NCBI GenBank assembly: GCA_964519285.1 | Contig: CAZFJG010000001.1 | Location: 664 to 64,663 of the forward strand | Reading direction: 5' to 3' | Length of the DNA: 64,000 nt | DNA from: an uncultured Synergistales bacterium | GTDB lineage: Bacteria; Synergistota; Synergistia; Synergistales; JAFGMB01 | Part shown: piece by piece, positions 1 to 64,000 of the stretch | Layout of the letters: every line of letters starts with the position of its first letter | How positions within the stretch are numbered: position 1 is the stretch's first letter | Made by a program: the position numbers and the translations under genes | Notes under the pieces: model-generated | Database searches by the model: none | What the model saw: the letters and a program-made list of their open reading frames with translations, nothing else | What the model was told of the DNA's origin: nothing

Positions 1-271
1 AGACTGCATGGCTACAATAGGTCAGGTCGGCAATGTCGAGCATGAAAATGTAACCCTTGGCAAGGCAGGAAAGAACAGGTGGTTAGGTAAAAGGCCCCAC
101 GTCAGGGGAATGGTTATGAACCCAGTTGATCATCCCATGGGAGGCGGAGAAGGAAGAAGTAAGTCCAAGAAACATCCCATATCTCCATGGGGTACACCAG
201 CCAAAGGGTACAGGACTCGAAAACGTAAACCTTCAGACAGGCTTATTGTCCGCCGAAGGAACACGAAGTAA
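1..271 (+). CDS. rplB: 50S ribosomal protein L2 (uL2), C-terminal fragment; the 5' end lies upstream of the window
   Basis: The frame is open from nt 2 to the stop at 269-271. The translation contains the uL2 signature [16 protein letters not shown]...GYRTRKRK. rpsS follows, as in the S10 operon. Confidence 0.95.
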
Positions 272-293
272 GGGATTAAGGAGGGTACTTTAG

Positions 294-575
294 ATGGCTC
301 GTTCAACAAAAAAAGGTCCCTATGTTGATGTGAAATTGTTAAGAAAAGTTGAAGATCTGAATGAAACAGGTAAAAAAAGAGTAATAAAAACCTGGTCTCG
401 CAGTTCTACAGTTGTTCCGCCTATGATCGGTCATACCATCGCTGTGCATAATGGAAGAATTCACATTCCTATTTATATTAGCGAAAATATGGTTGGACAT
501 AAGCTTGGGGAGTTTGCTCCTACCAGGAAGTTCGGTAAACATGCCGGGCAGGAACGTTCATCCAGGGTTAGATAA
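294..575 (+). CDS. rpsS: 30S ribosomal protein S19 (uS19)
   Basis: 93 aa with KKGPYVD...HNGR...[13 protein letters not shown] aaggagg lies upstream. Operon position matches. Confidence 0.97.
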
Positions 576-590
576 GGAGTGTGAGATCAT

Positions 591-923
591 ATGGAAGCAA
601 GAGCTGTAGCTAAGCAGGTAAGAATATCGCCTTTCAAGGTGAGGCAGGTTTTGCCACTTATAAAGGGGAAATCTGTTGACGAAGCGATGATTAACCTGAA
701 ATATAATCCCAAAAGGGCTGCCAGAGTAATTTCGAAAGTTCTTCAAAGTGCCGTAGCAAATGCGGAACATAATTATGGACTTGATCTGGAAAGGCTAAAA
801 GTTGTTTCTGCAACGGCCGACCAGGGCCCGGGGATGAAGCGTTGGCGTCCGGTATCTATGGGAAGAGCGCATCCATATCGTCATAGAACTTCCCATATTA
901 CAGTCACAGTGGCTGAAAAGTAA
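591..923 (+). CDS. rplV: 50S ribosomal protein L22 (uL22)
   Basis: 110 aa with RISPFKVRQV...SAVANAEHN...RWRPVSMGRAHPYRHRTSHITV. Operon position matches. Confidence 0.97.
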   Translation: MEARAVAKQVRISPFKVRQVLPLIKGKSVDEAMINLKYNPKRAARVISKVLQSAVANAEHNYGLDLERLKVVSATADQGPGMKRWRPVSMGRAHPYRHRTSHITVTVAEK

Positions 924-936
924 GGAGGGGTGATTA

Positions 937-1605
937 GTGGGACAGAAAGTTCACCCGATAGGATACAGGTTGGGAATAAACAAGGAATGGGAATCCAAGT
1001 GGTTCGCTGAGGGTAAAGCCTACGCCAAAAACCTTCACGAGGACCTGCGTTTAAGGAAATGGATCATGAATAAATGGTCTAATGCAGGCATTCCCAAGGT
1101 TGAGATCGAAAGAATAGGGAATGTTATCAGATTTTCAGTTTGGACCTCCCGGCCTGGTGTAGTTATCGGAAGAGGCGGCAAGGAAATACAGTCAGTCAAG
1201 GAAGAACTACAGAAAATGACTGGTTCTAAGATCATGATAAATGTTCAGGAAATAGCGAATGCTGATGTTGAATCCCAGTTAGTGGCAGAGAATGTTGCAG
1301 CAGGACTGGAAAGGCGCGTTAGCTTCAGAAGAGCCATGAAACAGGCTATTTTCAGAGCAATGAAATCAGGAGCAAAGGGAATCAAGGTTCAGTGTTCGGG
1401 AAGGCTCGGTGGAGCAGAGATAGCCAGGACTGAGTGGTATAACGAAGGTCAGCTTCCGCTTTCTACAATAAGGGCAGACATTGACTATGGTTTTGCAGAA
1501 GCCAAAACAATGTATGGTGTTATTGGTGTGAAAGTGTGGATATATCGTGACCGAGAAAACGAGAAAGCCGGTTCACAGAAACCAGGCAGGAAGGCAAGGA
1601 GGTAA
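937..1605 (+). CDS. rpsC: 30S ribosomal protein S3 (uS3)
   Basis: 222 aa with a GTG start after aaggagggg. Contains MGQKVHPIGYRLG and a KH domain (GRGGKEI). Confidence 0.97.
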   Translation: MGQKVHPIGYRLGINKEWESKWFAEGKAYAKNLHEDLRLRKWIMNKWSNAGIPKVEIERIGNVIRFSVWTSRPGVVIGRGGKEIQSVKEELQKMTGSKIMINVQEIANADVESQLVAENVAAGLERRVSFRRAMKQAIFRAMKSGAKGIKVQCSGRLGGAEIARTEWYNEGQLPLSTIRADIDYGFAEAKTMYGVIGVKVWIYRDRENEKAGSQKPGRKARR

Positions 1606-1611
1606 TTCTCT

Positions 1612-2034
1612 ATGCTTATGCCCAAACGCGTAAAATATCGTAAGCCACACAGAAGCCCACTACGCGGTAAAACCAAGGGAGGAGCAACGGTTTCTTTTGG
1701 AGATTATGGCCTTCAGGCTCTGGAATGTGGATGGATAACAGCAAGACAGATAGAGGCCACGCGTATAGCAATAACAAGGAAAATGAAAAAGGGAGGAAAG
1801 GTCTGGATAAGGATCTTCCCCGACAGGGCAATGACAAGGAAACCTCTTGAAACTCGAATGGGTAAGGGAAAAGGAAATCCTGAATACTGGGTAGCTCCGG
1901 TTAAAAGAGGAAGGATCATGTTCGAAGTGGCAGGAGTTTCCAGAGATGTTGTAGAAAGAGCTTTTACAACAGCTTCGCACAAATTGCCGATCAAGGTGCG
2001 TATTGTCGCCCGTGAAGGTGTTGGTGGTGAATAA
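1612..2034 (+). CDS. rplP: 50S ribosomal protein L16 (uL16)
   Basis: 140 aa with [14 protein letters not shown]...[12 protein letters not shown]...[14 protein letters not shown]. Confidence 0.97.
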
Positions 2035-2036
2035 CC

Positions 2037-2255
2037 ATGAATGTGAAGAATTTGAGAGATTTGACAATTGAGGAACTTGAAGAGAAGCACCTGGAGTATA
2101 AGGAAGAGCTTTTTAACCTCAGATTCCAGAATGCTATAGGGCAGTTAAAGAATACCAGCAGGATCAAAGATGTGAGAAAAACCATAGCAAGGGTCCTCAC
2201 CGTTCTTAAAGAAAAACAGCAGGCGGAACCTGTTCGCCAGCTCGGAAGGAGGTAA
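2037..2255 (+). CDS. rpmC: 50S ribosomal protein L29 (uL29)
   Basis: 72 aa with [12 protein letters not shown]...[14 protein letters not shown]. Lies between rplP and rpsQ. Confidence 0.95.
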
Positions 2256-2261
2256 TCTCTG

Positions 2262-2558
2262 ATGGAGGAGAGAACACCTAATCGAAAGACAAGGGTGGGT
2301 GTCGTTACCAGCGACAGAATGGATAAATCTGTAGTGGTAAGTGTATCCCGCTATACTGTTCACCCTCTTTACGGAAAAAGAATTACATTGAGCAAGAAAT
2401 ATCTTGCCCACGATGAAAACAATGAATGCCGTACAGGGGACACTGTTTCTATAGGAGAGGGAAGACCCATCAGCAAGAGAAAGAGTTGGAGCGTTCTCAG
2501 AATAATAGAGAGAGCCCCCCTGCTTGACAGTGAAACTTCTTCATCGAGGGAGGAGTAA
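2262..2558 (+). CDS. rpsQ: 30S ribosomal protein S17 (uS17)
   Basis: 98 aa with RKTRVGVVTSDRMDKSVVV...HPLYGKR...AHDENNECRTGD. Has a short acidic C-terminal tail. Confidence 0.95.
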   Translation: MEERTPNRKTRVGVVTSDRMDKSVVVSVSRYTVHPLYGKRITLSKKYLAHDENNECRTGDTVSIGEGRPISKRKSWSVLRIIERAPLLDSETSSSREE

Positions 2559-2561
2559 TCA

Positions 2562-2930
2562 ATGATTCAGCTTCGTACTACATTAAGGGTAGCCGATAAT
2601 TCTGGGGCTAAGAAGATCGAGTGCATTCAGGTTCTGGGAGGTGGAAGACGTCGCTGGGGAAGTATTGGTGACGTTATAGTCGGTTCGGTCAAGGAAGCCA
2701 TTCCCAACAGCAATATTGCTAAGGGGCAGGTTGTGAAAGCTGTCATTGTCAGGACTAAAAAGGAAGTTCGCCGCAAGGATGGTACTTACGTAAGGTTCGA
2801 TGATAATGCCGCTGTCATTATTGACAATAACGGTGATCCCAGGGGCACCCGAATCTTTGGCCCTGTAGCGAGAGAACTTAGGGCAAAAAAGTATATGCGT
2901 ATTCTTTCTCTTGCTCCGGAAGTTGTTTAG
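2562..2930 (+). CDS. rplN: 50S ribosomal protein L14 (uL14)
   Basis: 122 aa with [17 protein letters not shown]...[11 protein letters not shown]...[12 protein letters not shown]. Confidence 0.97.
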
Positions 2931-2943
2931 GAGGGCATTGGAA

Positions 2944-3270
2944 ATGGCAAAGATGAGAATAAAAAAAGGTGATCGGGTAAAAGTGATCTCGGGTAAAGAC
3001 AAAGGCAAGGAAGGCAAAATACTTAGAAATCTTCGCGACAAAGGTATGGTCGTCGTAGAGGGTATTAACATGGCAACTAAACATGTCAGGCCCACCCAGA
3101 GTAATCCTCAGGGGGGGATTGTCAAACAGGAATCTCCTATATATGATTCAAAGGTTATGCTCGTTTGCCCTTCATGCGGAGAGCCTACCAGAGTGAATCG
3201 CGCTTTTCTTGAGGACGGACAGAAAGTTCGCCTGTGCAAGAAATGCGGCGAAGTCATTGACAAGATTTAG
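2944..3270 (+). CDS. rplX: 50S ribosomal protein L24 (uL24), variant with a CxxC...CxxC motif
   Basis: The track ORF starts at 2911. ATG 2944 sits about 8 nt after ggaggg and gives [24 protein letters not shown] (KOW motif). The C-terminal part carries CPSC...CKKC. Confidence 0.93.
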
Positions 3271-3287
3271 TGAGGAGGCTTGAAGAC

Positions 3288-3830
3288 ATGACTGCGCGTT
3301 TTTACGAGAAGTACAGGCAGGAAATAGTCCCCGGACTTATGAAACAGTTCAAGTATAAAAATGTAATGCAGGTACCCAAGTTGCAGAAAATAGTAGTTAA
3401 CATGGGTGTCAGCGAGGCTAAAACTGATTCAAAGTATATGGATTCTGCAATAACCGAGTTGGAAAAGGTAACTGGACAGCATCCACTTGTGAAAAAGGCC
3501 AAACATTCCATAGCTGGCTTTAAACTTAGACAGGGAATGCCTGTTGGATGTATGGTAACCCTTAGAGGTGAGCGCATGTGGGAGTTTGTGGACAGGCTTA
3601 TTACTATTGTCCTTCCCAGGATCAAGGATTTTCAGGGTGTTTCGGAAAAAGCCTTTGATGGCAAGGGGAATTATAATCTTGGTCTCAAAGAGCAGCTTAT
3701 TTTTCCTGAAATAGATTATGACAGTGTAGCAAGAGTGAGAGGCATGAACGTTACATTTGTAACGTCAGCATCAAACGATGAAGAAGCTATGGCTTTATTC
3801 TCGGCTCTTGGAATGCCGTTCAGGCGTTAG
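3288..3830 (+). CDS. rplE: 50S ribosomal protein L5 (uL5)
   Basis: The track ORF starts at 3270 (GTG). ATG 3288 follows gaggagg at proper spacing. Contains [21 protein letters not shown]...[18 protein letters not shown]. Confidence 0.95.
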
Positions 3831-3846
3831 AAAGGGGGATATTAAG

Positions 3847-4032
3847 ATGGCAAGAAAAGCTATAGAAAACAAGGCTAAAGCAACCCCCAAATTCAAGGTA
3901 CGTAAGTATAACAGATGTCCCATTTGTGGACGCGTTCACTCGTACATGCGTAAGTTTGACATGTGCAGATGCTGCTTTCGTAAACTTGCACGCGAGGGTA
4001 AAATTCCCGGCGTTGTCAAGTCTAGCTGGTAA
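3847..4032 (+). CDS. rpsN: 30S ribosomal protein S14 type Z (Zn-binding, 61 aa)
   Basis: The track ORF starts at 3778, inside rplE. ATG 3847 follows aaggggga. Contains [11 protein letters not shown]...[22 protein letters not shown] (Cys4). Confidence 0.95.
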
Positions 4033-4061
4033 AAGAGTGAGCTGAAAAGGGGGCTAATTTA

Positions 4062-4466
4062 ATGTACGTAAATGATCCCATAGCGGATATGCTTACCAGA
4101 GTTCGCAACGCGAACATGGTTTATCACGGGACAGTAGATATACCTCTCAGTAATATAAAGCTTGGCATCGCCAAGATTTTAAAAGAAGAAGGATATATCA
4201 GGAATTACAAGGTTATCAATGATCCTAAAAAACCATACTCAACATTAAGGATCTTTATGAATTACGGACCTAATAAGGAACGTATAATCCAGGGTTTAAG
4301 AAGAGTCAGCAAACCTGGTAGACGTATCTATGTAGGCAAGGATGATCTGCCCAAGGTTATGGGTGGTCTGGGAGTCGCTGTTATTTCAACGTCTCAGGGA
4401 TTGAAGACCGACGCTGACGCCGGCAAGCTTGGTTTAGGCGGAGAGGTCGTCTGTTACATATGGTAA
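4062..4466 (+). CDS. rpsH: 30S ribosomal protein S8 (uS8)
   Basis: 134 aa with [13 protein letters not shown]...[11 protein letters not shown]...GGEVVCYIW. Confidence 0.97.
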
Positions 4467-4481
4467 CGGGAGGTGTAAAAG

Positions 4482-5018
4482 TTGTCACGTATTGGTCGTA
4501 AAGCCGTTCCTCTTCCAAAGGGGACCAGCGTAACTATAAAAGATAATAAAATTATAGCCAAGGGGCCTAAAGGTGAACTGAGCACCCCTGCAGTACCAGG
4601 TATCAATCTGGAAGTTACTGAAACAGAAGTACAGTTCACCAGAGATAATGATGAAAAGAGGACAAAAGCTTTTCACGGTATGGTAAGGGCTTTGGTTAAT
4701 AACATGGTAACTGGAGTTTCTTCTGGCTTCGAGAGGAATCTTCAAATTGTCGGAGTTGGCTACAGAGCCCAGGTCCAGGGGGAAAATCTTGTTCTTAACC
4801 TCGGCTATTCCAATCCGATCGAGTACGCAATGCCCGAGGGTATAGAGATCGCAACAGATGGTCCTACAAAGATCAGCATTAAGGGTATTGATCGTCAGAA
4901 AGTGGGTCAGGTCGCTGCAGTTATCAGAGGGTTCCGCCCACCAGAGCCCTATAAGGGTAAAGGTGTAAGGTACGAAGGAGAACAAATAATCCGCAAAGCC
5001 GGCAAGGCCGGGGCATAA
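4482..5018 (+). CDS. rplF: 50S ribosomal protein L6 (uL6)
   Basis: 178 aa with a TTG start after gggaggtg. Contains SRIGRKAVPLPKG...GVGYRAQ...PPEPYKGKGVRYEGE. Confidence 0.96.
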   Translation: MSRIGRKAVPLPKGTSVTIKDNKIIAKGPKGELSTPAVPGINLEVTETEVQFTRDNDEKRTKAFHGMVRALVNNMVTGVSSGFERNLQIVGVGYRAQVQGENLVLNLGYSNPIEYAMPEGIEIATDGPTKISIKGIDRQKVGQVAAVIRGFRPPEPYKGKGVRYEGEQIIRKAGKAGA

Positions 5019-5040
5019 GATTAAGAGGTGAGTAACAATC

Positions 5041-5406
5041 ATGAGTATTCGCAGCCGGAATAGATCAAGGATGGTTCGTCACAAGAGGTTGAGAAGCAAG
5101 GTGGTTGGTACTGCAGATCGGCCAAGAATGGCTGTTTATAAAAGTCTGAATAACATATATGTCCAGTTCATTGATGATTTGGCAGGACACACTTTAGCTG
5201 CTTCTTCAACTCTTGAAAAGGATGTAAACGAAGGCCTTGAAAGCAGAACCAATATAGAGGCAGCTACCAGACTTGGTAAGACTGCTGCAGAAAAAGCAAA
5301 GTCAAAGGGAATAACAAATGTTATTTTTGATAGAGGTGGCCACAGATATCATGGCCGCATCAAGGCTCTTGCTGACTCGGCCAGAGAAGCCGGGTTGCAG
5401 TTCTAG
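5041..5406 (+). CDS. rplR: 50S ribosomal protein L18 (uL18)
   Basis: 121 aa with RHKRLRSKVVGTADRPRMAVYKSLNNIYVQ...FDRGGHRYHGRIKALADSAREAGLQF. Confidence 0.96.
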   Translation: MSIRSRNRSRMVRHKRLRSKVVGTADRPRMAVYKSLNNIYVQFIDDLAGHTLAASSTLEKDVNEGLESRTNIEAATRLGKTAAEKAKSKGITNVIFDRGGHRYHGRIKALADSAREAGLQF

Positions 5407-5421
5407 GGAGGAATGCTGATA

Positions 5422-5940
5422 ATGACAAACAAGGCAATTTCAGGCAATGGATCAGAACTCAGCGAAAGAGTTGTTGCGATTAACAGGGTCAGCAAGGTCG
5501 TTAAAGGTGGAAAGAGATTTAAATTCAGTGTTCTCGTAGTAGTAGGAGACGAAGAAAGCCGTGTCGGAGTTGGCATGGGCAAAGCCAAAGAGATCTCTGA
5601 AGCCGTTCGCAAGGGAATAGAAAAAGCATCCAAGGATCTTGTTGAAATAAAGAAGGTTGGTAGTACTATCCCCCATCCTATAACCGGAAGATACGGAGCT
5701 GCTCAGGTTTTGCTTAAACCTGCCGCGCCTGGTACTGGGGTTATAGCAGGAGGAGTAGTGCGTGCCATTCTTGAGTTGGCAGGAGTAAAAGACGTTCTTA
5801 CAAAGGTTGTAGGAAGAACTAATAACCCTGTTAATGTCGCAGGAGCGACCCTCGATGCTCTCATTAGATCGAGAACACCTGAAGAGATAATGACACTTAG
5901 AGGCAAAACAGAAAGCGACAGCGAAGCTGCCAGTGCCTGA
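5422..5940 (+). CDS. rpsE: 30S ribosomal protein S5 (uS5)
   Basis: The track start 5413 abuts the SD agggagga, so ATG 5422 has better spacing. Contains INRVSKVVKGGKRFKFSVLVVVGD...GTGVIAGG. Confidence 0.94.
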   Translation: MTNKAISGNGSELSERVVAINRVSKVVKGGKRFKFSVLVVVGDEESRVGVGMGKAKEISEAVRKGIEKASKDLVEIKKVGSTIPHPITGRYGAAQVLLKPAAPGTGVIAGGVVRAILELAGVKDVLTKVVGRTNNPVNVAGATLDALIRSRTPEEIMTLRGKTESDSEAASA

Positions 5941-5954
5941 GGAGGATCATGAAT

Positions 5955-6140
5955 ATGGCCAAAGTGAGCATAACATGGAAGAAAAGCTCTATTGGACGAC
6001 CTGAAAAACAGAAAAGAATTATTCGTGCGCTTGGTCTCAGGCGTCTTAACCAGACAGTAGTTAAAGACAACAGTCCGGAGATTATGGGGATGGTTAACAA
6101 AGTTTCTCATCTTCTCGAGTGGACTGTAAGTGATAGTTAA
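5955..6140 (+). CDS. rpmD: 50S ribosomal protein L30 (uL30)
   Basis: The track start 5949 is only 3 nt after ggagg, whereas ATG 5955 is 9 nt after it. Contains MAKVSITWKKSSIGRPEKQKRIIRALGLRRLNQTV. Confidence 0.94.
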   Translation: MAKVSITWKKSSIGRPEKQKRIIRALGLRRLNQTVVKDNSPEIMGMVNKVSHLLEWTVSDS

Positions 6141-6155
6141 ATGGAGGTATCGGAC

Positions 6156-6602
6156 ATGAACCTTAGTAACCTGCACCCCCAGCCAGGTTCCAGACGAAAG
6201 ACCAAAAGACTTGGCCAGGGCGTTGGAAGCGGATCCGGAAAGACCTCCGGACGAGGTCATAAAGGCCAGAAAAGCCGAAGCGGAGGAAACATTAAGCCGG
6301 GATTTGAAGGAGGCCAGATGCCTCTTTCAAGAAGAACTCCAAAGAGGGGTTTCAATAACAGGCGTTTTGCAACTAACTTCCAGTGTGTAAATCTTGGAAG
6401 TATTGCCAGCAAGTTTTCAGAGGGAGATACTGTAGGTATTAAGGAACTTTATGAGAGCAGGCTGGTCCGCAACTCTGGAAAACCTGTAAAGGTCCTTGCC
6501 AAAGGCGAGCTGGGATCAGCAGTTGTAATTCGTGCTAATGCGTTCAGTAAAAGTGCAATATCAAAGATAGAAGCTGCAGGTGGGAAAGCAGAGGTGGTAT
6601 AG
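6156..6602 (+). CDS. rplO: 50S ribosomal protein L15 (uL15)
   Basis: The track start is 6141. ATG 6156 lies 8 nt after ggagg (6143-6147). Contains MNLSNLHPQPGSRRKTKRLGQGVGSGSGKTSGRGHKGQK. Confidence 0.94.
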   Translation: MNLSNLHPQPGSRRKTKRLGQGVGSGSGKTSGRGHKGQKSRSGGNIKPGFEGGQMPLSRRTPKRGFNNRRFATNFQCVNLGSIASKFSEGDTVGIKELYESRLVRNSGKPVKVLAKGELGSAVVIRANAFSKSAISKIEAAGGKAEVV

Positions 6603-7895
6603 TTGCTTGATTCTGTAAGAGATGCTTTCAGACTTCCTGATCTAAAAAGAAGGATACTCTTTACAATTGGAGTTTTGTTCCTCTTTAGACTTGGAGCCCA
6701 TATACCGACACCCGGAATTGACCCGGATGCAATGGCTCAACTTTTTGAGGGTGGAGGCATCCTGGGTTTCCTGGATATTTTTGCAGGAGGAGCACTCAGA
6801 AGATTCAGCATTTTTGCACTTGGAGTTGCACCCTACATAAATTCAAGTATCGTAATGCAGCTACTTGTTGTAGTTATACCAGCTCTGGAAAAGATTCAGA
6901 AAGAAGGAGAAGAGGGCAGAAAAAAGATTGTCCAGATCACCAGGTGGGGAACCATATTTTTTGCCCTTATCCAGGCAGTAGGTCTCACATTCTGGATCGG
7001 CAGGGTAGGAATTTTTTCCGGTACTCTTTTTGATGGCATTGTAGTTGTTGTAACTGTTACTACAGGAGCTGTTGCCGTTATGTGGCTGGGAGAAGAGCTT
7101 TCGGATCACGGTATTGGTAACGGCATTTCCCTTCTGATCTTTGCCGGTATAGTGGCAAGGATACCTGAAGCCATGGTAAGAACCTGGAAAATGATTACCA
7201 TGGGAGAGGTTAATGCATTTGTAATGATTCTGGCATTGCTTCTTATCCTGGTTGTTGTAGCGGGATGTATCATGCTTCAGGAAGGACAGAGAAGACTTCC
7301 TGTTCAGTACGCAAAACGTGTTGTAGGGAACAAGATGTATGGAGGGCAAAGTACATTTATTCCGTTGAGGGTCAACCAGGCGGGAGTTATTCCAATTATT
7401 TTTGCTTCTTCTGTGCTTATGTTTCCCTATACCATCGCAAGATTTTTCAGCGGAGATATTGCAGCATTCATGCAGAGAATACTTGCTCCTGGAAGCATTC
7501 TTTACATGATTCTTTACGTTGCTCTTATCATATTCTTTTCATATTTCTATACAGCAGTCGTTTTCAATCCAGCTGATATTGCTAATAATATGAAAAAATA
7601 TGGAGGTTTTATACTTGGTATAAGACCAGGAAGACCTACGTCAGATTTTATTGAAAGAGTTATGTCCCGTATAACACTTGGAGGTTCCATTTTCCTTGCA
7701 GTTATAGCATTGATACCAACTCTTATGACCCAGATCATGGGTATTACAAGTTTTTACTTCGGTGGAACAGCAGTACTCATTGTCGTTGGAGTTGCCCTTG
7801 ACACTGTTCATCAGATAGAGGGTCAGCTTCTTATGCGTCACTATGAAGGGATACTCAAGAGACGCGATAAAACCGGCGGATTACTGAGATTTTAA
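6603..7895 (+). CDS. secY: Preprotein translocase subunit SecY
   Basis: 430 aa with many hydrophobic spans. The TTG start is directly after the rplO stop. Contains GVAPYINSSIVMQLL, and its position between rplO and adk matches. Confidence 0.96.
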   Translation: MLDSVRDAFRLPDLKRRILFTIGVLFLFRLGAHIPTPGIDPDAMAQLFEGGGILGFLDIFAGGALRRFSIFALGVAPYINSSIVMQLLVVVIPALEKIQKEGEEGRKKIVQITRWGTIFFALIQAVGLTFWIGRVGIFSGTLFDGIVVVVTVTTGAVAVMWLGEELSDHGIGNGISLLIFAGIVARIPEAMVRTWKMITMGEVNAFVMILALLLILVVVAGCIMLQEGQRRLPVQYAKRVVGNKMYGGQSTFIPLRVNQAGVIPIIFASSVLMFPYTIARFFSGDIAAFMQRILAPGSILYMILYVALIIFFSYFYTAVVFNPADIANNMKKYGGFILGIRPGRPTSDFIERVMSRITLGGSIFLAVIALIPTLMTQIMGITSFYFGGTAVLIVVGVALDTVHQIEGQLLMRHYEGILKRRDKTGGLLRF

Positions 7896-7910
7896 GAGGT
7901 GATATTTAAA

Positions 7911-8561
7911 ATGAGATGTATTTTGCTCGGACCGCCAGGTGCAGGAAAAGGGACTCAGGCAGCAGTTATCAGAGACAGATATAATGTTGCTCACATATCT
8001 ACGGGTGACATTCTTAGAAGTAACGTAAAGGAGAAAACAGACCTTGGGCAGAAGGCAAGTTCCTACATGGAAGCTGGAGAGCTTGTACCTGATTCTCTCA
8101 TCATCGAGATGATGAAAAAGCGACTCTCTCAGTCTGATTGCAACAAGGGATTCCTTCTCGATGGTTTCCCAAGAACGGTCAGTCAGGCAGAGGCTCTTGA
8201 CAGTCTTCTTGAAGATCTGGATGTTGAACTCGATGCTGTTATTCTTCTTGATGTTTCGGATGAAGTTGTTGTGGAAAGGCTTTCAGGTAGAAGGGTTTGC
8301 AGGAATTGTGGAGCTATATACCATATGAAAAATCATCCACCAGAAAAGGAAGGAATTTGTGACCTTTGTGGGGGAGAAATTTTTCAGAGAAAAGATGATA
8401 CTGAAGACGTTATAAGACAACGCCTTGGTGTATATCATCAGCAGACTTCGCCCCTTATTGAGTATTATCGGAGTTCCGGTAATCTCAAAGCAGTAAATGC
8501 TGAAGGATCCAGTGACAGTGTTCTCGCTGTAATAGAAGATCTTTTCGGGAAGAAGAAATAA
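7911..8561 (+). CDS. adk: Adenylate kinase (Zn-lid type)
   Basis: The track start is GTG 7899. ATG 7911 follows aagaggtga. Has the P-loop LGPPGAGKGTQ and the lid CRNCGAIYH...CDLCGGE (Cys4). Confidence 0.95.
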   Translation: MRCILLGPPGAGKGTQAAVIRDRYNVAHISTGDILRSNVKEKTDLGQKASSYMEAGELVPDSLIIEMMKKRLSQSDCNKGFLLDGFPRTVSQAEALDSLLEDLDVELDAVILLDVSDEVVVERLSGRRVCRNCGAIYHMKNHPPEKEGICDLCGGEIFQRKDDTEDVIRQRLGVYHQQTSPLIEYYRSSGNLKAVNAEGSSDSVLAVIEDLFGKKK

Positions 8562-9331
8562 TGATTACTTTGAAAAAAGATCATGAGATTCAAAAGATGC
8601 GTGTAGCCTGCAGAATTGTCAAAGATGTTCTGATGCTTCTTCATGAAAGGATCAAACCGGGTATCAGTACCCTTGAACTTGATGAATTCGCTGAAAACTA
8701 CATCAGAAAAAATGGTGCAACGCCTTCAGAGAAGGGCTACAGGGTTCCAGGGATACCAACACCTTTTCCATGTTCTATCTGTTCATCAATAAATGATGAA
8801 GTAGTTCATGGAATACCTTGTTCAGACAGGGTTCTTCATGAAGGTGATATTGTAAGCGTGGATCTTATGGCCTGTTTTGAAGGTTACCACGGCGATGCAG
8901 CCTATACGTATAAAGTTGGTAATATTAGTTCTGAAAGACAAAGACTGCTTGATGTAACCAGGGAAGCTTTGAACAGGGGTATTCAGGCAGCAGGACCCGG
9001 GAAGACTGTTGGCGATATCGGTCATGCTGTTGAAAGTTTTATATTTCCACAGTCTTTCGGCATAGTAAGAGAATATGCCGGACATGGACTTGGAAAAAAA
9101 CAGCATGAACCTCCCCAGGTCCCTAATTATGGACGTCCAGGTCGCGGTGTTACGTTAAAACCAGGTATGACCATCGCGATAGAGCCTATGATCATGAACG
9201 GTGAGGAAAAAGTCTACACTGGTACAGATGGCTGGGTAGTGCTTACTGCAGATGGATCAGATGCAGCCCACTTTGAGAAAACGGTTCTGATCACAGAAGA
9301 GGGAGTGGAGATTCTGACTCCCTGGGAATGA
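8561..9331 (+). CDS. map: Type I methionine aminopeptidase
   Basis: 256 aa with a TAATG overlap with the adk stop. Contains VVHGIP, DLMACFEGYHGD, GHGLG, IEPMI and HFEKTVLIT (metal-ligand motifs). Confidence 0.95.
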   Translation: MITLKKDHEIQKMRVACRIVKDVLMLLHERIKPGISTLELDEFAENYIRKNGATPSEKGYRVPGIPTPFPCSICSSINDEVVHGIPCSDRVLHEGDIVSVDLMACFEGYHGDAAYTYKVGNISSERQRLLDVTREALNRGIQAAGPGKTVGDIGHAVESFIFPQSFGIVREYAGHGLGKKQHEPPQVPNYGRPGRGVTLKPGMTIAIEPMIMNGEEKVYTGTDGWVVLTADGSDAAHFEKTVLITEEGVEILTPWE

Positions 9332-9337
9332 TCAGCC

Positions 9338-9658
9338 ATGGTCGTGGAGTTAAGTATCGGACAGGTCGTTATTTCCAGGAAAGGTAAAGATAAAGGCCGA
9401 TTATATGTTGTGACAGGTTTTTCTGAAGATGGCCGGTGTGCCTTTATCGCTGAAGGTTTAAAGTTTACTTTCAGCTTTCCCAAAAGAAAGAACAGGATCC
9501 ATCTTCAGGCTGTGAATATTTTCATTTATCTGCCTGAATATCAGGATGAACTGGAAAATAACAACATAACACGCGAGATTGACAACATAATCAGGGATAC
9601 TCTGGAGAACTTGAGAAAGACAAGGAGGTTGAACAGACCATATGGCCAACAAGGATGA
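9338..9658 (+). CDS. Small KOW-domain RNA-binding protein (the map-infA spacer gene typical of Firmicutes-like operons)
   Basis: 106 aa. The N-terminus [19 protein letters not shown] is KOW-like. The 3' end overlaps infA by 17 nt. Confidence 0.7.
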
Positions 9659-9863
9659 AGCAATACAAGTTCACGGGAAAGTAGTAGAGCCTCTTCCGAA
9701 CGCTATGTTCCGGGTCGAACTTGACAATGGGCATAAGATACTTGCACATGTTTCAGGTAAGATGAGAATGCATTTTATAAGGATACTTCCTGGAGACAGG
9801 GTGCTTGTAGAGATCTCACCTTACGATCTCACGAGAGGACGGATCGTCTACAGGTATAAATAG
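9642..9863 (+). CDS. infA: Translation initiation factor IF-1
   Basis: 73 aa with [43 protein letters not shown]...[15 protein letters not shown]. Confidence 0.97.
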
Positions 9864-9877
9864 TTATTAGCAAAAAC

Positions 9878-9907
9878 TTGGATATATCAATTCTTTCGTG
9901 TTAATAT
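9878..9907 (+). promoter_or_regulatory. Candidate internal sigma-70-type promoter for rpmJ-rpsM-rpsK-rpsD-rpoA-rplQ
   Basis: -35 is TTGGAT (9878-9883), followed by an 18-nt spacer. The extended -10 is TGtTAATAT (9899-9907). It lies in the 84-nt infA-rpmJ gap. Pattern match only. Confidence 0.4.
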
Positions 9908-9947
9908 TAGGGTCTTTTGAGGTTTACAGGAGGAGAGTGAACTGATA

Positions 9948-10073
9948 ATGAAAGTTAAACCATCAGTAAAACCTATGTGCGAACATTGCAGGGTGATCAA
10001 AAGAAATGGTGTAATAAGAGTTATCTGCAGTAAAAATCCGCGACATAAACAGCGACAGGGAGCAAGGAGGTAA
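9948..10073 (+). CDS. rpmJ: 50S ribosomal protein L36 (bL36), Zn type
   Basis: Not in the ORF track because it is under 60 aa. ATG 9948 follows aggaggag. It translates to [41 protein letters not shown] (C-x2-C...C...H), with TAA at 10071-10073. Confidence 0.93.
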
Positions 10074-10077
10074 TTAG

Positions 10078-10455
10078 ATGGCTCGTATAGCTGGAGTGGA
10101 TCTGCCTCGCGATAAAAGAGTAGAGGTTGGTCTTACATATATTTTCGGAATAGGACATACTACATCCCTTAAGATCCTGGGATCTACGGGGATTGACCCT
10201 TCTACAAGGGTAAAGGACCTTACTGAAGAAGAAGAGCAGAAGCTTCGTCAGGAGATCCAGGGTAGTTATAAAGTTGAAGGTGATCTCAGGCGTGAGGTTA
10301 CGATGAACATTAAGAGACTAATGGATATAGGTTGTTACCGAGGTCTCAGGCACAGGATCGGCCTTCCTGTCAGAGGACAGAAGACCAAGACAAATGCCAG
10401 GACAAGGAAAGGTCCGAGACGAACAGTGGCAGGCAAGAAAAAAGCCATTAAGTAA
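10078..10455 (+). CDS. rpsM: 30S ribosomal protein S13 (uS13)
   Basis: 125 aa with [26 protein letters not shown]...[23 protein letters not shown]. Confidence 0.97.
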
Positions 10456-10501
10456 TAGAAGAGTTATCTAACTTTGGTGAATCTCAAGGAGGCTGGATAA
10501 A

Positions 10502-10894
10502 TTGGCCAAACGCAAACAGCGAAGAACCAAAAGAAAAGAAAAAAAGAATATAAGTTATGGTGTTGCCCACATATATTCCACATTCAATAACACAATAGTC
10601 AGTGTAACTGACAAAGTGGGTAACGTTATTGGATGGGCATCCGGCGGTAATGTCGGTTTCAAGGGTACAAGAAAATCGACCCCATTTGCAGCCCAGATTG
10701 CAGCACAGGAAGCAGCAAAGCAGGCCCAGGATAATGGAGTTCAGGAGATCGATGTCATCGTAAAAGGTCCTGGACCAGGAAGGGAATCGGCTATACGGTC
10801 ACTTCAGGGGGCTGGTTTGCAGGTAAACATGATTAAGGATAATACGCCAATTCCCCATAATGGATGCAGACCGCCTAAAAGGCGTCGTGTATAG
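10502..10894 (+). CDS. rpsK: 30S ribosomal protein S11 (uS11)
   Basis: 130 aa with a TTG start after aaggaggc. Contains [18 protein letters not shown]...[14 protein letters not shown]...[16 protein letters not shown]. Confidence 0.96.
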
Positions 10895-10920
10895 TTGTCG
10901 GGGAAGGGAGGAGAATCAAT

Positions 10921-11550
10921 ATGAGCAGATATACAGGTCCGGTCTGCCGTTTGTGCCGGGCAGAAGGTACAAAGCTCTTTCTAAAGGGAGACCGCTGTTA
11001 CACTGAGAAATGTTCTATTTCCAGGAGAGAAACGAAACCTGGAAAAACGGCGACCAGCAGGAGAGGCAAGGTTAGTGAATACGGACTGCGTTTGAGGGAG
11101 AAACAGAAACTTAGAAGGTTTTACGGAATGAATGAATCCCAGTTCAGAAGATATTTCGCTATGGCGAACCGTTTAAGCGGACAGACAGGTCATAACTTCT
11201 TGAGACTTCTTGAGGAAAGGCTTGATAATGTAGTCTACCGTCTGGGTATAGCGAACAGCAGACAACAGGCAAGACAGCTTGTAAGGCATGGCCATATAAA
11301 TATTGACGAAAAAAAGGTTAATATTCCAAGTTACTCTGTCAAGCCAGGCCAGGTGGTCTCCATCAGGGAAGGTAGCCGAGACGTCCCTGTGATAAAGGAG
11401 AACATGGAAGTGGTCTCATCCAGGACCATTCCGGAATGGCTGGAGATGGACGGAGAGAAATTGCAGGGCAAGATACTTTCTGATCCATCCCGCGACCAGA
11501 TGGATGTACCAGTAAATGAACAGTTAGTGGTCGAGTTTTATGCAAGATAA
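10921..11550 (+). CDS. rpsD: 30S ribosomal protein S4 (uS4), Cys4 type
   Basis: 209 aa with SRYTGPVCRLCRAEGTKLFLKGDRCYTEKC and an S4 RNA-binding domain (RLDNVVYRLGIANSRQQARQLVRHGHI). Confidence 0.96.
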   Translation: MSRYTGPVCRLCRAEGTKLFLKGDRCYTEKCSISRRETKPGKTATSRRGKVSEYGLRLREKQKLRRFYGMNESQFRRYFAMANRLSGQTGHNFLRLLEERLDNVVYRLGIANSRQQARQLVRHGHINIDEKKVNIPSYSVKPGQVVSIREGSRDVPVIKENMEVVSSRTIPEWLEMDGEKLQGKILSDPSRDQMDVPVNEQLVVEFYAR

Positions 11551-11561
11551 TTACTCGAAGG

Positions 11562-12623
11562 GTGTGGGATATTTTGGAACTTCTGCGGCCTGAGATTAAA
11601 ATTGAGCAGTCTACCGAGACCTATGCCAAGGTAATCCTGGAACCTCTTGAAAGAGGTTATGGAGTGACTCTTGGCAATACTCTTCGCAGGGTGTTGCTTT
11701 CATCGATCAGTGGTTCAGCTATAACTTCAGTAAGGATCGAAGGAGTTCTTCATGAGTTCAGTACTATTTCCGGTGTCAGGGAAGATGTTATAGAGCTTCT
11801 TCTCAACCTGAAGAAAATTCCGGTAATATCATATAGTGATGAAGTAAGGGTACTTAGGCTTGAGGCTGAAGGTCCACAGGTTGTTACAGCTGGAATGGTC
11901 CAGCCAGACAGTGAAGTGGAATTCACAGATCCTGACGCTGTTATCTGTACACTCGAAGAGGGTGCCCATGTTGCAATGGACTTCTACATCGAGCAGGGAC
12001 AGGGTTATGCTAATATTGATCGTCCAAGACCTGCCTATCTTCCTACAGATGCTCTTCTGATAGACGCGGTCTTTTCACCGGTCCTTAGAGTGCAGTATGA
12101 TGTACAGGCAGCGAGAGTTGGTCAGAAAACTGATTATGACGGACTTGTTCTCCAGGTATGGACCAATGGGGTAATAAAACCTGATATAGCAGTAGCAGAG
12201 GCGGCTGGAATAGTCAGGAACTATTTTGGCATGATAATTGAGGAAATAGAAAAGTTGAACCCTTCTCTTCAAACCGGATCAGAAGGTGACACTTCTTCCT
12301 ACGACAATATTCAGTCTGCAGGAAATGAGACTTCCGCGGCGGCAGAGGAAGAGGACCTTATTCTTTCAAGACCGGTAAGAGAACTGGAACTTTCGATAAG
12401 AAGCGAGAATTGTCTTCTCAGGGGCGGTATTCAGACAATTGGGGACCTTGTACATAAAACGAGGGAAGATCTTTTGAAGATCAGGAACCTTGGAAAGATA
12501 TCGCTTAGAGAGATCGAGGAAAAAGTTGAGAAACTTGGTTATCCCTTGAAGCACAGCAATGAAGAAAACCAGTCTGATGAATCCGAAGATTCGGAAGATG
12601 GAATAGAGCCTAAGGAGGAGTAG
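11562..12623 (+). CDS. rpoA: DNA-directed RNA polymerase subunit alpha
   Basis: 353 aa with EPLERGYGVTLGNTLRRVLLSS and a C-terminal domain containing LELSIRSENCL. Has an acidic C-terminal tail. The start is uncertain (GTG 11562 or TTG 11574). Confidence 0.95.
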   Translation: MWDILELLRPEIKIEQSTETYAKVILEPLERGYGVTLGNTLRRVLLSSISGSAITSVRIEGVLHEFSTISGVREDVIELLLNLKKIPVISYSDEVRVLRLEAEGPQVVTAGMVQPDSEVEFTDPDAVICTLEEGAHVAMDFYIEQGQGYANIDRPRPAYLPTDALLIDAVFSPVLRVQYDVQAARVGQKTDYDGLVLQVWTNGVIKPDIAVAEAAGIVRNYFGMIIEEIEKLNPSLQTGSEGDTSSYDNIQSAGNETSAAAEEEDLILSRPVRELELSIRSENCLLRGGIQTIGDLVHKTREDLLKIRNLGKISLREIEEKVEKLGYPLKHSNEENQSDESEDSEDGIEPKEE

Positions 12624-12627
12624 TTCC

Positions 12628-12981
12628 ATGAGACATCATATGGACAGAAGGACCCTCGGGCGTTATGGTAGTCACAGAAAAGCAATGCTTTCAAATCTTG
12701 CTGTAAGCCTTTTTATGGAAGAAAGTATTGTAACGACACTTACCAGGGCCAAGGAACTTAGAAGGGTCTCAGAAAAACTTATTACACGCGCAAAAGATGA
12801 TACAGTCCACGATAGACGTATCGTAAGGTCCAGACTTCCTCACAAGGATGCAGTGAACAAGCTTTTCAATGACATAGCTAAAAGGTATGAAGGAAGACCT
12901 GGAGGATATACCAGAATAGTAAAGATCGGTAATAGAAAGGGAGATTCCTCTCCCATGGCAATAATACAGCTGGTTGAATAA
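12628..12981 (+). CDS. rplQ: 50S ribosomal protein L17 (bL17)
   Basis: 117 aa with MRHHMDRRTLGRYGSHRKAMLSNLAVSL...ITTLTRAKELRR...GGYTRIVK. Confidence 0.96.
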   Translation: MRHHMDRRTLGRYGSHRKAMLSNLAVSLFMEESIVTTLTRAKELRRVSEKLITRAKDDTVHDRRIVRSRLPHKDAVNKLFNDIAKRYEGRPGGYTRIVKIGNRKGDSSPMAIIQLVE

Positions 12982-12983
12982 CC

Positions 12984-13811
12984 ATGAAAGAAGGGGTTGT
13001 TTTTTCCCTCAGGGATCTTTCTTTCAGTTATCCCGGAGGGACTTGCCCCGTACTGGACAATATCACCCTTGAAGTTAATGAAGGGGAGTGGTTAGCTCTA
13101 GTGGGGAGTAATGGTTCAGGAAAATCTACCCTTGCCAGGTTACTTAACGCCCTGCTTGTTCCATTGCAGGGCGATTGTTTTATTTATGGTATGGATAGCA
13201 AAAAGCCTGAAAACCTGTGGGAAATAAGAAAATCTGTCGCAATGGTTTTTCAGAACCCTGATAATCAGATCGTTGGAAGCGTTATAGAGGACGATACAGC
13301 CTTTGGTCCCGAAAATATAGGTGTCGATCCTTCTGAAATCCGTGAAAGGGTGAACTGGGCCCTGGAAGTCACCGGTCTTTCCGGTATGGCCAGAAGAGCT
13401 ACCTATGCCCTGTCTGGTGGGCAGAAACAGAGACTGGCTATAGCAGGAGCTCTGGCAATGTATCCCCCGGCTATTATTTTGGATGAACCTACTGCTATGC
13501 TTGATCCTCAGGGAAGAAGTGAGATCATAGAAGTTCTTAAGGGTTTGAAGAAGCGAGGTATAACTATTGTATATATAACTCACCGCCTTGAGGAAATAGT
13601 TTATTGTGACAGAGTAGCATTATTAGAGAGTGGGAAGATCCCTTATATTTCCTCTCCTGTAGATCTTTTTGCCGAGATGGATAAAATGGACAGATGGGGT
13701 CTTGAACTGCCTCCCTTTGTAAGACTATGGTCAATACTGAGGGAAAATAGTGTACTAAAACCTTCTACAAGGCCTGTTATTAATGAGGTGTTATCAGATC
13801 TATGTCAATAG
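12984..13811 (+). CDS. ecfA1: ECF transporter ATPase component 1
   Basis: 275 aa. Walker A is GSNGSGKST, the signature is LSGGQKQRLAIA and Walker B is IILDEPTAMLD. Its position after rplQ is the usual ecfA-ecfA'-ecfT-truA arrangement. Confidence 0.9.
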   Translation: MKEGVVFSLRDLSFSYPGGTCPVLDNITLEVNEGEWLALVGSNGSGKSTLARLLNALLVPLQGDCFIYGMDSKKPENLWEIRKSVAMVFQNPDNQIVGSVIEDDTAFGPENIGVDPSEIRERVNWALEVTGLSGMARRATYALSGGQKQRLAIAGALAMYPPAIILDEPTAMLDPQGRSEIIEVLKGLKKRGITIVYITHRLEEIVYCDRVALLESGKIPYISSPVDLFAEMDKMDRWGLELPPFVRLWSILRENSVLKPSTRPVINEVLSDLCQ

Positions 13812-14644
13812 AGATAGATGACCTTACATATGTTTACCATCAAGGTACACCACTTGAGAACAAGGCTCTGGACAAGATCAGTCTGAAGATAAACAAAAAT
13901 GAATGGCTAAGTATTGTTGGACATACGGGAAGTGGTAAATCTACACTTGCTCAGCATTTCAATGCGCTCTTGCAGCCTCAGACTGGAGAGATTAGAGTAG
14001 ATGGGCTTTCTACTTCCTCTAAAACAAATGTCTTAAGGACGATCAGACAGAAGGTAGGTTTGGTTTTCCAATATCCCGAACAACAGCTTTTTGCCGAAAC
14101 TGTTTATGATGAAATAGCCTTTGCCCCCCTGAACTGGAAGACAGAACATGATGATCTGGACGGAATAGTTACAGAAGCACTTTACAATGCAGGACTTGAC
14201 TCGTCCTTCAAGACCAGAAATCCCTTTCAGCTTTCAGGTGGAGAGAAAAGAAAAGTAGCTATTGCTTCAGTGCTTTCGGCCTCCCCATCCTACCTTGTTC
14301 TGGATGAACCCACAGCAGGACTTGACAGTTCAGGAAAAAGGGATCTTCTTGGCCTGTTAGCATCCCTTCGGGACCAGGGACTGGGGATAGTTCTTATTAC
14401 TCATGATCTTGAGCTTGCTCTGACATCAAGTGAACGTATACTGGTGATAGAGAAGGGAAAATCAGTGACATTCGGAACACCAGATGAAGTACTTGATTCA
14501 CTTACACAAACCCGTGTCAGCGGGCTGGTTCTTCCCGATACGGCCAGACTTGCACGAAATCTCCAGGATACCGGATGGAATGTTCCTCACTGTCTGGATG
14601 AAACTGAACTGGCAAAAGCCATTATCAAGGTGAAAAAAACATGA
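13802..14644 (+). CDS. ecfA2: ECF transporter ATPase component 2
   Basis: 280 aa. Walker A is GHTGSGKST, the signature is LSGGEKRKVAIA and Walker B is LVLDEPTAGLD. Overlaps ecfA1 by 10 nt. Confidence 0.9.
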   Translation: MSIEIDDLTYVYHQGTPLENKALDKISLKINKNEWLSIVGHTGSGKSTLAQHFNALLQPQTGEIRVDGLSTSSKTNVLRTIRQKVGLVFQYPEQQLFAETVYDEIAFAPLNWKTEHDDLDGIVTEALYNAGLDSSFKTRNPFQLSGGEKRKVAIASVLSASPSYLVLDEPTAGLDSSGKRDLLGLLASLRDQGLGIVLITHDLELALTSSERILVIEKGKSVTFGTPDEVLDSLTQTRVSGLVLPDTARLARNLQDTGWNVPHCLDETELAKAIIKVKKT

Positions 14645-15447
14645 AATTTTTAAATCATTTAACCTTTGGTCAGTATCTGCCAGCTGATTCAATTATTCAC
14701 AGAATGGATCCCCGCGCAAAGATACTTGGGATAGTTTTACTGCTGACCGGAGTCTTTATTGTTAAAAGTCTTAATACATTTATAGTCTGGTTTGCTGTTT
14801 TGGCAGTAATAACTTTTATGTCAAAGCTTCCCTTTAAGGTTATTCTAAGGTCTGCAAAGCCAGTTATCATACTTGTTATTTTTACCGCCTGTATACATTT
14901 GTTTCTCACTGACGGGGAAATTCTGGTCAAGGCAGGTTTTTTAAAGATCACTGATGAAGGTTTAAGAATGGGCATTTACATGGCTATGAGGCTTTTGCTT
15001 CTGGTTCTTTTTGCATCACTTCTTACTCTTACTACAACTCCTATGGAACTCGCAGATGGTCTGGAAAAGCTTTTTTCTCCCCTGAAGGTAATTGGATTCC
15101 CGGCTCATGAGCTGGCAATGATGATGACAATTGCCCTGCGTTTCATACCAACACTTTTAGATGAAACGGACAGAATAATGAAAGCTCAGCTGGCAAGAGG
15201 GGCTGACCTTGATCAGGGTTCTATTTTTAAGAGGCTGAAGGCTTTCATTCCTGTCCTTGTTCCCCTCTTCGTAATAGTTTTTCAGAGGGCAGAAGATCTT
15301 GCACTTGCCATGGAATCCCGGTGCTATAAGGGCGGTAAAGGAAGAACAAGGATGAAACCTCTTAAATGGAATCTTCATGACAGCCTGGCTTTCTGTGTAC
15401 TTATAGCAGTAGTAACAGCAGTTGTAATAATGGACGTAAGGTTGTAG
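14641..15447 (+). CDS. ecfT: ECF transporter transmembrane (T) component
   Basis: 268 aa multi-pass membrane protein with a 4-nt overlap with ecfA2. Contains the coupling-helix-like motifs IALRFIP and QLARGAD. Confidence 0.88.
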   Translation: MKFLNHLTFGQYLPADSIIHRMDPRAKILGIVLLLTGVFIVKSLNTFIVWFAVLAVITFMSKLPFKVILRSAKPVIILVIFTACIHLFLTDGEILVKAGFLKITDEGLRMGIYMAMRLLLLVLFASLLTLTTTPMELADGLEKLFSPLKVIGFPAHELAMMMTIALRFIPTLLDETDRIMKAQLARGADLDQGSIFKRLKAFIPVLVPLFVIVFQRAEDLALAMESRCYKGGKGRTRMKPLKWNLHDSLAFCVLIAVVTAVVIMDVRL

Positions 15448-15449
15448 TT

Positions 15450-16196
15450 GTGAAACTTGCAGCGGTTTTAGCTTATGATGGCAGATTTTATTGTGGCTGG
15501 CAGTCCCAGCCAGGAGTTCCAACAGTTCAGGAGTCCATAGAGAAGGTACTTTTCCTGCTTGAAAAAAAGAAGGTTGCCGTAAGAGTTGCCGGCAGAACAG
15601 ATGCAGGTGTTCATGCAAAAGGACAGGTATGTGTCTTTGATTATTATAAAGAAATGGACCTGTCACGTTTGAAACTGGCTATTAACGCTAATCTTGACAA
15701 TAGTATCAGGGTTATGGGGATTCACAGGGTAGGTAATGAATTTGACCCGAGAAAAGATGCTTTGTGGCGTGAATATGTGTATTTTATCTGGAATGGCTCC
15801 GAGTGTTATCCCCATATCTCGAACTTTGTCTGGTGGAACAAATTTGGATGGAATGATCAGGAAGTTAAAAAGGCATGTACTTACCTTGAGGGAAAACATG
15901 ATTTTGCCTCCTTTTGCAAAGCATCTGAATGCCCCGAAAACAGTGTAAGAGAATTATACAAAGTATCCTTCAGAAGAAAGGGTAGTCTCGGTATTTTAAG
16001 AGTAAGAGGAAACGCCTTTCTAATGAATATGGTCAGAACCATGGCAGGGTCCCTTGATCTTGTGGGGCGAAAAAGAAAAAAAGCTGAATGGATAAATGAA
16101 CTCTTTGACTTTCCGTCAAGAAAGAAAGCAGGTCCAACTGCTCCAGCATCAGGCCTTTTTTTATGGAGAGTAGGGTACGATGAATTTACAAGTTAA
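15450..16196 (+). CDS. truA: tRNA pseudouridine(38-40) synthase TruA
   Basis: 248 aa with a GTG start. Contains the catalytic motif AGRTDAGVHAKGQV and AFLMNMVRTMAG. Confidence 0.92.
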   Translation: MKLAAVLAYDGRFYCGWQSQPGVPTVQESIEKVLFLLEKKKVAVRVAGRTDAGVHAKGQVCVFDYYKEMDLSRLKLAINANLDNSIRVMGIHRVGNEFDPRKDALWREYVYFIWNGSECYPHISNFVWWNKFGWNDQEVKKACTYLEGKHDFASFCKASECPENSVRELYKVSFRRKGSLGILRVRGNAFLMNMVRTMAGSLDLVGRKRKKAEWINELFDFPSRKKAGPTAPASGLFLWRVGYDEFTS

Positions 16197-16306
16197 ACAA
16201 AGATTTTTACTGCAGTTGATATTTATTGGTTATAATTTTTGTTGTATTGTAAATGATGCGGTCAGGAAATTTTCCTGTTATTACTAATTATAAAGGAGGA
16301 AGGACA

Positions 16307-17350
16307 TTGTTTGGGACCGATATCGGAATTGATCTTGGAACAGCCACAGTTCTGATTTACGTAAAAGGCAAGGGTATAGTCCTCAGGGAGCCTTCTGTTG
16401 TAGCTGTAGATCTGGATAATGGTCAGGTACTTGCAGTTGGAGATGAGGCAAAAGAAATGGTTGGAAGGACTCCAGGCAGTGTCGTTTCCGTAAGGCCGCT
16501 GAGAGACGGTGTAATTGCTGATTACACCATGACCGAAACCATGTTAAGGTATTTTATGAAAAGAATAAATCAGGGAATGAGAAGATTTTTCAAGAATCGC
16601 GTCATGATATGTGTTCCCTCAGGTGCAACAGATGTTGAAAGAAGGGCAGTTCTGGAGGCTGCTATGGAGGTTGGCGCAAGGGACGCTTATCTTATAGAGG
16701 AACCCATGGCTGCAGCTATAGGTGCAAATCTTGAGATCGGTCAGGCAAAGGGTAAGATGATTGTGGATATTGGGGGCGGAACAACCGATATAGCAGTAAT
16801 ATCCCTTGGAGGTATTGTAGTTTCCAGATCTCTCAGAGTTGGTGGAGATAAATTTGACGAAGCCATTATCAGATTTCTAAGAAAACAGCATAACCTTGCT
16901 ATTGGAGAACAGACAGCAGAAAAGCTGAAAATTCAGATTGCTACCTGTGATACAACTGAAGAAGAAAAGAGCATGGTACTAAGGGGGAGGGACCTTATCC
17001 AGGGGTTGCCGCGTCAGATAGAGATAGACAGTGGAAGTATAAGATCTGCCATTACCGACAACGTAACTGCTATTGTGGACGGTGTAAAAAACGTTCTTGA
17101 AGTAACTCCTCCGGAACTTGCTGCTGACATAATCGATGGAGGTATTGTTCTCACCGGAGGTGGAGCCATGTTAAGAGGACTTCCTGAACTCATCGCAAGA
17201 GAGACCCAGATCAACTGCTTTGCGAGTGATGATCCTACTGAGTGTGTGGCAGTGGGTACTGGAAAGGCTCTTGCAGAGATCGAAAATCTTAAATCTTCCG
17301 GAAGAAGCGGTATACTTGCGATAAACAGAAGAGGCCGAAGGCGGAGGTAA
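16307..17350 (+). CDS. mreB: Rod-shape/actin-like protein, MreB/Mbl family (solitary paralogue; no mreC/mreD follow)
   Basis: The track ORF starts at 16253. TTG 16307 lies 7 nt after aaggagga and gives LFGTDIGIDLGTA. Contains DIGGGTTDIAV and LTGGGAMLRGL. The C-terminal tail INRRGRRRR is unusual. Confidence 0.9.
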   Translation: MFGTDIGIDLGTATVLIYVKGKGIVLREPSVVAVDLDNGQVLAVGDEAKEMVGRTPGSVVSVRPLRDGVIADYTMTETMLRYFMKRINQGMRRFFKNRVMICVPSGATDVERRAVLEAAMEVGARDAYLIEEPMAAAIGANLEIGQAKGKMIVDIGGGTTDIAVISLGGIVVSRSLRVGGDKFDEAIIRFLRKQHNLAIGEQTAEKLKIQIATCDTTEEEKSMVLRGRDLIQGLPRQIEIDSGSIRSAITDNVTAIVDGVKNVLEVTPPELAADIIDGGIVLTGGGAMLRGLPELIARETQINCFASDDPTECVAVGTGKALAEIENLKSSGRSGILAINRRGRRRR

Positions 17351-17359
17351 AATCGAAAA

Positions 17360-17827
17360 TTGCCAGTTTCCGGAGTTAATGATGATAGGGTTAACAGCAA
17401 AGGATCTACCTTATGGTGGGGAGAAGGCCTGTATTTCAAATGCCTTGGATGTGGACGTTGTTGCAGAGGTGAACCAGGGGCCATCTGGTTTGATACTTCA
17501 GAGGCTGAAAAGATTACAGGATTTCTCGGGATTTCTCATTCCTTTTTCAGGAATAATTATCTCACCAATCGATGGGGAGCTTTGAGCATAAAAGAAAAGA
17601 AAAATGGAGATTGTATTTTTTACAGTTCCTGCAATGGTTGCCTTATATATCCGGTGAGGCCGCTGCAATGCAGTCTTTATCCCTTCTGGAATTCCCTTTT
17701 GTTTTCAAGAGAGAACTGGGAAAATGAGGCGATCCATTGTCCGGGGATCAATAAAGGTGATTTCTATTCAGGCCAGATGATAGCAGAGCTGCTTGATCTT
17801 TCGCTTCTGGTATCAGAGGATCTTTAG
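17360..17827 (+). CDS. YkgJ-family cysteine-cluster (CxxCxxCC) protein
   Basis: 155 aa with a TTG start. Contains CLGCGRCCRGEPG and a second cluster CNGCLIYPVRPLQCSLYPF, typical of the UPF0153/YkgJ family. Confidence 0.75.
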   Translation: MPVSGVNDDRVNSKGSTLWWGEGLYFKCLGCGRCCRGEPGAIWFDTSEAEKITGFLGISHSFFRNNYLTNRWGALSIKEKKNGDCIFYSSCNGCLIYPVRPLQCSLYPFWNSLLFSRENWENEAIHCPGINKGDFYSGQMIAELLDLSLLVSEDL

Positions 17828-17905
17828 TTAGAGATCTCCATTTTACAGACTGGGCCAGATCTACTGACTCTGGCTTTTGTAACAAATAAAGAACGGGGTG
17901 CTTTT

Positions 17906-19051
17906 TTGCCACAAACTTGGTCTGATATCAACTGGATACTTTTGGCTGGACTTATACTGGGCAGTGGCTTGCTCGCCTATTTGGGAGATATTCTCGGTAC
18001 CAGGTTTGGCAAGAGAAGAATCTCCATGCTTCGCATGAGGCCGAGGCACACCAGCTCTCTTATCACTGCGATAACTGGTATGCTTATAGCTCTTGTTATT
18101 CTTTTCTCTCTTTCTGTAACTTCGGATACTGTCAGAACAGCTATTTTCAGCATGAAATACCTTCAGAGACAGATAAATGACCTGACAGTGGAATTACAGG
18201 AAAGTCGAAATGAATCGGAACTATTATCCCTGAGAATTGTAGAGACAAGGGAACAGTTAAAAGAAAAAGAAGAACAGCTGCAGGAAGTTACAGCAAAACT
18301 TTCAGATAGTATTCCAAGACTGGAAGAGACAAGAAAGGCACTTTCAGAGCTGAAACAGGAAAAAGAAGATCTGGATAAAACTGTAAAACAGCTTAGAAAC
18401 GAAGCTGAAGTACTGAGGCAGGGCTTACAGGAGATAAGGGTTGGTAAAATAGCTGTTTATTCTAACGAGATCCTGGCGCAGGAAGCTATACCGTCTGGAA
18501 GTGACCCGGAATATATTAAAGCTGTTCTGGAGAACATGAGAGAAAAGGCGAGGATCCTGATTGCCGCACGACTGGGGCTTAACCCAGTTAAAGTTTCCCT
18601 CAATCTTGAACCCGAAAAGGAAAAGAAAATAATATCGGAATACAGCTATTACGAGGACAGGAAAGCTGTAAGGTTGTTCGCGGCTTCAAACATCCTCGTA
18701 GGAGAATCTGTAAATGTTAAATATCAGATTCTTGACAGTGAACTCATATATACTGAAAATGAATTGCTTATTAGTGACTTAGTCTTTCCTCCATATGAAG
18801 AAGAAGACGCAGAGGCCATACTTCACACCTTGTTAAGAAAGGTAAACAACAGATCCGTCAGTGACGGATTGCTTCCTGACCCAAGAAGCGGTACAGTGGG
18901 TTCTGTTGAGGCGAACGACTTTTTCGCTGCTGTTCACAGGCTGACAGTATTGCAGAAGACATCTACAGTAAAGATATTCACTAGTGAGAAGATATATTCT
19001 GAGGGTCCGTTAAGGATAAGAATTGTAATATCTCCTGTAAGTGGGCTTTGA
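17906..19051 (+). CDS. DUF3084-like membrane protein with a long coiled coil
   Basis: 381 aa with a TTG start. The N-terminus has two hydrophobic spans flanking GDILGTRFGKRRISMLRMRPRHTS. A roughly 90-residue heptad-rich E/K/L/Q segment is followed by a C-terminal globular part. The family assignment is from memory. Confidence 0.6.
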   Translation: MPQTWSDINWILLAGLILGSGLLAYLGDILGTRFGKRRISMLRMRPRHTSSLITAITGMLIALVILFSLSVTSDTVRTAIFSMKYLQRQINDLTVELQESRNESELLSLRIVETREQLKEKEEQLQEVTAKLSDSIPRLEETRKALSELKQEKEDLDKTVKQLRNEAEVLRQGLQEIRVGKIAVYSNEILAQEAIPSGSDPEYIKAVLENMREKARILIAARLGLNPVKVSLNLEPEKEKKIISEYSYYEDRKAVRLFAASNILVGESVNVKYQILDSELIYTENELLISDLVFPPYEEEDAEAILHTLLRKVNNRSVSDGLLPDPRSGTVGSVEANDFFAAVHRLTVLQKTSTVKIFTSEKIYSEGPLRIRIVISPVSGL

Positions 19052-19088
19052 ACAAGGGAAATAGCACAAAGAAAGGCGGAGGCTGAAT

Positions 19089-19316
19089 TTGCTTATAGTT
19101 GCTTGTCAGGTATGCGGTCAGACCGGAATTTTGAGAGGATCGCCGGAAAAAGACGGTATGGTGAGAACCAGCTGGATATGCAACCATTGTGGAACAGGTC
19201 AGGTGGTGCAGGTTCCGGTAAGTTCAGATGCAAGGAGCAGTAACCTGAGAGATATTGTTTTGGGTTTGCCGTCGGAATGGGCATCAGGAACTCCAGTTTA
19301 CAAAGGGAACCTGTAG
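19089..19316 (+). CDS. Small Zn-ribbon protein (hypothetical)
   Basis: 75 aa. TTG 19089 lies 6 nt after ggagg (19078-19082). Contains CQVCGQ...(x21)...CNHCGTG. The TAG stop overlaps a candidate GTG start of the next gene. Confidence 0.55.
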   Translation: MLIVACQVCGQTGILRGSPEKDGMVRTSWICNHCGTGQVVQVPVSSDARSSNLRDIVLGLPSEWASGTPVYKGNL

Positions 19317-19741
19317 TGCTTATACAGCAGGGATATCTGTTTTATGACAGTAAAAGAGCTGTTTCGGCTTATGAGCTTCAGAGGCTTTACCGTTTTACAA
19401 GCTGGGGTAAGGGTCGTTCAATAGACCAGATCGAAAAGATGCTGGAGGAGACCAGTCTGTGTTTTTCTGTATACCATGAAGGTAGTCTTGTAGCTTTTTG
19501 CAGGATAATTACTGATTTTGTCTTCCGTGGATCTTTGTGGGACATTATGGTTCATCCTGATCATCAGGGTAAAGGAGTAGGTTCAGCACTGATCGATTAT
19601 GCCCTCGGACATCCGGCTGTAAAGGATATACCTCTTATTCTCACCTACACAACAGAACTCGGAGGTTTTCTTGACCAGTATGGGTTTAAACAAGAGGAAA
19701 ATACTTTAATGCTCCTTCGTTGCCCACTTGAGTTCTCTTAA
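19316..19741 (+). CDS. GNAT-family N-acetyltransferase
   Basis: Has an acetyl-CoA-binding-like core (VHPDHQGKGVGSALIDYAL). The start is uncertain. GTG 19316 overlaps the upstream TAG (TAGTG) and follows aaggga. The track start ATG 19277 has no SD. Confidence 0.8.
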   Translation: MLIQQGYLFYDSKRAVSAYELQRLYRFTSWGKGRSIDQIEKMLEETSLCFSVYHEGSLVAFCRIITDFVFRGSLWDIMVHPDHQGKGVGSALIDYALGHPAVKDIPLILTYTTELGGFLDQYGFKQEENTLMLLRCPLEFS

Positions 19742-19780
19742 ACTCTTCATAGTTCTGGAAGTTTAACGGGAAATGTTTAA

Positions 19781-20494
19781 ATGACGCGAAAAATGGAGTT
19801 TTCTCCAAAAACATATTACACAGGATTGACAGAGATTTACAGACTCTTGTTACACCTCTTTTTCCCTTCTGTCTGTCCGGTATGTGGAAAACTTGCTTCA
19901 ACTGGATGTTCTGAATGCTTTTCTGATCAGGTGGTTCCTCTTTTATCAAAGTGCAACAAATGTGGCGGTATTTATCCCTGCAAATTACATAAAAACTCTT
20001 TCCCTGTCATTTCCGGTAATCTGCACGAGAACCTGGCCAGGGAGCTTGTCTTGAAGCTCAAATATGGCAACAGTCCCCAGGTCGGAATTGCAATGGGGCA
20101 CGCCCTGGCCAGAAAGATAATAAAAAAAGACGCACATATTATCGTGCCTGTCCCTTTACATAAAGGCAGTACAAGAAAATACAATCAGGCGTATCTTATT
20201 GCCAAAGGCTTATCCAAACAGTGGCAGATTCAGATAGAAGACTGTCTGGTCTGGCATGGTAAAATAACTAACCAGAGCAGCAAAATGTCAATAAAAGAAA
20301 GAAAAGCATTGCCTGATGGTATTATTAGATCAAGGATCAAGGGTAAAGTAAAAAGTGCAATAATAGTTGATGACGTTGTTACCACTGGCAGCACTCTCAA
20401 CAGGAGTGCTGAGGCTTTGAAAAAATCGGGTGTTTCGGTATTGGCAGCTATAACCTGGACATCTGCTTTTCCGAAACAGTTTAACGGAGAATAG
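19781..20494 (+). CDS. comF: ComF-family phosphoribosyltransferase-like protein
   Basis: 237 aa. The N-terminus has Cys pairs (CPVCG...CSEC...CNKCG). The C-terminus has the PRTase motif IIVDDVVTTGSTL. Confidence 0.8.
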   Translation: MTRKMEFSPKTYYTGLTEIYRLLLHLFFPSVCPVCGKLASTGCSECFSDQVVPLLSKCNKCGGIYPCKLHKNSFPVISGNLHENLARELVLKLKYGNSPQVGIAMGHALARKIIKKDAHIIVPVPLHKGSTRKYNQAYLIAKGLSKQWQIQIEDCLVWHGKITNQSSKMSIKERKALPDGIIRSRIKGKVKSAIIVDDVVTTGSTLNRSAEALKKSGVSVLAAITWTSAFPKQFNGE

Positions 20495-20625
20495 TAGTTT
20501 AACCGGTAAAGTTCTCAGAATAAAATAAAAATTTTATTATAAAACCATGGTATTCACGGGGATTAGGTAATTTTACCTGGACGATATTGGCTATCCCATT
20601 TACAATCATTCTGTGTATAAAAAAT

Positions 20626-20648
20626 GAAAGCACGAAAGCACGAAAGCA
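20626..20648 (+). repeat. Tandem octamer GAAAGCAC x3 (third copy GAAAGCAt) in the skp 5' region
   Basis: The sequence reads gaaagcac gaaagcac gaaagca, and the taaggagg SD of skp begins 2 nt downstream (20651). Confidence 0.9.
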
Positions 20649-20665
20649 TTTAAGGAGGTAATTTT

Positions 20666-21094
20666 ATGTTAAGAAAAAATCGCTTTGTTTTGGTGGCAGT
20701 AGCAGTAATGCTAATAATATTTGCCAGTTCATCAGTTCTTCTGGCAGCAGAAAAGATAGGTGTTATAGAGCCTCAGAAGATACTTTTTCAGCATCCCAAG
20801 TTTGAGTCAACAAGACAGAAAGTAGAATCTGTGGTGACAGTAAAGGAAAATGAGGCAAAATCTGCAATTCAGGCTGAAGCGGATAATAATAAAAAGGCCG
20901 AGATCTACCAGAGTAAAAGACAGGAAGCGGCAATGGAGGAACAGAAACTTATGGCTCCTCTTTTTCAGGAAATCGAACTTGCTGTAAGAAAAGTAGCTAA
21001 ATCAAAGGGCATAACAGTAGTTTTTGACAAAGCCCAGGTCTTTTACGGCGGAATTGACCTTACCAATGATGTGATCCAGGAACTGAAAAGATAA
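20666..21094 (+). CDS. skp: OmpH/Skp-family periplasmic chaperone
   Basis: 142 aa. Has a signal-peptide-like N-terminus (LVAVAVMLIIFASSSVLLAAE) followed by KIGVIEPQKIL. The middle is helical and rich in K/E/Q. The C-terminus is GITVVFDK...GGIDLTNDVI. Confidence 0.8.
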   Translation: MLRKNRFVLVAVAVMLIIFASSSVLLAAEKIGVIEPQKILFQHPKFESTRQKVESVVTVKENEAKSAIQAEADNNKKAEIYQSKRQEAAMEEQKLMAPLFQEIELAVRKVAKSKGITVVFDKAQVFYGGIDLTNDVIQELKR

Positions 21095-21152
21095 AAAACA
21101 CGGTTCTTTTTGATTAATGTGTTGAAAAATCTTATAACTCTGAATAAACCAA

Positions 21153-21191
21153 ATGCAGGAAGCAGGCTTTTTTGCCTCTTTCTGCATTTTT
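21153..21191 (+). terminator. Rho-independent terminator after skp
   Basis: The hairpin pairs atgcaggaagcaggc with gcctctttctgcat (one G-U pair, one bulge) and is followed by ttttt. It sits inside the N-terminal extension of the track ORF 21153-22055. Confidence 0.7.
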
Positions 21192-21200
21192 CTTGATGTT

Positions 21201-22055
21201 ATGAAAAATACAGAATTTTTACTGAAAGCTACTAAGGGGTGTCAGAAACTCCTTGTTTCCGATATAGACGGAACCATAACCAGAGATGAAAGGGTTTCCT
21301 GTGTTGTGGAAAAATCCTTAAACCAACTTGCTTCTCATGGATGGAATTTCCTTTATGCAACCTCCAGAGAGTACGAAACAGCAGTTAAGATAATAAAAGA
21401 TCTTCCGGGACTTCCCTTTGGAATATTTTCCGACGGGGCGGAAGTGAGACGGCTAATGAAGGGAGAAGTCCTCTTTCGCAGGACAATATACCTGGAAATT
21501 GCAAAAAAAGTCCTTGAATACTGCTGGCAGGAAGAAGCGGAGATCCAGATATATTGTGCAGACAGAATATATACAAGAAGTCAGGATGAGAAGACTCTAC
21601 GTTACTTCGGGTCTCAAAATATTTACGTATATACTCTTGATTCGTGGAAAAACCTTGAGAAACCCCCTTTAAAAATTCTCTTTTATTCCCGACACTATGA
21701 CATTGAAAAGATAAGACATAAAGTGGATTCCCTGAGATTGCCGGTAAATCAGGTGTTTGCTGGTGATTGTTTTCTGGATATTCTTCCCCAGGGGATCAGT
21801 AAAGCCTCGTCTCTCAAAAACATCTTTAACTTTTTTGAAAAAAGACCCGACCTGACCATGGTTCTGGCAGATAATGAAAACGATAGGGATTTACTCTTAG
21901 AAACAGATCTGTCAGCAGTTCCTGATGATGCAATACCTTCACTAAAAGAAAAAGCAGACATAATATATCCATCAGATCTGGAAAGGGGAATTCCTCTTCT
22001 TGCAGAATTCATTATTAACGGGGTATTATTAAAAGGTAGGACTGTTTTTTTGTAA
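21201..22055 (+). CDS. Cof-type HAD-IIB family hydrolase
   Basis: The start is moved to ATG 21201, downstream of the terminator. Motif I is LLVSDIDGTIT, and a distal GD/ADNEND motif is present. No clear SD. Confidence 0.75.
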   Translation: MKNTEFLLKATKGCQKLLVSDIDGTITRDERVSCVVEKSLNQLASHGWNFLYATSREYETAVKIIKDLPGLPFGIFSDGAEVRRLMKGEVLFRRTIYLEIAKKVLEYCWQEEAEIQIYCADRIYTRSQDEKTLRYFGSQNIYVYTLDSWKNLEKPPLKILFYSRHYDIEKIRHKVDSLRLPVNQVFAGDCFLDILPQGISKASSLKNIFNFFEKRPDLTMVLADNENDRDLLLETDLSAVPDDAIPSLKEKADIIYPSDLERGIPLLAEFIINGVLLKGRTVFL

Positions 22056-22119
22056 TACTATATTGGAGAATATGGTCAGATAATATTTGTTTCATTATCC
22101 TATGGAGGTGCAATTATCT

Positions 22120-22617
22120 ATGGCAGAGATCAAGGGTTGGCATGTTGAGCAGATGGATTTCCCGGAGGACTGTAATATTATTGTTGGTCAGAGTCATTTT
22201 ATCAAGACAGTAGAGGACCTATATGAAATTATGGTCACTTCTTCTTCTACAGTAAAGTTCGGTTTAGCTTTCTGCGAAGCATCCGGAGACTGTCTTATTA
22301 GAACTGACGGCAATGATCCAGATCTTGTAAATGTTGCTACAGCCAATGCTCTCAAGATAGGTTCTGGACACAGTTTTGTTCTTATAATGAGGAACGGCTT
22401 TCCTATTAATTTTTTGAATCAGCTCAAAAATTGTCAGGAAGTGTGCAGGATATTCACAGCTACAGCCAATCCAATTCAGGTTCTGATATGTGAAACAGAT
22501 CAGGGTAGAGGAATTGCAGGAGTTGTTGATGGTTTTATGCCAAAGGGAGTAGAATCATCTGTGGATGTGAATAAACGCAAAGCTCTTCTAAGAGATGTTA
22601 TTGGATATAAAAGGTGA
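22120..22617 (+). CDS. Adenosine-specific-kinase-family protein (PF04008-like, mostly archaeal family; function uncertain)
   Basis: The track start is TTG 22087. ATG 22120 lies 10 nt after ggaggtg. Contains IVGQSHFIKTVEDLYE, GSGHSFVLIMRNGFPINFLN, ATANPIQV, GRGIAGVVDG and LLRDVIGYK. The family was recognised from memory. Confidence 0.65.
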   Translation: MAEIKGWHVEQMDFPEDCNIIVGQSHFIKTVEDLYEIMVTSSSTVKFGLAFCEASGDCLIRTDGNDPDLVNVATANALKIGSGHSFVLIMRNGFPINFLNQLKNCQEVCRIFTATANPIQVLICETDQGRGIAGVVDGFMPKGVESSVDVNKRKALLRDVIGYKR

Positions 22618-22640
22618 ATTCATTTCTTGAGACAATAAAC

Positions 22641-22668
22641 TTGATAAATGAGATTCCCTGTTTATTAA
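22641..22668 (+). promoter_or_regulatory. Candidate promoter for the DRTGG/kinase/hydrogenase-like/PHP module
   Basis: TTGATA (22641-22646), a 16-nt spacer, then TATTAA (22663-22668). Pattern match only. Confidence 0.3.
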
Positions 22669-22712
22669 AAAACAGAGTTTTTGTTTTAAACCCGGGGAGG
22701 TAAGTTTATATA

Positions 22713-23078
22713 ATGAACCTTAGAGAGGTTTCTAAAGCATTTGGTGGAATAGTCCTTTATGGAGAAGAACTGCTGGATCAGATGGATATTGAATACGCAT
22801 ACGGTGCAGATCTAATGAGTGATGTTCTCGCTTTTGCAAAACCTGGATCATTGTTGCTGACCGGATTAACGAATGTTCAGATAATAAGGACCTCGCAGAT
22901 GCTTGATATTCCGGCTGTGATTTTTGTCAGGGGAAAGCGTCCAAGAGAAGAGACTGTAAAATTGGCGGAGAGTCTGAAAATGCCCGTACTGCTTTCCTGC
23001 AAAAGTATGTTCGAGACATGTGGGCTTCTTTATCAGGCCGGATTAAAACCCTGTACGATCCCAAACAGAGAGGTGTAG
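22713..23078 (+). CDS. DRTGG-domain protein (copy 1)
   Basis: 121 aa. SD ggggagg lies upstream. Contains SLLLTGLTNVQIIRTSQMLDIPAVIFVRGKRP...MPVLL...ETCGLLYQAGL, typical of stand-alone DRTGG proteins. Confidence 0.75.
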   Translation: MNLREVSKAFGGIVLYGEELLDQMDIEYAYGADLMSDVLAFAKPGSLLLTGLTNVQIIRTSQMLDIPAVIFVRGKRPREETVKLAESLKMPVLLSCKSMFETCGLLYQAGLKPCTIPNREV

Positions 23079-23086
23079 AGTCTGAT

Positions 23087-23512
23087 TTGAACGAAGTAAG
23101 TGAAAAATTCACTGTCCAGGGCGGTGATTTTGCAAGTGTCGGAAAAGCTTCAACTGCAATGAAATCAGCCCTTGAGATGATAGGTATTCCTTCTGCTGTG
23201 ACGAGGCGGGTATCTATAATTGCTTATGAAGCAGAGATGAATCTCGTAATTCATGCTGGCGGAGGAATTATTCAGTACTCAGTTTTTCCTGATAGAATTG
23301 AAATAACGGCAGAAGATAATGGTCCTGGTATTGAAGATATCGAACTTGCAATGGAGGAAGGTTATTCTACGGCATCTGATGAGATCAGAGAACTAGGTTT
23401 CGGAGCAGGAATGGGTCTTTCAAATATAAAACGCAATTCTGACGATCTCAAAATAGACTCTATTCCTGAAGAAGGGACATCTCTGCTGGCCGTGGTTTTA
23501 TTAGAGTCCTAA
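23087..23512 (+). CDS. GHKL-type ATPase / RsbW-SpoIIAB-like serine protein kinase (annotated in other genomes as anti-sigma regulatory factor)
   Basis: N-box is YEAEMNLVIHA, G1 is DNGPGI and G2 is GFGAGMGLSN. Homologues begin near the GGDF..(A/V)G.AS motif, which favours TTG 23087. The track start ATG 23018 would overlap the upstream gene by 61 nt. Confidence 0.75.
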   Translation: MNEVSEKFTVQGGDFASVGKASTAMKSALEMIGIPSAVTRRVSIIAYEAEMNLVIHAGGGIIQYSVFPDRIEITAEDNGPGIEDIELAMEEGYSTASDEIRELGFGAGMGLSNIKRNSDDLKIDSIPEEGTSLLAVVLLES

Positions 23513-23530
23513 AAGGAGAGATTTACTATT

Positions 23531-24838
23531 ATGACCAATGGTGTCAAGGTTCAGGGTAATTTGTGTACTGGATGTGCTAATTGTATACAGAGTTGTCCTA
23601 CTGAAGCCATGAGGGTTATAGACGGATGTATTCAAATTATTGATGAACTATGCGTAGATTGCGGTGAATGTATAAGAAAGTGTCCTACCAAAGCAATAAC
23701 AATGAATGAAGACGACTGGGATCTTATCCATTCAATAGGAGAAACTGTGGTTGCAAGTGATCCTGTCTTTTACGTACAGATGAGTAATTATTCTGGTCAG
23801 TCCCTGGTTAAAGAAGCCCTTGGTTACTGGAACATTACAGATATATCCGAGATCATGGGAACAGCCTTTGATCTTGCCGCATACAGTGTGGCCAGGATAC
23901 TGGAAGAAGAAGGTAAACAGAATCTCCCACTGATAAGCACATATTGTCCGGCAGTTTTAAGGCTTGTGGAGACTAATTTCCCGGAACTTCTTGGAAGGAT
24001 AGCTCCAGTTGATTCTCCTCTTGAGGTTGGGGTGGCTCTGTGGAAAAAGATGACAGACAGAAAAGACAAGGTAACTCTGCTGGCGCCCTGTCCAGCAAAG
24101 ATAACCCTCGTTCATAATCCGGAGGGTAGAGAAACAAGTAATATAGATTTTAGCGTATCCGTAGGTAAGCTGGTGAAGGCTCTTCTTGCCGGAGGTCCTA
24201 AAGTCAAGGGCAACTTTCCGGAAGTGACCAACAACAGATGGCTTGAATGGGCCGGATCGGGTGGGGAAGCCGAGCACATTGCACGTTTCTCAAAAAGGCC
24301 ACTCAAGACCATATCGGTTTCAGGAATGCAGAATACCATTGATGTGCTTAAAGAAATGGAGCTTGGAAGATTAAGAGGAATAGATTTTATCGAATGCCGA
24401 ATTTGTGAAATGGGTTGCATCGGTGGTATCGGAAACGCTGAATCCCGGTTTTTGTCAAAGTTGCGTCTCAAGAATATGAAAACTAACTGGCAGCTGAATG
24501 ACAAAGAAACTGAAGAACTCAAGGAGTGGCACAAAACAGATATATGGAGATTGAAAAAGGAATTGAAACCCTCCCAGCGTGAACCACTGTCAGATGATCT
24601 CAATGAAGCCATGCAAAAACTGAAAGAAATGAACAGAATTTATTCAGAGTTGCCACAGATCAACTGCGGTTCCTGTGGCAGACCTTCTTGCAAGGCTATG
24701 GCCGAAGATATTATAAGGGGCCAGGGTGAGGTAAGCGATTGTATATTCAAGATAAGAGAAAACATCAGGGAGCTGGGGAAAGAAATTGTTGAACTTTCAG
24801 AAAAGATGCCACATACAATGAGAAGAAAGGATTTATGA
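23531..24838 (+). CDS. [FeFe]-hydrogenase-like Fe-S protein: 2x[4Fe-4S] ferredoxin domain, hydrogenase large-subunit-like core and a C-terminal Cys-cluster domain (putative sensor)
   Basis: 435 aa. Ferredoxin motifs are CTGCANCIQSCP and CVDCGECIRKCP. H-cluster-like motifs are STYCPAV, APCPAK and ECRICEMGCIGGIGN. The C-terminus reads CGSCGRPSCKAMAEDIIRGQGEVSDC. Confidence 0.8.
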   Translation: MTNGVKVQGNLCTGCANCIQSCPTEAMRVIDGCIQIIDELCVDCGECIRKCPTKAITMNEDDWDLIHSIGETVVASDPVFYVQMSNYSGQSLVKEALGYWNITDISEIMGTAFDLAAYSVARILEEEGKQNLPLISTYCPAVLRLVETNFPELLGRIAPVDSPLEVGVALWKKMTDRKDKVTLLAPCPAKITLVHNPEGRETSNIDFSVSVGKLVKALLAGGPKVKGNFPEVTNNRWLEWAGSGGEAEHIARFSKRPLKTISVSGMQNTIDVLKEMELGRLRGIDFIECRICEMGCIGGIGNAESRFLSKLRLKNMKTNWQLNDKETEELKEWHKTDIWRLKKELKPSQREPLSDDLNEAMQKLKEMNRIYSELPQINCGSCGRPSCKAMAEDIIRGQGEVSDCIFKIRENIRELGKEIVELSEKMPHTMRRKDL

Positions 24839-24842
24839 GATT

Positions 24843-25181
24843 TTGAAAATAGAAGAGTTGTGCTCAAAACTTTCACTGAACGTTCTGGTACCTCTTGAAG
24901 ATTATTCTGAAGAAATTAATACAGCCATAACAGGAGACCTCCTGAGTTTTATAATGGGTCATGCTCTTCCTGGATCAGTCTGGCTGACCGTTCAGAACCA
25001 TCTTAATGTTGCGGCAGTCGCTGTTCTGAAAGAGATGCCAATGATAGTCCTCACTGCGGGAAGGCAGCCTTCAACTGATCTTGTGGATAGATGCAGGGAA
25101 GAAGGAATTTGTCTGTCCACTACTCCAGAAAGTACTTTTGCCGTAATAAGCCAGATGACAAAATTGGGACTAAAGGGATAA
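24843..25181 (+). CDS. DRTGG-domain protein (copy 2)
   Basis: 112 aa. The TTG start is 4 nt after the previous stop. Contains GDLLSFIMGHALPGSVWLTVQNHLNVAAVAVLKEMPMIVLTAGRQP...GICLSTT, paralogous in layout to 22713-23078. Confidence 0.7.
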   Translation: MKIEELCSKLSLNVLVPLEDYSEEINTAITGDLLSFIMGHALPGSVWLTVQNHLNVAAVAVLKEMPMIVLTAGRQPSTDLVDRCREEGICLSTTPESTFAVISQMTKLGLKG

Positions 25182-25185
25182 AATA

Positions 25186-25965
25186 ATGAACTCCTATCAA
25201 GCGGATCTCCACATTCATACTGTGCTTTCACCCTGTGGTGATCTCGGAATGGGGGCTCCTGAAATTGTAGAAAGAGCCAAAGAAGCAAAATTAAGTGCAA
25301 TTGCAGTTACAGATCATAATGCTGTATTAAACTATCCAGCAGTAGCCGAGGCTGCTTCAAAGCTGGCTCCAGAAATCCTTGTTATCCCGGGAACAGAAGT
25401 TCAGACTGTTGAGGATATTCATGTTCTGGGGCTGTTCCCGGATTACAGTGCTGCTCTGAGTTTTCAGGAATGGTTGCAGTGCGGTCTGGGAGGAATAAAG
25501 AACGATCCTGACATATTCGGGTACCAGCTTGTAATTGATAGCAGTAACTCCATCCTCGATGAATTTGAAAGACTCCTGATTCAGGGAGTTAAATACAGTA
25601 TAGATGAAGTCATCGAAAAGATAAGGGAACATGAAGGAATCAGCATACTTGCCCACATAGACAGACCGTCTTTTTCCTATATTTCTGTATTAGGGCCCAT
25701 ACCGGACGACCTCGAGGTAGATGCTCTTGAAATATCAGGAAATGTAGACAGGGTATCCGAGGAAAAATTCTGCAGAAAATATCCTGAGAGGATCTTTACC
25801 CGTTCTTCCGATGCCCATTTTCTAAAAGATATAAAAAATCAAAACTCAACAGAATTGCTTCTTGCGGAGATGTCATTTAAAGAACTGGCTATGGTCTTCG
25901 ACACGTCGGAAAAGTTCAGGAAAGTGACAAGTCCATGCGAGTCAAGGAACCTTCAGAAAGAGTAG
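25186..25965 (+). CDS. PHP-domain metal-dependent phosphoesterase
   Basis: 259 aa with N-terminal ADLHIHTVLSPCGD, then AVTDHN, LAHIDRP and SSDAH, which are PHP His/Asp metal-ligand motifs. Starts 4 nt after DRTGG copy 2. Confidence 0.8.
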   Translation: MNSYQADLHIHTVLSPCGDLGMGAPEIVERAKEAKLSAIAVTDHNAVLNYPAVAEAASKLAPEILVIPGTEVQTVEDIHVLGLFPDYSAALSFQEWLQCGLGGIKNDPDIFGYQLVIDSSNSILDEFERLLIQGVKYSIDEVIEKIREHEGISILAHIDRPSFSYISVLGPIPDDLEVDALEISGNVDRVSEEKFCRKYPERIFTRSSDAHFLKDIKNQNSTELLLAEMSFKELAMVFDTSEKFRKVTSPCESRNLQKE

Positions 25966-25971
25966 GACTAA

Positions 25972-26595
25972 TTATTCTGATTTATGCCTGTTCTGAAGTT
26001 CTAAAATGATATTTTCGATATTTATCTCTGATACTATCATTCCGACCAGGAGATGATATAGGAGATCAGCTATTTCGTATACGGAATTCTCTTTGTTTCC
26101 CGAGGCTATTGCCAGAGCACTTTCTACTCCCTCTTCACCTATTTTTTTGCTTATCTCTGCCAGGCCCTTCTGATTGAGGCGAGCAGTGTAACTTTTATCA
26201 GGATCTGACTGGATCCTTTCCTTAAGGCATGTTTCAAGCTCCTTTATGAAAGAGAGAGATGGGGTCTCTCCCCCGAGGATAGTTTTGAAAAAACATGATC
26301 TTTCTCCGGTATGGCAGGCAGGACCATTTATCCTGACCTTTGCAAGAATTGAATCGTTATCACAATCAGATCTTATCTCCATTACTTCCATTACATTTCC
26401 GCTGGATTCACCTTTTTCCCAGAGTTTTTGGCGGGATCTGCTGAAAAAATGCAGAAATCCAGTCTGTTCTGACTTCTCAAGTGCCTTTCTGTTGGAATAA
26501 CCTACCATCAAAACCTCCGAAGAGATCCAGTCCTGCACCACTACAGGGATCAATCCCTTTTCGTCAAAAATGAGTTTGTCATGATCTATATTCAA
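25972..26595 (-). CDS. hisIE: Bifunctional phosphoribosyl-AMP cyclohydrolase / phosphoribosyl-ATP pyrophosphatase
   Basis: 207 aa. The N-terminal half (GLIPVVVQD...FFSRSRQKLWEKGESSGN...CDNDSIL...GPACHTGERSCF) is HisI. The C-terminal half (SYTARLNQKG...KIGEEGVE...EIADLLYHLLV) is HisE. Confidence 0.93.
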   Translation of the reverse strand: MNIDHDKLIFDEKGLIPVVVQDWISSEVLMVGYSNRKALEKSEQTGFLHFFSRSRQKLWEKGESSGNVMEVMEIRSDCDNDSILAKVRINGPACHTGERSCFFKTILGGETPSLSFIKELETCLKERIQSDPDKSYTARLNQKGLAEISKKIGEEGVESALAIASGNKENSVYEIADLLYHLLVGMIVSEINIENIILELQNRHKSE

Positions 26596-26600
26596 ATTAT

Positions 26601-27365
26601 TTATTCTCCTTCCATTCTTACAGGGATATGCTCCCGTGCAAGGTACTCTTTCAGGTCCTTTATATTAATTCTGCCAAAATGAAAAACCGAGGCTGCAAGG
26701 GCTGCGTCAGCGCAGGAAGCTAGGCAATCTCTGAAATGGACCATTTCACCTGCACCTCCCGAGGCGATTACGGGGACAGAAACATTGCTGCACACATGTT
26801 CAAGCAGAGGGAGATCGTAACCGTTTTGTCTGCCGTCCTGGTCAATAGAAGTCAGCAGTATCTCCCCGGTTCCTTTTGTTTCGGCTATCCTGGCCCATTC
26901 TCCTGCCTCGATTCCGGTTGCTATGGTCCCTCCCTGTTTATAAACTTCCCAGTGATCCCGTTTTGTTCGAAGACAGTCAATTGCAGTGACTACCGCCTGT
27001 CTTCCCAGTACTTCTGAACATTCAGAAAGCAGGTCCGGATCATCAATGGCTGCAGTGTTCAGGGATACTTTATCTGCGCCAAGGGATACTATTTTCACTG
27101 CGTCATCCAGTGAAGAGATACCCCCTCCTACAGTAAAAGGAATAAAAATACTGTCTGCCACCTCTTTTACCCACTGGAGCATTGTCCCTCTCTTTTCAGA
27201 AGAAGCAGTTATATCAAGGAATACGAGCTCATCTGCTCCTTCTGACATGTATAATGCACCGAGTTCTGCAGGATTTCCGGCATCTTTCAGTTCTTTAAAA
27301 CTGACTCCTTTTACAACTCGTCCGGATTTAACGTCGAGACAGGGTATTATTCTCTTTTTAAGCAT
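26601..27365 (-). CDS. hisF: Imidazole glycerol phosphate synthase cyclase subunit
   Basis: 254 aa with KRIIPCLDVKSGRVVKG, FTVGGGI, SIDQDG and IASGGAG. Confidence 0.95.
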   Translation of the reverse strand: MLKKRIIPCLDVKSGRVVKGVSFKELKDAGNPAELGALYMSEGADELVFLDITASSEKRGTMLQWVKEVADSIFIPFTVGGGISSLDDAVKIVSLGADKVSLNTAAIDDPDLLSECSEVLGRQAVVTAIDCLRTKRDHWEVYKQGGTIATGIEAGEWARIAETKGTGEILLTSIDQDGRQNGYDLPLLEHVCSNVSVPVIASGGAGEMVHFRDCLASCADAALAASVFHFGRINIKDLKEYLAREHIPVRMEGE

Positions 27366-28080
27366 CAGAAGAAGCCACCTTTTTTGCCTCAGATAGATCT
27401 ATATGACCTTCAAGAAAGGCTTTCCCCGTAACAGCAGCCCAGCAACCTGTCCTGGCAAGTGCTGCAATATCTTGAAGACTGGATACTCCACCTGCAGCTA
27501 TCAACTGAAATTGTGGCAGTTCGGAGAGGATCCTGGTGTAAAGGGAGATGTCAGGTCCTTCCATGGTACCATCCTGCAGCACGGCAGTTACGAGATATTT
27601 TCTGAACCCTTCTTTGTAAAGGTCACTGAATATCTCCATCATTTCAGTATCACTTTCCGACTGCCAGCCAGAGAGAGCAACCTTTCTGTTTCTTATATCT
27701 ACAGCAGGTATTATCCTGTTACCCCATTTTTTAAATAGCTCTCTTCTTGCCGAGATATTCTTTATTAACAGGCTACCAGAGTATACAAACTCAGCTCCGT
27801 GTTTGAAGGCTGTCTCGATATCTGCTGCAGATCGCAGGCCACCACCGAAAAAGATTCTTAATCCAGTGGAAGCAAGCTCTTTCACCAAATCGGCATGAAC
27901 AGGGTTCCCTTTTTGAGCTCCTTCGAGATCGATGACCTGAAGGTCTTTATAACCAAGATCCTTCAAAAACTCTGTTATTTCTAAAGGAGATCTTTCATAT
28001 ACCTTGATGTTGTTGAATTTACCCTGGTAAAGCCGTATTATTTTGCCTCCGTATAAGTCTATGGAAGGAAGTATCTTCAA
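27358..28080 (-). CDS. hisA: 1-(5-phosphoribosyl)-5-[(5-phosphoribosylamino)methylideneamino]imidazole-4-carboxamide isomerase
   Basis: 240 aa with ILPSIDLYGGKIIRLYQG, FGGGLRS and AAGGVSS. Overlaps hisF by 8 nt. Confidence 0.93.
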   Translation of the reverse strand: MKILPSIDLYGGKIIRLYQGKFNNIKVYERSPLEITEFLKDLGYKDLQVIDLEGAQKGNPVHADLVKELASTGLRIFFGGGLRSAADIETAFKHGAEFVYSGSLLIKNISARRELFKKWGNRIIPAVDIRNRKVALSGWQSESDTEMMEIFSDLYKEGFRKYLVTAVLQDGTMEGPDISLYTRILSELPQFQLIAAGGVSSLQDIAALARTGCWAAVTGKAFLEGHIDLSEAKKVASSDA

Positions 28081-28703
28081 AGTAGGGTACCTCCAGTATA
28101 TTTGATGGCCATGTCAAGAAGTTTAAGTCCCGTCCTTCCGCTTCTTTCCGGATGAAACTGGAAACCAAGGGTATTTCCCTTTATTACAGATGACACGAAA
28201 GTAATATTTTCAACTTTAGTCGTTGATAGTTCATGTTTTGATTCTTTAAGTCCGTATCCGTGGACAAAATAAAGATCACTGCCCTCAGGTATGGTTCTTC
28301 TGAAAAAACCAGAAGCACCCATCGAGCTGTTCCAGATAATACTGTTCCATCCTATGTGAGGATATTTTTTAAGGTGAAGAGGTTCTATAATTCCTTCAAG
28401 AATTCCTGTTCCTTCGGTAGTTCCGTTTTCCAGGCTTGCGTCCATAAGGAGCTGCATGCCCAGACAGATACCTATAAGCCCCCTGTTATCACTTGCCCAG
28501 GATCTGAGGGCCGGTTTCCATTTCCTGCTGTCCAGGTTCTTTACTGCAGGTCTGAAAGCTCCCACTCCAGGCAAAATCAGGACATCAATTTTTGATGACA
28601 GCTGCTGGGGACTTTGAAGAATTACTGTCTCATTTTTCAGCCAGGAGAGTGCCCTCACAACATTTCCTACGTTTCCAACCTGGTAGTCTGCTATTCCGAT
28701 CAA
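28077..28703 (-). CDS. hisH: Imidazole glycerol phosphate synthase glutamine amidotransferase subunit
   Basis: 208 aa with LILPGVGAF, GICLGMQLL (nucleophile Cys) and QFHPERS. Confidence 0.93.
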   Translation of the reverse strand: MIGIADYQVGNVGNVVRALSWLKNETVILQSPQQLSSKIDVLILPGVGAFRPAVKNLDSRKWKPALRSWASDNRGLIGICLGMQLLMDASLENGTTEGTGILEGIIEPLHLKKYPHIGWNSIIWNSSMGASGFFRRTIPEGSDLYFVHGYGLKESKHELSTTKVENITFVSSVIKGNTLGFQFHPERSGRTGLKLLDMAIKYTGGTLL

Positions 28704-29305
28704 TCCAGGGACCCCTTTGTGCTTTTAATTCTGTCAGAGTACTGAAGAGCCTGTCCCAGGGCCAATCCTGCTCCTTTAAATGCTGCCTCTGCAATATGAT
28801 GGGAATTTTTACCGCTCAGCATTTTAAAATGTATCGTAAGTTTCGCCTCTCTGGCAAGAGCTTTCCAGAATTCCTCCAGAACCTCAAGGTCAAAATCACC
28901 GCATTTCTCTGTATTAAAGTATATATCCCAGTAAGATCCGGATCTTCCGCTTATATCCAGAGCTACCATGATCAAAGCTTCATCCATTGGCATTACAGTG
29001 TTCCCGAATCTCTGGATCTTTGATCCTGCAAATGATTCTCTTATAGCTTGACCGATAACTATACCTGTATCCTCAACAAGGTGATGGTAATCGATATCAA
29101 CATCACCTTCAGCAAAAAGACTTACCTTTAATCCTGAGTAAAAAAACATGCTTTTAAGCATATGTTCAATGAAGGGACAGGGTGTTTCGATTGCAGTTTC
29201 ACCTTCATCCAGCCATTTGAAGGTAATAGTTGTTTCGGAAGTGTTCCTCTCATATATCCTGTTCAAGATCCTCACCTTCCTTAATTTCTTTGATCTTATG
29301 TACAA
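28700..29305 (-). CDS. hisB: Imidazoleglycerol-phosphate dehydratase (monofunctional; no histidinol-phosphatase domain)
   Basis: Contains RNTSETTI, DIDYHHLVEDTGIVIGQA and GKNSHHIAEAAFKGAGLAL. The track start TTG 29305 overlaps hisG by 56 nt. GTG 29275 or TTG 29266, next to aaggaaggtgagg, are alternatives. Confidence 0.9.
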   Translation of the reverse strand: MYIRSKKLRKVRILNRIYERNTSETTITFKWLDEGETAIETPCPFIEHMLKSMFFYSGLKVSLFAEGDVDIDYHHLVEDTGIVIGQAIRESFAGSKIQRFGNTVMPMDEALIMVALDISGRSGSYWDIYFNTEKCGDFDLEVLEEFWKALAREAKLTIHFKMLSGKNSHHIAEAAFKGAGLALGQALQYSDRIKSTKGSLD

Positions 29306-29906
29306 TATTTGATATTTCCTGCCATTTGAACTGAGAGCTTTTTTTGTTAGCTGCCAGGTAGAGCGAGACTGGAATTACATTATCAAGGATCTTGAGGTTA
29401 TTTGCCTTCAGGGTCCTTCCGGTCTGGACGATATCCAGTATACAGTCACTGAGTCCTATAACAGGTGCAAGTTCTATTGAACCATGGAGGTTCAATATCT
29501 GAACCTGAACACCAAGGGAAGAAAAATGTCTGTCTGCTATGTTGGGATATTTGGTAGCAACGGTAAGCCACATAAGGCCGGATTCGTGACCTGAGAATCT
29601 TGGTTCGAGTTCGGGGGGGCCCGCGACTACCATTCGGCATTTTCCTCTTCCAGTATCAACCAGTTCGACCAGAGGGACGTTCAATTCTTTCATGATATCA
29701 CTTCCAACAAAACCTATATCTGCTGTTCCGTGTGATATATGCAAGGGTACGTCCATAGGTTTTGCGAAAATAAAACGGAAATTTCCTTCATTCACGATAA
29801 GCTTTCTTCCCCTGTCATTGATCTTTTCTACAGGGATCCCGGTTTTTTCCATCAGAGACAAAGCGTCCTTCAAAACTCTTCCGGTAGGTAACACTATTGT
29901 CAGCAT
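29250..29906 (-). CDS. hisG: ATP phosphoribosyltransferase, short form (HisZ-dependent)
   Basis: 218 aa and lacks the C-terminal regulatory domain. Contains LTIVLPTGR, DIGFVGSD and LVDIVQTGRTLKAN-like (ILDIVQTGRTLKANNL). Confidence 0.92.
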   Translation of the reverse strand: MLTIVLPTGRVLKDALSLMEKTGIPVEKINDRGRKLIVNEGNFRFIFAKPMDVPLHISHGTADIGFVGSDIMKELNVPLVELVDTGRGKCRMVVAGPPELEPRFSGHESGLMWLTVATKYPNIADRHFSSLGVQVQILNLHGSIELAPVIGLSDCILDIVQTGRTLKANNLKILDNVIPVSLYLAANKKSSQFKWQEISNIVHKIKEIKEGEDLEQDI

Positions 29907-31102
29907 GTTTCTTCACCAAGCCATTCCTCAAATGATAAAGTTTTGTCACAATTGAGCCTGATTACCTTCTTCTCAGACAGGTCCACCCAGTAAGGGACTT
30001 TTTTCTGTCTTGAAAGCGCGAGAGAAAGGTCCTTGTCTTTTACCCAGCTCATTTCCACTTTGAAACCCTTTTCAACTATAGGCAGAGTTCTTTTGAAAGC
30101 GGATTCTGCGGAAAGATTTCCGCTCCAGACCAGGGCTGTTTCTGTGGGGTTGGAGGCCTCAGCTACGGAGGCAATAACCTCAAGATCGAGAGCAAAGCCC
30201 ATGGCTTGTCCAATTATGCCATATTGAGAAAGTAGCCCGTCATATCTACCCCCGCCACCAACGGGTTTACCGCATGATGGAAGATAGATTTCGAAAACAG
30301 GTCCACTGTAGTAATCAAGTTCCCGGGCAAGAGCGAGATCTATGCAGACCTGATTCTCATAACCAAGTGCTTTTAGCGAGTCGTATATTCTTTTTGTAGG
30401 TTTGAGAAGAGTATCATCTCCAAGTATTTTTTCTGCTATTCCCAGGATATCAGAGTTACCTTTGAGATCCGGGAGGGCCTTCATGAATTCCATGTTGACA
30501 TTTTTTCCCTGCAAATCCTTCAAAGCTCTGCTGTATTCAGGATAATTACCAGAAATAAGGGAATTAACAATTCTTTTTGAAAGTATGGAAGGAACTTTTT
30601 CAAGAAGATTTTGCAGAATTGTAACGTCACCTATGACTATCACAGCATCGGTTATCCTGATATTTTCAAGGTATTTAAGAAGAAGAAAAAGCATTTCCAC
30701 ATCTGCTCCTTCTTCTTCCCAGCCCAGCAGTTCTGCACCGATCTGGAACCTTTCAAGGCTGGTTTCAGGTTTTTGCGGTGTGAGATAAACCTTGTCTGCA
30801 TAAGAGAGTCTAAGTGGCCTTTCTTCCGGAGAAAAATGAGACGACATGTATGCTACTGCAGCCAGGGTGATATCAGTTCTCAGGCAACAGGGTTCAGCAA
30901 AAGGGGTGGTGAACGTGAGAAGCCTGTTCCTTACGTTGACGGGCAGTTTCTCCCAGGCAGTTTCTATTAGCTGCAGACCAGAGGGCCAGAACAGTCTGTA
31001 GCCGAATTGTGAAAAGGAGGACAGAAATCTGCTTCTGCAAACATGCATTTGATACGCGAGATCTCCACATACATTTGAACATCCTTTTGGCAGTCTACTC
31101 AT
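29900..31102 (-). CDS. hisZ: ATP phosphoribosyltransferase regulatory subunit (HisRS paralogue)
   Basis: 400 aa with a class-II aaRS-like core (GGGGRYDGL) and no anticodon-binding domain signature. Sits immediately upstream of the short hisG. Confidence 0.85.
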   Translation of the reverse strand: MSRLPKGCSNVCGDLAYQMHVCRSRFLSSFSQFGYRLFWPSGLQLIETAWEKLPVNVRNRLLTFTTPFAEPCCLRTDITLAAVAYMSSHFSPEERPLRLSYADKVYLTPQKPETSLERFQIGAELLGWEEEGADVEMLFLLLKYLENIRITDAVIVIGDVTILQNLLEKVPSILSKRIVNSLISGNYPEYSRALKDLQGKNVNMEFMKALPDLKGNSDILGIAEKILGDDTLLKPTKRIYDSLKALGYENQVCIDLALARELDYYSGPVFEIYLPSCGKPVGGGGRYDGLLSQYGIIGQAMGFALDLEVIASVAEASNPTETALVWSGNLSAESAFKRTLPIVEKGFKVEMSWVKDKDLSLALSRQKKVPYWVDLSEKKVIRLNCDKTLSFEEWLGEETC

Positions 31103-32390
31103 TGTTTGTAAATCCCTTCCCGTAAAAACGAAGTTTCATTGATTCTCCGTGTGCCCACAATCCTTCTTCCTCTGCGATTCTGATACCAGAAGCAGATAGG
31201 TTATTAATTCCTTCCCGGGATAATTCAAGATGCGTAAGAGATCTAAGAAATGTACCTGTCCATAATCCTCCGGAAAATCGTGCATTCCCGGAAGTGGGAA
31301 GTATATGATTTGTCCCTGCAATGTAGTCTCCATAAGGTACGGATGTGTTATTGCCTATGAAAACTGTACCGTAGGAGGTCAGTTTCTCTAAAACGGACCT
31401 GGAGTTTTCAATGCATAACTGCAAATGCTCCGGTCCGGTCCTGTTAGCGTAATCAATGGCTTCGTCAAGTGTACCGGTCAGGACCTCCCCGTTTACGTCC
31501 CAGGCTCTGGACATGATTCCCCCGGTAGGAGCCTTTGTGATTATCTCTTTTATCTTAAGGATGGTTTTTTCTGCGGTCTTTCTATCAGTTGTAAAGAGAA
31601 GAGCCCTGGACATAGGATCGTGTTCTGCCTGTGCCATTAAATCTATAGCAAGTTCATCCGGGTATGCGCTGGTATCTGCAATAACCAGAACTTCACTTGG
31701 ACCTGCCAGACCATCTATACCTACCGTTCCGCTCAGTTGCCTTTTAGCTTCTGTTACATAACAGTTTCCAGGACCTGTAATAATATCGCATTTTGGAATA
31801 TTACCAGTACCAAATGCCATTGCGGCGATTGCATGAGCTCCTCCGGCTACTATCATTTCCGAGATCCCGGCTAATGCTGCTGTGGCGATGATGACAGGAT
31901 TTATCCCTTCATGGGAAGAAGGAGGAGAAGAGATTACAATCCTTTTTACTCCGGCTTCCTGTGCAGGTATTACGTTCATCAGCACAGAACTCGGCAGTGG
32001 ATATCGTCCTCCAGGAATATAACAGCCGACAGTATTAACAGGTAAAAAGCGCATACCCCTGGAGATCCCCTCAGGAGAGATATCCTCAAAATTCCTGAAG
32101 AGACCTCTCTGCTTTTTGTGAAAAACTCTTAGATTTTCCATGCTTTGAAAGATAGCAGCCCTGAGATCTGAAGGGATGTTATCTTTGCATGTTTCGATCT
32201 TTTCATTGCTGACAAAAACAGAGCCAGTATAATTATCTATCTCCAAGTTGTATCTTGTCAGTGCATCAAGCCTGTTTTCTTTGATATTTTCTATGATTTC
32301 ACGTACTCTTGATTCAATAGGCGGTTTTTTGGAAAATTCGTATAGAGATCCTGCTTTTTTTATATAATCCATTGAAAAAATCTCCTTCAC
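31095..32390 (-). CDS. hisD: Histidinol dehydrogenase
   Basis: 431 aa with GCYIPGGRYPLPSSVLM, QAEHDP and GDYIAGTNHILPT. It is the first gene of the minus-strand his operon. Confidence 0.94.
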   Translation of the reverse strand: MKEIFSMDYIKKAGSLYEFSKKPPIESRVREIIENIKENRLDALTRYNLEIDNYTGSVFVSNEKIETCKDNIPSDLRAAIFQSMENLRVFHKKQRGLFRNFEDISPEGISRGMRFLPVNTVGCYIPGGRYPLPSSVLMNVIPAQEAGVKRIVISSPPSSHEGINPVIIATAALAGISEMIVAGGAHAIAAMAFGTGNIPKCDIITGPGNCYVTEAKRQLSGTVGIDGLAGPSEVLVIADTSAYPDELAIDLMAQAEHDPMSRALLFTTDRKTAEKTILKIKEIITKAPTGGIMSRAWDVNGEVLTGTLDEAIDYANRTGPEHLQLCIENSRSVLEKLTSYGTVFIGNNTSVPYGDYIAGTNHILPTSGNARFSGGLWTGTFLRSLTHLELSREGINNLSASGIRIAEEEGLWAHGESMKLRFYGKGFTNNE

Positions 32391-32551
32391 AGCTATAACA
32401 TGCTAAAACAGTAGATTTGACAAGAAGGGATAATAACATGGTTGAAGAAAAGTGTAAAGGGGTTAAATATTAAAAATGATTCCGTCTACAGTCTGGTTAA
32501 TTAGCGTGTTAAAATAGGTTAGATGAGGGAAATCTGTTACTGGAGGATCTA

Positions 32552-33892
32552 ATGGCCAAAAAAGATCGTTTTTATTATGTATGTTCAGAATGTGGATACA
32601 GAACTTCGACATGGACAGGCAGATGTCCCTCATGCGGGAACTGGGGGACAATGGAAAATGAGAAAGACCCTGAACCTGGCGACAACAGCCTTGAAAGATA
32701 TGAAAAACCTGTAACCATGTCTGAAGTCAGGGAACCTTCAAGATTTTCATCTTCTCTTGAGGAGTTTGACAGGGTTTTGGGAGGGGGAATTGTTAAGGGT
32801 AGCGTGATCCTTCTTGGTGGAGAACCCGGGATAGGAAAATCAACCTTGTTGCTGCAGGTTTGCGGAAATTTATCCATGTCTGGAGGGAAACCTCTTTACG
32901 TTTCTGGAGAAGAGTCCTCAGCACAGATAGTATCAAGGTCCAGAAGACTTGGTTTTCAAGGGAACGACAGACTTCATATTCTTCCTGGAAATGTTATTGA
33001 GGATGTGCTGGACGAGGCAGAAGATTTTGATCTGGTCATTCTTGACAGCGTACAGGCTCTTATGTCCAGGGAAGAAAAAGGATGGCCAGGTACTCCAAGT
33101 CAGGTTAGGGCAGTAGCCCAGAAGTCTATATCCTTTGCCAAGAAAAACAGCATACCTGTTATCATTGTTGGACATATTACCAGGGCCGGAACCATAGCTG
33201 GACCCAAGCTGCTTGAACACATGGTAGATGTAGTGATGCAGTTTTCAGGGGAAAGATCATCTTTTTACCGTATATTGAGATCTCAGAAAAACAGATATGG
33301 AAGCACAGATGAGTCTGGACTTTTTGAAATGAACGAGACTGGATTAAATGCCGTAAAGGATCCTGGAAGTCTTTACTGGAACAGTTCGGACCTGTCTGTC
33401 CCCGGGGTGGCAATGTCTGTTGTTATGGAAGGATCAGTTCCCTTTGTAGTTGAGATTCAGTCACTGGCCGCAAACACTGTCTTTGCTTATCCCAAAAGAG
33501 CTGCTAATGGAATAGATCTGAGTAAACTTCATCTCGTCACAGCAGTTCTGGACAAGCGCTGCAGCTTGATTTCATCCTCAATGGATATCTACCTGAACGT
33601 GACAGGGGGATTTTCGATAAGGGAACCATATTCGGATCTCGCAATTGCAGTGTCAATTGCGTCTTCAATTCTGGATCTTCCGTTGTCACCGAACTGCTGC
33701 TTTCTCGGAGAAGTAGGGCTTGCAGGTGAGATAAGGCCTGCTCCAAGGATTGAGAACCGGGTAAAAGAAGCTGAAAGAATGGGATTCCATCATATTTTTA
33801 TAAGTGACCAGGAGAAAAGTTCTTTCGGAAAAGGTCTGAGGATAGAACGTGTAAAGAACCTTTCCCAGGTTCTGGAGGTGTTGACCAAGTGA
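32552..33892 (+). CDS. radA: DNA repair protein RadA/Sms
   Basis: 446 aa. Has the N-terminal Zn ribbon CSECGYRTSTWTGRCPSCGNWG, Walker A GGEPGIGKST, KNRYGSTDE and a Lon-like C-terminal domain. Confidence 0.94.
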   Translation: MAKKDRFYYVCSECGYRTSTWTGRCPSCGNWGTMENEKDPEPGDNSLERYEKPVTMSEVREPSRFSSSLEEFDRVLGGGIVKGSVILLGGEPGIGKSTLLLQVCGNLSMSGGKPLYVSGEESSAQIVSRSRRLGFQGNDRLHILPGNVIEDVLDEAEDFDLVILDSVQALMSREEKGWPGTPSQVRAVAQKSISFAKKNSIPVIIVGHITRAGTIAGPKLLEHMVDVVMQFSGERSSFYRILRSQKNRYGSTDESGLFEMNETGLNAVKDPGSLYWNSSDLSVPGVAMSVVMEGSVPFVVEIQSLAANTVFAYPKRAANGIDLSKLHLVTAVLDKRCSLISSSMDIYLNVTGGFSIREPYSDLAIAVSIASSILDLPLSPNCCFLGEVGLAGEIRPAPRIENRVKEAERMGFHHIFISDQEKSSFGKGLRIERVKNLSQVLEVLTK

Positions 33893-35262
33893 ACCCGAAA
33901 AGGGTGGCTGCATTTTCTCTGTTAATTTTTACTGTCCTTCTTGCCTGTCTGGTTTGCTCGACAAGGTCTTTTGCTGAAAACAGCGACATGGAAGTCAAGC
34001 CAGTGGTATTCTACGCTGAAATAGAAGGAATAGTAGGGATTTCTATGGAAAATTATATTTCCAAGGTGCTGAACGAAGCTCAGATCCAGAAAGGTGAAAT
34101 GGTACTTTTTCAGCTTGATACCCCTGGAGGACTCGTAAGCTCAATGCGTGGAATAACATCAGCAATTCTTGATTCTCCTGTCCCGGTAACAGTCTGGGTA
34201 GCCCCAAGAGGGGCCAGGGCTGCTTCTGCTGGAGCTTTTATAGTACAGGCTGCTTCTGTTGCTGCAATGTCCAATGGCACTAATATAGGTGCAGCCCATC
34301 CGGTACAGGCTTCAGGTGGAGATGTTCCAGCGGAGCAAATGGACAAAAAAATAACCAATGACCTTGCTGCTCAGATGAGATCCCTGACTGAGATCCATGG
34401 CAGAAATGGAGAAGTGTGCAGCAAAATGGTAACGGAAAGTATTTCCCTTACCTCTGCAGAAGCGTTGTCCCAGGATGTGATAGATGTTATAGAATCGGAT
34501 ATGGATACCCTTATTGTTAATCTTGATAAAAGAACTGTCATTGCAGGAGGTAAGGAGGTTACCCTGGAACTGTCAGATTACGGGATACAAAAGATGGAGA
34601 TGACCACAAGAGAAAGGATATTGCATTTTATTTCCAGCCCAAGTGTGGCTTATATTCTTTTGATGATAGGCATTTATGCAATTCTTTTTGAGGTCCTATC
34701 TCCGGGAGGTTTCGTAATGGGAGTCGCAGGAGCCGTTATGGTTCTGCTGGGAGCTTATGGACTGCGAATGCTTCCCTTCAACTGGGCCGGAATAATCCTT
34801 CTTGTTGCTGGTATATCGGTAATGATGCTCGATCTCTTCGTTGGAGGTATAGGTATACTCAGTCTCTTTGGAATGGCGGCACTTATAGTGGGAAGCCTTA
34901 TTGTATTCAGGGCGCCTGGAGGTGAGCTGTTGAACGTTTCTATGGATGTGATCCTTGGTGTTGCTGTCGGTGTAAGCCTGTTTTTTATACTTATCCTGGG
35001 TGTTACGGTCAGATCTTTGAAAAAATCGGCACAGTCAGGTCCCGAAGGACTCATCGGAAGCGACGGCAGAGTAATGGAAGATCTTGATCCCTCAGGTCTT
35101 GTAAGTTGTCATGGGGAGATCTGGAAAGCCGTTTCAGAAAGTGGAGATATTGTCAGAAAAGATTCTCTGGTCAGAGTGTTGAGGAGCGATGGTCTCACAC
35201 TTTACGTAGAACCTTTAGACAGTACCGGAGAAATTAAACACAAGGAGGTTGATGTAACATGA
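33889..35262 (+). CDS. NfeD-family membrane-bound ClpP-class serine protease
   Basis: 457 aa. The GTG start overlaps the radA stop (GTGA). Has a signal/TM segment, a protease core ([11 protein letters not shown]...AASAGAFI), four or more hydrophobic spans and a C-terminal NfeD OB-like domain. Confidence 0.82.
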
Positions 35263-36062
35263 TCCGTTCTGTAATGGATGTAGTGTTCAGTATGGGTAGC
35301 TATGCAGGTATTCTGATAATTTTCATCCTGTTGTTATTTGCTGCTGTCAAAATAGTCCCTGAGTACCAGAGAGTAGTAGTTTTCAGGTTAGGTAAACTGA
35401 TTGCAGCCAAGGGACCTGGACTTGTGATCATCATCCCTGTAGTTGATCGCATAGTGCGTGTGGATCTGAGGGTAGTCACCCTTGATGTTCCAGTGCAGGA
35501 AATTATAACGAAAGATAACGTTCCTATAAAAGTAAACGCTGTCATCTATTTCAGAGTTATGGATTCAAGGAAATCTGTAGTAGAGGTAGAAAATTACATG
35601 ATGGCGACAAGCCAGTTGTCACAGACAACCTTAAGGTCCGTGGTAGGTCAGGCCGAGCTTGACGAGGTACTTTCCGAAAGGGACAAGATCAACAAGGAAC
35701 TGCAGAAGATCATAGACGAACGAACAGATCCCTGGGGAATAAAGGTAAGTGCAGTCGAAGTAAAGGAACTGGAGTTGCCAGAAAGCATGAAAAGGGCCAT
35801 GGCAAGACAGGCAGAGGCTGAGAGAGAACGAAGAGCAAAGATCATTGCCGCCGAAGGAGAATTCCAGGCAGCTGAAAGACTCAGCAATGCAGCAGTTATA
35901 ATGGGTAAATCTCCGATAACCCTTCAGTTGCGGTATTTGCAGACCTTGAAAGAAATAGCGGCTGAGAAAAATTCCACAACTATTTTCCCAGTGCCGATAG
36001 ATCTGCTAAAGCCCTTTATGAAAATGTTTGCTGACAAAGGTTTTGATGAAGAAAAATCCTGA
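35259..36062 (+). CDS. SPFH/band-7 (stomatin-like) protein
   Basis: 267 aa with an ATGA overlap with nfeD. Has an N-terminal TM segment followed by [14 protein letters not shown]...[18 protein letters not shown]...[16 protein letters not shown]. Confidence 0.88.
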
Positions 36063-36100
36063 CATATGTGAGAAAATAACTTAATGTAATGGCAGTATTA

Positions 36101-36129
36101 AAAAAAGGGCGGGATTTTCCCGCCCTTTT
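36101..36129 (+). terminator. Rho-independent terminator after the SPFH gene
   Basis: aaaaaa gggcggg atttt cccgccc tttt: a 7-bp GC stem with a T run. Confidence 0.85.
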
Positions 36130-36240
36130 GCAAGTAAGTACTTTCAGGGCTATAATCGTAAATCAGCATTTTTTTGTTTTTATGTAGATATTAAGTATTA
36201 TTAAATAATGAATAATTTTTTGAACATGGAGGTTTCCTGA

Positions 36241-38721
36241 ATGCAATATGATTTTGGTGCTATTGAGGCAAAATGGCAGAAATACTGGGAAGAAAACCAG
36301 GTCTTTGAGGTAGAGACCGATCCTGAGAGGGAAAAGTTCTATTGTCTCGAGATGTTTCCCTATCCAAGCGGAGCACTACACATGGGACACCTGAGAAATT
36401 ACTCGATAGGAGACATGTATTCAAGGTTCCTTTGGATGAAAGGGTATAACCTTCTCCATCCAATGGGATTTGACAGTTTTGGGATGCCTGCCGAGAATGC
36501 TGCCAAAAAATACGGGGTACATCCTCATAAATGGACCTGGGATAACATAGAGCATATGACTGAGCAGCTCAAAAGTATGGGTTGCAGCTATGACTGGCGG
36601 CGAAGGGTCGAAACATGTAATCCTGATTATTATCGCTGGAACCAGTGGATATTTTTGAAATTCCTGGAAAAAGGTCTTGCATATAGAAAAAAGGCTCCGG
36701 TCAACTGGTGTGAAAGCTGTCAGACAGTACTCGCCAATGAACAGGTTATAAATGACGGTCACTGCTGGAGATGTAACACAAAGGTAACAAAAAAGAACCT
36801 GGAGCAGTGGTTTCTGAAAATAACCGACTATGCCCAGGAACTGCTCGATTCCCTGGAGGATCTTGAAGGATGGCCGGAACGGGTAAAGATAATGCAGAAG
36901 AACTGGATTGGCCGTTCAGAGGGGGCAAGACTTTCTTTCAGGATCCCGTCTCTTGACTATTCTCTTGAAACATTTACCACAAGATTTGATACTATCTTTG
37001 GAGTTACCTTTATTGCCCTGGCACCTGAGCATCCACTTGTGGAAAAGATAATTGAAAACAGCGCGAATCCTGAAGAGTTGAAGGAATTCGTAGATTCATG
37101 TTCAACTCAGTCATCCATTGACAGAACTGCTGCGGGAAATGAAAAGACTGGGATCGAGACTGGATTTTATGGTGTAAACCCTGTTAATGGAGAAGAGGTC
37201 CCTATCTGGCTGGCAAATTACATACTCATGGATTACGGAACAGGAGCAATTATGGGAGTTCCAGCCCATGACGACAGGGACTTTGAATTTGCCCGAAAGT
37301 ATGAGATCCCTGTCAGAGTAGTTATTCAGCCTGAAGGAGAGACTCTTTATGGTGAAACAATGAAAGAGGCCTTCGTAGATGAAGGTTTTGTTGACAACTC
37401 CAGGGATTTCAATGGGATGCCTACCAGGAAAGCCATACCGTCAATGATAGACTGGGGGACCGAGCAGGGATTCTGTCATAAGGAAGTAAACTTCAGGCTC
37501 AGAGACTGGCTTATTTCCAGGCAGCGATACTGGGGTACACCTATTCCTGTTGTATATTGTGAAAAATGTGGTTTAGTGCCACTTCCGGAAAGTGAACTCC
37601 CCGTTGTTCTTCCCACTGATGTCACCTTCAGCTCTGAAGGTGGATCTCCTCTTGAGGAGAGTGATGACTGGGTCAATACGAAGTGTCCTGAATGCGGAGG
37701 ACCTGCCAGAAGAGAGATAGACACGATGGATACATTTGTTGATTCTTCCTGGTATCAGTTAAGATTTACCTCTCCCTGGACAGAAGATGGCCCCTTTAAG
37801 CCTGAAGATGCCAAATACTGGATGCCTGTTGATCAATATATTGGTGGCATTGAACATGCCTGTCTTCATCTTATTTACGCCAGGTTTTTTACAAAATTTC
37901 TGGCAGACCTTGGTCTCAATACCAGCAGAGAACCCTTTACCAGGCTTTTAACTCAGGGTATGGTTCTTAAAGATGGAGCCAAAATGTCCAAATCACTCGG
38001 AAATGTTGTTGACCCGGACGAGATCATCAAGAAGTTCGGTGCCGACACCGCAAGGCTCTTCATTCTCTTTGCATCTCCACCAGAAAAAGATCTTGACTGG
38101 TCTGAAAGAGGAGTTGAAGGAGCTCATAGATTCCTGAACAGGGTATGGAAGTTCATAGACAGTAATATCGGGAAACTCTCTTCTGCCACTGGAATAGCTG
38201 TTCCCATGTCATCTCTCAAAGATCCGGCAAGAAGGGATCTTAAAAGGAAGATTCATTCTACCATACATGATGTAACCAGAGATATCATGGAAGAAAAACA
38301 GTTTAATACGGCCATAGCAAGACTTATGGAACTTACTAACACCATACAGGCATACAGTTCGAAAAATGACGTTGACTGGGAACTTTTGAGAGAAGCTTCC
38401 GATACTCTGGTTTTGTGTCTAAGCCCTTTCTGTCCTCATATCAGCGAAGAGCTCTGGTCCAGACTCGGTCACAGCGATATTGTTGCCAATGCCGGCTGGC
38501 CTGAGGTCGATGAATCTGCCCTTGTCCAGGATAACGTAACTATTGCTGTTCAGATCAACGGTAAACTCAGAGAAAAGCTCGATGTTCCGGCGGGCCTTCC
38601 AGGAGAGGATTTAAAGGAAAAAGTGATAATCCTTCCCGGAGTCAGTAAAAGAATAGAAGGAAGGGAGATAGTCAAGGTTATTACGGTTCCGGACAGGCTT
38701 GTTAATCTGGTGGTGAAGTAG
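36241..38721 (+). CDS. leuS: Leucine--tRNA ligase
   Basis: 826 aa with the class I motifs [11 protein letters not shown] (HIGH) and [10 protein letters not shown] (KMSKS), plus a CP1 editing insertion. Confidence 0.96.
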
Positions 38722-38723
38722 TA

Positions 38724-39665
38724 TTGCCTTTTATTTCTGTTGTAACCGGTGATCCTGCTTCACAGAGCAGGATTCTGAAAGAGTATCTTTCAGAACTTGA
38801 GAAAAAAGGATATTCTCTTCAGGGGAGGCAGGAAGGTGGAGAGTGGTCTGCTCTCTTGTCTTCCCTGAGAACCGGAAGTCTTTTCGGACAGAGATCGGTC
38901 ATTGTTGTGGAAGAAGCGGATCAGCTTGGTAAATTACCGGAAGATCTCTCTTATCTCGTGGAAGAACATAGTGATTCGGGACTTGTACTTATTTACAAAG
39001 GAAAATTCAGAAATTTTTTTCAGCCAGAAACAGTAGATCTTATTGCAAAAGTTAAAGACAGTCCTGTCCCAGAGTGGAACGATCAGAGGGAGAGGTGGTT
39101 GTTTCGTCTGGCTCAAAAGAAGGAGATCAGGATCGATCCAGAGGCGGTCAGTCTTCTGGTAGAATGGATCGATAACCCCGAAGAAATAAGATCTGAACTT
39201 TTAAAACTTCATGCTGCAGCTGCTTCTTTCAAGGGAGTAGTAACAGTTGATATTCTTAGACAGCTGACTCTGGACGAAGGGCGTAAAAGTTTGCTATGCC
39301 TGCTGGACAGTATCTGTTTTGCTGCTGTTGGTGATGTCTTGAAGAATATAAGAATGACCAGAAGGAACGGGATGGATCTTTTGTATGTTATTGGTGCAGT
39401 ATATAACAGGATCAGGCTCTCCCTGTATTACGGACATTTCAGGCATTCAGGAGGTAAGCAACTTGAAAAGGTTCTAAAGGCGAGGAAATACCAGAAAAAA
39501 ATGGCCCTGGAAATGAACAGAAGGTTCAGTTCTGATTCTGTAGAAGATCTTGCTATCGGACTTATGGGTATAAGTTACAGGCAAAAAACAGGGAAATCAG
39601 CAGGATGGAAGGAATTTGAAAACCTTCTTTTGCGATTTATGACTGAAAAAGTACAAAAAAACTGA
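38724..39665 (+). CDS. holA: DNA polymerase III subunit delta (HolA-like)
   Basis: 313 aa with a TTG start. Contains SLFGQRSVIVVEEADQL and a helical C-terminal half. The synteny leuS-holA with convergent rpsT supports the call. The sequence signal is moderate. Confidence 0.65.
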   Translation: MPFISVVTGDPASQSRILKEYLSELEKKGYSLQGRQEGGEWSALLSSLRTGSLFGQRSVIVVEEADQLGKLPEDLSYLVEEHSDSGLVLIYKGKFRNFFQPETVDLIAKVKDSPVPEWNDQRERWLFRLAQKKEIRIDPEAVSLLVEWIDNPEEIRSELLKLHAAAASFKGVVTVDILRQLTLDEGRKSLLCLLDSICFAAVGDVLKNIRMTRRNGMDLLYVIGAVYNRIRLSLYYGHFRHSGGKQLEKVLKARKYQKKMALEMNRRFSSDSVEDLAIGLMGISYRQKTGKSAGWKEFENLLLRFMTEKVQKN

Positions 39666-39699
39666 AGAGAGATTATTCCGTAATCTCTCTTCAGTTTTT
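39661..39699. terminator. Bidirectional terminator between holA and rpsT
   Basis: A perfect 15-bp stem (actgaagagagatta / taatctctcttcagt) with loop ttccg. It has an A run upstream and a T run downstream. The holA stop lies inside the stem. Confidence 0.85.
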
Positions 39700-39738
39700 A
39701 AATTTTTACTGGGAAGTATTAGAAACGTTTAATCAGGA

Positions 39739-40017
39739 CTATAGGGTATGACCGGCACCAAGGGATTTAACCTTTGCTGACAGCTTTGATTTTCTTCTTG
39801 CTCCTGTATTTTTGTGCATGACACCTTTACAGACAGCCTTGTCTATAGTTGCCTGGGCTTCATCAAGTCTTTTGCTGGAAAGATCACTGTCCCCTGATTC
39901 AATAGCTTCAAGAACCTTTTTTACAGAGGTTTTACACCTGCTGGTCCAGTATTTATTGTAAAGGCGGTTCTTTTCACTCTGTCGCATTCTTTTTTCTGCG
40001 GATCTCTTGTTAGGCAT
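39739..40017 (-). CDS. rpsT: 30S ribosomal protein S20 (bS20)
   Basis: ATG 40017 lies 9 nt after ggagg. The track start 40023 is a GTG inside the SD. Contains MPNKRSAEKRMRQSEKNRLYNK. Confidence 0.93.
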   Translation of the reverse strand: MPNKRSAEKRMRQSEKNRLYNKYWTSRCKTSVKKVLEAIESGDSDLSSKRLDEAQATIDKAVCKGVMHKNTGARRKSKLSAKVKSLGAGHTL

Positions 40018-40197
40018 GTTCACTCACCTCCTTGTCAAAAAGCAGATGTTATTTTAACACGGCAAGAACCGGTTACGCAACATGTGTTAACAGTCAGTTT
40101 ATCATTTCTGGCAGATTGTAACATTTAAGTATAACTTATGATATATTCGTGACCTTGTAATTTAGAAAAAATATATGAGGAAAGCAGATAGATATAA

Positions 40198-42138
40198 ATG
40201 ATGGAAATGAACATGGAGAAATACCTGGGAGAAAAGGGTTTATTCGCGGAAAATCTTCCTTTTTTTGAATTCCGGTCCCAGCAACTGGATCTGGCTCAGA
40301 AAATATGGGACAGGATACAATCTGAAAACGGTGGAATAATGGCTTTTGAGGCACCAACTGGCCTTGGAAAAACTTTTGCTGTGCTTGTCCCTGCAATTTT
40401 GTGGGCCATTGAAAATGATAAAAAGATACTTTTCCTGACTGCCACTATACCTCTTCAGGAGCAGCTTTATTTCAAGGACATTCCCCAGGTTCTCCACGTT
40501 CTTGATGTTGAGCTTAAATACGGTCTTCTGAAGGGAAGAGGAAATTATGCATGCCTTAGAAGAGCAGAAAATCTTTACTCTGAAGGTCTGCTTTCTTTTG
40601 GAGATCACGGAGATGCCTCAGGCCTCATCAGATCGTGGGTGGCACAGACGTCTACAGGAGATCTTTCGGAACTTCCTCTTTCGCTGAACCATCCTTCCAG
40701 GGGAATGATCAACTCCGTTCAGAAAAAATGCCTTGGTTCGAATTGTCCACGCAGAAATGAATGCTTTGTCACTCGGGCCATACAAAGAGCAAAAAAATGG
40801 GATCTTATAGTTTCAAATTACCATCTTTATTTTGCATATGTCCTTGGAGGCAAGAACGAATTTCCTGTAAATCCGGATCTGATAATATGTGATGAAGCAC
40901 ACAGAGTAGATGAATCTTTTAGAAGTGTTTCCTCAAAATCGGTATCAAAAGAAGATTTCGAAAATTTATTTTCAAAATCTAACTATCCCTTTCTTTCCGG
41001 GGTTGTTGATAATTATGGAGGTATTACGGAATTTACTGAACTTTACAATCAGTTGGGATCTGGTACTGGACTTTTCTTTGAAAAAATCGCAAGAGGACTG
41101 AAGGAAGGCCAGGTCTACAAAAAGTTAGACGGTTATTCCTTAGATCTTTATTTAAAAATAAAAGAAGACTATGAAAAAATAAAAAAAATTCTCTTTCCTT
41201 TAACAAGAGCGATCATTGACAAAGAAGATACAGAAGACAAAGATTCCCTGCGTTTTTTAGCATGGCAAAACGAACTGGACGATCTTTTCAATGATCTTGC
41301 CTTTTGTGCAGTAGCGAACAGATATCCGGAATGGGCATACTGGGAGGAAAATAACGGGCTGCATGCTTCTCCTACTGTATGTTCTGATCTTATACAGGAG
41401 GTTTTTGCGTCTTCAGCCAGTGCCCTGATAGCGGTTTCAGCAACCCTTACCGTAGATAATTCTTTTGCTTTCTGGATAAATGAGACAGGAATAGTACCTG
41501 ACACAAAGGGGATGTACAGCAGCCCTTTTGATCTCGAAAAACAGATGGAGATCTGGATCGCAGATGTTGGCCTGAAGGTAATTGACAAGGGATATGACAA
41601 CTACGTAGCCAGGGTTATGGAGACTTTGACCGAAAATAACGGCGGACACACCCTTATCCTTGTTTCATCAAAAAGGTTACTGGAGATTCTGAAAAAACAC
41701 TTCAGAAAAAAGGAAAGGTCCTACGATGTTCTCGTCCAGGGCGAGCTTCCCCGGACCATACTGCTTGACAGGTTCCGTACCAGCGAATCTTCTGTCCTCA
41801 TAGGAACAGTTTCCTTCAGAGAAGGGGTGGACATTCCTGGAGAAAAGCTGACCCAGGTGATCATTGACAGAATACCCTTTCCCCACCCAAAGGATCCGGT
41901 GGTAGAGGCAAGAAATGACTACGAGGGCAAAAGGGCTTTCGTTGACGTAACTCTTCCAAGGGCTAAAATGAGACTCAAACAGGCTTCAGGCAGGCTGATA
42001 AGAAAAAAGAATGACTGGGGAAGGGTAGTTATTCTCGACGGCAGGATCATAGAAAGGAAAGATTGGCAGATACTTCAGAGTCTTCCGAGGGTGAAAATTC
42101 GAAAGATAAGCATTAACGATACAGGTGTTGCTGGATAA
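40198..42138 (+). CDS. XPD/DinG-family ATP-dependent DNA helicase with a 4-Cys Fe-S domain (no N-terminal exonuclease domain)
   Basis: 646 aa. Walker A is EAPTGLGKT and the DEAH box is ICDEAHRV. Cys residues lie at GNYAC...KKCLGSNCPRRNEC, and the C-terminal helicase motifs include GTVSFREGVD. Confidence 0.8.
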   Translation: MMEMNMEKYLGEKGLFAENLPFFEFRSQQLDLAQKIWDRIQSENGGIMAFEAPTGLGKTFAVLVPAILWAIENDKKILFLTATIPLQEQLYFKDIPQVLHVLDVELKYGLLKGRGNYACLRRAENLYSEGLLSFGDHGDASGLIRSWVAQTSTGDLSELPLSLNHPSRGMINSVQKKCLGSNCPRRNECFVTRAIQRAKKWDLIVSNYHLYFAYVLGGKNEFPVNPDLIICDEAHRVDESFRSVSSKSVSKEDFENLFSKSNYPFLSGVVDNYGGITEFTELYNQLGSGTGLFFEKIARGLKEGQVYKKLDGYSLDLYLKIKEDYEKIKKILFPLTRAIIDKEDTEDKDSLRFLAWQNELDDLFNDLAFCAVANRYPEWAYWEENNGLHASPTVCSDLIQEVFASSASALIAVSATLTVDNSFAFWINETGIVPDTKGMYSSPFDLEKQMEIWIADVGLKVIDKGYDNYVARVMETLTENNGGHTLILVSSKRLLEILKKHFRKKERSYDVLVQGELPRTILLDRFRTSESSVLIGTVSFREGVDIPGEKLTQVIIDRIPFPHPKDPVVEARNDYEGKRAFVDVTLPRAKMRLKQASGRLIRKKNDWGRVVILDGRIIERKDWQILQSLPRVKIRKISINDTGVAG

Positions 42139-42235
42139 TATTAGCTGTGTTATATTATCAAGGCTGGCTGAGCAATGATATTTTCAAGCTTTGTATTGAT
42201 GAATTAAGACATAGATGTACCGGGAGGGATAACTA

Positions 42236-42370
42236 GTGAAACAGACTTTTCAACCACACAACAGGCCAAGAAAACGGAAAATGGGATTTTTGCAGAGATC
42301 AAGAACTGCCTCTGGTCGAAGGATCCTTCGCAACAGAAGGAGAAAAGGCCGGAAGACTCTTGCTGTCTGA
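42236..42370 (+). CDS. rpmH: 50S ribosomal protein L34 (bL34)
   Basis: Not in the ORF track (44 aa). GTG 42236 follows gggaggg. It translates to [44 protein letters not shown], with TGA at 42368-42370. Confidence 0.92.
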
Positions 42371-42375
42371 TAATC

Positions 42376-42741
42376 TTGGAATTTTCTTTTCCTAAAAGCA
42401 GGCGTATTCGTAAAGGATGGGAATTTGACAACGTCTTCCGCACCGGCACGAGAGTTAATGGCAGGCTGGTGCGGATGTTGTATTTAAAGACAGATGGGAT
42501 AACATCCCGTGTTGGAGTGGTTGCCGGAAAAAGACAGGGGTCTGCAGTTTTTCGAAACAGGACGAAAAGAAAACTGAGAGAGGCAGCCAGGAGATATCTC
42601 CCCTATATGGAAAGGAGTTATCTTGTAGTCATATCACTTCGGCCAGAAGGTTTTAAAGCCAAATCAAGTGAAATTTACAGAGACCTTGGTAAAGTGCTTC
42701 GAAAAAGTGGACTTCTGGAAAAAAACGATCTCAACCATTAG
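42376..42741 (+). CDS. rnpA: Ribonuclease P protein component
   Basis: 121 aa with a TTG start. Contains [41 protein letters not shown] (RNR motif region). Follows rpmH. Confidence 0.9.
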
Positions 42742-42742
42742 A

Positions 42743-42988
42743 ATGACAAGGTGGGAAAGAAGTGGTTTTATGTCTCCCCTCTCGGGACTCGCAATAGGAG
42801 CTATAAAGCTTTATCAGTTATTAATTTCTCCCCTATTAGGGAAAAGATGCAGATTTTATCCAACTTGCTCCCAATATTCAATTGAGGCAATAAAAAAGTA
42901 CGGTTTTTTTAAAGGTTCTTTATTAAGCTTTAAAAGAATAGTAAAATGTGGCCCCTGGCATCCAGGTGGATATGATCCTTTACCTTAG
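42743..42988 (+). CDS. yidD: Membrane protein insertion efficiency factor YidD
   Basis: The track ORF starts at 42668, inside rnpA. ATG 42743 lies just after the rnpA stop (alternative 42770). Contains [35 protein letters not shown]...[11 protein letters not shown]. Confidence 0.9.
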
Positions 42989-43026
42989 GTCCAGGGTTTT
43001 ATGATAATGAAAAAAAATTTAGGAAG

Positions 43027-43848
43027 GTGAATATTTTGGGTTCTATCTGGTCCTCTCTGAGTGATATGTTGGTCGTTGTATTAAATACTTTCTACAATTT
43101 TACAGGTTCCTATGGTGTGGCTATTATATTGCTCACACTTATAATAAGGGCATTGCTTCATCCGCTGAGTCATAAGCAGATGGTCAGCATGCAGAAGATG
43201 CAGAAACTTCAGCCAAGAATAAAAACACTTCAGGAGAAATACAAAAACGACAAAGAAACATTAAACAGGGAAATTATGTCAATGTACAAGGAGAACAAGG
43301 TAAATCCCGCGGCAGGATGTCTTCCGCTTCTTGTACAGTTGCCAATACTGATACTTCTGTTCAGGGTACTCCTGAAGCTGGAGTATCCTGGAATGAGCAA
43401 TATGTTCCTTGGAATTCAGCTTAACGGAACAGTTCTTTCGACTCTCGCTGTGGCACTTGGACAGACAGTTACAGACAGCGTACATGTTGGATTTGGCTCC
43501 GTATTTTCTGCGTTAAGCTCAAATACTGCAGGTCTTCTGAACTTCGGTGTTTACATGCCTAACCTTATCCTTCTGGTTGTTATCTCTGCCCTCACATGGT
43601 TACAGCAGAAGATGAGTACTACTGGCGGAAACCCCCAGATGGCAATGATGAGCTGGTTCATGCCTCTGTTTCTGACGTTTATCTGTCTCAGTTTGCAGGC
43701 CGGTGTTCTTCTGTATTGGGGAACATCATCCCTTATAGGAGTCGCACAGCAGTGGTGGGTAATGAGAAAGACAAAGATGGAAATGGCAGAAAAGCCTCAG
43801 CTCTACAAGGATAAACCTGCTGGAACACAGGCAAACAAGCAAAAATAG
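43027..43848 (+). CDS. yidC: Membrane protein insertase YidC/OxaA (short form)
   Basis: 273 aa with a GTG start. Contains GVAIILLTLIIRALLHPL, MQKLQPRIKTLQEKYK, NPAAGCLPLLVQLPIL and a basic C-terminal tail. Confidence 0.9.
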   Translation: MNILGSIWSSLSDMLVVVLNTFYNFTGSYGVAIILLTLIIRALLHPLSHKQMVSMQKMQKLQPRIKTLQEKYKNDKETLNREIMSMYKENKVNPAAGCLPLLVQLPILILLFRVLLKLEYPGMSNMFLGIQLNGTVLSTLAVALGQTVTDSVHVGFGSVFSALSSNTAGLLNFGVYMPNLILLVVISALTWLQQKMSTTGGNPQMAMMSWFMPLFLTFICLSLQAGVLLYWGTSSLIGVAQQWWVMRKTKMEMAEKPQLYKDKPAGTQANKQK

Positions 43849-43886
43849 ATTTTATTTTTCTGAATCATGGGAAAGGATGATGATCC

Positions 43887-44516
43887 TTGAACGATACAGA
43901 AAGTATTGTGCTTGAAGTTGGATCTGTCGAGGAAGCCAAAAAGATAGCCGCAGCAAAATGGTCTCTTGACCCTGAAGATATTGCAGGAAAGATCATTGAA
44001 GAAGAAAAGAGTTTCTTCGGTTTCCTTGGAAGAAAACTTACAGTTGAAGTAAGACCAGTAGCTTCTCTTTCCCTTTTAAAGGCGAAGAATGCCTTGAAGG
44101 ATATTATTTACATGATGGATCTTGATGCAGAGGTTTCCTCCCTTGATGAAAAAACACTTAACATCAGCGGCCAGGATGCCGGTATTGTTATCGGTAAATA
44201 CGGAGAAACTATCAAATCTATGGAATATATCGTTAATCTCATGTCCAGAGAAGAGGATCATACAGGAAGGATAAGGCTTGACAGTGATGGTTACAGGGAT
44301 AGAAGGTCCGCAAGTCTTCAGAGGTTGGCAATGTCAGCATCAAGAAGGGTCCTGAGAAAGAACCGTCCAGCTTATCTGGAACCTATGACCAGCTGGGAAA
44401 GAAGGATTATACATCTGACACTGAAAGAGCGGGATGACGTGGAGACAAGGTCTGTAGGAGAAGATCCGGAGAGAAAGGTTGTAATATTTCCCTCTGCCAT
44501 GGATCGCAGAAAATGA
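43887..44516 (+). CDS. jag: Jag/KhpB-type RNA-binding protein (Jag_N + KH + R3H)
   Basis: 209 aa with a TTG start. The KH domain contains GIVIGKYGETIKSMEYI and the R3H domain contains MTSWERRIIHLTL. Follows yidC. Confidence 0.88.
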   Translation: MNDTESIVLEVGSVEEAKKIAAAKWSLDPEDIAGKIIEEEKSFFGFLGRKLTVEVRPVASLSLLKAKNALKDIIYMMDLDAEVSSLDEKTLNISGQDAGIVIGKYGETIKSMEYIVNLMSREEDHTGRIRLDSDGYRDRRSASLQRLAMSASRRVLRKNRPAYLEPMTSWERRIIHLTLKERDDVETRSVGEDPERKVVIFPSAMDRRK

Positions 44517-44550
44517 CTTTCTTAAGGTTTTTCTTTCCTGAAGAGGTACT

Positions 44551-45327
44551 TTGATGTATCCGGTACTTTTCAAGATCTGGGGAATACCAATTCACAGCTA
44601 TTATGTCATATGGGCTCTGGCCCTTTCTGCAGGTCTGGCAGGAACCAGGTCGAGGTCTGTAAAAATATATGGCCTGGAAGATGAAGTTGTAAGGAGAACT
44701 TTGATCCTTGCCTTCGTTGGAATGCTTGTTGGTGCAAGGATTGGTGGTTATTTCGATCACTGGTCCTATTATGTCCAGAATCCAGAGGATATACTTAATC
44801 CTCTTAAAGGTGCTCTTTCATCGACAACAGCTTTTCTTGGCGCCGGTCTTGCTGCGATATTTTACTTCAGAAAACGAAACTTAAGAGTTTCACAACTCGC
44901 TGAGGCAGCGAGTATTCCCGCGGCTTTAACTGTAGCAATTGGTCGTTTGGGGTGTTTCCTGAACGGTTGCTGTCTGGGAGTACCCACAGATCATTTCCTG
45001 GGAGTTTCCTTTCCAGGTGACAGGGGACTTGTTTTCAGGCATCCTGTTCAGTTATATTACAGTGCCGGTGCTCTGCTGGTATTTTTTCTTCTTTATACAG
45101 CTGAAAAGAGGATCAATGCAGTCTATGATCCTTTTAAAAGATCTTCAGTGCTTTGGCCTCTTTTCATGATATTATATGGTTTAATGAGGTTTTTTCTGGA
45201 TTTTCTCAGGGAAGGTGACAGAATAGCGGGCCTGAGAACAGCGCAGATAGTTGGTATTGGCGTCATATTTGTTGGATTTGCCTGGATTTCTGTAAGTATG
45301 AAACATAACAGAAGATCTTGTAATTGA
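44551..45327 (+). CDS. lgt: Prolipoprotein diacylglyceryl transferase family protein
   Basis: 258 aa polytopic membrane protein with IPIHSYYVIWALAL, GARIGGYFDHW and AIGRLGCFLNGCCLGVPT. Confidence 0.7.
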   Translation: MMYPVLFKIWGIPIHSYYVIWALALSAGLAGTRSRSVKIYGLEDEVVRRTLILAFVGMLVGARIGGYFDHWSYYVQNPEDILNPLKGALSSTTAFLGAGLAAIFYFRKRNLRVSQLAEAASIPAALTVAIGRLGCFLNGCCLGVPTDHFLGVSFPGDRGLVFRHPVQLYYSAGALLVFFLLYTAEKRINAVYDPFKRSSVLWPLFMILYGLMRFFLDFLREGDRIAGLRTAQIVGIGVIFVGFAWISVSMKHNRRSCN

Positions 45328-45518
45328 CCTTTATCTTAATTCATAACCAGTAAATTACTTCTTTTTCATTCCTCTCTCCACTTAAATGTATTATCTATTT
45401 TCTCGAATTAACATTTCCTTTGGAGTTCTCAGTTTCCGCTTTCCGTAAAATATACGATGTTATTCAAGCCTTTCTGATTTAACCTTAATGTGTTCAATTT
45501 TATTGGAGGTGAATAACA

Positions 45519-46919
45519 GTGAAAAATATAATTAAAAGAAGGGCATTAACATGTTTATCAGTTTTATTTGCTCTTGTAGCGGTGACTGTTATTGTTCCAG
45601 GTTCGGCTTTTGCAATTGATGTTTTTTCCGGCAACCCAATAGCTGACATAGCCAGGGAAAGTTCACCAGCTGTGGTTAACATCGATGTAGAAGCAACGGT
45701 GACAAGATCAATTGCACCTTTTCCCGATGATCCTTTTTTCAGGAAATTTTTCGGAGAGGAATTTGAGAGGTTTAAGAGATCAGTGCCAATGAAGGGGAGA
45801 GGTTCCGGGTTTATCGTATCTGATGATGGCGAAATAATAACTAACAGTCATGTTATCGAGAATGCTGACAGGATCGAAGTCACTCTTTCAGATGGCAGAA
45901 AATATGAAGCCCATGTCCTTGGCAAAGATCCTACTTTTGACCTCGCTGTTCTTAAGATTAAAGCAGAAAATTTACCTGTTCTGGAGCTTGGAGATTCTGA
46001 TAAACTTCAGGTTGGAGAATGGGTAGTGGCCATTGGAAATCCCTTTGGTCTTGAACACACAGTAACAGCTGGGGTGGTCTCTGCGAAAAACAGAAGCATT
46101 CACGCCGGCAATGTTAATTTTGAGGGTTTTCTACAGACTGATGCTGCTATCAATCCTGGAAACAGTGGCGGTCCCCTTATTGATCTTAAGGGCAGGGTAG
46201 TCGGTATAAACAGTGCTATTATACCCTATGCTCAGGGCATAGGGTTTGCTATACCGGTGAACATGGCAAAAGACATAATGGAAGATCTTGTAAAATATGG
46301 CAAGGTCAGAAGGGGATGGCTCGGTGTTTACGTTCAGCCCCTTACTGCTGAATTCAGAGAAGCTTATGGCCTTTCATTTGAAAAAGGTGCAGTTATTAGC
46401 GATGTTGTGAAAGGATCTCCAGCTGATGAGGCAGGTCTTGAACGTGGAGATGTTATCAGGACTGTCAACGGTAGAGAAATAGATGATCACAGACAGCTTG
46501 TATCTGTAATCAGGCAGTCTCTTGCTGGAGATAAAGTCAAGATTGGAATTTTTAGAGATGGAAAAGAGATTAAGATCGACGTAGTTCTCGGTGAGGTTGA
46601 AGAAGCTTCTACGGAAGAAGCAACAGGTGGAGGAACCAGTCTTTCTTCGGTAGGTATAGCGTTAAGTCCTGTAAACGAAGATCTCAAAAAGGAATACGAT
46701 CTTGAAACTGACAGAGGTGCAGTTGTAACAGAGGTAACTCCCGGTTCACCTGCGGACAGGGCAGGAATAAAGACCGGAGATGTTATCCTTGAGATAAACG
46801 GCAGGAAGCTGCTGAGGCTTGGAGACTATCGCAAACTTGAACTTGAAAATGCAAAATCGGCAGTAATGCTGGTATTGAGAGATCAAAGGACCTTTTTCAT
46901 ATCAATGTCCCTGCGATAA
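45519..46919 (+). CDS. htrA: HtrA/DegP-family periplasmic serine protease with two PDZ domains
   Basis: 466 aa with a GTG start after ggaggtg. Has a signal/TM segment and the triad context TNSHV, DLAVLKI and GNSGGPL. Two PDZ-like segments are present (GSPADEAGLERGDVI and GSPADRAGIKTGDVI). Confidence 0.92.
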   Translation: MKNIIKRRALTCLSVLFALVAVTVIVPGSAFAIDVFSGNPIADIARESSPAVVNIDVEATVTRSIAPFPDDPFFRKFFGEEFERFKRSVPMKGRGSGFIVSDDGEIITNSHVIENADRIEVTLSDGRKYEAHVLGKDPTFDLAVLKIKAENLPVLELGDSDKLQVGEWVVAIGNPFGLEHTVTAGVVSAKNRSIHAGNVNFEGFLQTDAAINPGNSGGPLIDLKGRVVGINSAIIPYAQGIGFAIPVNMAKDIMEDLVKYGKVRRGWLGVYVQPLTAEFREAYGLSFEKGAVISDVVKGSPADEAGLERGDVIRTVNGREIDDHRQLVSVIRQSLAGDKVKIGIFRDGKEIKIDVVLGEVEEASTEEATGGGTSLSSVGIALSPVNEDLKKEYDLETDRGAVVTEVTPGSPADRAGIKTGDVILEINGRKLLRLGDYRKLELENAKSAVMLVLRDQRTFFISMSLR

Positions 46920-46933
46920 TATTTTTTCCACAT

Positions 46934-46978
46934 CAGCATAAAAGATGAGGCCCTTGAAGGGCCTCATCTTTTATGCTG
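46934..46978. terminator. Bidirectional terminator shared by the convergent htrA and response regulator genes
   Basis: A perfect 20-bp inverted repeat (cagcataaaagatgaggccc / gggcctcatcttttatgctg) with loop ttgaa. Internal A/T runs are present on both arms. Confidence 0.85.
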
Positions 46979-47021
46979 ATAAAATTCGTCAAGACAGTTG
47001 CAGATATATATCCCTTGAACT

Positions 47022-47699
47022 TTAGTGCCAGTCAGGACATGAAACCTTGTAACCAACGCCTCTGACCGTCACTACTATCCTGTCGTAATCGTTGATCCTG
47101 AGTTTGTCTCTGAGATATTTTATATGTACATCAACAACGTTGCTTGTGCCGTCATATTCTTTCTGCCATACCTGGGATATTATCTGCTCCCTGGTAAAAA
47201 CCTGATTTTCGTTGTTCATGAGGAATTCAAGAATGTCAAATTCTCTTCTTCTCAAGTTCACTGTCTTGCTGTCAATCCTGCATTCTCTGGCTACTGGATC
47301 CAGGAACAGATCTCCACACTGACGCACAGGATGTTTATCTCCCCTGTATCTTCTTGTTACTGCTTTTATCCTGGCCAGAAGTTCTCTGAAATCAAAGGGT
47401 TTAAGCAGAAAATCGTCAGCACCGTTCTCGAAAGCAATGACTTTTTCTTCTATTGTATCTTTTGCTGAAATAATAATTATCGGTATCTGGTTGTTGTCTC
47501 TCAGTTGCTCAATGAACTGGAGTCCGTCAAGTCCAGGAAGCATAATGTCCATTAGTATACAGTCAAGGTCCTGCGAGAGGGCAAGTTCAGCCGCTTTTTT
47601 CCCGTCGGTGCAGATCTCAACCTGAATATCCCTGTTCTGGAAATCCTCCTGAATTATTTTATTTAAACTCTCATCACTGTCTAATACAAGTATTTTCAT
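47022..47699 (-). CDS. OmpR/PhoB-family response regulator (no cognate histidine kinase adjacent)
   Basis: 225 aa. The receiver has LVLDSDES, the phospho-acceptor context ILMDIMLPGLDG, SAKD and LLKPF. The winged-helix output has LRRREFDILEFL...VRGVGYK. Confidence 0.9.
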   Translation of the reverse strand: MKILVLDSDESLNKIIQEDFQNRDIQVEICTDGKKAAELALSQDLDCILMDIMLPGLDGLQFIEQLRDNNQIPIIIISAKDTIEEKVIAFENGADDFLLKPFDFRELLARIKAVTRRYRGDKHPVRQCGDLFLDPVARECRIDSKTVNLRRREFDILEFLMNNENQVFTREQIISQVWQKEYDGTSNVVDVHIKYLRDKLRINDYDRIVVTVRGVGYKVSCPDWH

Positions 47700-47964
47700 G
47701 GTCTCACCTCCCTGAAAAAAGAAATTACATATCTATTAATTATAGTTAACAAGTATATTAAAGCATAATTCAATAATAATGTCGAGACCCTCTGAAAAGC
47801 TGTCATGTTAAATAGTGTATTTTATTTATGTCAGGATTTATTACTAAATATATTTTTCTTGCAAGAAAGGAAGTACAATGATAGTATCTTTTGTACCCTC
47901 TACTAGGTTTGACATATCAGTCTTTCTTGGTTACGGGAATTTGTGTCGAAAGGTGAGAAACTAT

Positions 47965-48231
47965 ATGATAAACAAGGATAAGAAACAGGGAATAATAGAG
48001 GAATACCGCACTCATAATGCCGATACCGGGTCAGCTGAAGTGCAGGTTGCTATGCTTAGCCAGAGGATCAGGGAGCTAACGGAGCATCTTAAGGTCCATA
48101 AGAAGGATTTCCATTCAAGGCGTGGTCTTCTGAAAATGGTTGGAAGAAGGAGAAGACTTCTCAGATATCTTAGACAAAAAGATTTTAACCGTTATAAGAC
48201 ATTGATAGAAAAGCTGGGTCTCAGACACTGA
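47965..48231 (+). CDS. rpsO: 30S ribosomal protein S15 (uS15)
   Basis: The track ORF starts at 47878. ATG 47965 lies 8 nt after aggtgag and gives an 88-aa protein. Contains [45 protein letters not shown]. Confidence 0.94.
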
Positions 48232-48249
48232 TATTGAAATAAACTTCAA

Positions 48250-48279
48250 TGCGGGGGCATTTGCCCTCGCATTTTTTTT
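48250..48279 (+). terminator. Rho-independent terminator/attenuator between rpsO and pnp
   Basis: tgcggggg catttg ccctcgca forms an 8-bp stem with one G-U pair and is followed by tttttttt. Confidence 0.8.
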
Positions 48280-48343
48280 ACTGTCTGTGTTATTCTTGGT
48301 GATATAAATAGAGGAATGAAAAAATAGAGGAGGAAAACAAAGT

Positions 48344-50614
48344 ATGAACAAAACTTATTCTTTAAGAATAGGAGATCAGGATCTGGTCTTTGAATTTGGC
48401 CGTATGGCTAAGCAGGCAAATGGTTCTTTATTGTGTAGACAGGGAGATACTACTATTCTAACAACAGCCTGTGTAACTGATAAACCAAGGGAAGGACTTG
48501 ATTTTTTCCCTTTACTGGTTGATTTTGAGGAACGTTTTTACTCTGCAGGAAAGATCCCTGGAGGTTTTATCAAGAGAGAAGGACGTCCTTCAGAAACTGC
48601 AGTTTTAAGTGCAAGAGTGATTGACAGATCCATACGTTCCCTCTTTGAAGAATGGATGAGACATGATGTACATGTAGTGACAACAGTTCTTTCAGTTGAT
48701 CAGAAAAATTCTCCCAGTGTTATGGGTATAAACGCCACATCAGTTGCCTTGATGGTTTCAGACATACCCTGGAACGGACCTGTGGGTGCTGTGAAAATAG
48801 GCATGATCGAAGGAAAACTTATTGTAAATCCCTCAGAAGATGCAATGGAGAATAGCAGTCTTGATCTCGTTGTTGCAGGTCATGCCGAAGGAGTCACAAT
48901 GGTTGAGGCAGGAGCTGTAGAGGTCGACGAAGATATTATGATAGATGCCCTTGAACTTGCCCAGCAGGAGATACTGAAGATAGTAAGAATGCAGGAGCAG
49001 ATAAGAGAAGAGATCGGTAAACCCAAGATAGAACTTGAAAGACCAGTGATATTCGAGGATATTGATCAGTGGATAATGTCAAATCAGATGGATGAGATCA
49101 GGGAAGCAGTAATGATCCACGACAAAAAGGTAAGAGGATCCAAAATTTCAGGGATAACAGACAGGGCAGTTGAGCATTTTGCTGAGGATTACCCTGAATC
49201 TTCAAAGTATATCTCCGGCAAAGTGGAAGATTATGTCAAAAAGGCTATGCGGTCAATAATCCTTGAAGAAAGTATAAGATCAGACGGAAGAAAAATGGAC
49301 GAAATAAGACCCATAGCTTGTGAAGTAGGTGTTTTGCCCCGTGTCCACGGGTCAGCCCTGTTCACGAGGGGAGAAACCCAGTCTCTTGCTACAACAACAC
49401 TTGGAATGTCCGGGGAAGATGACCAGATCCTCGATGGTCTCAAGGAGAATGAGCCTGCCAAAAGCTTCCTCCTGCATTATAACTTTCCGCCCTATTCTGT
49501 GGGTGAAGTAAAACCAATGAGAGGTCCAGGAAGAAGGGAAATTGGCCATGGAGCACTTGCCGAAAAGGCATTGAAACCATTGATACCTTCTTCTGAGGAT
49601 TTCCCCTACGTGGTTAGGGTAGTGTCAGATATTCTTGAATCTAACGGTTCAAGTTCCCAGGCTTCCATATGTGGTGGCAGTCTGGCCCTTATGAATGCAG
49701 GTGTTCCTATCCGGTCCCATGTTGCCGGAATTGCCATGGGATTGATAAAAGAAGGGGATAAAGTTAAGATCCTTACCGATATTCAGGGTCTGGAGGACCA
49801 TTACGGAGACATGGACTTTAAAGTAGCAGGTACCCGTAAAGGCATAACTGCACTTCAGATGGATAATAAAGCCGGTGGAATTACCCGGGAGGTCTTGAAC
49901 AGTGCACTGGGGCAGGCGAAAGAGGGAAGGCTTTTCATCCTCGAAAAAATGGAGAGTGCAATAAGCAATCCTTCAGGTCTTTCAGAACTGGCTCCGAAGA
50001 TCCTGGTCATGAACATCAATCCGGAAAAGATCAGGGATATTATTGGCCCCGGAGGAAAAACGATCAGAAGTATAACCCAGGAAACCGGAGTGAAAATGAA
50101 CGTTGATGATACGGGTGAAGTGTATATCTCTGCCACATGTCAGAGTGATCTCGATGCAGCTGTGGCAAAGGTAGAGGCTTTGACAAAGGACATAGAAGCT
50201 GGTGAGGTCTACCTTGGTACAGTAACGAGACTGATGAACTTTGGTGCCTTTGTGGAGCTTCTGCCCGGCAAGGAAGGCCTTCTGCATATAAGCGAGATAA
50301 GCAAACACAGAGTTCCCAAGGTCGATGATGTTCTTTCTCCTGGTGACAATGTTCTCGTTATAGTTAAAGAGATAGACGACATGAAAAGGGTCAATCTTTC
50401 CAGAAGGAGGATCATGGCAGATGAGGCAAAGATCAAGGAAGCTGGCCTCGAATCCTTTATGGAGACTGAAATCGAACGTGAAAGGGAGATCGAAAAGATA
50501 GCAGAATCTTCAAAGGGAGAAGAACCAGAAAGGGAAGATAAAAACAGGGACAGAAATTCCCGAGGTAGAGGTCCCAGAAGAAGTTCATCAAACGACAGAA
50601 AAAAGAATCAGTAA
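48344..50614 (+). CDS. pnp: Polyribonucleotide nucleotidyltransferase (PNPase)
   Basis: 756 aa with two RNase PH domains, a KH domain (IIGPGGKTIRSI) and an S1 domain (GEVYLGTVTRLMNFGAFVELLPGKEGLLHISE). Has a charged C-terminal extension of about 45 residues. Confidence 0.96.
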   Translation: MNKTYSLRIGDQDLVFEFGRMAKQANGSLLCRQGDTTILTTACVTDKPREGLDFFPLLVDFEERFYSAGKIPGGFIKREGRPSETAVLSARVIDRSIRSLFEEWMRHDVHVVTTVLSVDQKNSPSVMGINATSVALMVSDIPWNGPVGAVKIGMIEGKLIVNPSEDAMENSSLDLVVAGHAEGVTMVEAGAVEVDEDIMIDALELAQQEILKIVRMQEQIREEIGKPKIELERPVIFEDIDQWIMSNQMDEIREAVMIHDKKVRGSKISGITDRAVEHFAEDYPESSKYISGKVEDYVKKAMRSIILEESIRSDGRKMDEIRPIACEVGVLPRVHGSALFTRGETQSLATTTLGMSGEDDQILDGLKENEPAKSFLLHYNFPPYSVGEVKPMRGPGRREIGHGALAEKALKPLIPSSEDFPYVVRVVSDILESNGSSSQASICGGSLALMNAGVPIRSHVAGIAMGLIKEGDKVKILTDIQGLEDHYGDMDFKVAGTRKGITALQMDNKAGGITREVLNSALGQAKEGRLFILEKMESAISNPSGLSELAPKILVMNINPEKIRDIIGPGGKTIRSITQETGVKMNVDDTGEVYISATCQSDLDAAVAKVEALTKDIEAGEVYLGTVTRLMNFGAFVELLPGKEGLLHISEISKHRVPKVDDVLSPGDNVLVIVKEIDDMKRVNLSRRRIMADEAKIKEAGLESFMETEIEREREIEKIAESSKGEEPEREDKNRDRNSRGRGPRRSSSNDRKKNQ

Positions 50615-50636
50615 ATATTAAGAGGATAAACAACCG

Positions 50637-51086
50637 ATGATAAATGATGTCATAGTAAAGGTTTTGAGGGAAAAGGACATCCCTATGCCGAGGTATTCAA
50701 GTAAAGATGCGGCAGGTGTTGACATATCTGCTGCAGAGAATTTGCTTATAGAACCGGGAAACTTTGCACTCGTTCCTACAGGGCTGTGGCTGGCGATACC
50801 TCCAGGTTACGAAGCACAGCTGAGGCCCAGAAGTGGATTGGCCCTTAAACATGGAATTACTGTACTGAATTCTCCTGGTACTATTGATTCTGACTACAGG
50901 GGTGAGATAGGTGTGATCCTGATGAATCACGGCAAATCCACCTTTAAGGTGTCAAAAGGTGACAGAATAGCACAGATGGTTATTTCTCCTGTAAGGCAAT
51001 GTCGCTTCGAAGACTGTGACGAGCTTCCTCCTTCTGAAAGGGGAGAGGGTGGCTTTGGAAGCACCGGTCTGAATATTGAAGGTTGA
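50637..51086 (+). CDS. dut: dUTP diphosphatase
   Basis: 149 aa with AAGVDI, RPRSGLALKHG, GTIDSDYRGEI and GGFGSTG. Confidence 0.93.
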   Translation: MINDVIVKVLREKDIPMPRYSSKDAAGVDISAAENLLIEPGNFALVPTGLWLAIPPGYEAQLRPRSGLALKHGITVLNSPGTIDSDYRGEIGVILMNHGKSTFKVSKGDRIAQMVISPVRQCRFEDCDELPPSERGEGGFGSTGLNIEG

Positions 51087-51110
51087 CAAAGGGTCCTTTT
51101 TTAGTATAAC
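51083..51110 (+). promoter_or_regulatory. Candidate promoter of the thrS T-box leader
   Basis: TTGACA (51083-51088, overlapping the dut stop), a 16-nt spacer, then TATAAC (51105-51110). Confidence 0.5.
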
Positions 51111-51116
51111 CTGATT

Positions 51117-51373
51117 AAATCAGAAATATATGTGGCAATGAAGGGAAGAGTAGCTGTTCCAACCTGTATACAGAGAAGTTGATCCAGGCTGAGAATCAAC
51201 TTGCGGGAGATCAGTGAAAACCATCCCAGAGCCTGTGCCGAAGCCTTAAAGGATAAGGCACACGGGGTTCGCCCGTTACAGCGAGCTAACGAGAGTCGGC
51301 CCCCGTGGCCGGAACTGGAGTGGAAACGCGGTAAAGCCTGTATCGTCTCCGAAATTGACGATCCAGGCTTTTT
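51117..51373 (+). promoter_or_regulatory. T-box riboswitch leader (Thr specifier ACC) controlling thrS
   Basis: The Stem I base pairs GGGA (51143-51146) with TCCC (51224-51227). Also present: AGAGTAG (S-turn/AGTA-like), the AGAGA box (51172-51176), the specifier context GTGAAAACCA with ACC at 51220-51222 followed by a purine, and the F-box CCGTTA (51273-51278). The T-box core is ggagTGGAaaCGCGgt (51317-51332). The terminator is at 51336-51373. Confidence 0.85.
51336..51373 (+). terminator. Intrinsic terminator of the T-box leader
   Basis: gcctgtatcgtc pairs with gacgatccaggc (12 bp, one mismatch), with a 9-nt loop followed by ttttt. It ends 18 nt before the thrS ATG. Confidence 0.8.
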
Positions 51374-51390
51374 GTATGGAGGGGATACAG

Positions 51391-53289
51391 ATGTTGGAAT
51401 ATAGAGATCAGAATGGAAAGGTCTTACAGGAAGAAAAAGCTCTTACGGCAGGAGAGATCCTGAAAAAACTGAAACAGGATAAAGGTGTAGTAGCTGTCAG
51501 AGTTAATGGAGAAGCCAGAGACTTTAATTCCAGGGTAGAAGAAGATGCTCTTTTGGAGCCCATAAAAGGTGATGTTCAAGAAGGGCTTGAAATTATCAGG
51601 CACTCAACAGCACATCTTATGGCCCAGGCAGTACAGAATCTTTATCCAGGTGCCAGATTCGGAATAGGGCCGGCTATAGAGGAAGGTTATTACTACGATA
51701 TTGAATTGCCGGATAAAATATCTGAGGATGACCTTCCGACTATTGAAAAGGAAATGAGAAGAATAATAAAAAAAGCTGTTCCTGTGGAGCGAATCGTAAT
51801 GTCCAAAGAGGAAGCTCTTGATTTCTTCAGGGAGAAAGATGAGATCTACAAGACCGAACTTATTGAGGAAATCGAGGCTGATTCTGTTTCGGTTTACAGA
51901 CAGGGTGACTACGCAGACCTTTGCAGGGGACCTCATGTAAAGAATACATCAGCTCTGGGACATTTCAAACTTTTGTCAGTCGCCGGAGCTTACTGGAGAG
52001 GCAGCGAAAACAACATTATGCTGACCCGAATCTACGGTACTGCCTTCAATGATGCTGAAAGCCTGGACAGATACCTCAAAAGAGTTGAAGAAGCCAAAAA
52101 GAGAGATCACAGGAAGATCGGAAAGGCTCTCGATCTTTTCAGTCTTCAGCCTGAGGGGCCTGGATTCCCTTTTTTCCATCCCCGGGGAATGGTGATTTTG
52201 AACAAGCTTACGGATTTCTGGAGAAAGGTCCATGTAAAGGCAGGTTACTCTGAGATCAAGACACCTCTGATCCTTGACAGAGATCTCTGGATCCGTTCAG
52301 GTCACTGGGATCACTACAGGGAAAACATGTATTTTACTGAGATAGATGAACGACCTTTTGCCATAAAGCCGATGAACTGTCCAGGTGGGATTCTCGTTTA
52401 TAATAACCAGGTCCATAGCTACAGAGATCTCCCTCTCAGGATGGGAGAATTGGGCACAGTTCACAGGCATGAAAAATCCGGAGTTCTTCACGGTCTAATG
52501 AGGGTCAGGTGTTTTACACAGGATGATGCCCACATTTACTGTGAACCTCATCAGGTCACCGACGAGATAATCAAGATAATGAATCTGTCCAGATATATAT
52601 ATCAGGACGTATTTGGCTTTGACTACCATGTGGAACTTTCGACAAGACCTGAGAACGCTATGGGAGATGTTGCCATGTGGGATGAGGCCGAAAGATCTCT
52701 TGAAGATGCCCTCAGGCACACAGGAATAGACTATAAGCTGAATCCTGGAGATGGAGCTTTTTACGGGCCCAAGATCGATTCTCACCTAATGGATTGTATA
52801 GGGAGAACCTGGCAGTGCGGAACCTGTCAGCTTGATTTCCAGATGCCAGAAAGATTTGACCTTAACTACATAGGAAAGGATGGGGAGCAGCATCGCCCCG
52901 TTATGTTACACAGGACCATTCTTGGAAGTCTTGAACGATTCTTTGGTATTCTCATCGAGCATTTTGCCGGAGCATTTCCTTACTGGATAGCTCCTGTTCA
53001 GGTAAAGATTCTTCCGGTAAATGACAATGTACTTGATTATGTTGCAGACCTGGCAGAAAAGCTTAAATCCTGGAATGTCAGGATAGAAACTGACATAAGG
53101 GACGAAAAACTCGGGAAAAAGATAAGAGACGCCCAGATGGAAAAAGTCCCCTACATGCTGGTTATCGGGGACAAGGAAGTTGAAAACGGCAAGGTTTCGG
53201 TAAGGGAAAGAAAAGAGGGTGATCTTGGTACAATGTCAGTTGAAGGTCTGAAGGCAAAATTGGATCAGGAATTTGACCCAATGAAATAA
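51391..53289 (+). CDS. thrS: Threonine--tRNA ligase
   Basis: The track ORF starts at 51355, inside the terminator. ATG 51391 follows ggagggg. Has a TGS-like N-terminus, a second additional domain (HSTAHLMAQA) and class II core motifs (FRHE-like HRHEKSG, HRTILGSLERF). Confidence 0.95.
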   Translation: MLEYRDQNGKVLQEEKALTAGEILKKLKQDKGVVAVRVNGEARDFNSRVEEDALLEPIKGDVQEGLEIIRHSTAHLMAQAVQNLYPGARFGIGPAIEEGYYYDIELPDKISEDDLPTIEKEMRRIIKKAVPVERIVMSKEEALDFFREKDEIYKTELIEEIEADSVSVYRQGDYADLCRGPHVKNTSALGHFKLLSVAGAYWRGSENNIMLTRIYGTAFNDAESLDRYLKRVEEAKKRDHRKIGKALDLFSLQPEGPGFPFFHPRGMVILNKLTDFWRKVHVKAGYSEIKTPLILDRDLWIRSGHWDHYRENMYFTEIDERPFAIKPMNCPGGILVYNNQVHSYRDLPLRMGELGTVHRHEKSGVLHGLMRVRCFTQDDAHIYCEPHQVTDEIIKIMNLSRYIYQDVFGFDYHVELSTRPENAMGDVAMWDEAERSLEDALRHTGIDYKLNPGDGAFYGPKIDSHLMDCIGRTWQCGTCQLDFQMPERFDLNYIGKDGEQHRPVMLHRTILGSLERFFGILIEHFAGAFPYWIAPVQVKILPVNDNVLDYVADLAEKLKSWNVRIETDIRDEKLGKKIRDAQMEKVPYMLVIGDKEVENGKVSVRERKEGDLGTMSVEGLKAKLDQEFDPMK

Positions 53290-53298
53290 ACTGGACCA

Positions 53299-53327
53299 TT
53301 GAATTATGTTGTCCAGTATGGTATATT
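53299..53327 (+). promoter_or_regulatory. Candidate promoter of the infC-rpmI-rplT leader
   Basis: TTGAAT (53299-53304), a 17-nt spacer, then the extended -10 TGgTATATT (53319-53327). Confidence 0.45.
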
Positions 53328-53435
53328 TTTCAGGTTTCAGATTATAATAAAGTGCAAGTAGAGGGTTCGACCTCTCGCCTTTTGACGCAAATGCAGTTAA
53401 AAAGGCCAATTCTCAGAAATGTAAAAGCTATTTCG

Positions 53436-53472
53436 AGAGAGTCGGATCGTGTATCCGACTCTCTTTATTTTT
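53436..53472 (+). terminator. Leader terminator/attenuator immediately upstream of infC (L20-leader-like position)
   Basis: A perfect 12-bp stem (agagagtcggat / atccgactctct) with loop cgtgt, followed by ttatttttc. It ends 5 nt before the infC SD ggaggtg. Confidence 0.75.
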
Positions 53473-53489
53473 CATGGAGGTGAAGTGCT

Positions 53490-54029
53490 ATAGTCAGTAA
53501 AAAAACTGATGATCCCCGTATTAATGAGGAAATTAAGGCAAATGAAGTTCTTCTTGTTGATGATGCTGGAGTTAAACATGGAGTAGTACCCATAAACGAA
53601 GCTCTTGATATGGCAGAGGAAAGGGAACTGGATCTGGTTGAAGTTGCTCCCGGAGCCAAACCACCTGTCTGCCGTATTATGGATTATGGGAAATACAGGT
53701 ATCAGAAGCAGAAAAAGGAAAAGGACGCCAGAAAGAAACAGAAGACCCAGACACTGAAGGAAATTAAAATGCGTCCAAAGATCGATCAGCATGATTATGA
53801 CTTCAAGGTAAAAGCCATAAAGAATTTCCTCACCAACGGACACCGGGTTAAAGTATCTGTGTTTTTCAGGGGAAGGGAAATGGCCTTTCTCGACAAGGGA
53901 AGAGCAGTTCTTGAAAGAGTACAGGCAGAGTGTGTCGAACTTGGCAAGGCTGAGAACCCTCCTAGAATGGAAGGCAGATACATGAGAATAATGTTGACAC
54001 CGGTATCCCAGGGTGAAAAAAACAGCTAA
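53490..54029 (+). CDS. infC: Translation initiation factor IF-3, non-canonical ATA start
   Basis: The track ORF (ATG 53610) would remove the conserved N-terminal domain. The frame is open back to TGA 53481-53483. ATA 53490 lies 6 nt after GGAGGTG. The resulting N-terminus VSKKTDDPRINEEIKANEVLLVDDAGVKHGVVPINEALDMAEERELDLVEVAPGAKPPVCRIMDYGKY matches IF-3. Confidence 0.85.
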   Translation: MVSKKTDDPRINEEIKANEVLLVDDAGVKHGVVPINEALDMAEERELDLVEVAPGAKPPVCRIMDYGKYRYQKQKKEKDARKKQKTQTLKEIKMRPKIDQHDYDFKVKAIKNFLTNGHRVKVSVFFRGREMAFLDKGRAVLERVQAECVELGKAENPPRMEGRYMRIMLTPVSQGEKNS

Positions 54030-54128
54030 TCCTTGCTTAAGAGTATCGTTAAGTGTTTATGAAAATATGATCTCTTTATCAAGACACTTGGTACAGATAA
54101 ATACAGCTTATAGGAGGTAGATCTACTT

Positions 54129-54326
54129 ATGGGAAAGTTAAAGACCCATTCCGGGACTAAAAAAAGGTTTTCCCGAACCGCTAAGGGCAAGATATCGTAT
54201 AAAAAGAAGGGAAGGGGCCATCTCTTAAGGAAAAAGAATGCCAGCAGGTTAAGAAGGCTCAGAGATAAAGGTTACCTTGACAAGAACTTTGCAGACAAGA
54301 TAAAAAAGCTGCTTCCTTACAGCTAG
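54129..54326 (+). CDS. rpmI: 50S ribosomal protein L35 (bL35)
   Basis: 65 aa with MGKLKTHSGTKKRFSRTAKGKISYKKKGRGHLL. Confidence 0.95.
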   Translation: MGKLKTHSGTKKRFSRTAKGKISYKKKGRGHLLRKKNASRLRRLRDKGYLDKNFADKIKKLLPYS

Positions 54327-54356
54327 AAAAAAGTATTCTGAAAGAGGTGTGTCCCT

Positions 54357-54716
54357 ATGCCAAGAGTAAAAGGTGGCAGTGCAAGTAACAGTAAGAGAAA
54401 AAAATTATTCTCCATAACCAGGGGTTATTGGGGAAAAAAGAAAAATGTGTATAGAAGGGCGAGAGAAGCTTACCTTCATTCTCTTTCAAACGCCTACAAG
54501 GACAGAAGGCTCAAGAAAAGGGAGTTCAGAAAACTCTGGATCACAAGAATAAATGCAGCTGCCCGAATGAACGGTCTGTCCTACAGTACATTCATGAACG
54601 GCCTCAAAAAGGCTGAGATCAACATTAATAGAAAAATGCTTGCCGACCTCGCTGTTAACGATATGGCAGCTTTTGAAGACCTGGTTGGCAGGGCCAAAGA
54701 AGCCCTGGCAAAGTAG
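54357..54716 (+). CDS. rplT: 50S ribosomal protein L20 (bL20)
   Basis: 119 aa with [38 protein letters not shown]...[13 protein letters not shown]. Confidence 0.96.
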
Positions 54717-56044
54717 TGAAACGTAGACAATATAGCAAGATAAAGGTTGAAAGGATCATTATTGCGGGGTTCCTGTCTCTAATCCTGGCAGGGACCCTGT
54801 CTATATATTTTTTTAATAATTTAGCAGAAATGGAGATGTCTTTTTTAGACGCTCTCTTTACAAGCACGTCAGCAGTCTGTGTAACGGGTCTGATTGTCTT
54901 GGACACAGCAACTCAGTTATCATTTCCTTCCCAGCTGACTGTAATGCTTTTGTTCCAGCTTGGAGGGCTCGGAGTGATGACTGCTGCAACAGCAATGATG
55001 ATTCTTCTGAGACAGAGAATAGGAATAAAACAGAGACTTCTCTTTACGGGAGGAATAGGTCTTGACTCCCTTTCCGGAGCTGTAAGGCTTATCATTGCAG
55101 TATTAAAGATTACATTTGTTTTTGAAATACTCGGCAGTCTTATACTCTTTATGTCTTTTTCCCGGGAGTTCCCCTTTACTGAAGCCCTGTTTCACTCTGT
55201 CTTTCAGGCAGTTAGTGCTTTCTGTAACGCTGGTTTCTCGACCTTTACAACCAACCTTTCTGAATATTCTCATTCCCTACTAATACCGGCAACTGTGATG
55301 GTTTTGATATTCTGGGGAGGTATCGGCTTTATACCAGTAGTAAATATTATTTCTTATTCAAAAAAAAAGGAAAAGATCCGAAATCACACAAAAATGGTTC
55401 TTTGTACAAGCATTACTCTTATTATTCTGGGAACTGTACTTGTAGCACTTTTTGAGTGGAATGGAGCTTTGAAAGGCTATAATTATTTTTACAAGTTCTG
55501 GAATGCCATGTTCTTGAGTGTCTCATCCAGAACAGCGGGATTCAATACAATAGATACTGCATCCATCGTATCGGTTACCGCCTTTGTAGTTTGTTTTCTT
55601 ATGATCATAGGTGCTTCTCCAGGTTCAACAGGAGGTGGAATTAAAACGACGACCTTCACTCTTGTCGTTTTATCTGTTGTTGCTTATCTCAGGGGTAAAA
55701 GAAATGCAATGATCGGATACAGATCAATTCCCTCTTCGGATGTCACGAGGGCAACGTCCGTTGCGGTTATTTATATATCCACTATACTTTTTGCTGTCCT
55801 TGTTTTGTCTTTTCTTGAGAATTTTACATTCAGAGAGATAGTTTTTGAGGTTATTTCTGCCCTTGGTACTGTTGGTCTGAGTATGGGAATAACTGGATCA
55901 TTAAGTGCCCCGGGCAAGATGGTAATAATTGTACTGATGTTTTGGGGCAGGATAGGAATGTTGACGGTGATCTATGGACTTGTTCGCAGTAGTCAGGTGT
56001 CGGAGGACATAAACTATCCTGAAGTTAATATACCCCTGGGTTAA
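54716..56044 (+). CDS. ktrB: TrkH/KtrB-family potassium uptake membrane subunit
   Basis: 442 aa. GTG 54716 overlaps the rplT TAG stop (TAGTG), and no SD is present. Contains LDALFTSTSAVCVTGL, SAFCNAGFS, SSRTAGFNT and GASPGSTGGGIKTTT (selectivity-filter-like repeats). Confidence 0.85.
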   Translation: MKRRQYSKIKVERIIIAGFLSLILAGTLSIYFFNNLAEMEMSFLDALFTSTSAVCVTGLIVLDTATQLSFPSQLTVMLLFQLGGLGVMTAATAMMILLRQRIGIKQRLLFTGGIGLDSLSGAVRLIIAVLKITFVFEILGSLILFMSFSREFPFTEALFHSVFQAVSAFCNAGFSTFTTNLSEYSHSLLIPATVMVLIFWGGIGFIPVVNIISYSKKKEKIRNHTKMVLCTSITLIILGTVLVALFEWNGALKGYNYFYKFWNAMFLSVSSRTAGFNTIDTASIVSVTAFVVCFLMIIGASPGSTGGGIKTTTFTLVVLSVVAYLRGKRNAMIGYRSIPSSDVTRATSVAVIYISTILFAVLVLSFLENFTFREIVFEVISALGTVGLSMGITGSLSAPGKMVIIVLMFWGRIGMLTVIYGLVRSSQVSEDINYPEVNIPLG

Positions 56045-56062
56045 CCTGAGGAGGACAATGGT

Positions 56063-56746
56063 ATGGCAGAGTCAAATAAAACTGTAATGGTGGTGGGGTT
56101 GGGAAGATTTGGAGTGTCCCTTTCTCTCAAGCTTGCTGAAATGAAAAGGCAGGTCATAGCTGTTGACAGAAATCCTGCCAGGGTAAAAGAGGTTGCTGAA
56201 GAAATTGAAATATGTGCCCAGATAAACGCAACTGATGAGGAAGCCCTGGTCAAGATCGGTGCCAAGGAGGTAGATGTGGCTGTTGTTGCAATTGGTGAAA
56301 ATATTGAAGCGAGCATAATGGTCACTACCATACTGAAGGGATATAATATCCCCTTTCTTGTAGCAAGAGCTCAAAACCCCCTTCATGCCAGGATCCTGGC
56401 AAAGGTCGGAGCTGACAGAGTGATTTTTCCCGAGAAAGAGATGGGAGAAAGAGTAGCAGATCAGCTGGTACATCCATGGCTTAACCGCTTTTCCCAGCTT
56501 CCCGGTGCCGAATCCATCATCGGAGAAGTGGAACCTGTCCCTGAGATGACAGGTAAAACTCTTTTAGAACAGGAATTTAGAAAAACCTATGAAGTGGTCA
56601 TTCTCATGATAAAGAAAAACGGTAAATACATGATACCCCGTCCAGATACCATAATAGACAGAGAAGATACTCTACTCGTGGCTGGACAAAAAGAACAAAT
56701 TGAAAAGATCATTAAAATGAAAGAAAAAGAAGGGAAGGAATCCTGA
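56063..56746 (+). CDS. ktrA: TrkA/KtrA-family K+ transporter regulatory subunit (RCK_N + RCK_C)
   Basis: 227 aa with the Rossmann motif VVGLGRFGVSLSLKL and a C-terminal TrkA_C-like segment. Confidence 0.85.
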   Translation: MAESNKTVMVVGLGRFGVSLSLKLAEMKRQVIAVDRNPARVKEVAEEIEICAQINATDEEALVKIGAKEVDVAVVAIGENIEASIMVTTILKGYNIPFLVARAQNPLHARILAKVGADRVIFPEKEMGERVADQLVHPWLNRFSQLPGAESIIGEVEPVPEMTGKTLLEQEFRKTYEVVILMIKKNGKYMIPRPDTIIDREDTLLVAGQKEQIEKIIKMKEKEGKES

Positions 56747-56786
56747 CCTTATTTAGGGGAATTCAGACAGAGGAGGTAGTATAGTC

Positions 56787-57827
56787 TTGACATCCAGAAT
56801 AGATGAAATTCAGAAAGTACAGGAGGAATTTGAAAAAGAACTTGTATCGGCCAGTTCTCTTGACGATCTTTCCGACCTTAAAACCAGGTTTCTCGGCAAA
56901 AAAGGGAAGGTAACTGTCCTCATGAAAAATCTGGGAAAACTTGATCCCGAAGAACGTCCTGTTTTCGGAAAAGAAGTTAACAACCTGAGAAAGACTGTAG
57001 AGGACAACATTAACAGGAAATATAACAGCCTTTATCAAAAGGAAATGGACCTCCGTGAAAGACAGGATCGCATAGATGTTACTTTACCTCCAAGAGGCAA
57101 GTCTTGTGGAGGGTTTCACCCTGTTGCACAGGTCACTCATGAAATAATTGAGATATTCAGTGGTCTTGGTTTTTCTGTTGCACTTGGTCCTGAGATCGAA
57201 GAGGATTTTTATAATTTTGAGGCTCTTAATATTCCTAAACACCACCCGGCCAGAGATATGCAGGATACATTTTACTTTAACGACGGCGCTCTTCTCAGAA
57301 CACATACCTCTCCGGTAGAAGTAAGGGCTATGAGAGCATTAGGAGCACCTCTAAGAGTTATCGTTCCCGGGAAAGTTTACAGACGTGACAGCGATCCTAC
57401 TCATTCACCGATGTTCCACCAGCTGGAAGGTCTCCTGGTAGATGAGGATGTTTCAATTGCAGATCTTAAGGGCTGTCTCGACGTAATGATCGACAAGTTT
57501 TTTGGTAAGTCTCTGAAAAAAAGATACAGGGCAAGCTATTTCCCTTTTACCGAACCATCCCTTGAGCTTGATATAGAGTGTGTTGCCTGTTCGGGTAACG
57601 ATAAAAACTGCAGAATATGCAAGGGATCGGGATGGCTGGAGGTCTCCGGACTTGGTATGACCCATCCACATGTTCTGAGAGCTGGAAACGTAGACACTGA
57701 AAAATACAATGGCTTTGCATGGGGTATGGGTCTCGATCGAATGGCCCAGTTAAAGTACGGTCTTAATGATCTTCGTGTACTTTTTGATGGCAACGTCCCT
57801 TATCTTCTGTCAGGGAGGAATGAATAA
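56787..57827 (+). CDS. pheS: Phenylalanine--tRNA ligase alpha subunit
   Basis: 346 aa with a TTG start after gaggagg. Contains HPARDMQDTFY, LLRTHTSPVEVR, FHQLEGL and GWAWGMGLDR-like (GFAWGMGLDRM). Confidence 0.95.
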   Translation: MTSRIDEIQKVQEEFEKELVSASSLDDLSDLKTRFLGKKGKVTVLMKNLGKLDPEERPVFGKEVNNLRKTVEDNINRKYNSLYQKEMDLRERQDRIDVTLPPRGKSCGGFHPVAQVTHEIIEIFSGLGFSVALGPEIEEDFYNFEALNIPKHHPARDMQDTFYFNDGALLRTHTSPVEVRAMRALGAPLRVIVPGKVYRRDSDPTHSPMFHQLEGLLVDEDVSIADLKGCLDVMIDKFFGKSLKKRYRASYFPFTEPSLELDIECVACSGNDKNCRICKGSGWLEVSGLGMTHPHVLRAGNVDTEKYNGFAWGMGLDRMAQLKYGLNDLRVLFDGNVPYLLSGRNE

Positions 57828-60241
57828 TGCTTATATCATGGAACTGGCTTCAGGAATATGTCACCCTTCCAGAAGGGGTCGAAGTAGAACAGGTAGCAGA
57901 AAGGCTCACAATGACAGGGTGTGAAGTTGAGGAGATCAAGTATCCCTGCCCTGAGCTCTGGGGAGTTGTTACTGCAAAAGTTGATGAACTTCGGAAACAT
58001 CCTTCAGCGGATAAACTTTTTGTTGCCGAACTGGTAATGCCGGGAAGAGAAGCTGTTTGCATAACTGCAGCACCAAATCTATCCCCCGGGGATATCGTTC
58101 CTTATGCTCCTCCAGGAGCTGTAATGGCAGATGGGACTGTTCTTGGAGAAAAGGATTTTTCCGGCGTTTTAAGCCAGGGTATGATGTTATCTGCGGAGGA
58201 ACTTGGATTGCCTGAGATAGCGGACGAGTTTGGTATCCTGCGTCTTCCTCCTAAAACAAAACTCGGTGCTGATCTAAAGTCCCACTTCGGGCTTGATGAT
58301 GTCCTTCTGGATATCTCAATCACTCCCAACAGGGGAGATCTCTTGAGCATAATTGGTCTTGCACGGGAAATATATGCCCTTTTCCCCGGAGCTAAATTGA
58401 AGGAACTGCCATTCCCGGAAGAATTGTGTGACAGTTCCTGGCGGGAAGACTTTGGAAATGTGACCATAAAGGATAACGGATGTAAATGTTATGCCCTTGG
58501 TATGGCTACTGATATAACTATTTCACCAACTCCGGTTGAAGTGAGGATCAAGTTGGCCTTTATGGGAATGAGACCCATTTCAAACGTAGTTGATGCTACC
58601 AATGTCGTAATGCTTCTCACAGGACAACCTCTTCATGCTTTCGATCTTGAGCTTCTTCCTTCAAGAAACATTGAGGTTCGATCTGCTAATGAGAACGAAC
58701 ATTTTGTAACCCTTGATGAAAAAGAACATGTTATGTCTGAAGGTGATCTTCTGATCACAAGCAATGATGAACCTGTCGGTATCGCCGGGGTTATGGGAGG
58801 TCAGAACACAGAGATCAGACCTGAGACAAAAACTGTTGTAGTCGAATCTGCAAATTTTGACTCAGCACGGGTAAGTCAGACCTCAAGGCGTCTGGGTATC
58901 AACAGTGAGGCAGCTTACCGTTATTCCCGGGGAGTTGACCCTCAGAAGGCTAGATCTGCCCTTTTCTATGCACTGGGACTTATAGCCGAGTGGGGTGGTG
59001 CTGAGGCCTACCATTCTATCAAGTATTCAGTGGCAGAGGATTGGACCCCTGTTGAAGTTACCCTTCATTCGTCATCCCTGAAAAGGGTCCTCCTCTGGGA
59101 TGATCTTGATGAAGCTTCCGCAATACTCGAGAGGCTTGGACTGAAGGAGAAAGAAAGAAAAAACGGGTCTGCAACTGTCCTTGTGCCTTCCTGGAGACCT
59201 GATATCGGCATTGAGGCAGATCTTATTGAGGAAGTAGGAAGGGTCAGAGGGTACAACAATATATCACCAAGACTTCCTGCTAACATGAAGTCCGTCGGAG
59301 ATCGTGGCAGTTTTTACAGATCTTCCGCGCTTATTAGGGACATTGCAAGGGCAAGAGGATATACGGAGGTGGTAACTTTCAGCTTTATCGGCCCCTCTTT
59401 TAAAGAGGATCTGAAGTTGCCGGAAGATGATATAAGAGCAAATCCAGTTCCTATCGCTAATCCCATGAGCATGGAACAGTCATTAATGAGAACTGTAATG
59501 TTGCCTGGACTTCTTACTTCTCTTGGTAATTCAATACGGTCTGGCTGGAGAAAACCAGTGAAAGTCTTTGAGATCGGAAGGGTCTTTCTAAGGGACAGTG
59601 AAATGGCGGAAAAGGGAGAACATGAGGAAAAAGAAAGAGTTGCAGGTCTTGTTTTTCCAGGCCTCGACAGAAGATATCCCCATGATGATTCTGAAGAAGA
59701 AGATTTCTTTTCTGTCAAGGGTGATGTAATGACCCTCTTCCAGGCTTTTGGTATCAAAGGAGATTTTATACCCGGAGAGCAGCCTTTCGGTCATATGGGA
59801 CAGACCGCATCCATAGAAGAGAAGGAAAAGAACATTGGTTACCTTGCCAGGTTAAAGCCTGATATTCTTGAAAAAATGGACCTTCCTGATCCAGTATTTT
59901 ATTTTGAACTGGATATGGAAAGAATGATGGAGGGGTCTGAAGTCAAGTTTAAAATGTTATCCCAATTTCCCAAGGTCTTCAGGGATATATCCATCCTTGT
60001 AAGCAGAGAAAAGGATAGCAGGCAGGTTGTAAAGGATATTCGCAGTATCTCAAGAGGTCTTCTTAAAGAGGTCCGCCTTTTCGATATTTACACAGGAAAA
60101 GGGATTCCCGAAGATTCCAGAAGCCTGGCGTTCAGTCTCGCCTATTGTTCTGATGACAGGACCCTTAGTGATGAGGAAGTTGACAGGATACACAATGACC
60201 TTCGTGAAAGTCTGAGTCAAAAGGGTTATACTTTAAGATAG
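57827..60241 (+). CDS. pheT: Phenylalanine--tRNA ligase beta subunit
   Basis: 804 aa with a TAATG overlap with pheS. Has an N-terminal tRNA-binding OB domain, B3/4 and B5 domains, and a C-terminal FDX-ACB domain. Confidence 0.95.
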   Translation: MLISWNWLQEYVTLPEGVEVEQVAERLTMTGCEVEEIKYPCPELWGVVTAKVDELRKHPSADKLFVAELVMPGREAVCITAAPNLSPGDIVPYAPPGAVMADGTVLGEKDFSGVLSQGMMLSAEELGLPEIADEFGILRLPPKTKLGADLKSHFGLDDVLLDISITPNRGDLLSIIGLAREIYALFPGAKLKELPFPEELCDSSWREDFGNVTIKDNGCKCYALGMATDITISPTPVEVRIKLAFMGMRPISNVVDATNVVMLLTGQPLHAFDLELLPSRNIEVRSANENEHFVTLDEKEHVMSEGDLLITSNDEPVGIAGVMGGQNTEIRPETKTVVVESANFDSARVSQTSRRLGINSEAAYRYSRGVDPQKARSALFYALGLIAEWGGAEAYHSIKYSVAEDWTPVEVTLHSSSLKRVLLWDDLDEASAILERLGLKEKERKNGSATVLVPSWRPDIGIEADLIEEVGRVRGYNNISPRLPANMKSVGDRGSFYRSSALIRDIARARGYTEVVTFSFIGPSFKEDLKLPEDDIRANPVPIANPMSMEQSLMRTVMLPGLLTSLGNSIRSGWRKPVKVFEIGRVFLRDSEMAEKGEHEEKERVAGLVFPGLDRRYPHDDSEEEDFFSVKGDVMTLFQAFGIKGDFIPGEQPFGHMGQTASIEEKEKNIGYLARLKPDILEKMDLPDPVFYFELDMERMMEGSEVKFKMLSQFPKVFRDISILVSREKDSRQVVKDIRSISRGLLKEVRLFDIYTGKGIPEDSRSLAFSLAYCSDDRTLSDEEVDRIHNDLRESLSQKGYTLR

Positions 60242-60282
60242 TATAAGTGTTATTGAAGAAGGTTCTCTTTGGAGGAGATTAA

Positions 60283-60522
60283 ATGTCCGAAAAAGATCGA
60301 AATGTTAAGATCACAATTGGAGACAAGGATTATTCAATACGTACTTCTCTGGATGAGACAGTTTTAAACAGGGTTCTTGATCATATTGAAGAAGCCGTTT
60401 CCGAAACTGAAGGCGGCCAGGAGCAGAAGCTCCTTGCCGCCTGTCTTGACCTGGCTTACAAACTTGAGATCGCCAGTAATGCAAGTACGGATAATATTGT
60501 TGAAGGACAGGATACAGAGTAA
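60283..60522 (+). CDS. zapA: Cell division protein ZapA
   Basis: 79 aa with VKITIGDKDYSIRTSLDE...LLAACLDLAYKL. The pheST-zapA-cvpA-mutS2 synteny matches that of Bacillus. Confidence 0.75.
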   Translation: MSEKDRNVKITIGDKDYSIRTSLDETVLNRVLDHIEEAVSETEGGQEQKLLAACLDLAYKLEIASNASTDNIVEGQDTE

Positions 60523-61079
60523 TGAGTATTTCATTGTTAGTTGATATTGTCTTTGCTTTTCTTCTTGTAACTTTTGCTGGTCGAGGATTATGGAGGGGGT
60601 TTTCCGGTGAACTCTTTTCCCTTGCAGGTACAATAGGCGGAGTGATAGGGGCATGGAAATTCGGCCCTTTTCTGGGAGGTTTTCTCGCCACGAAGATGGA
60701 CATTTCTCCCACACTTCTCCTTGTATTGTCCATGGTCCTCATTTATATAATTATCGCTTTACTCGCAGCTTTACTATGCAGACTGGTAAAGGCTTTTCTT
60801 AAGATAACCCAGCTTTCATTTGCTGATCGTTTTTTTGGAGGAATTGCCGGAGTCCTCAAGACTGGAATTATAGTTTTGTTTGTATATTTTGTATGTATGG
60901 TCTTTTCTCCACTCATCTCAACTGAATGGATGTCTGAAAGTTTCAGCATGAGAAGTGCCTCTATTCTGTGGCCAAGAATAAGTCATTATTTCCCTGATTT
61001 TGAACTGCCTTCGGCTGTTTCTTTTGATGTTCCAGAGAAAGAGATCATAAGCCAGGGTGGGGAAACAGATGATTCTTGA
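60522..61079 (+). CDS. cvpA: CvpA-family membrane protein
   Basis: 185 aa with a TAATG overlap with zapA. Has four hydrophobic spans and N-terminal GRGLWRGFSGELFSLAG. Confidence 0.78.
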   Translation: MSISLLVDIVFAFLLVTFAGRGLWRGFSGELFSLAGTIGGVIGAWKFGPFLGGFLATKMDISPTLLLVLSMVLIYIIIALLAALLCRLVKAFLKITQLSFADRFFGGIAGVLKTGIIVLFVYFVCMVFSPLISTEWMSESFSMRSASILWPRISHYFPDFELPSAVSFDVPEKEIISQGGETDDS

Positions 61080-63408
61080 TCCCTCAGTACTTTCAAAGCT
61101 GGAATTTTCGGGTGTTCTCGATATATTCCTGAAAGAGACCCGTTCTGAACCGGGAATTCTGGTATTGAAAAACCTTGATACAGCTTCTGATATCCCATCT
61201 CTTGAAAAACGTCAGGCCAGGGTCAGAGAATTTGATAATTTCAGAGATAAACGTGGTGATATGCCATGGAAGGAAGGTATGATCTCCCTTGCCCCTTTCC
61301 TGAAAAATGCGCGACAGAACGCATTTATGACGGGTCCCGAACTTGTGCATTTCAAAACACTATTTATTCTTTCACAAAAGTTAAGAAACTGTTTTCAAAA
61401 TGTAAGGACAGAATATCCGGAGCTTTGGGAAACAGTCAAAAAGATCAGGGACTTTTCTGAAGAAATAGAATTTCTTTCATCGCTCAACGATGATGGAACT
61501 CTTCTGGATTCAGCTTCACCTTTACTCTCTCGGATAAGAAATGATATTTTCAGGACAAGAAATGCATTGAGGGACAGGGCAAACAGGATAATGAACGACC
61601 CAAGACTTTCCGGGATGCTGAGGGATCGTAATTTAACCATCAGAAATGGCAGGTACATTGTCACTGTAAAGCAGGAGAACTCCAGCAGATTTCCCGGAAT
61701 TATCCAGGATCGGTCCGGGTCGGGAAATTCCGTGTTTATGGAACCGGATAATATGATAGAACTAAATAACAGGCTTGCAATGTTTATTTCTGAAGAGAAA
61801 GAAGAAGAGTATAGGATACTCAGTTTAATAACCCAAAAAATACTTTCTCGTTCCTCAGCAGTTATTGATACTGAAAATTCTCTGGGTCATATTGATATGC
61901 TTTATGGTGTGACTTCAGTAATGCGTCAACGGAAATGGAATCTTCCTCTCCTATCCACGAAGACTGGTTTTTCTCTGAAACAGGTAATTCATCCACTTCT
62001 AAACGTTAAACCTGTCCCTCTGGATATACGTTGTGGAGATGATTTCAGGATACTTGTAATAACTGGTCCGAATACAGGCGGTAAAACAGTAGCCCTCAAA
62101 ACAGCGGCTCTCTCAGTAATACTGTCCTGGTACGGATTACCTCTGCCAGCTGAAGAAAGCAGTAGAGTAGGGTATTTTTCGGGTCTTTTTATCGACATAG
62201 GTGATGAACAGAGTGTAGAGCAGAATTTGTCCACCTTCAGTTCCCATATCAAAAATCTTGTAAATATGCTCAGGTCAGCTGACAGGAATTCGCTTCTATT
62301 TCTTGATGAACTTGGGGCAGGAACAGATCCACAGGAAGGAGCCGCTCTGGGAATAGCGATCCTTGACTCAATAAGGAACATCAGTTGCTGTGCTCTTGCA
62401 ACGACCCACCATAATCCTATCAAAAGCTTTGCCATATCGGAAAAGGATATAGAAACTGCCAGTATGGAATTTGATGAGATGACTCTCGCTCCTACCTATC
62501 GGATGCTTATAGGAATTCCAGGTAAGAGTAATGCACTACATATAGCTGAAAGACTTGGAATGCCATTATCAATTATTGACAGGGCGAGACAGGCATTGAG
62601 TACAAGAGAAACCTCCATAGAAGACATTATAAGTGAACTGGAGGATAAGAAACAGACATTGGACAGGGTAAGGGAAGAACTGGAAGTACAAAAAGATCGA
62701 AATCGCCTGATGTCCGATAGAATGGATAAGGACAGGAAAAAAATGGAACTCGAACAGGAAAGGCTCATTGAAGAAAGCCGTGAAATAGCAAGACAGATAA
62801 TAACTGATGCCGAGGAAAAGGCAAAAGACCTGCTGAATGAGCTTCACGGGGCGGCGCTTTCAAGGGGGCACAGGGCTATGGCTGAACATAAAAAAAAGAA
62901 AAACAAAACTCCTTCTTTCGCTAAAGGAAATTCGCCAGAAATAAATAGTTCATTTTCAATAGAAATAAGCCTCGGAGACCATGTCAAGGTCGCAGGATCC
63001 AGGGTAAAGGGTGAAGTTACAAAGATCATCGGTAAAAAAGCTCTGGTTCAATCGGGTCCACTTAAGATAGAAGTGCCTGTAAAATCCCTGACTGTTACAG
63101 AAAAACAATCTCACGATAAGGAAAAACCGGAAAAGTCCATTAAGATTTCAAAACCCCAGTCAGTACCCTCATCACTAATGGTCAGGGGTATGACTGTAAC
63201 AGAAGCTGTACCAATGGTAGAGCAGTATCTGGACAGGGCTATGAGGGCAGGCCATTCTTCAGTTTGTGTAATTCATGGAAGAGGTGAAGGTATTCTCAGG
63301 CGTGAAGTTCACAGGATCTGTCAGAATCTTTCCTATGTAATTTCCTACAGGCTCGGCGACGTTTCTGAAGGTGGTTATGGTGTTACAATAGTGACCTTCA
63401 GAAAGTAA
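61069..63408 (+). CDS. mutS2: Endonuclease MutS2 (MutS domain V ATPase + Smr)
   Basis: The track start is GTG 61057, and ATG 61069 is also possible. Walker A is ITGPNTGGKT, followed by LFLDELGAGTDP. Has a coiled-coil region and a C-terminal Smr domain (VIHGRGEGILR). Confidence 0.94.
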   Translation: MILDPSVLSKLEFSGVLDIFLKETRSEPGILVLKNLDTASDIPSLEKRQARVREFDNFRDKRGDMPWKEGMISLAPFLKNARQNAFMTGPELVHFKTLFILSQKLRNCFQNVRTEYPELWETVKKIRDFSEEIEFLSSLNDDGTLLDSASPLLSRIRNDIFRTRNALRDRANRIMNDPRLSGMLRDRNLTIRNGRYIVTVKQENSSRFPGIIQDRSGSGNSVFMEPDNMIELNNRLAMFISEEKEEEYRILSLITQKILSRSSAVIDTENSLGHIDMLYGVTSVMRQRKWNLPLLSTKTGFSLKQVIHPLLNVKPVPLDIRCGDDFRILVITGPNTGGKTVALKTAALSVILSWYGLPLPAEESSRVGYFSGLFIDIGDEQSVEQNLSTFSSHIKNLVNMLRSADRNSLLFLDELGAGTDPQEGAALGIAILDSIRNISCCALATTHHNPIKSFAISEKDIETASMEFDEMTLAPTYRMLIGIPGKSNALHIAERLGMPLSIIDRARQALSTRETSIEDIISELEDKKQTLDRVREELEVQKDRNRLMSDRMDKDRKKMELEQERLIEESREIARQIITDAEEKAKDLLNELHGAALSRGHRAMAEHKKKKNKTPSFAKGNSPEINSSFSIEISLGDHVKVAGSRVKGEVTKIIGKKALVQSGPLKIEVPVKSLTVTEKQSHDKEKPEKSIKISKPQSVPSSLMVRGMTVTEAVPMVEQYLDRAMRAGHSSVCVIHGRGEGILRREVHRICQNLSYVISYRLGDVSEGGYGVTIVTFRK

Positions 63409-63435
63409 AATGATCTTAAAAGGATCAGGGTTTTC

Positions 63436-63464
63436 TTGACAAAGATCCGGAAGACATGTAGTTT
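63436..63464 (+). promoter_or_regulatory. Candidate promoter for tRNA-Arg
   Basis: TTGACA (63436-63441), a 17-nt spacer, then TAGTTT (63459-63464). Pattern match only. Confidence 0.35.
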
Positions 63465-63485
63465 TTCTTTTATGCGATACAATAT

Positions 63486-63561
63486 GTGCCTGTAGCTCAG
63501 AGGATAGAGCGCTGGTCTCCGGAACCAGAGGTCGCGAGTTCGAATCTCGCCAGGCACGCCA
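63486..63561 (+). tRNA. tRNA-Arg (anticodon CCG), CCA encoded
   Basis: The cloverleaf was folded by hand. Acceptor gtgcctg/caggcac, D stem gctc/gagc, anticodon stem ctggt/accag with loop ctCCGga, variable loop aggtc, T arm gcgag-ttcgaat-ctcgc, discriminator g, then cca. Total 76 nt. Confidence 0.92.
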
Positions 63562-63618
63562 GAATCACTTATTATTAAATGTATAAAAAAACATATTCCT
63601 TTCGGAAAGGAAATAAAT

Positions 63619-63655
63619 AAAAAAAGAGGAAGCACTTAGGCTTCCTCTTTTTTTA
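63619..63655. terminator. Bidirectional terminator between tRNA-Arg and the convergent TAXI gene
   Basis: aaaaaaa agaggaagc acttag gcttcctct ttttttt: a 9-bp stem flanked by an A run and a T run. Confidence 0.85.
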
Positions 63656-63688
63656 TTTACGATCGCTGATTAATCTGAGTAACTGAGC

Positions 63689-64000
63689 TTAAAATTCGGG
63701 AACTTCCATTCCAACTTCTTTGTAGTATTTTGCTGCTCCAGGGTGCACAGGAACTGATGCGCCTTCAAGAGCTCCTTCGAGGGTGATCATCTTGGCTTTG
63801 GAGTGGATCGGGTAAAGGTCTTCGATATTTTCCCAGAAAGCCTTTGTTATATCGTAAACGAGATCCTCGTCGAGATCTCCGTCGCATACCCAGCATGCCA
63901 TAACTGCTGGAGTGACAGTGTCATGATCTATTCCCTTGTAAGTTCCAGCTGGTATTACGCTCCTGGCGAAGAAAGGATAAGCTTCGATAAGTTTTCCAAG
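63689..64000 (-). CDS. TAXI-family TRAP transporter solute receptor, C-terminal part; the 5' end lies beyond the window
   Basis: The frame is open to nt 64000. The translation ...YPFFARSVIPAGTYKGIDHDTVTPAVMACWVCDGDLDEDLVYDITKAFWENIEDL...PVHPGAAKYYKEVG matches the conserved C-terminus of TAXI receptors. Confidence 0.8.
   Translation of the reverse strand, partial: LGKLIEAYPFFARSVIPAGTYKGIDHDTVTPAVMACWVCDGDLDEDLVYDITKAFWENIEDLYPIHSKAKMITLEGALEGASVPVHPGAAKYYKEVGMEVPEF

What the first reader, a model, noticed from the sequence alone, without database searches (positions are those of the whole stretch)
23531..24838. The hydrogenase-like protein keeps the four H-cluster cysteines but replaces the proton-relay and Met residues, and has an extra C-terminal Cys-cluster domain and no PAS domain
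This is a by-eye alignment to the canonical catalytic motifs L1 TSCCPxW, L2 MPCxxKxxE and L3 ExMACxGGCxxGGGQP.
- L1 here is STYCPAV. The cluster-ligating Cys is kept, and the preceding proton-relay Cys is Tyr.
- L2 here is APCPAKITL. The Cys and Lys are kept, Met becomes Ala, and the Glu position is Leu.
- L3 here is ECRICEMGCIGGIGN. Both Cys residues are kept with CxxxC spacing, and Met becomes Arg.

So the ligands for a [4Fe-4S]/diiron site are retained, while the residues needed for fast proton transfer are not. That is the pattern expected of a sensor or of a Nar1/Narf-like Fe-S protein, not of a turnover enzyme.

Additional modules:
- An N-terminal 2x[4Fe-4S] ferredoxin (CTGCANCIQSCP, CVDCGECIRKCP).
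- A charged, probably helical linker of about 70 residues.
- A C-terminal CGSCGRPSCKAMAEDIIRGQGEVSDC, which resembles the putative Fe-S domain found at the N-terminus of RnfB-type proteins.

Unlike the HydS-type sensory hydrogenases I recall, there is no PAS domain.
Basis: partly seen in the sequence, partly recalled or inferred. Interest (0 to 1): 0.6.

Follow-up and report, generated by a model that had tools for sequence, protein, structure and literature searches.

The report
Group D putative H2-sensing [FeFe]-hydrogenase
The gene encodes a PAS-less, sensor-type [FeFe]-hydrogenase of the already described group D (M2e) class from a Synergistota bacterium, so the protein is ordinary, but it sits in a conserved five-gene kinase/phosphoesterase module that may be this class's unidentified signalling apparatus.

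Summary
ORF 23531-24838 (+, 435 aa) has two N-terminal [4Fe-4S] motifs, an [FeFe]-hydrogenase H-domain and a C-terminal Cx2Cx4Cx16C Fe-S domain, and no PAS. Profile alignment to solved hydrogenases shows the four H-cluster cysteines are homologous. Cys299, Met353 and Met497 (CpI numbering) are Tyr138, Ala185 and Arg290.

This is not new. It is the published M2e/group D "putative sensory" class, whose model enzyme TamHydS binds a real H-cluster and turns over H2 slowly. The window protein aligns end to end with TamHydS (34% identity, E 8e-82). It keeps most of the group-D proton path (Ser243, Glu246, Glu288). Tyr and Arg at these positions recur within the group.

Context findings:
- The gene is the centre of a module: DRTGG, SpoIIAB/RsbW-like ATPase, HydS, DRTGG-like, PHP.
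- All five genes are present in order in 66 of 71 loci with room, across several phyla.
- Natural HydS-DRTGG and ATPase-HydS fusions exist.
- In Bacillota and other non-Synergistota loci a HydB/NuoF-like ORF (with a group-A HydA in the loci inspected) often lies beside the module. In Synergistota, including this window, none was found.

Verdict: a new member of a known kind. The H2-sensing function is inferred, not shown.

The parts
22713..23078 (+). Gene 1 of the module: small DRTGG-domain protein (121 aa)
   Evidence: Pfam DRTGG PF07085, E 3e-6, covering the whole domain. A homologue lies upstream in the same order in 73 of 77 loci with room.
23018..23512 (+). Gene 2: SpoIIAB/RsbW-like GHKL ATPase, a putative serine protein kinase. 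The longest ORF starts at 23018. The likely start is TTG 23087 (141 aa).
   Evidence: - Pfam HATPase_c_2 / HATPase_c, E 1e-7.
- NCBIfam anti-sigma F factor SpoIIAB, E 2.6e-11, below the family cut-off.
- The only PDB matches are SpoIIAB, E 0.004.
- The N-box (EAEMNLVIHA), G1 (DNGPGI) and G2 (GFGAGMG) are read directly from the sequence.
- TTG 23087 follows an AGAGAGGTG ribosome-binding site, and homologues are 142-144 aa.
- A homologue lies immediately upstream of HydS in 77 of 77 loci with room.
23531..24838 (+). Gene 3: the finding itself, a group D (M2e) [FeFe]-hydrogenase homologue of 435 aa
23531..23710 (+). HydS residues 1-60: 2x[4Fe-4S] ferredoxin (F) domain with two CxxCxxCxxxCP motifs
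   Evidence: Pfam Fer4 families. Cys12/15/18/22 and Cys41/44/47/51 are invariant in the family alignments.
23807..24427 (+). HydS residues 93-299: H-domain core (Pfam Fe_hyd_lg_C). It holds L1 (23930-23956, LISTYCPAV), L2 (24077-24109, LLAPCPAKITL) and L3 (24386-24433, FIECRICEMGCIGGIG).
   Evidence: Pfam E 1e-21. Profile alignment to solved [FeFe]-hydrogenases. Cys139, Cys187, Cys292 and Cys296 are invariant in 47 Synergistota and 43 wider group D sequences.
24650..24748 (+). HydS residues 374-406: C-terminal Cx2Cx4Cx16C Fe-S domain (Cys379/382/387/404), followed by a long terminal helix (residues 405-425)
   Evidence: - Pfam FeS PF04060, E 7e-13.
- It matches the N-terminal cluster domain of solved RnfB chains.
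- The cysteine numbers are the same as in TamHydS, where C379A converts the [4Fe-4S] cluster to [3Fe-4S] (PMC13104023).
- The helix comes from the AF2 model.
24843..25181 (+). Gene 4: second small DRTGG / HprK-N-like protein (112 aa). It starts 4 nt after the HydS stop codon.
   Evidence: - Pfam Hpr_kinase_N E 8e-6 and DRTGG E 2e-4.
- A homologue lies directly downstream in 74 of 81 loci with room.
- In other lineages this domain is fused to the C-terminus of HydS: P0133, P0170, P0241, P0262, P0266, P0267.
25186..25965 (+). Gene 5: PHP-family metal-dependent phosphoesterase (259 aa). It starts 4 nt after gene 4.
   Evidence: - Pfam PHP, E 1e-9.
- The best PDB match is the PHP 5'-3' exoribonuclease 7ug9, E 1e-5.
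- The N-terminal DLHIHT and C-terminal SSDAH metal motifs are read from the sequence.
- A homologue lies downstream in 75 of 81 loci with room.
22656..22690 (+). Hairpin followed by a T-run between the upstream adenosine-specific kinase gene and the module. It probably terminates the upstream gene, making the module its own transcription unit.
   Evidence: Sequence read (CCCTGTTTATTAAAAAACAGAG then TTTTTGTTTT). The stem was flagged by the scan on the - strand. This is a pattern match only.

Best explanation
What it is
- The protein is a member of [FeFe]-hydrogenase group D (subclass M2e), the PAS-less relatives of the HydS sensory hydrogenases. It comes from an uncultured Synergistota bacterium.

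Shown by homology
- It has binding sites for two N-terminal [4Fe-4S] clusters, an H-cluster (a cubane on Cys139/187/292, with Cys296 as the bridging ligand to the diiron subsite) and a C-terminal [4Fe-4S] cluster on Cys379/382/387/404.
- It lacks the group-A proton relay. It carries most of the group-D alternative path (Glu246, Glu288, Ser243), with Ser264 in place of the outer Asp.

Inferred from the characterised homologue TamHydS
- It binds a genuine H-cluster and reacts with H2 slowly and with comparatively high affinity. That suits reporting H2 or the redox state rather than carrying metabolic flux.

Inferred from gene context
- The signal leaves through the products of the same operon, not through a PAS domain.
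- A SpoIIAB/RsbW-like GHKL ATPase (probably a serine kinase) is encoded just upstream.
- Two small DRTGG proteins flank the pair. The downstream one occupies, in natural fusions, the position that PAS holds in group C.
- A PHP phosphoesterase probably resets the system.

Proposed mechanism
- The H2-dependent state of the H-cluster changes the conformation around the juxtaposed N- and C-terminal cluster domains.
- That change gates the kinase acting on a DRTGG protein or another substrate.

Output
- In many non-Synergistota loci the likely target is the hydABC-type hydrogenase operon alongside.
- In Synergistota the module stands alone among housekeeping genes, so the target lies elsewhere and is unknown.

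My confidence differs by step: family membership about 0.9, a bound diiron subsite about 0.75, the operon partners as the signalling apparatus about 0.5.
For: Family membership
- Architecture and motifs.
- Homology of the four cysteines.
- Fold.
- End-to-end alignment with TamHydS: residues 3-430, 34% identity, E 8e-82, both proteins 435 aa, identical numbering of the C-terminal cysteines.
- In a search of 1.84 billion representatives, the 150 best hits were mostly full-length proteins of about 410-460 aa. 207 clusters scored E<=1e-30.
- In a neighbour-joining tree the Synergistota clade falls among 136 group D-like sequences, with group-A HydA as outgroup. BLOSUM distance is 0.69 to TamHydS and 0.86 to group A.
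- A Synergistota protein (Thermovirga lienii) is already in the published list of 70 group D enzymes.

Diiron site
- In 47 Synergistota homologues Glu246, Glu288 and Arg290 are invariant. Lys190 and Tyr138 are at least 90% conserved.

Biochemistry of the class
- PMC8163306, PMC10407848 and PMC13104023.

Module
- All five genes are present in order in 16 of 16 Synergistota loci and 50 of 55 other loci with room. The ATPase is upstream in 77 of 77.
- Genes are 4-18 nt apart.
- HydS-DRTGG fusions and one ATPase-HydS fusion exist. None of the ten long relatives has a PAS.
- The ATPase resembles SpoIIAB.
- A HydB/NuoF-like ORF lies within the flanks in 37 of 67 non-Synergistota loci and 0 of 20 Synergistota loci. 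The 580-600 aa ORFs inspected beside it are group-A HydA.
Against: - No group D enzyme has been shown to sense H2 in vivo.
- In TamHydS the C-terminal cluster is not reduced by H2. The authors take this to argue against redox signalling through that cluster (PMC13104023).
- Nothing in the module has a DNA-binding or other recognisable output domain.
- The ATPase scores well below the SpoIIAB/RsbW family cut-offs (43.6 bits against 135), so kinase activity is an assumption.
- PHP enzymes include nucleases and nucleotide phosphatases as well as protein phosphatases.
- The Synergistota clade is a deep, separate branch (34% identity to TamHydS). It differs at several residues the literature calls conserved in group D:
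  - Met353 is Ala here rather than Ser/Thr.
  - Asp265 is Ser.
  - Asp378, reported as 100% conserved, is Asn here.
  - TamHydS Arg32, Lys35, Arg42 and Lys58 are not kept.
- Tyr138 and Arg290 are bulky. I could not inspect the model coordinates to check that the diiron pocket is still open.
- No hydrogenase or HydE/F/G maturase gene lies in the 64-kb window.
Confidence: 0.6

Rival explanations
1. A cubane-only Fe-S protein (Narf/Nar1-like logic). The Synergistota clade keeps the four cysteines but no longer holds a diiron subsite. It would act as a redox or Fe-S status sensor, feeding the same kinase module.
For: - Bulky or charged residues sit at two positions that frame the diiron site in CpI: Tyr138 for Cys299 and Arg290 for Met497.
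- There is no hydrogenase or maturase gene in the window or within 10 kb in 20 Synergistota loci.
- The clade departs from several 'conserved' group D residues.
Against: - Aromatic residues at position 299 together with Arg/Lys at 497 are common across group D. They occur in 19 of 135 representatives, several of which (e.g. P0127, P0162, P0240, P0200) lie outside the Synergistota clade. So they are not a clade-specific loss signature.
- Lys190 (the Lys358 equivalent, which H-bonds a cyanide ligand in group A according to established structural knowledge) is at least 90% conserved in the clade. The path glutamates Glu246 and Glu288 are invariant.
- TamHydS, which has equally non-canonical residues at these positions (Ala, Ser, Leu), incorporates [2Fe]-adt and is active (PMC8163306).
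Confidence: 0.15
2. A slow but metabolic hydrogenase. It would be a ferredoxin-linked monomeric enzyme that makes or consumes H2 for redox balancing, with the neighbouring genes regulating it rather than being regulated through it.
For: - TamHydS is bidirectional and catalyses both H2 evolution and oxidation (PMC8163306, PMC10407848).
- The N-terminal 2x[4Fe-4S] domain is the usual electron entry route of monomeric hydrogenases.
- Many sources annotate homologues simply as hydrogenase large subunit.
Against: - The specific activity of TamHydS is about 0.1 umol H2 per mg per min, orders of magnitude below group A (PMC10407848).
- The canonical proton relay is absent.
- The gene is almost never found without the ATPase (77 of 77), and it occurs fused to the ATPase or to DRTGG. 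That pattern is typical of signalling proteins rather than of metabolic enzymes.
Confidence: 0.15
3. A regulatory accessory subunit that binds directly to a hydrogenase or another redox complex and tunes it post-translationally, with no phosphorylation cascade.
For: - In non-Synergistota loci the module is frequently adjacent to hydABC-type genes: 19 of 31 loci with both flanks of at least 7 kb.
- The module has no transcription-factor domain.
Against: - In Synergistota the module is never next to such genes (0 of 20), yet it is fully conserved.
- The ATPase keeps intact ATP-binding motifs.
- Solved HydABC complexes contain no such subunit (descriptions).
Confidence: 0.1

Closest known systems
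TamHydS, Thermoanaerobacter mathranii group D / M2e [FeFe]-hydrogenase (WP_013150113; Land et al. 2020, PMC8163306)
   Same: - Same length (435 aa) and same domain order.
- Same four H-cluster cysteines and the same C-terminal Cys379/382/387/404.
- No PAS, and Cys299 is not conserved.
- The group-D proton-path residues Ser249, Glu252 and Glu289 correspond to Ser243, Glu246 and Glu288.
- Glu392, Asp393 and Asp403 are kept.
[quoted passage not shown]
   Different: - Only 34% identity, and a separate deep clade.
- Position 299 is Tyr, not Ala. Position 353 is Ala, not Ser. Position 497 is Arg, not Leu.
- Asp265 is Ser, Asp378 is Asn and Ser384 is Arg (Arg384 is invariant in Synergistota).
- TamHydS Arg32, Lys35, Arg42 and Lys58 are Ile, Cys, Leu and Ile here.
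- TamHydS lies upstream of a bifurcating hydrogenase and next to an AraC regulator. This gene has neither nearby.
TmHydS / group C (M2f) sensory [FeFe]-hydrogenases (Chongdar et al. 2018, as cited in PMC8163306)
   Same: N-terminal 2x[4Fe-4S], an H-domain lacking the Cys299 relay and the canonical methionines, and the Cx2Cx4Cx16C C-terminal cluster domain.
   Different: Group C carries a PAS domain after the C-terminal cluster. This protein ends in a single helix. Long relatives carry DRTGG at that position instead of PAS.
Group A [FeFe]-hydrogenases (CpI, DdHydAB, CbA5H, HydABC HydA)
   Same: H-domain fold and the four cluster-ligating cysteines. Lys358 and the L3 glutamate are kept.
   Different: - Cys299, Met353 and Met497 are replaced.
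- The H-domain is shorter: the profile alignments show long group-A insertions between L2 and L3.
- There is an added C-terminal Fe-S domain.
- Distance is 0.86 against 0.69 to TamHydS.
RnfB N-terminal Fe-S domain (PF04060), and the 'RnfB' label that JGI gives many homologues
   Same: The C-terminal CGSCGRPSC...C segment matches the N-terminal cluster domain of solved RnfB chains. Ferredoxin-type motifs are also shared.
   Different: RnfB has no hydrogenase H-domain and is part of a membrane complex. The 'RnfB' annotation on homologues is a domain-level mislabel.
SpoIIAB / RsbW partner-switching serine kinases (for the neighbouring ATPase)
   Same: Size (about 141 aa), a GHKL fold signature with N, G1 and G2 boxes, and best NCBIfam and PDB matches.
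   Different: - Scores are far below the family cut-offs.
- No STAS-domain antagonist or sigma factor is in the operon.
- The partners here are DRTGG proteins, a hydrogenase-like protein and a PHP phosphoesterase rather than a PP2C phosphatase.

Membership tests
[FeFe]-hydrogenase group D / subclass M2e | Architecture: N-terminal 2x[4Fe-4S] domain, H-domain and C-terminal Cx2Cx4Cx16C motif, with no PAS | tested here: met
   Pfam domains and cysteine spacing. No PAS hit, and only a helix follows Cys404.
[FeFe]-hydrogenase group D / subclass M2e | The four H-cluster cysteines are retained | tested here: met
   Column-for-column alignment with solved hydrogenases. The cysteines are invariant in both family alignments.
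[FeFe]-hydrogenase group D / subclass M2e | The proton-relay Cys299 is not conserved (mostly Ala) | tested here: met
   Tyr138 here. Across 135 representatives the position is A 41, S 24, F 19, T 13, Y 8, C 1.
[FeFe]-hydrogenase group D / subclass M2e | Met353 replaced by a hydroxyl residue (Ser/Thr), described as well conserved in M2e | tested here: not met
   Ala185 in this protein. Close relatives have A, S, T or V. Among 135 representatives the position is T 62, S 49, A 13. This is a minority state, not a disqualifying one.
[FeFe]-hydrogenase group D / subclass M2e | Group-D-specific proton path Glu252, Glu289, Ser249, Asp265 (TamHydS numbering) | tested here: inconclusive
   Three of four are present (Glu246, Glu288, Ser243). 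The outer Asp265 is Ser264, as in 21 of 135 representatives.
[FeFe]-hydrogenase group D / subclass M2e | Clusters phylogenetically with group D rather than groups A, B or C | tested here: inconclusive
   - The protein is nearer to TamHydS than to group A, and it lies inside the set of M2e-architecture sequences when rooted on group A.
- No group B or group C reference sequences were available.
- The tree is neighbour-joining without support values.
- The literature lists a Synergistota protein (Thermovirga lienii) as group D.
[FeFe]-hydrogenase group D / subclass M2e | [quoted passage not shown] | tested here: met
   The ATPase gene ends 18 nt upstream. The same holds in 77 of 77 loci.
[FeFe]-hydrogenase group D / subclass M2e | Often encoded in the same operon as, or upstream of, a group A (bifurcating) hydrogenase | tested here: not met
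   None in the 64-kb window, nor within 10 kb in 20 Synergistota loci. A HydB/NuoF-like ORF is present in 37 of 67 other loci. The literature says 'often', so this is not strictly defining.
[FeFe]-hydrogenase group D / subclass M2e | Binds an H-cluster, with slow bidirectional H2 turnover and a low Km for H2 | not testable with these tools
   Known only for TamHydS (PMC8163306, PMC10407848).
[FeFe]-hydrogenase group C / M2f (HydS with PAS) | PAS domain C-terminal to the Cx2Cx4Cx16C cluster | tested here: not met
   No PAS in Pfam or NCBIfam scans. The protein ends 31 residues after Cys404.
[FeFe]-hydrogenase group A (prototypical / bifurcating) | Motifs TSCCPxW, MPCxxKxxE and ExMACxxGC, with the Cys299 relay and Met353/Met497 | tested here: not met
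   The motifs here are STYCPAV, APCPAKITL and ECRICEMGC.
Nar1 / Narf-type hydrogenase-like Fe-S proteins | Eukaryotic cytosolic Fe-S assembly factors with cubane clusters only and no diiron subsite | not tested
   No reference sequences were compared. All significant relatives found are bacterial proteins with M2e architecture. Cofactor content cannot be read from the sequence.

The most novel reading that the evidence does not exclude
- The five-gene module (DRTGG, SpoIIAB-like ATPase, HydS, DRTGG, PHP phosphoesterase) is the unidentified signal-transduction machinery of the PAS-less group D hydrogenases.
- In it, DRTGG stands in for PAS as the receiver next to the C-terminal cluster.
- In Synergistota the module has been uncoupled from any hydrogenase operon. 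There it would act as a stand-alone H2/redox-responsive phospho-switch with a target elsewhere in the genome.
- I found no paper in the searched library that links DRTGG or PHP proteins to hydrogenases.
- The most recent TamHydS paper says its complex partners in the native host are not known.
Probability: 0.4. Interest if true: 0.55.

Novelty: new member of a known kind. Interest (0 to 1): 0.33.

Why it matters
The protein adds another, rather divergent, sequence to a class that has been named since 2010-2016 and studied biochemically since 2020. That alone matters little.

The surroundings are more useful. How group D enzymes could pass on a signal without a PAS domain is an open question in that literature. 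Two observations give concrete, testable candidates for the missing partners:
- the near-universal DRTGG / ATPase / HydS / DRTGG / PHP gene order across several phyla;
- natural HydS-DRTGG and ATPase-HydS fusions.

The Synergistota version stands alone among housekeeping genes and has a Tyr/Arg-lined active-site pocket. It is a natural variant that could help separate sensing from cis-regulation of a neighbouring hydrogenase.

Tried and rejected
1. TamHydS sequence. I tried to obtain it from the genome collection. The 80 loci returned held no Thermoanaerobacter. I rebuilt the protein instead from the machine-read, codon-optimised coding sequence in the supplement of PMC13104023.
   - I repaired the reading-frame errors by eye.
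   - At three of the repaired places a residue is inferred rather than read (about residues 161, 294 and 337).
   - All 21 published residue numbers I checked fit the reconstruction, so the residue mapping is sound.

2. HydA adjacency. My first test for an adjacent group-A HydA required TSCCP and found only 2 loci. The neighbouring HydA proteins carry TSCSPGW, as does the solved A. woodii HydA1. I therefore used the HydB/NuoF FMN motif as the marker.

3. Long relatives. I suspected that relatives of 530-610 aa were group C proteins with PAS. Of the ten scanned, six have a DRTGG match, one is an ATPase fusion, and three have a C-terminal extension that Pfam does not recognise.

4. Tyr138/Arg290. 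I considered whether these mark a clade-specific loss of the diiron site. The combination recurs across group D, so this was rejected as a signature.

5. Literature. Searches linking DRTGG or PHP proteins to hydrogenases found nothing relevant. A search for Synergistota hydrogenase and maturase genomics also found nothing usable.

6. DRTGG structure. The first DRTGG protein has no sequence match in the PDB.

7. Model geometry. I could not read the model coordinates, so pocket volume and cysteine geometry were not measured.

8. Promoters. The promoter-like matches around the operon are no more frequent than in shuffled sequence and were not used.
Full report
**Observation**

The ORF at 23531-24838 on the + strand is real and encodes 435 residues.
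- Pfam finds two 4Fe-4S ferredoxin motifs (residues 7-58), the [FeFe]-hydrogenase large-subunit domain PF02906 (residues 93-299, E 1e-21) and the RnfB-type "putative Fe-S cluster" domain PF04060 (residues 374-406, E 7e-13). There is no PAS domain.
- The cysteines fall in three groups: 12/15/18/22 and 41/44/47/51; then 139, 187, 292, 296; then 379/382/387/404, spaced Cx2Cx4Cx16C. Two further cysteines lie at 33 and 289.

The by-eye motif assignments hold.
- A direct search of the PDB aligns LPLISTYCPAV with LPMFTSCCPAW, and IDFIECRICEMGCIGG with LHFVEVMTCPEGCISG, of the HDCR hydrogenase subunit.
- A profile of 43 family members aligns L1, L2 and L3 column for column with CbA5H (E 4e-39), T. kivui HydA1 and HDCR HydA2. 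CpI scores E 1e-33.
- In CpI numbering, Cys300/355/499/503 are Cys139/187/292/296.
- Cys299 is Tyr138, Met353 is Ala185, Lys358 is Lys190, Glu361 is Leu193 and Met497 is Arg290.

An AlphaFold2 model built on 47 homologues is confident (pLDDT 88.5, pTM 0.85). Its best structural matches are solved [FeFe]-hydrogenases (Foldseek E 1e-13 to 6e-17).

One refinement concerns the "70-residue linker".
- In the profile-to-PDB alignments, profile positions up to about 331-346 still align with the C-terminal part of group-A H-domains.
- Window helices 303-315 and 324-335 fall in that stretch.
- The real linker is therefore about residues 336-373.

**What it is**

The combination of features is the published definition of subclass M2e, or phylogenetic group D:
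- a 2x[4Fe-4S] domain, an H-domain without the Cys299 relay or the two methionines, and a C-terminal Cx2Cx4Cx16C motif;
- no PAS domain;
- often a histidine-kinase-like ATPase gene alongside.

The model enzyme of this class is TamHydS from Thermoanaerobacter mathranii (PMC8163306; PMC10407848; PMC13104023). What is reported for TamHydS:
- It incorporates the synthetic [2Fe]-adt subsite.
- It is bidirectional but very slow, about 0.1 umol H2 per mg per min.
- Its Km for H2 is comparatively low.
- Its C-terminal motif binds a [4Fe-4S] cluster that H2 does not reduce.
- The authors call the class "putatively sensory".

I rebuilt the TamHydS protein from the machine-read coding sequence in the supplement of PMC13104023. 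All 21 published residue numbers I checked fit the reconstruction.

The window protein aligns with TamHydS over residues 3-430 at 34% identity, E 8e-82. Both proteins are 435 residues long, and the four C-terminal cysteines have identical numbers.

| TamHydS | Window protein | Note |
|---|---|---|
| Ser249, Glu252, Glu289 | Ser243, Glu246, Glu288 | group-D proton path, kept |
| Asp265 | Ser264 | outer residue of the path, changed |
| Glu392, Asp393, Asp403 | same | kept |
| Asp378 | Asn378 | reported 100% conserved in 70 group D enzymes |
| Ser384 | Arg384 | Arg is invariant in the Synergistota clade |
| Arg32, Lys35, Arg42, Lys58 | Ile30, Cys33, Leu40, Ile56 | not kept |

**Organism and clade**

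- The nearest relatives are annotated Synergistales or Synergistaceae.
- The identical protein occurs on four metagenome contigs with the same gene order.
- A search of 1.84 billion cluster representatives gives a tight Synergistota group (40-56% identity). There is then a drop to 37% identity and below for the remaining full-length hits. In all, 207 clusters score E<=1e-30.
- A neighbour-joining tree rooted on group-A HydA sequences puts the window protein in a monophyletic Synergistota clade. That clade branches deeply within the 136 group D-like sequences. Distance is 0.69 to TamHydS and 0.86 to group A.
- The published list of 70 group D enzymes already contains one Synergistota protein, from Thermovirga lienii.

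**Are the unusual pocket residues special?**

They are not. Counts over 135 representatives:

| CpI position | Window residue | Residues in representatives |
|---|---|---|
| 299 | Tyr138 | A 41, S 24, F 19, T 13, Y 8 |
| 497 | Arg290 | R 35, L 16, N 16, Y 12 |
| 353 | Ala185 | T 62, S 49, A 13 |

- An aromatic residue at 299 goes with Arg/Lys at 497 far more often than expected: 19 against 8, 20 and 88 in the other cells, odds ratio 10.5, Fisher p 5e-7. This test is not corrected for phylogeny.
- Tyr138 with Arg290 is therefore a recurrent state of the family, perhaps an interacting pair. It is not a sign of degeneration.
- Within 47 Synergistota homologues Glu246, Glu288 and Arg290 are invariant. 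Lys190 and Tyr138 are at least 90% conserved.
- Conservation of the Lys358 equivalent and of both path glutamates makes sense only if a diiron subsite and proton delivery matter. This is the main argument against a cubane-only, Narf-like protein.

**Surroundings**

The gene is the third of five tightly packed + strand genes:

| Gene | Coordinates | Product | Key evidence |
|---|---|---|---|
| 1 | 22713-23078 | DRTGG protein | Pfam DRTGG |
| 2 | likely TTG 23087 to 23512 | 141-aa GHKL ATPase | best matches are the anti-sigma serine kinases SpoIIAB/RsbW; N, G1 and G2 boxes intact |
| 3 | 23531-24838 | HydS | this finding |
| 4 | 24843-25181 | second DRTGG / HprK-N-like protein | Pfam Hpr_kinase_N and DRTGG |
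| 5 | 25186-25965 | PHP phosphoesterase | metal-binding motifs intact |

I searched the ORFs of 87 related loci with these five proteins.
- All five genes occur in the same order in 16 of 16 Synergistota loci with enough flanking sequence.
- The same is true of 50 of 55 other such loci. These come from Bacillota, Atribacterota (Caldatribacterium), Syntrophorhabdus and others.
- The ATPase is upstream in 77 of 77 loci.
- The five exceptions keep at least ATPase-HydS. Two of them are from Spirochaetes.

Among longer relatives, six proteins have a DRTGG domain fused after the C-terminal Fe-S domain, and one has the ATPase fused to the N-terminus. Three have an unassigned C-terminal extension. None of the ten has a PAS. 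Such fusions are classical evidence that the separate proteins work together physically. DRTGG sits where PAS sits in group C.

**How the Synergistota version differs in context**

- In non-Synergistota loci a HydB/NuoF-like ORF of about 600 aa lies within the fetched flanks in 37 of 67 cases. The figure is 19 of 31 when both flanks are at least 7 kb.
- In the loci I inspected, a HydA of 580-600 aa lies beside it.
- One of these HydA proteins (L079) is 6e-204 to the T. kivui bifurcating HydA1.
- In Synergistota the figure is 0 of 20 (0 of 10 with full flanks).
- The 64-kb window is otherwise housekeeping. It holds the ribosomal-protein/SecY/Adk operon, an ECF transporter, MreB, a histidine operon on the opposite strand, RadA, NfeD, LeuRS, YidC, PNPase, ThrRS, PheST and MutS2. 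There is no hydrogenase or maturase gene.

**Most likely mechanism**

- Shown: the cofactor-binding sites, family membership, and the conserved operon and fusions.
- Inferred from TamHydS: a real H-cluster that reacts slowly with H2.
- Inferred from context: the H2-dependent state of HydS is read out by the ATPase/kinase and the DRTGG proteins, which are docked near the adjoining N- and C-terminal cluster domains. The PHP enzyme resets the system.
- Output: probably the adjacent hydrogenase operon in many non-Synergistota lineages, and unknown in Synergistota.
- Weak points:
  - No in-vivo evidence of H2 sensing exists for any group D enzyme.
  - The TamHydS C-terminal cluster does not respond to H2.
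  - The ATPase scores well below the SpoIIAB family cut-off.
  - PHP enzymes are chemically diverse.
  - The module has no recognisable output domain.

**Verdict**

- Its interpretation is essentially the textbook view of an already named class, which it did not recognise.
- The protein is a new, divergent member of a known kind.
- The module conservation, the fusions and the stand-alone Synergistota arrangement are the only parts I could not find in the searched literature. They concern the family as a whole rather than this locus.

Noticed in passing
window 23018-23512 (+): The longest ORF for the ATPase overlaps the preceding DRTGG gene by 61 nt. A TTG at 23087, preceded by AGAGAGGTG, gives a 141-aa product that matches the 142-144 aa homologues. 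The annotated start at 23018 is probably too far upstream.
   Followed up: partly
window 22656-22690: A hairpin (CCCTGTTT/AAACAGAG) followed by TTTTTGTTTT lies between the adenosine-specific kinase gene (22087-22617) and the module. It looks like an intrinsic terminator on the + strand. That leaves only about 25 nt for a promoter before the ribosome-binding site of the first module gene.
   Followed up: no
L020 15632-17422, L022 15706-17469, L071 15837-17594, L079 15705-17450: The group-A HydA encoded next to the module in Bacillota loci carries TSCSPGW instead of TSCCPxW. That puts Ser at the position of the cubane ligand Cys300. The solved, active A. woodii HydA1 (7q4v) has the same motif, so this is a known natural variant. 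It did defeat a motif search based on TSCCP.
   Followed up: partly
window 22087-22617 and loci L001-L017: An adenosine-specific kinase gene (PF04008) lies 0.1-3.5 kb upstream of the module in most Synergistota loci, and the histidine operon or radA lies downstream. The module is embedded in a conserved housekeeping neighbourhood near the ribosomal-protein operon.
   Followed up: partly
window 24662-24664 (HydS residue 378): The residue before the first C-terminal cluster cysteine is Asn, as it is in two of the close relatives displayed (P0003, P0009). A 2026 paper reports Asp at this position as 100% conserved in 70 group D enzymes.
   Followed up: partly
homologues P0012, P0014, P0027, P0039 and others: Many database entries for this family are labelled 'Na+-translocating ferredoxin:NAD+ oxidoreductase RNF subunit RnfB'. 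This is a mislabel driven by the shared Fe-S and ferredoxin domains.
   Followed up: no
window 38724-39665 (+): A 313-aa ORF directly after leuS has no Pfam match at E<=1e-5. A gene of similar size with no Pfam hit follows leuS in Thermanaerovibrio velox too (L005 17683-18600).
   Followed up: no
window 19089-19316 (+): A small 75-aa ORF with two CxxC pairs (zinc-ribbon-like) has no Pfam hit. A gene of similar size (72 aa) with no Pfam hit is called at the same position in a related contig (L007).
   Followed up: no
P0226, P0234, P0242: Three group D-like representatives have C-terminal extensions of about 120-150 aa that Pfam does not recognise. They could be divergent DRTGG, PAS or something else.
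   Followed up: no
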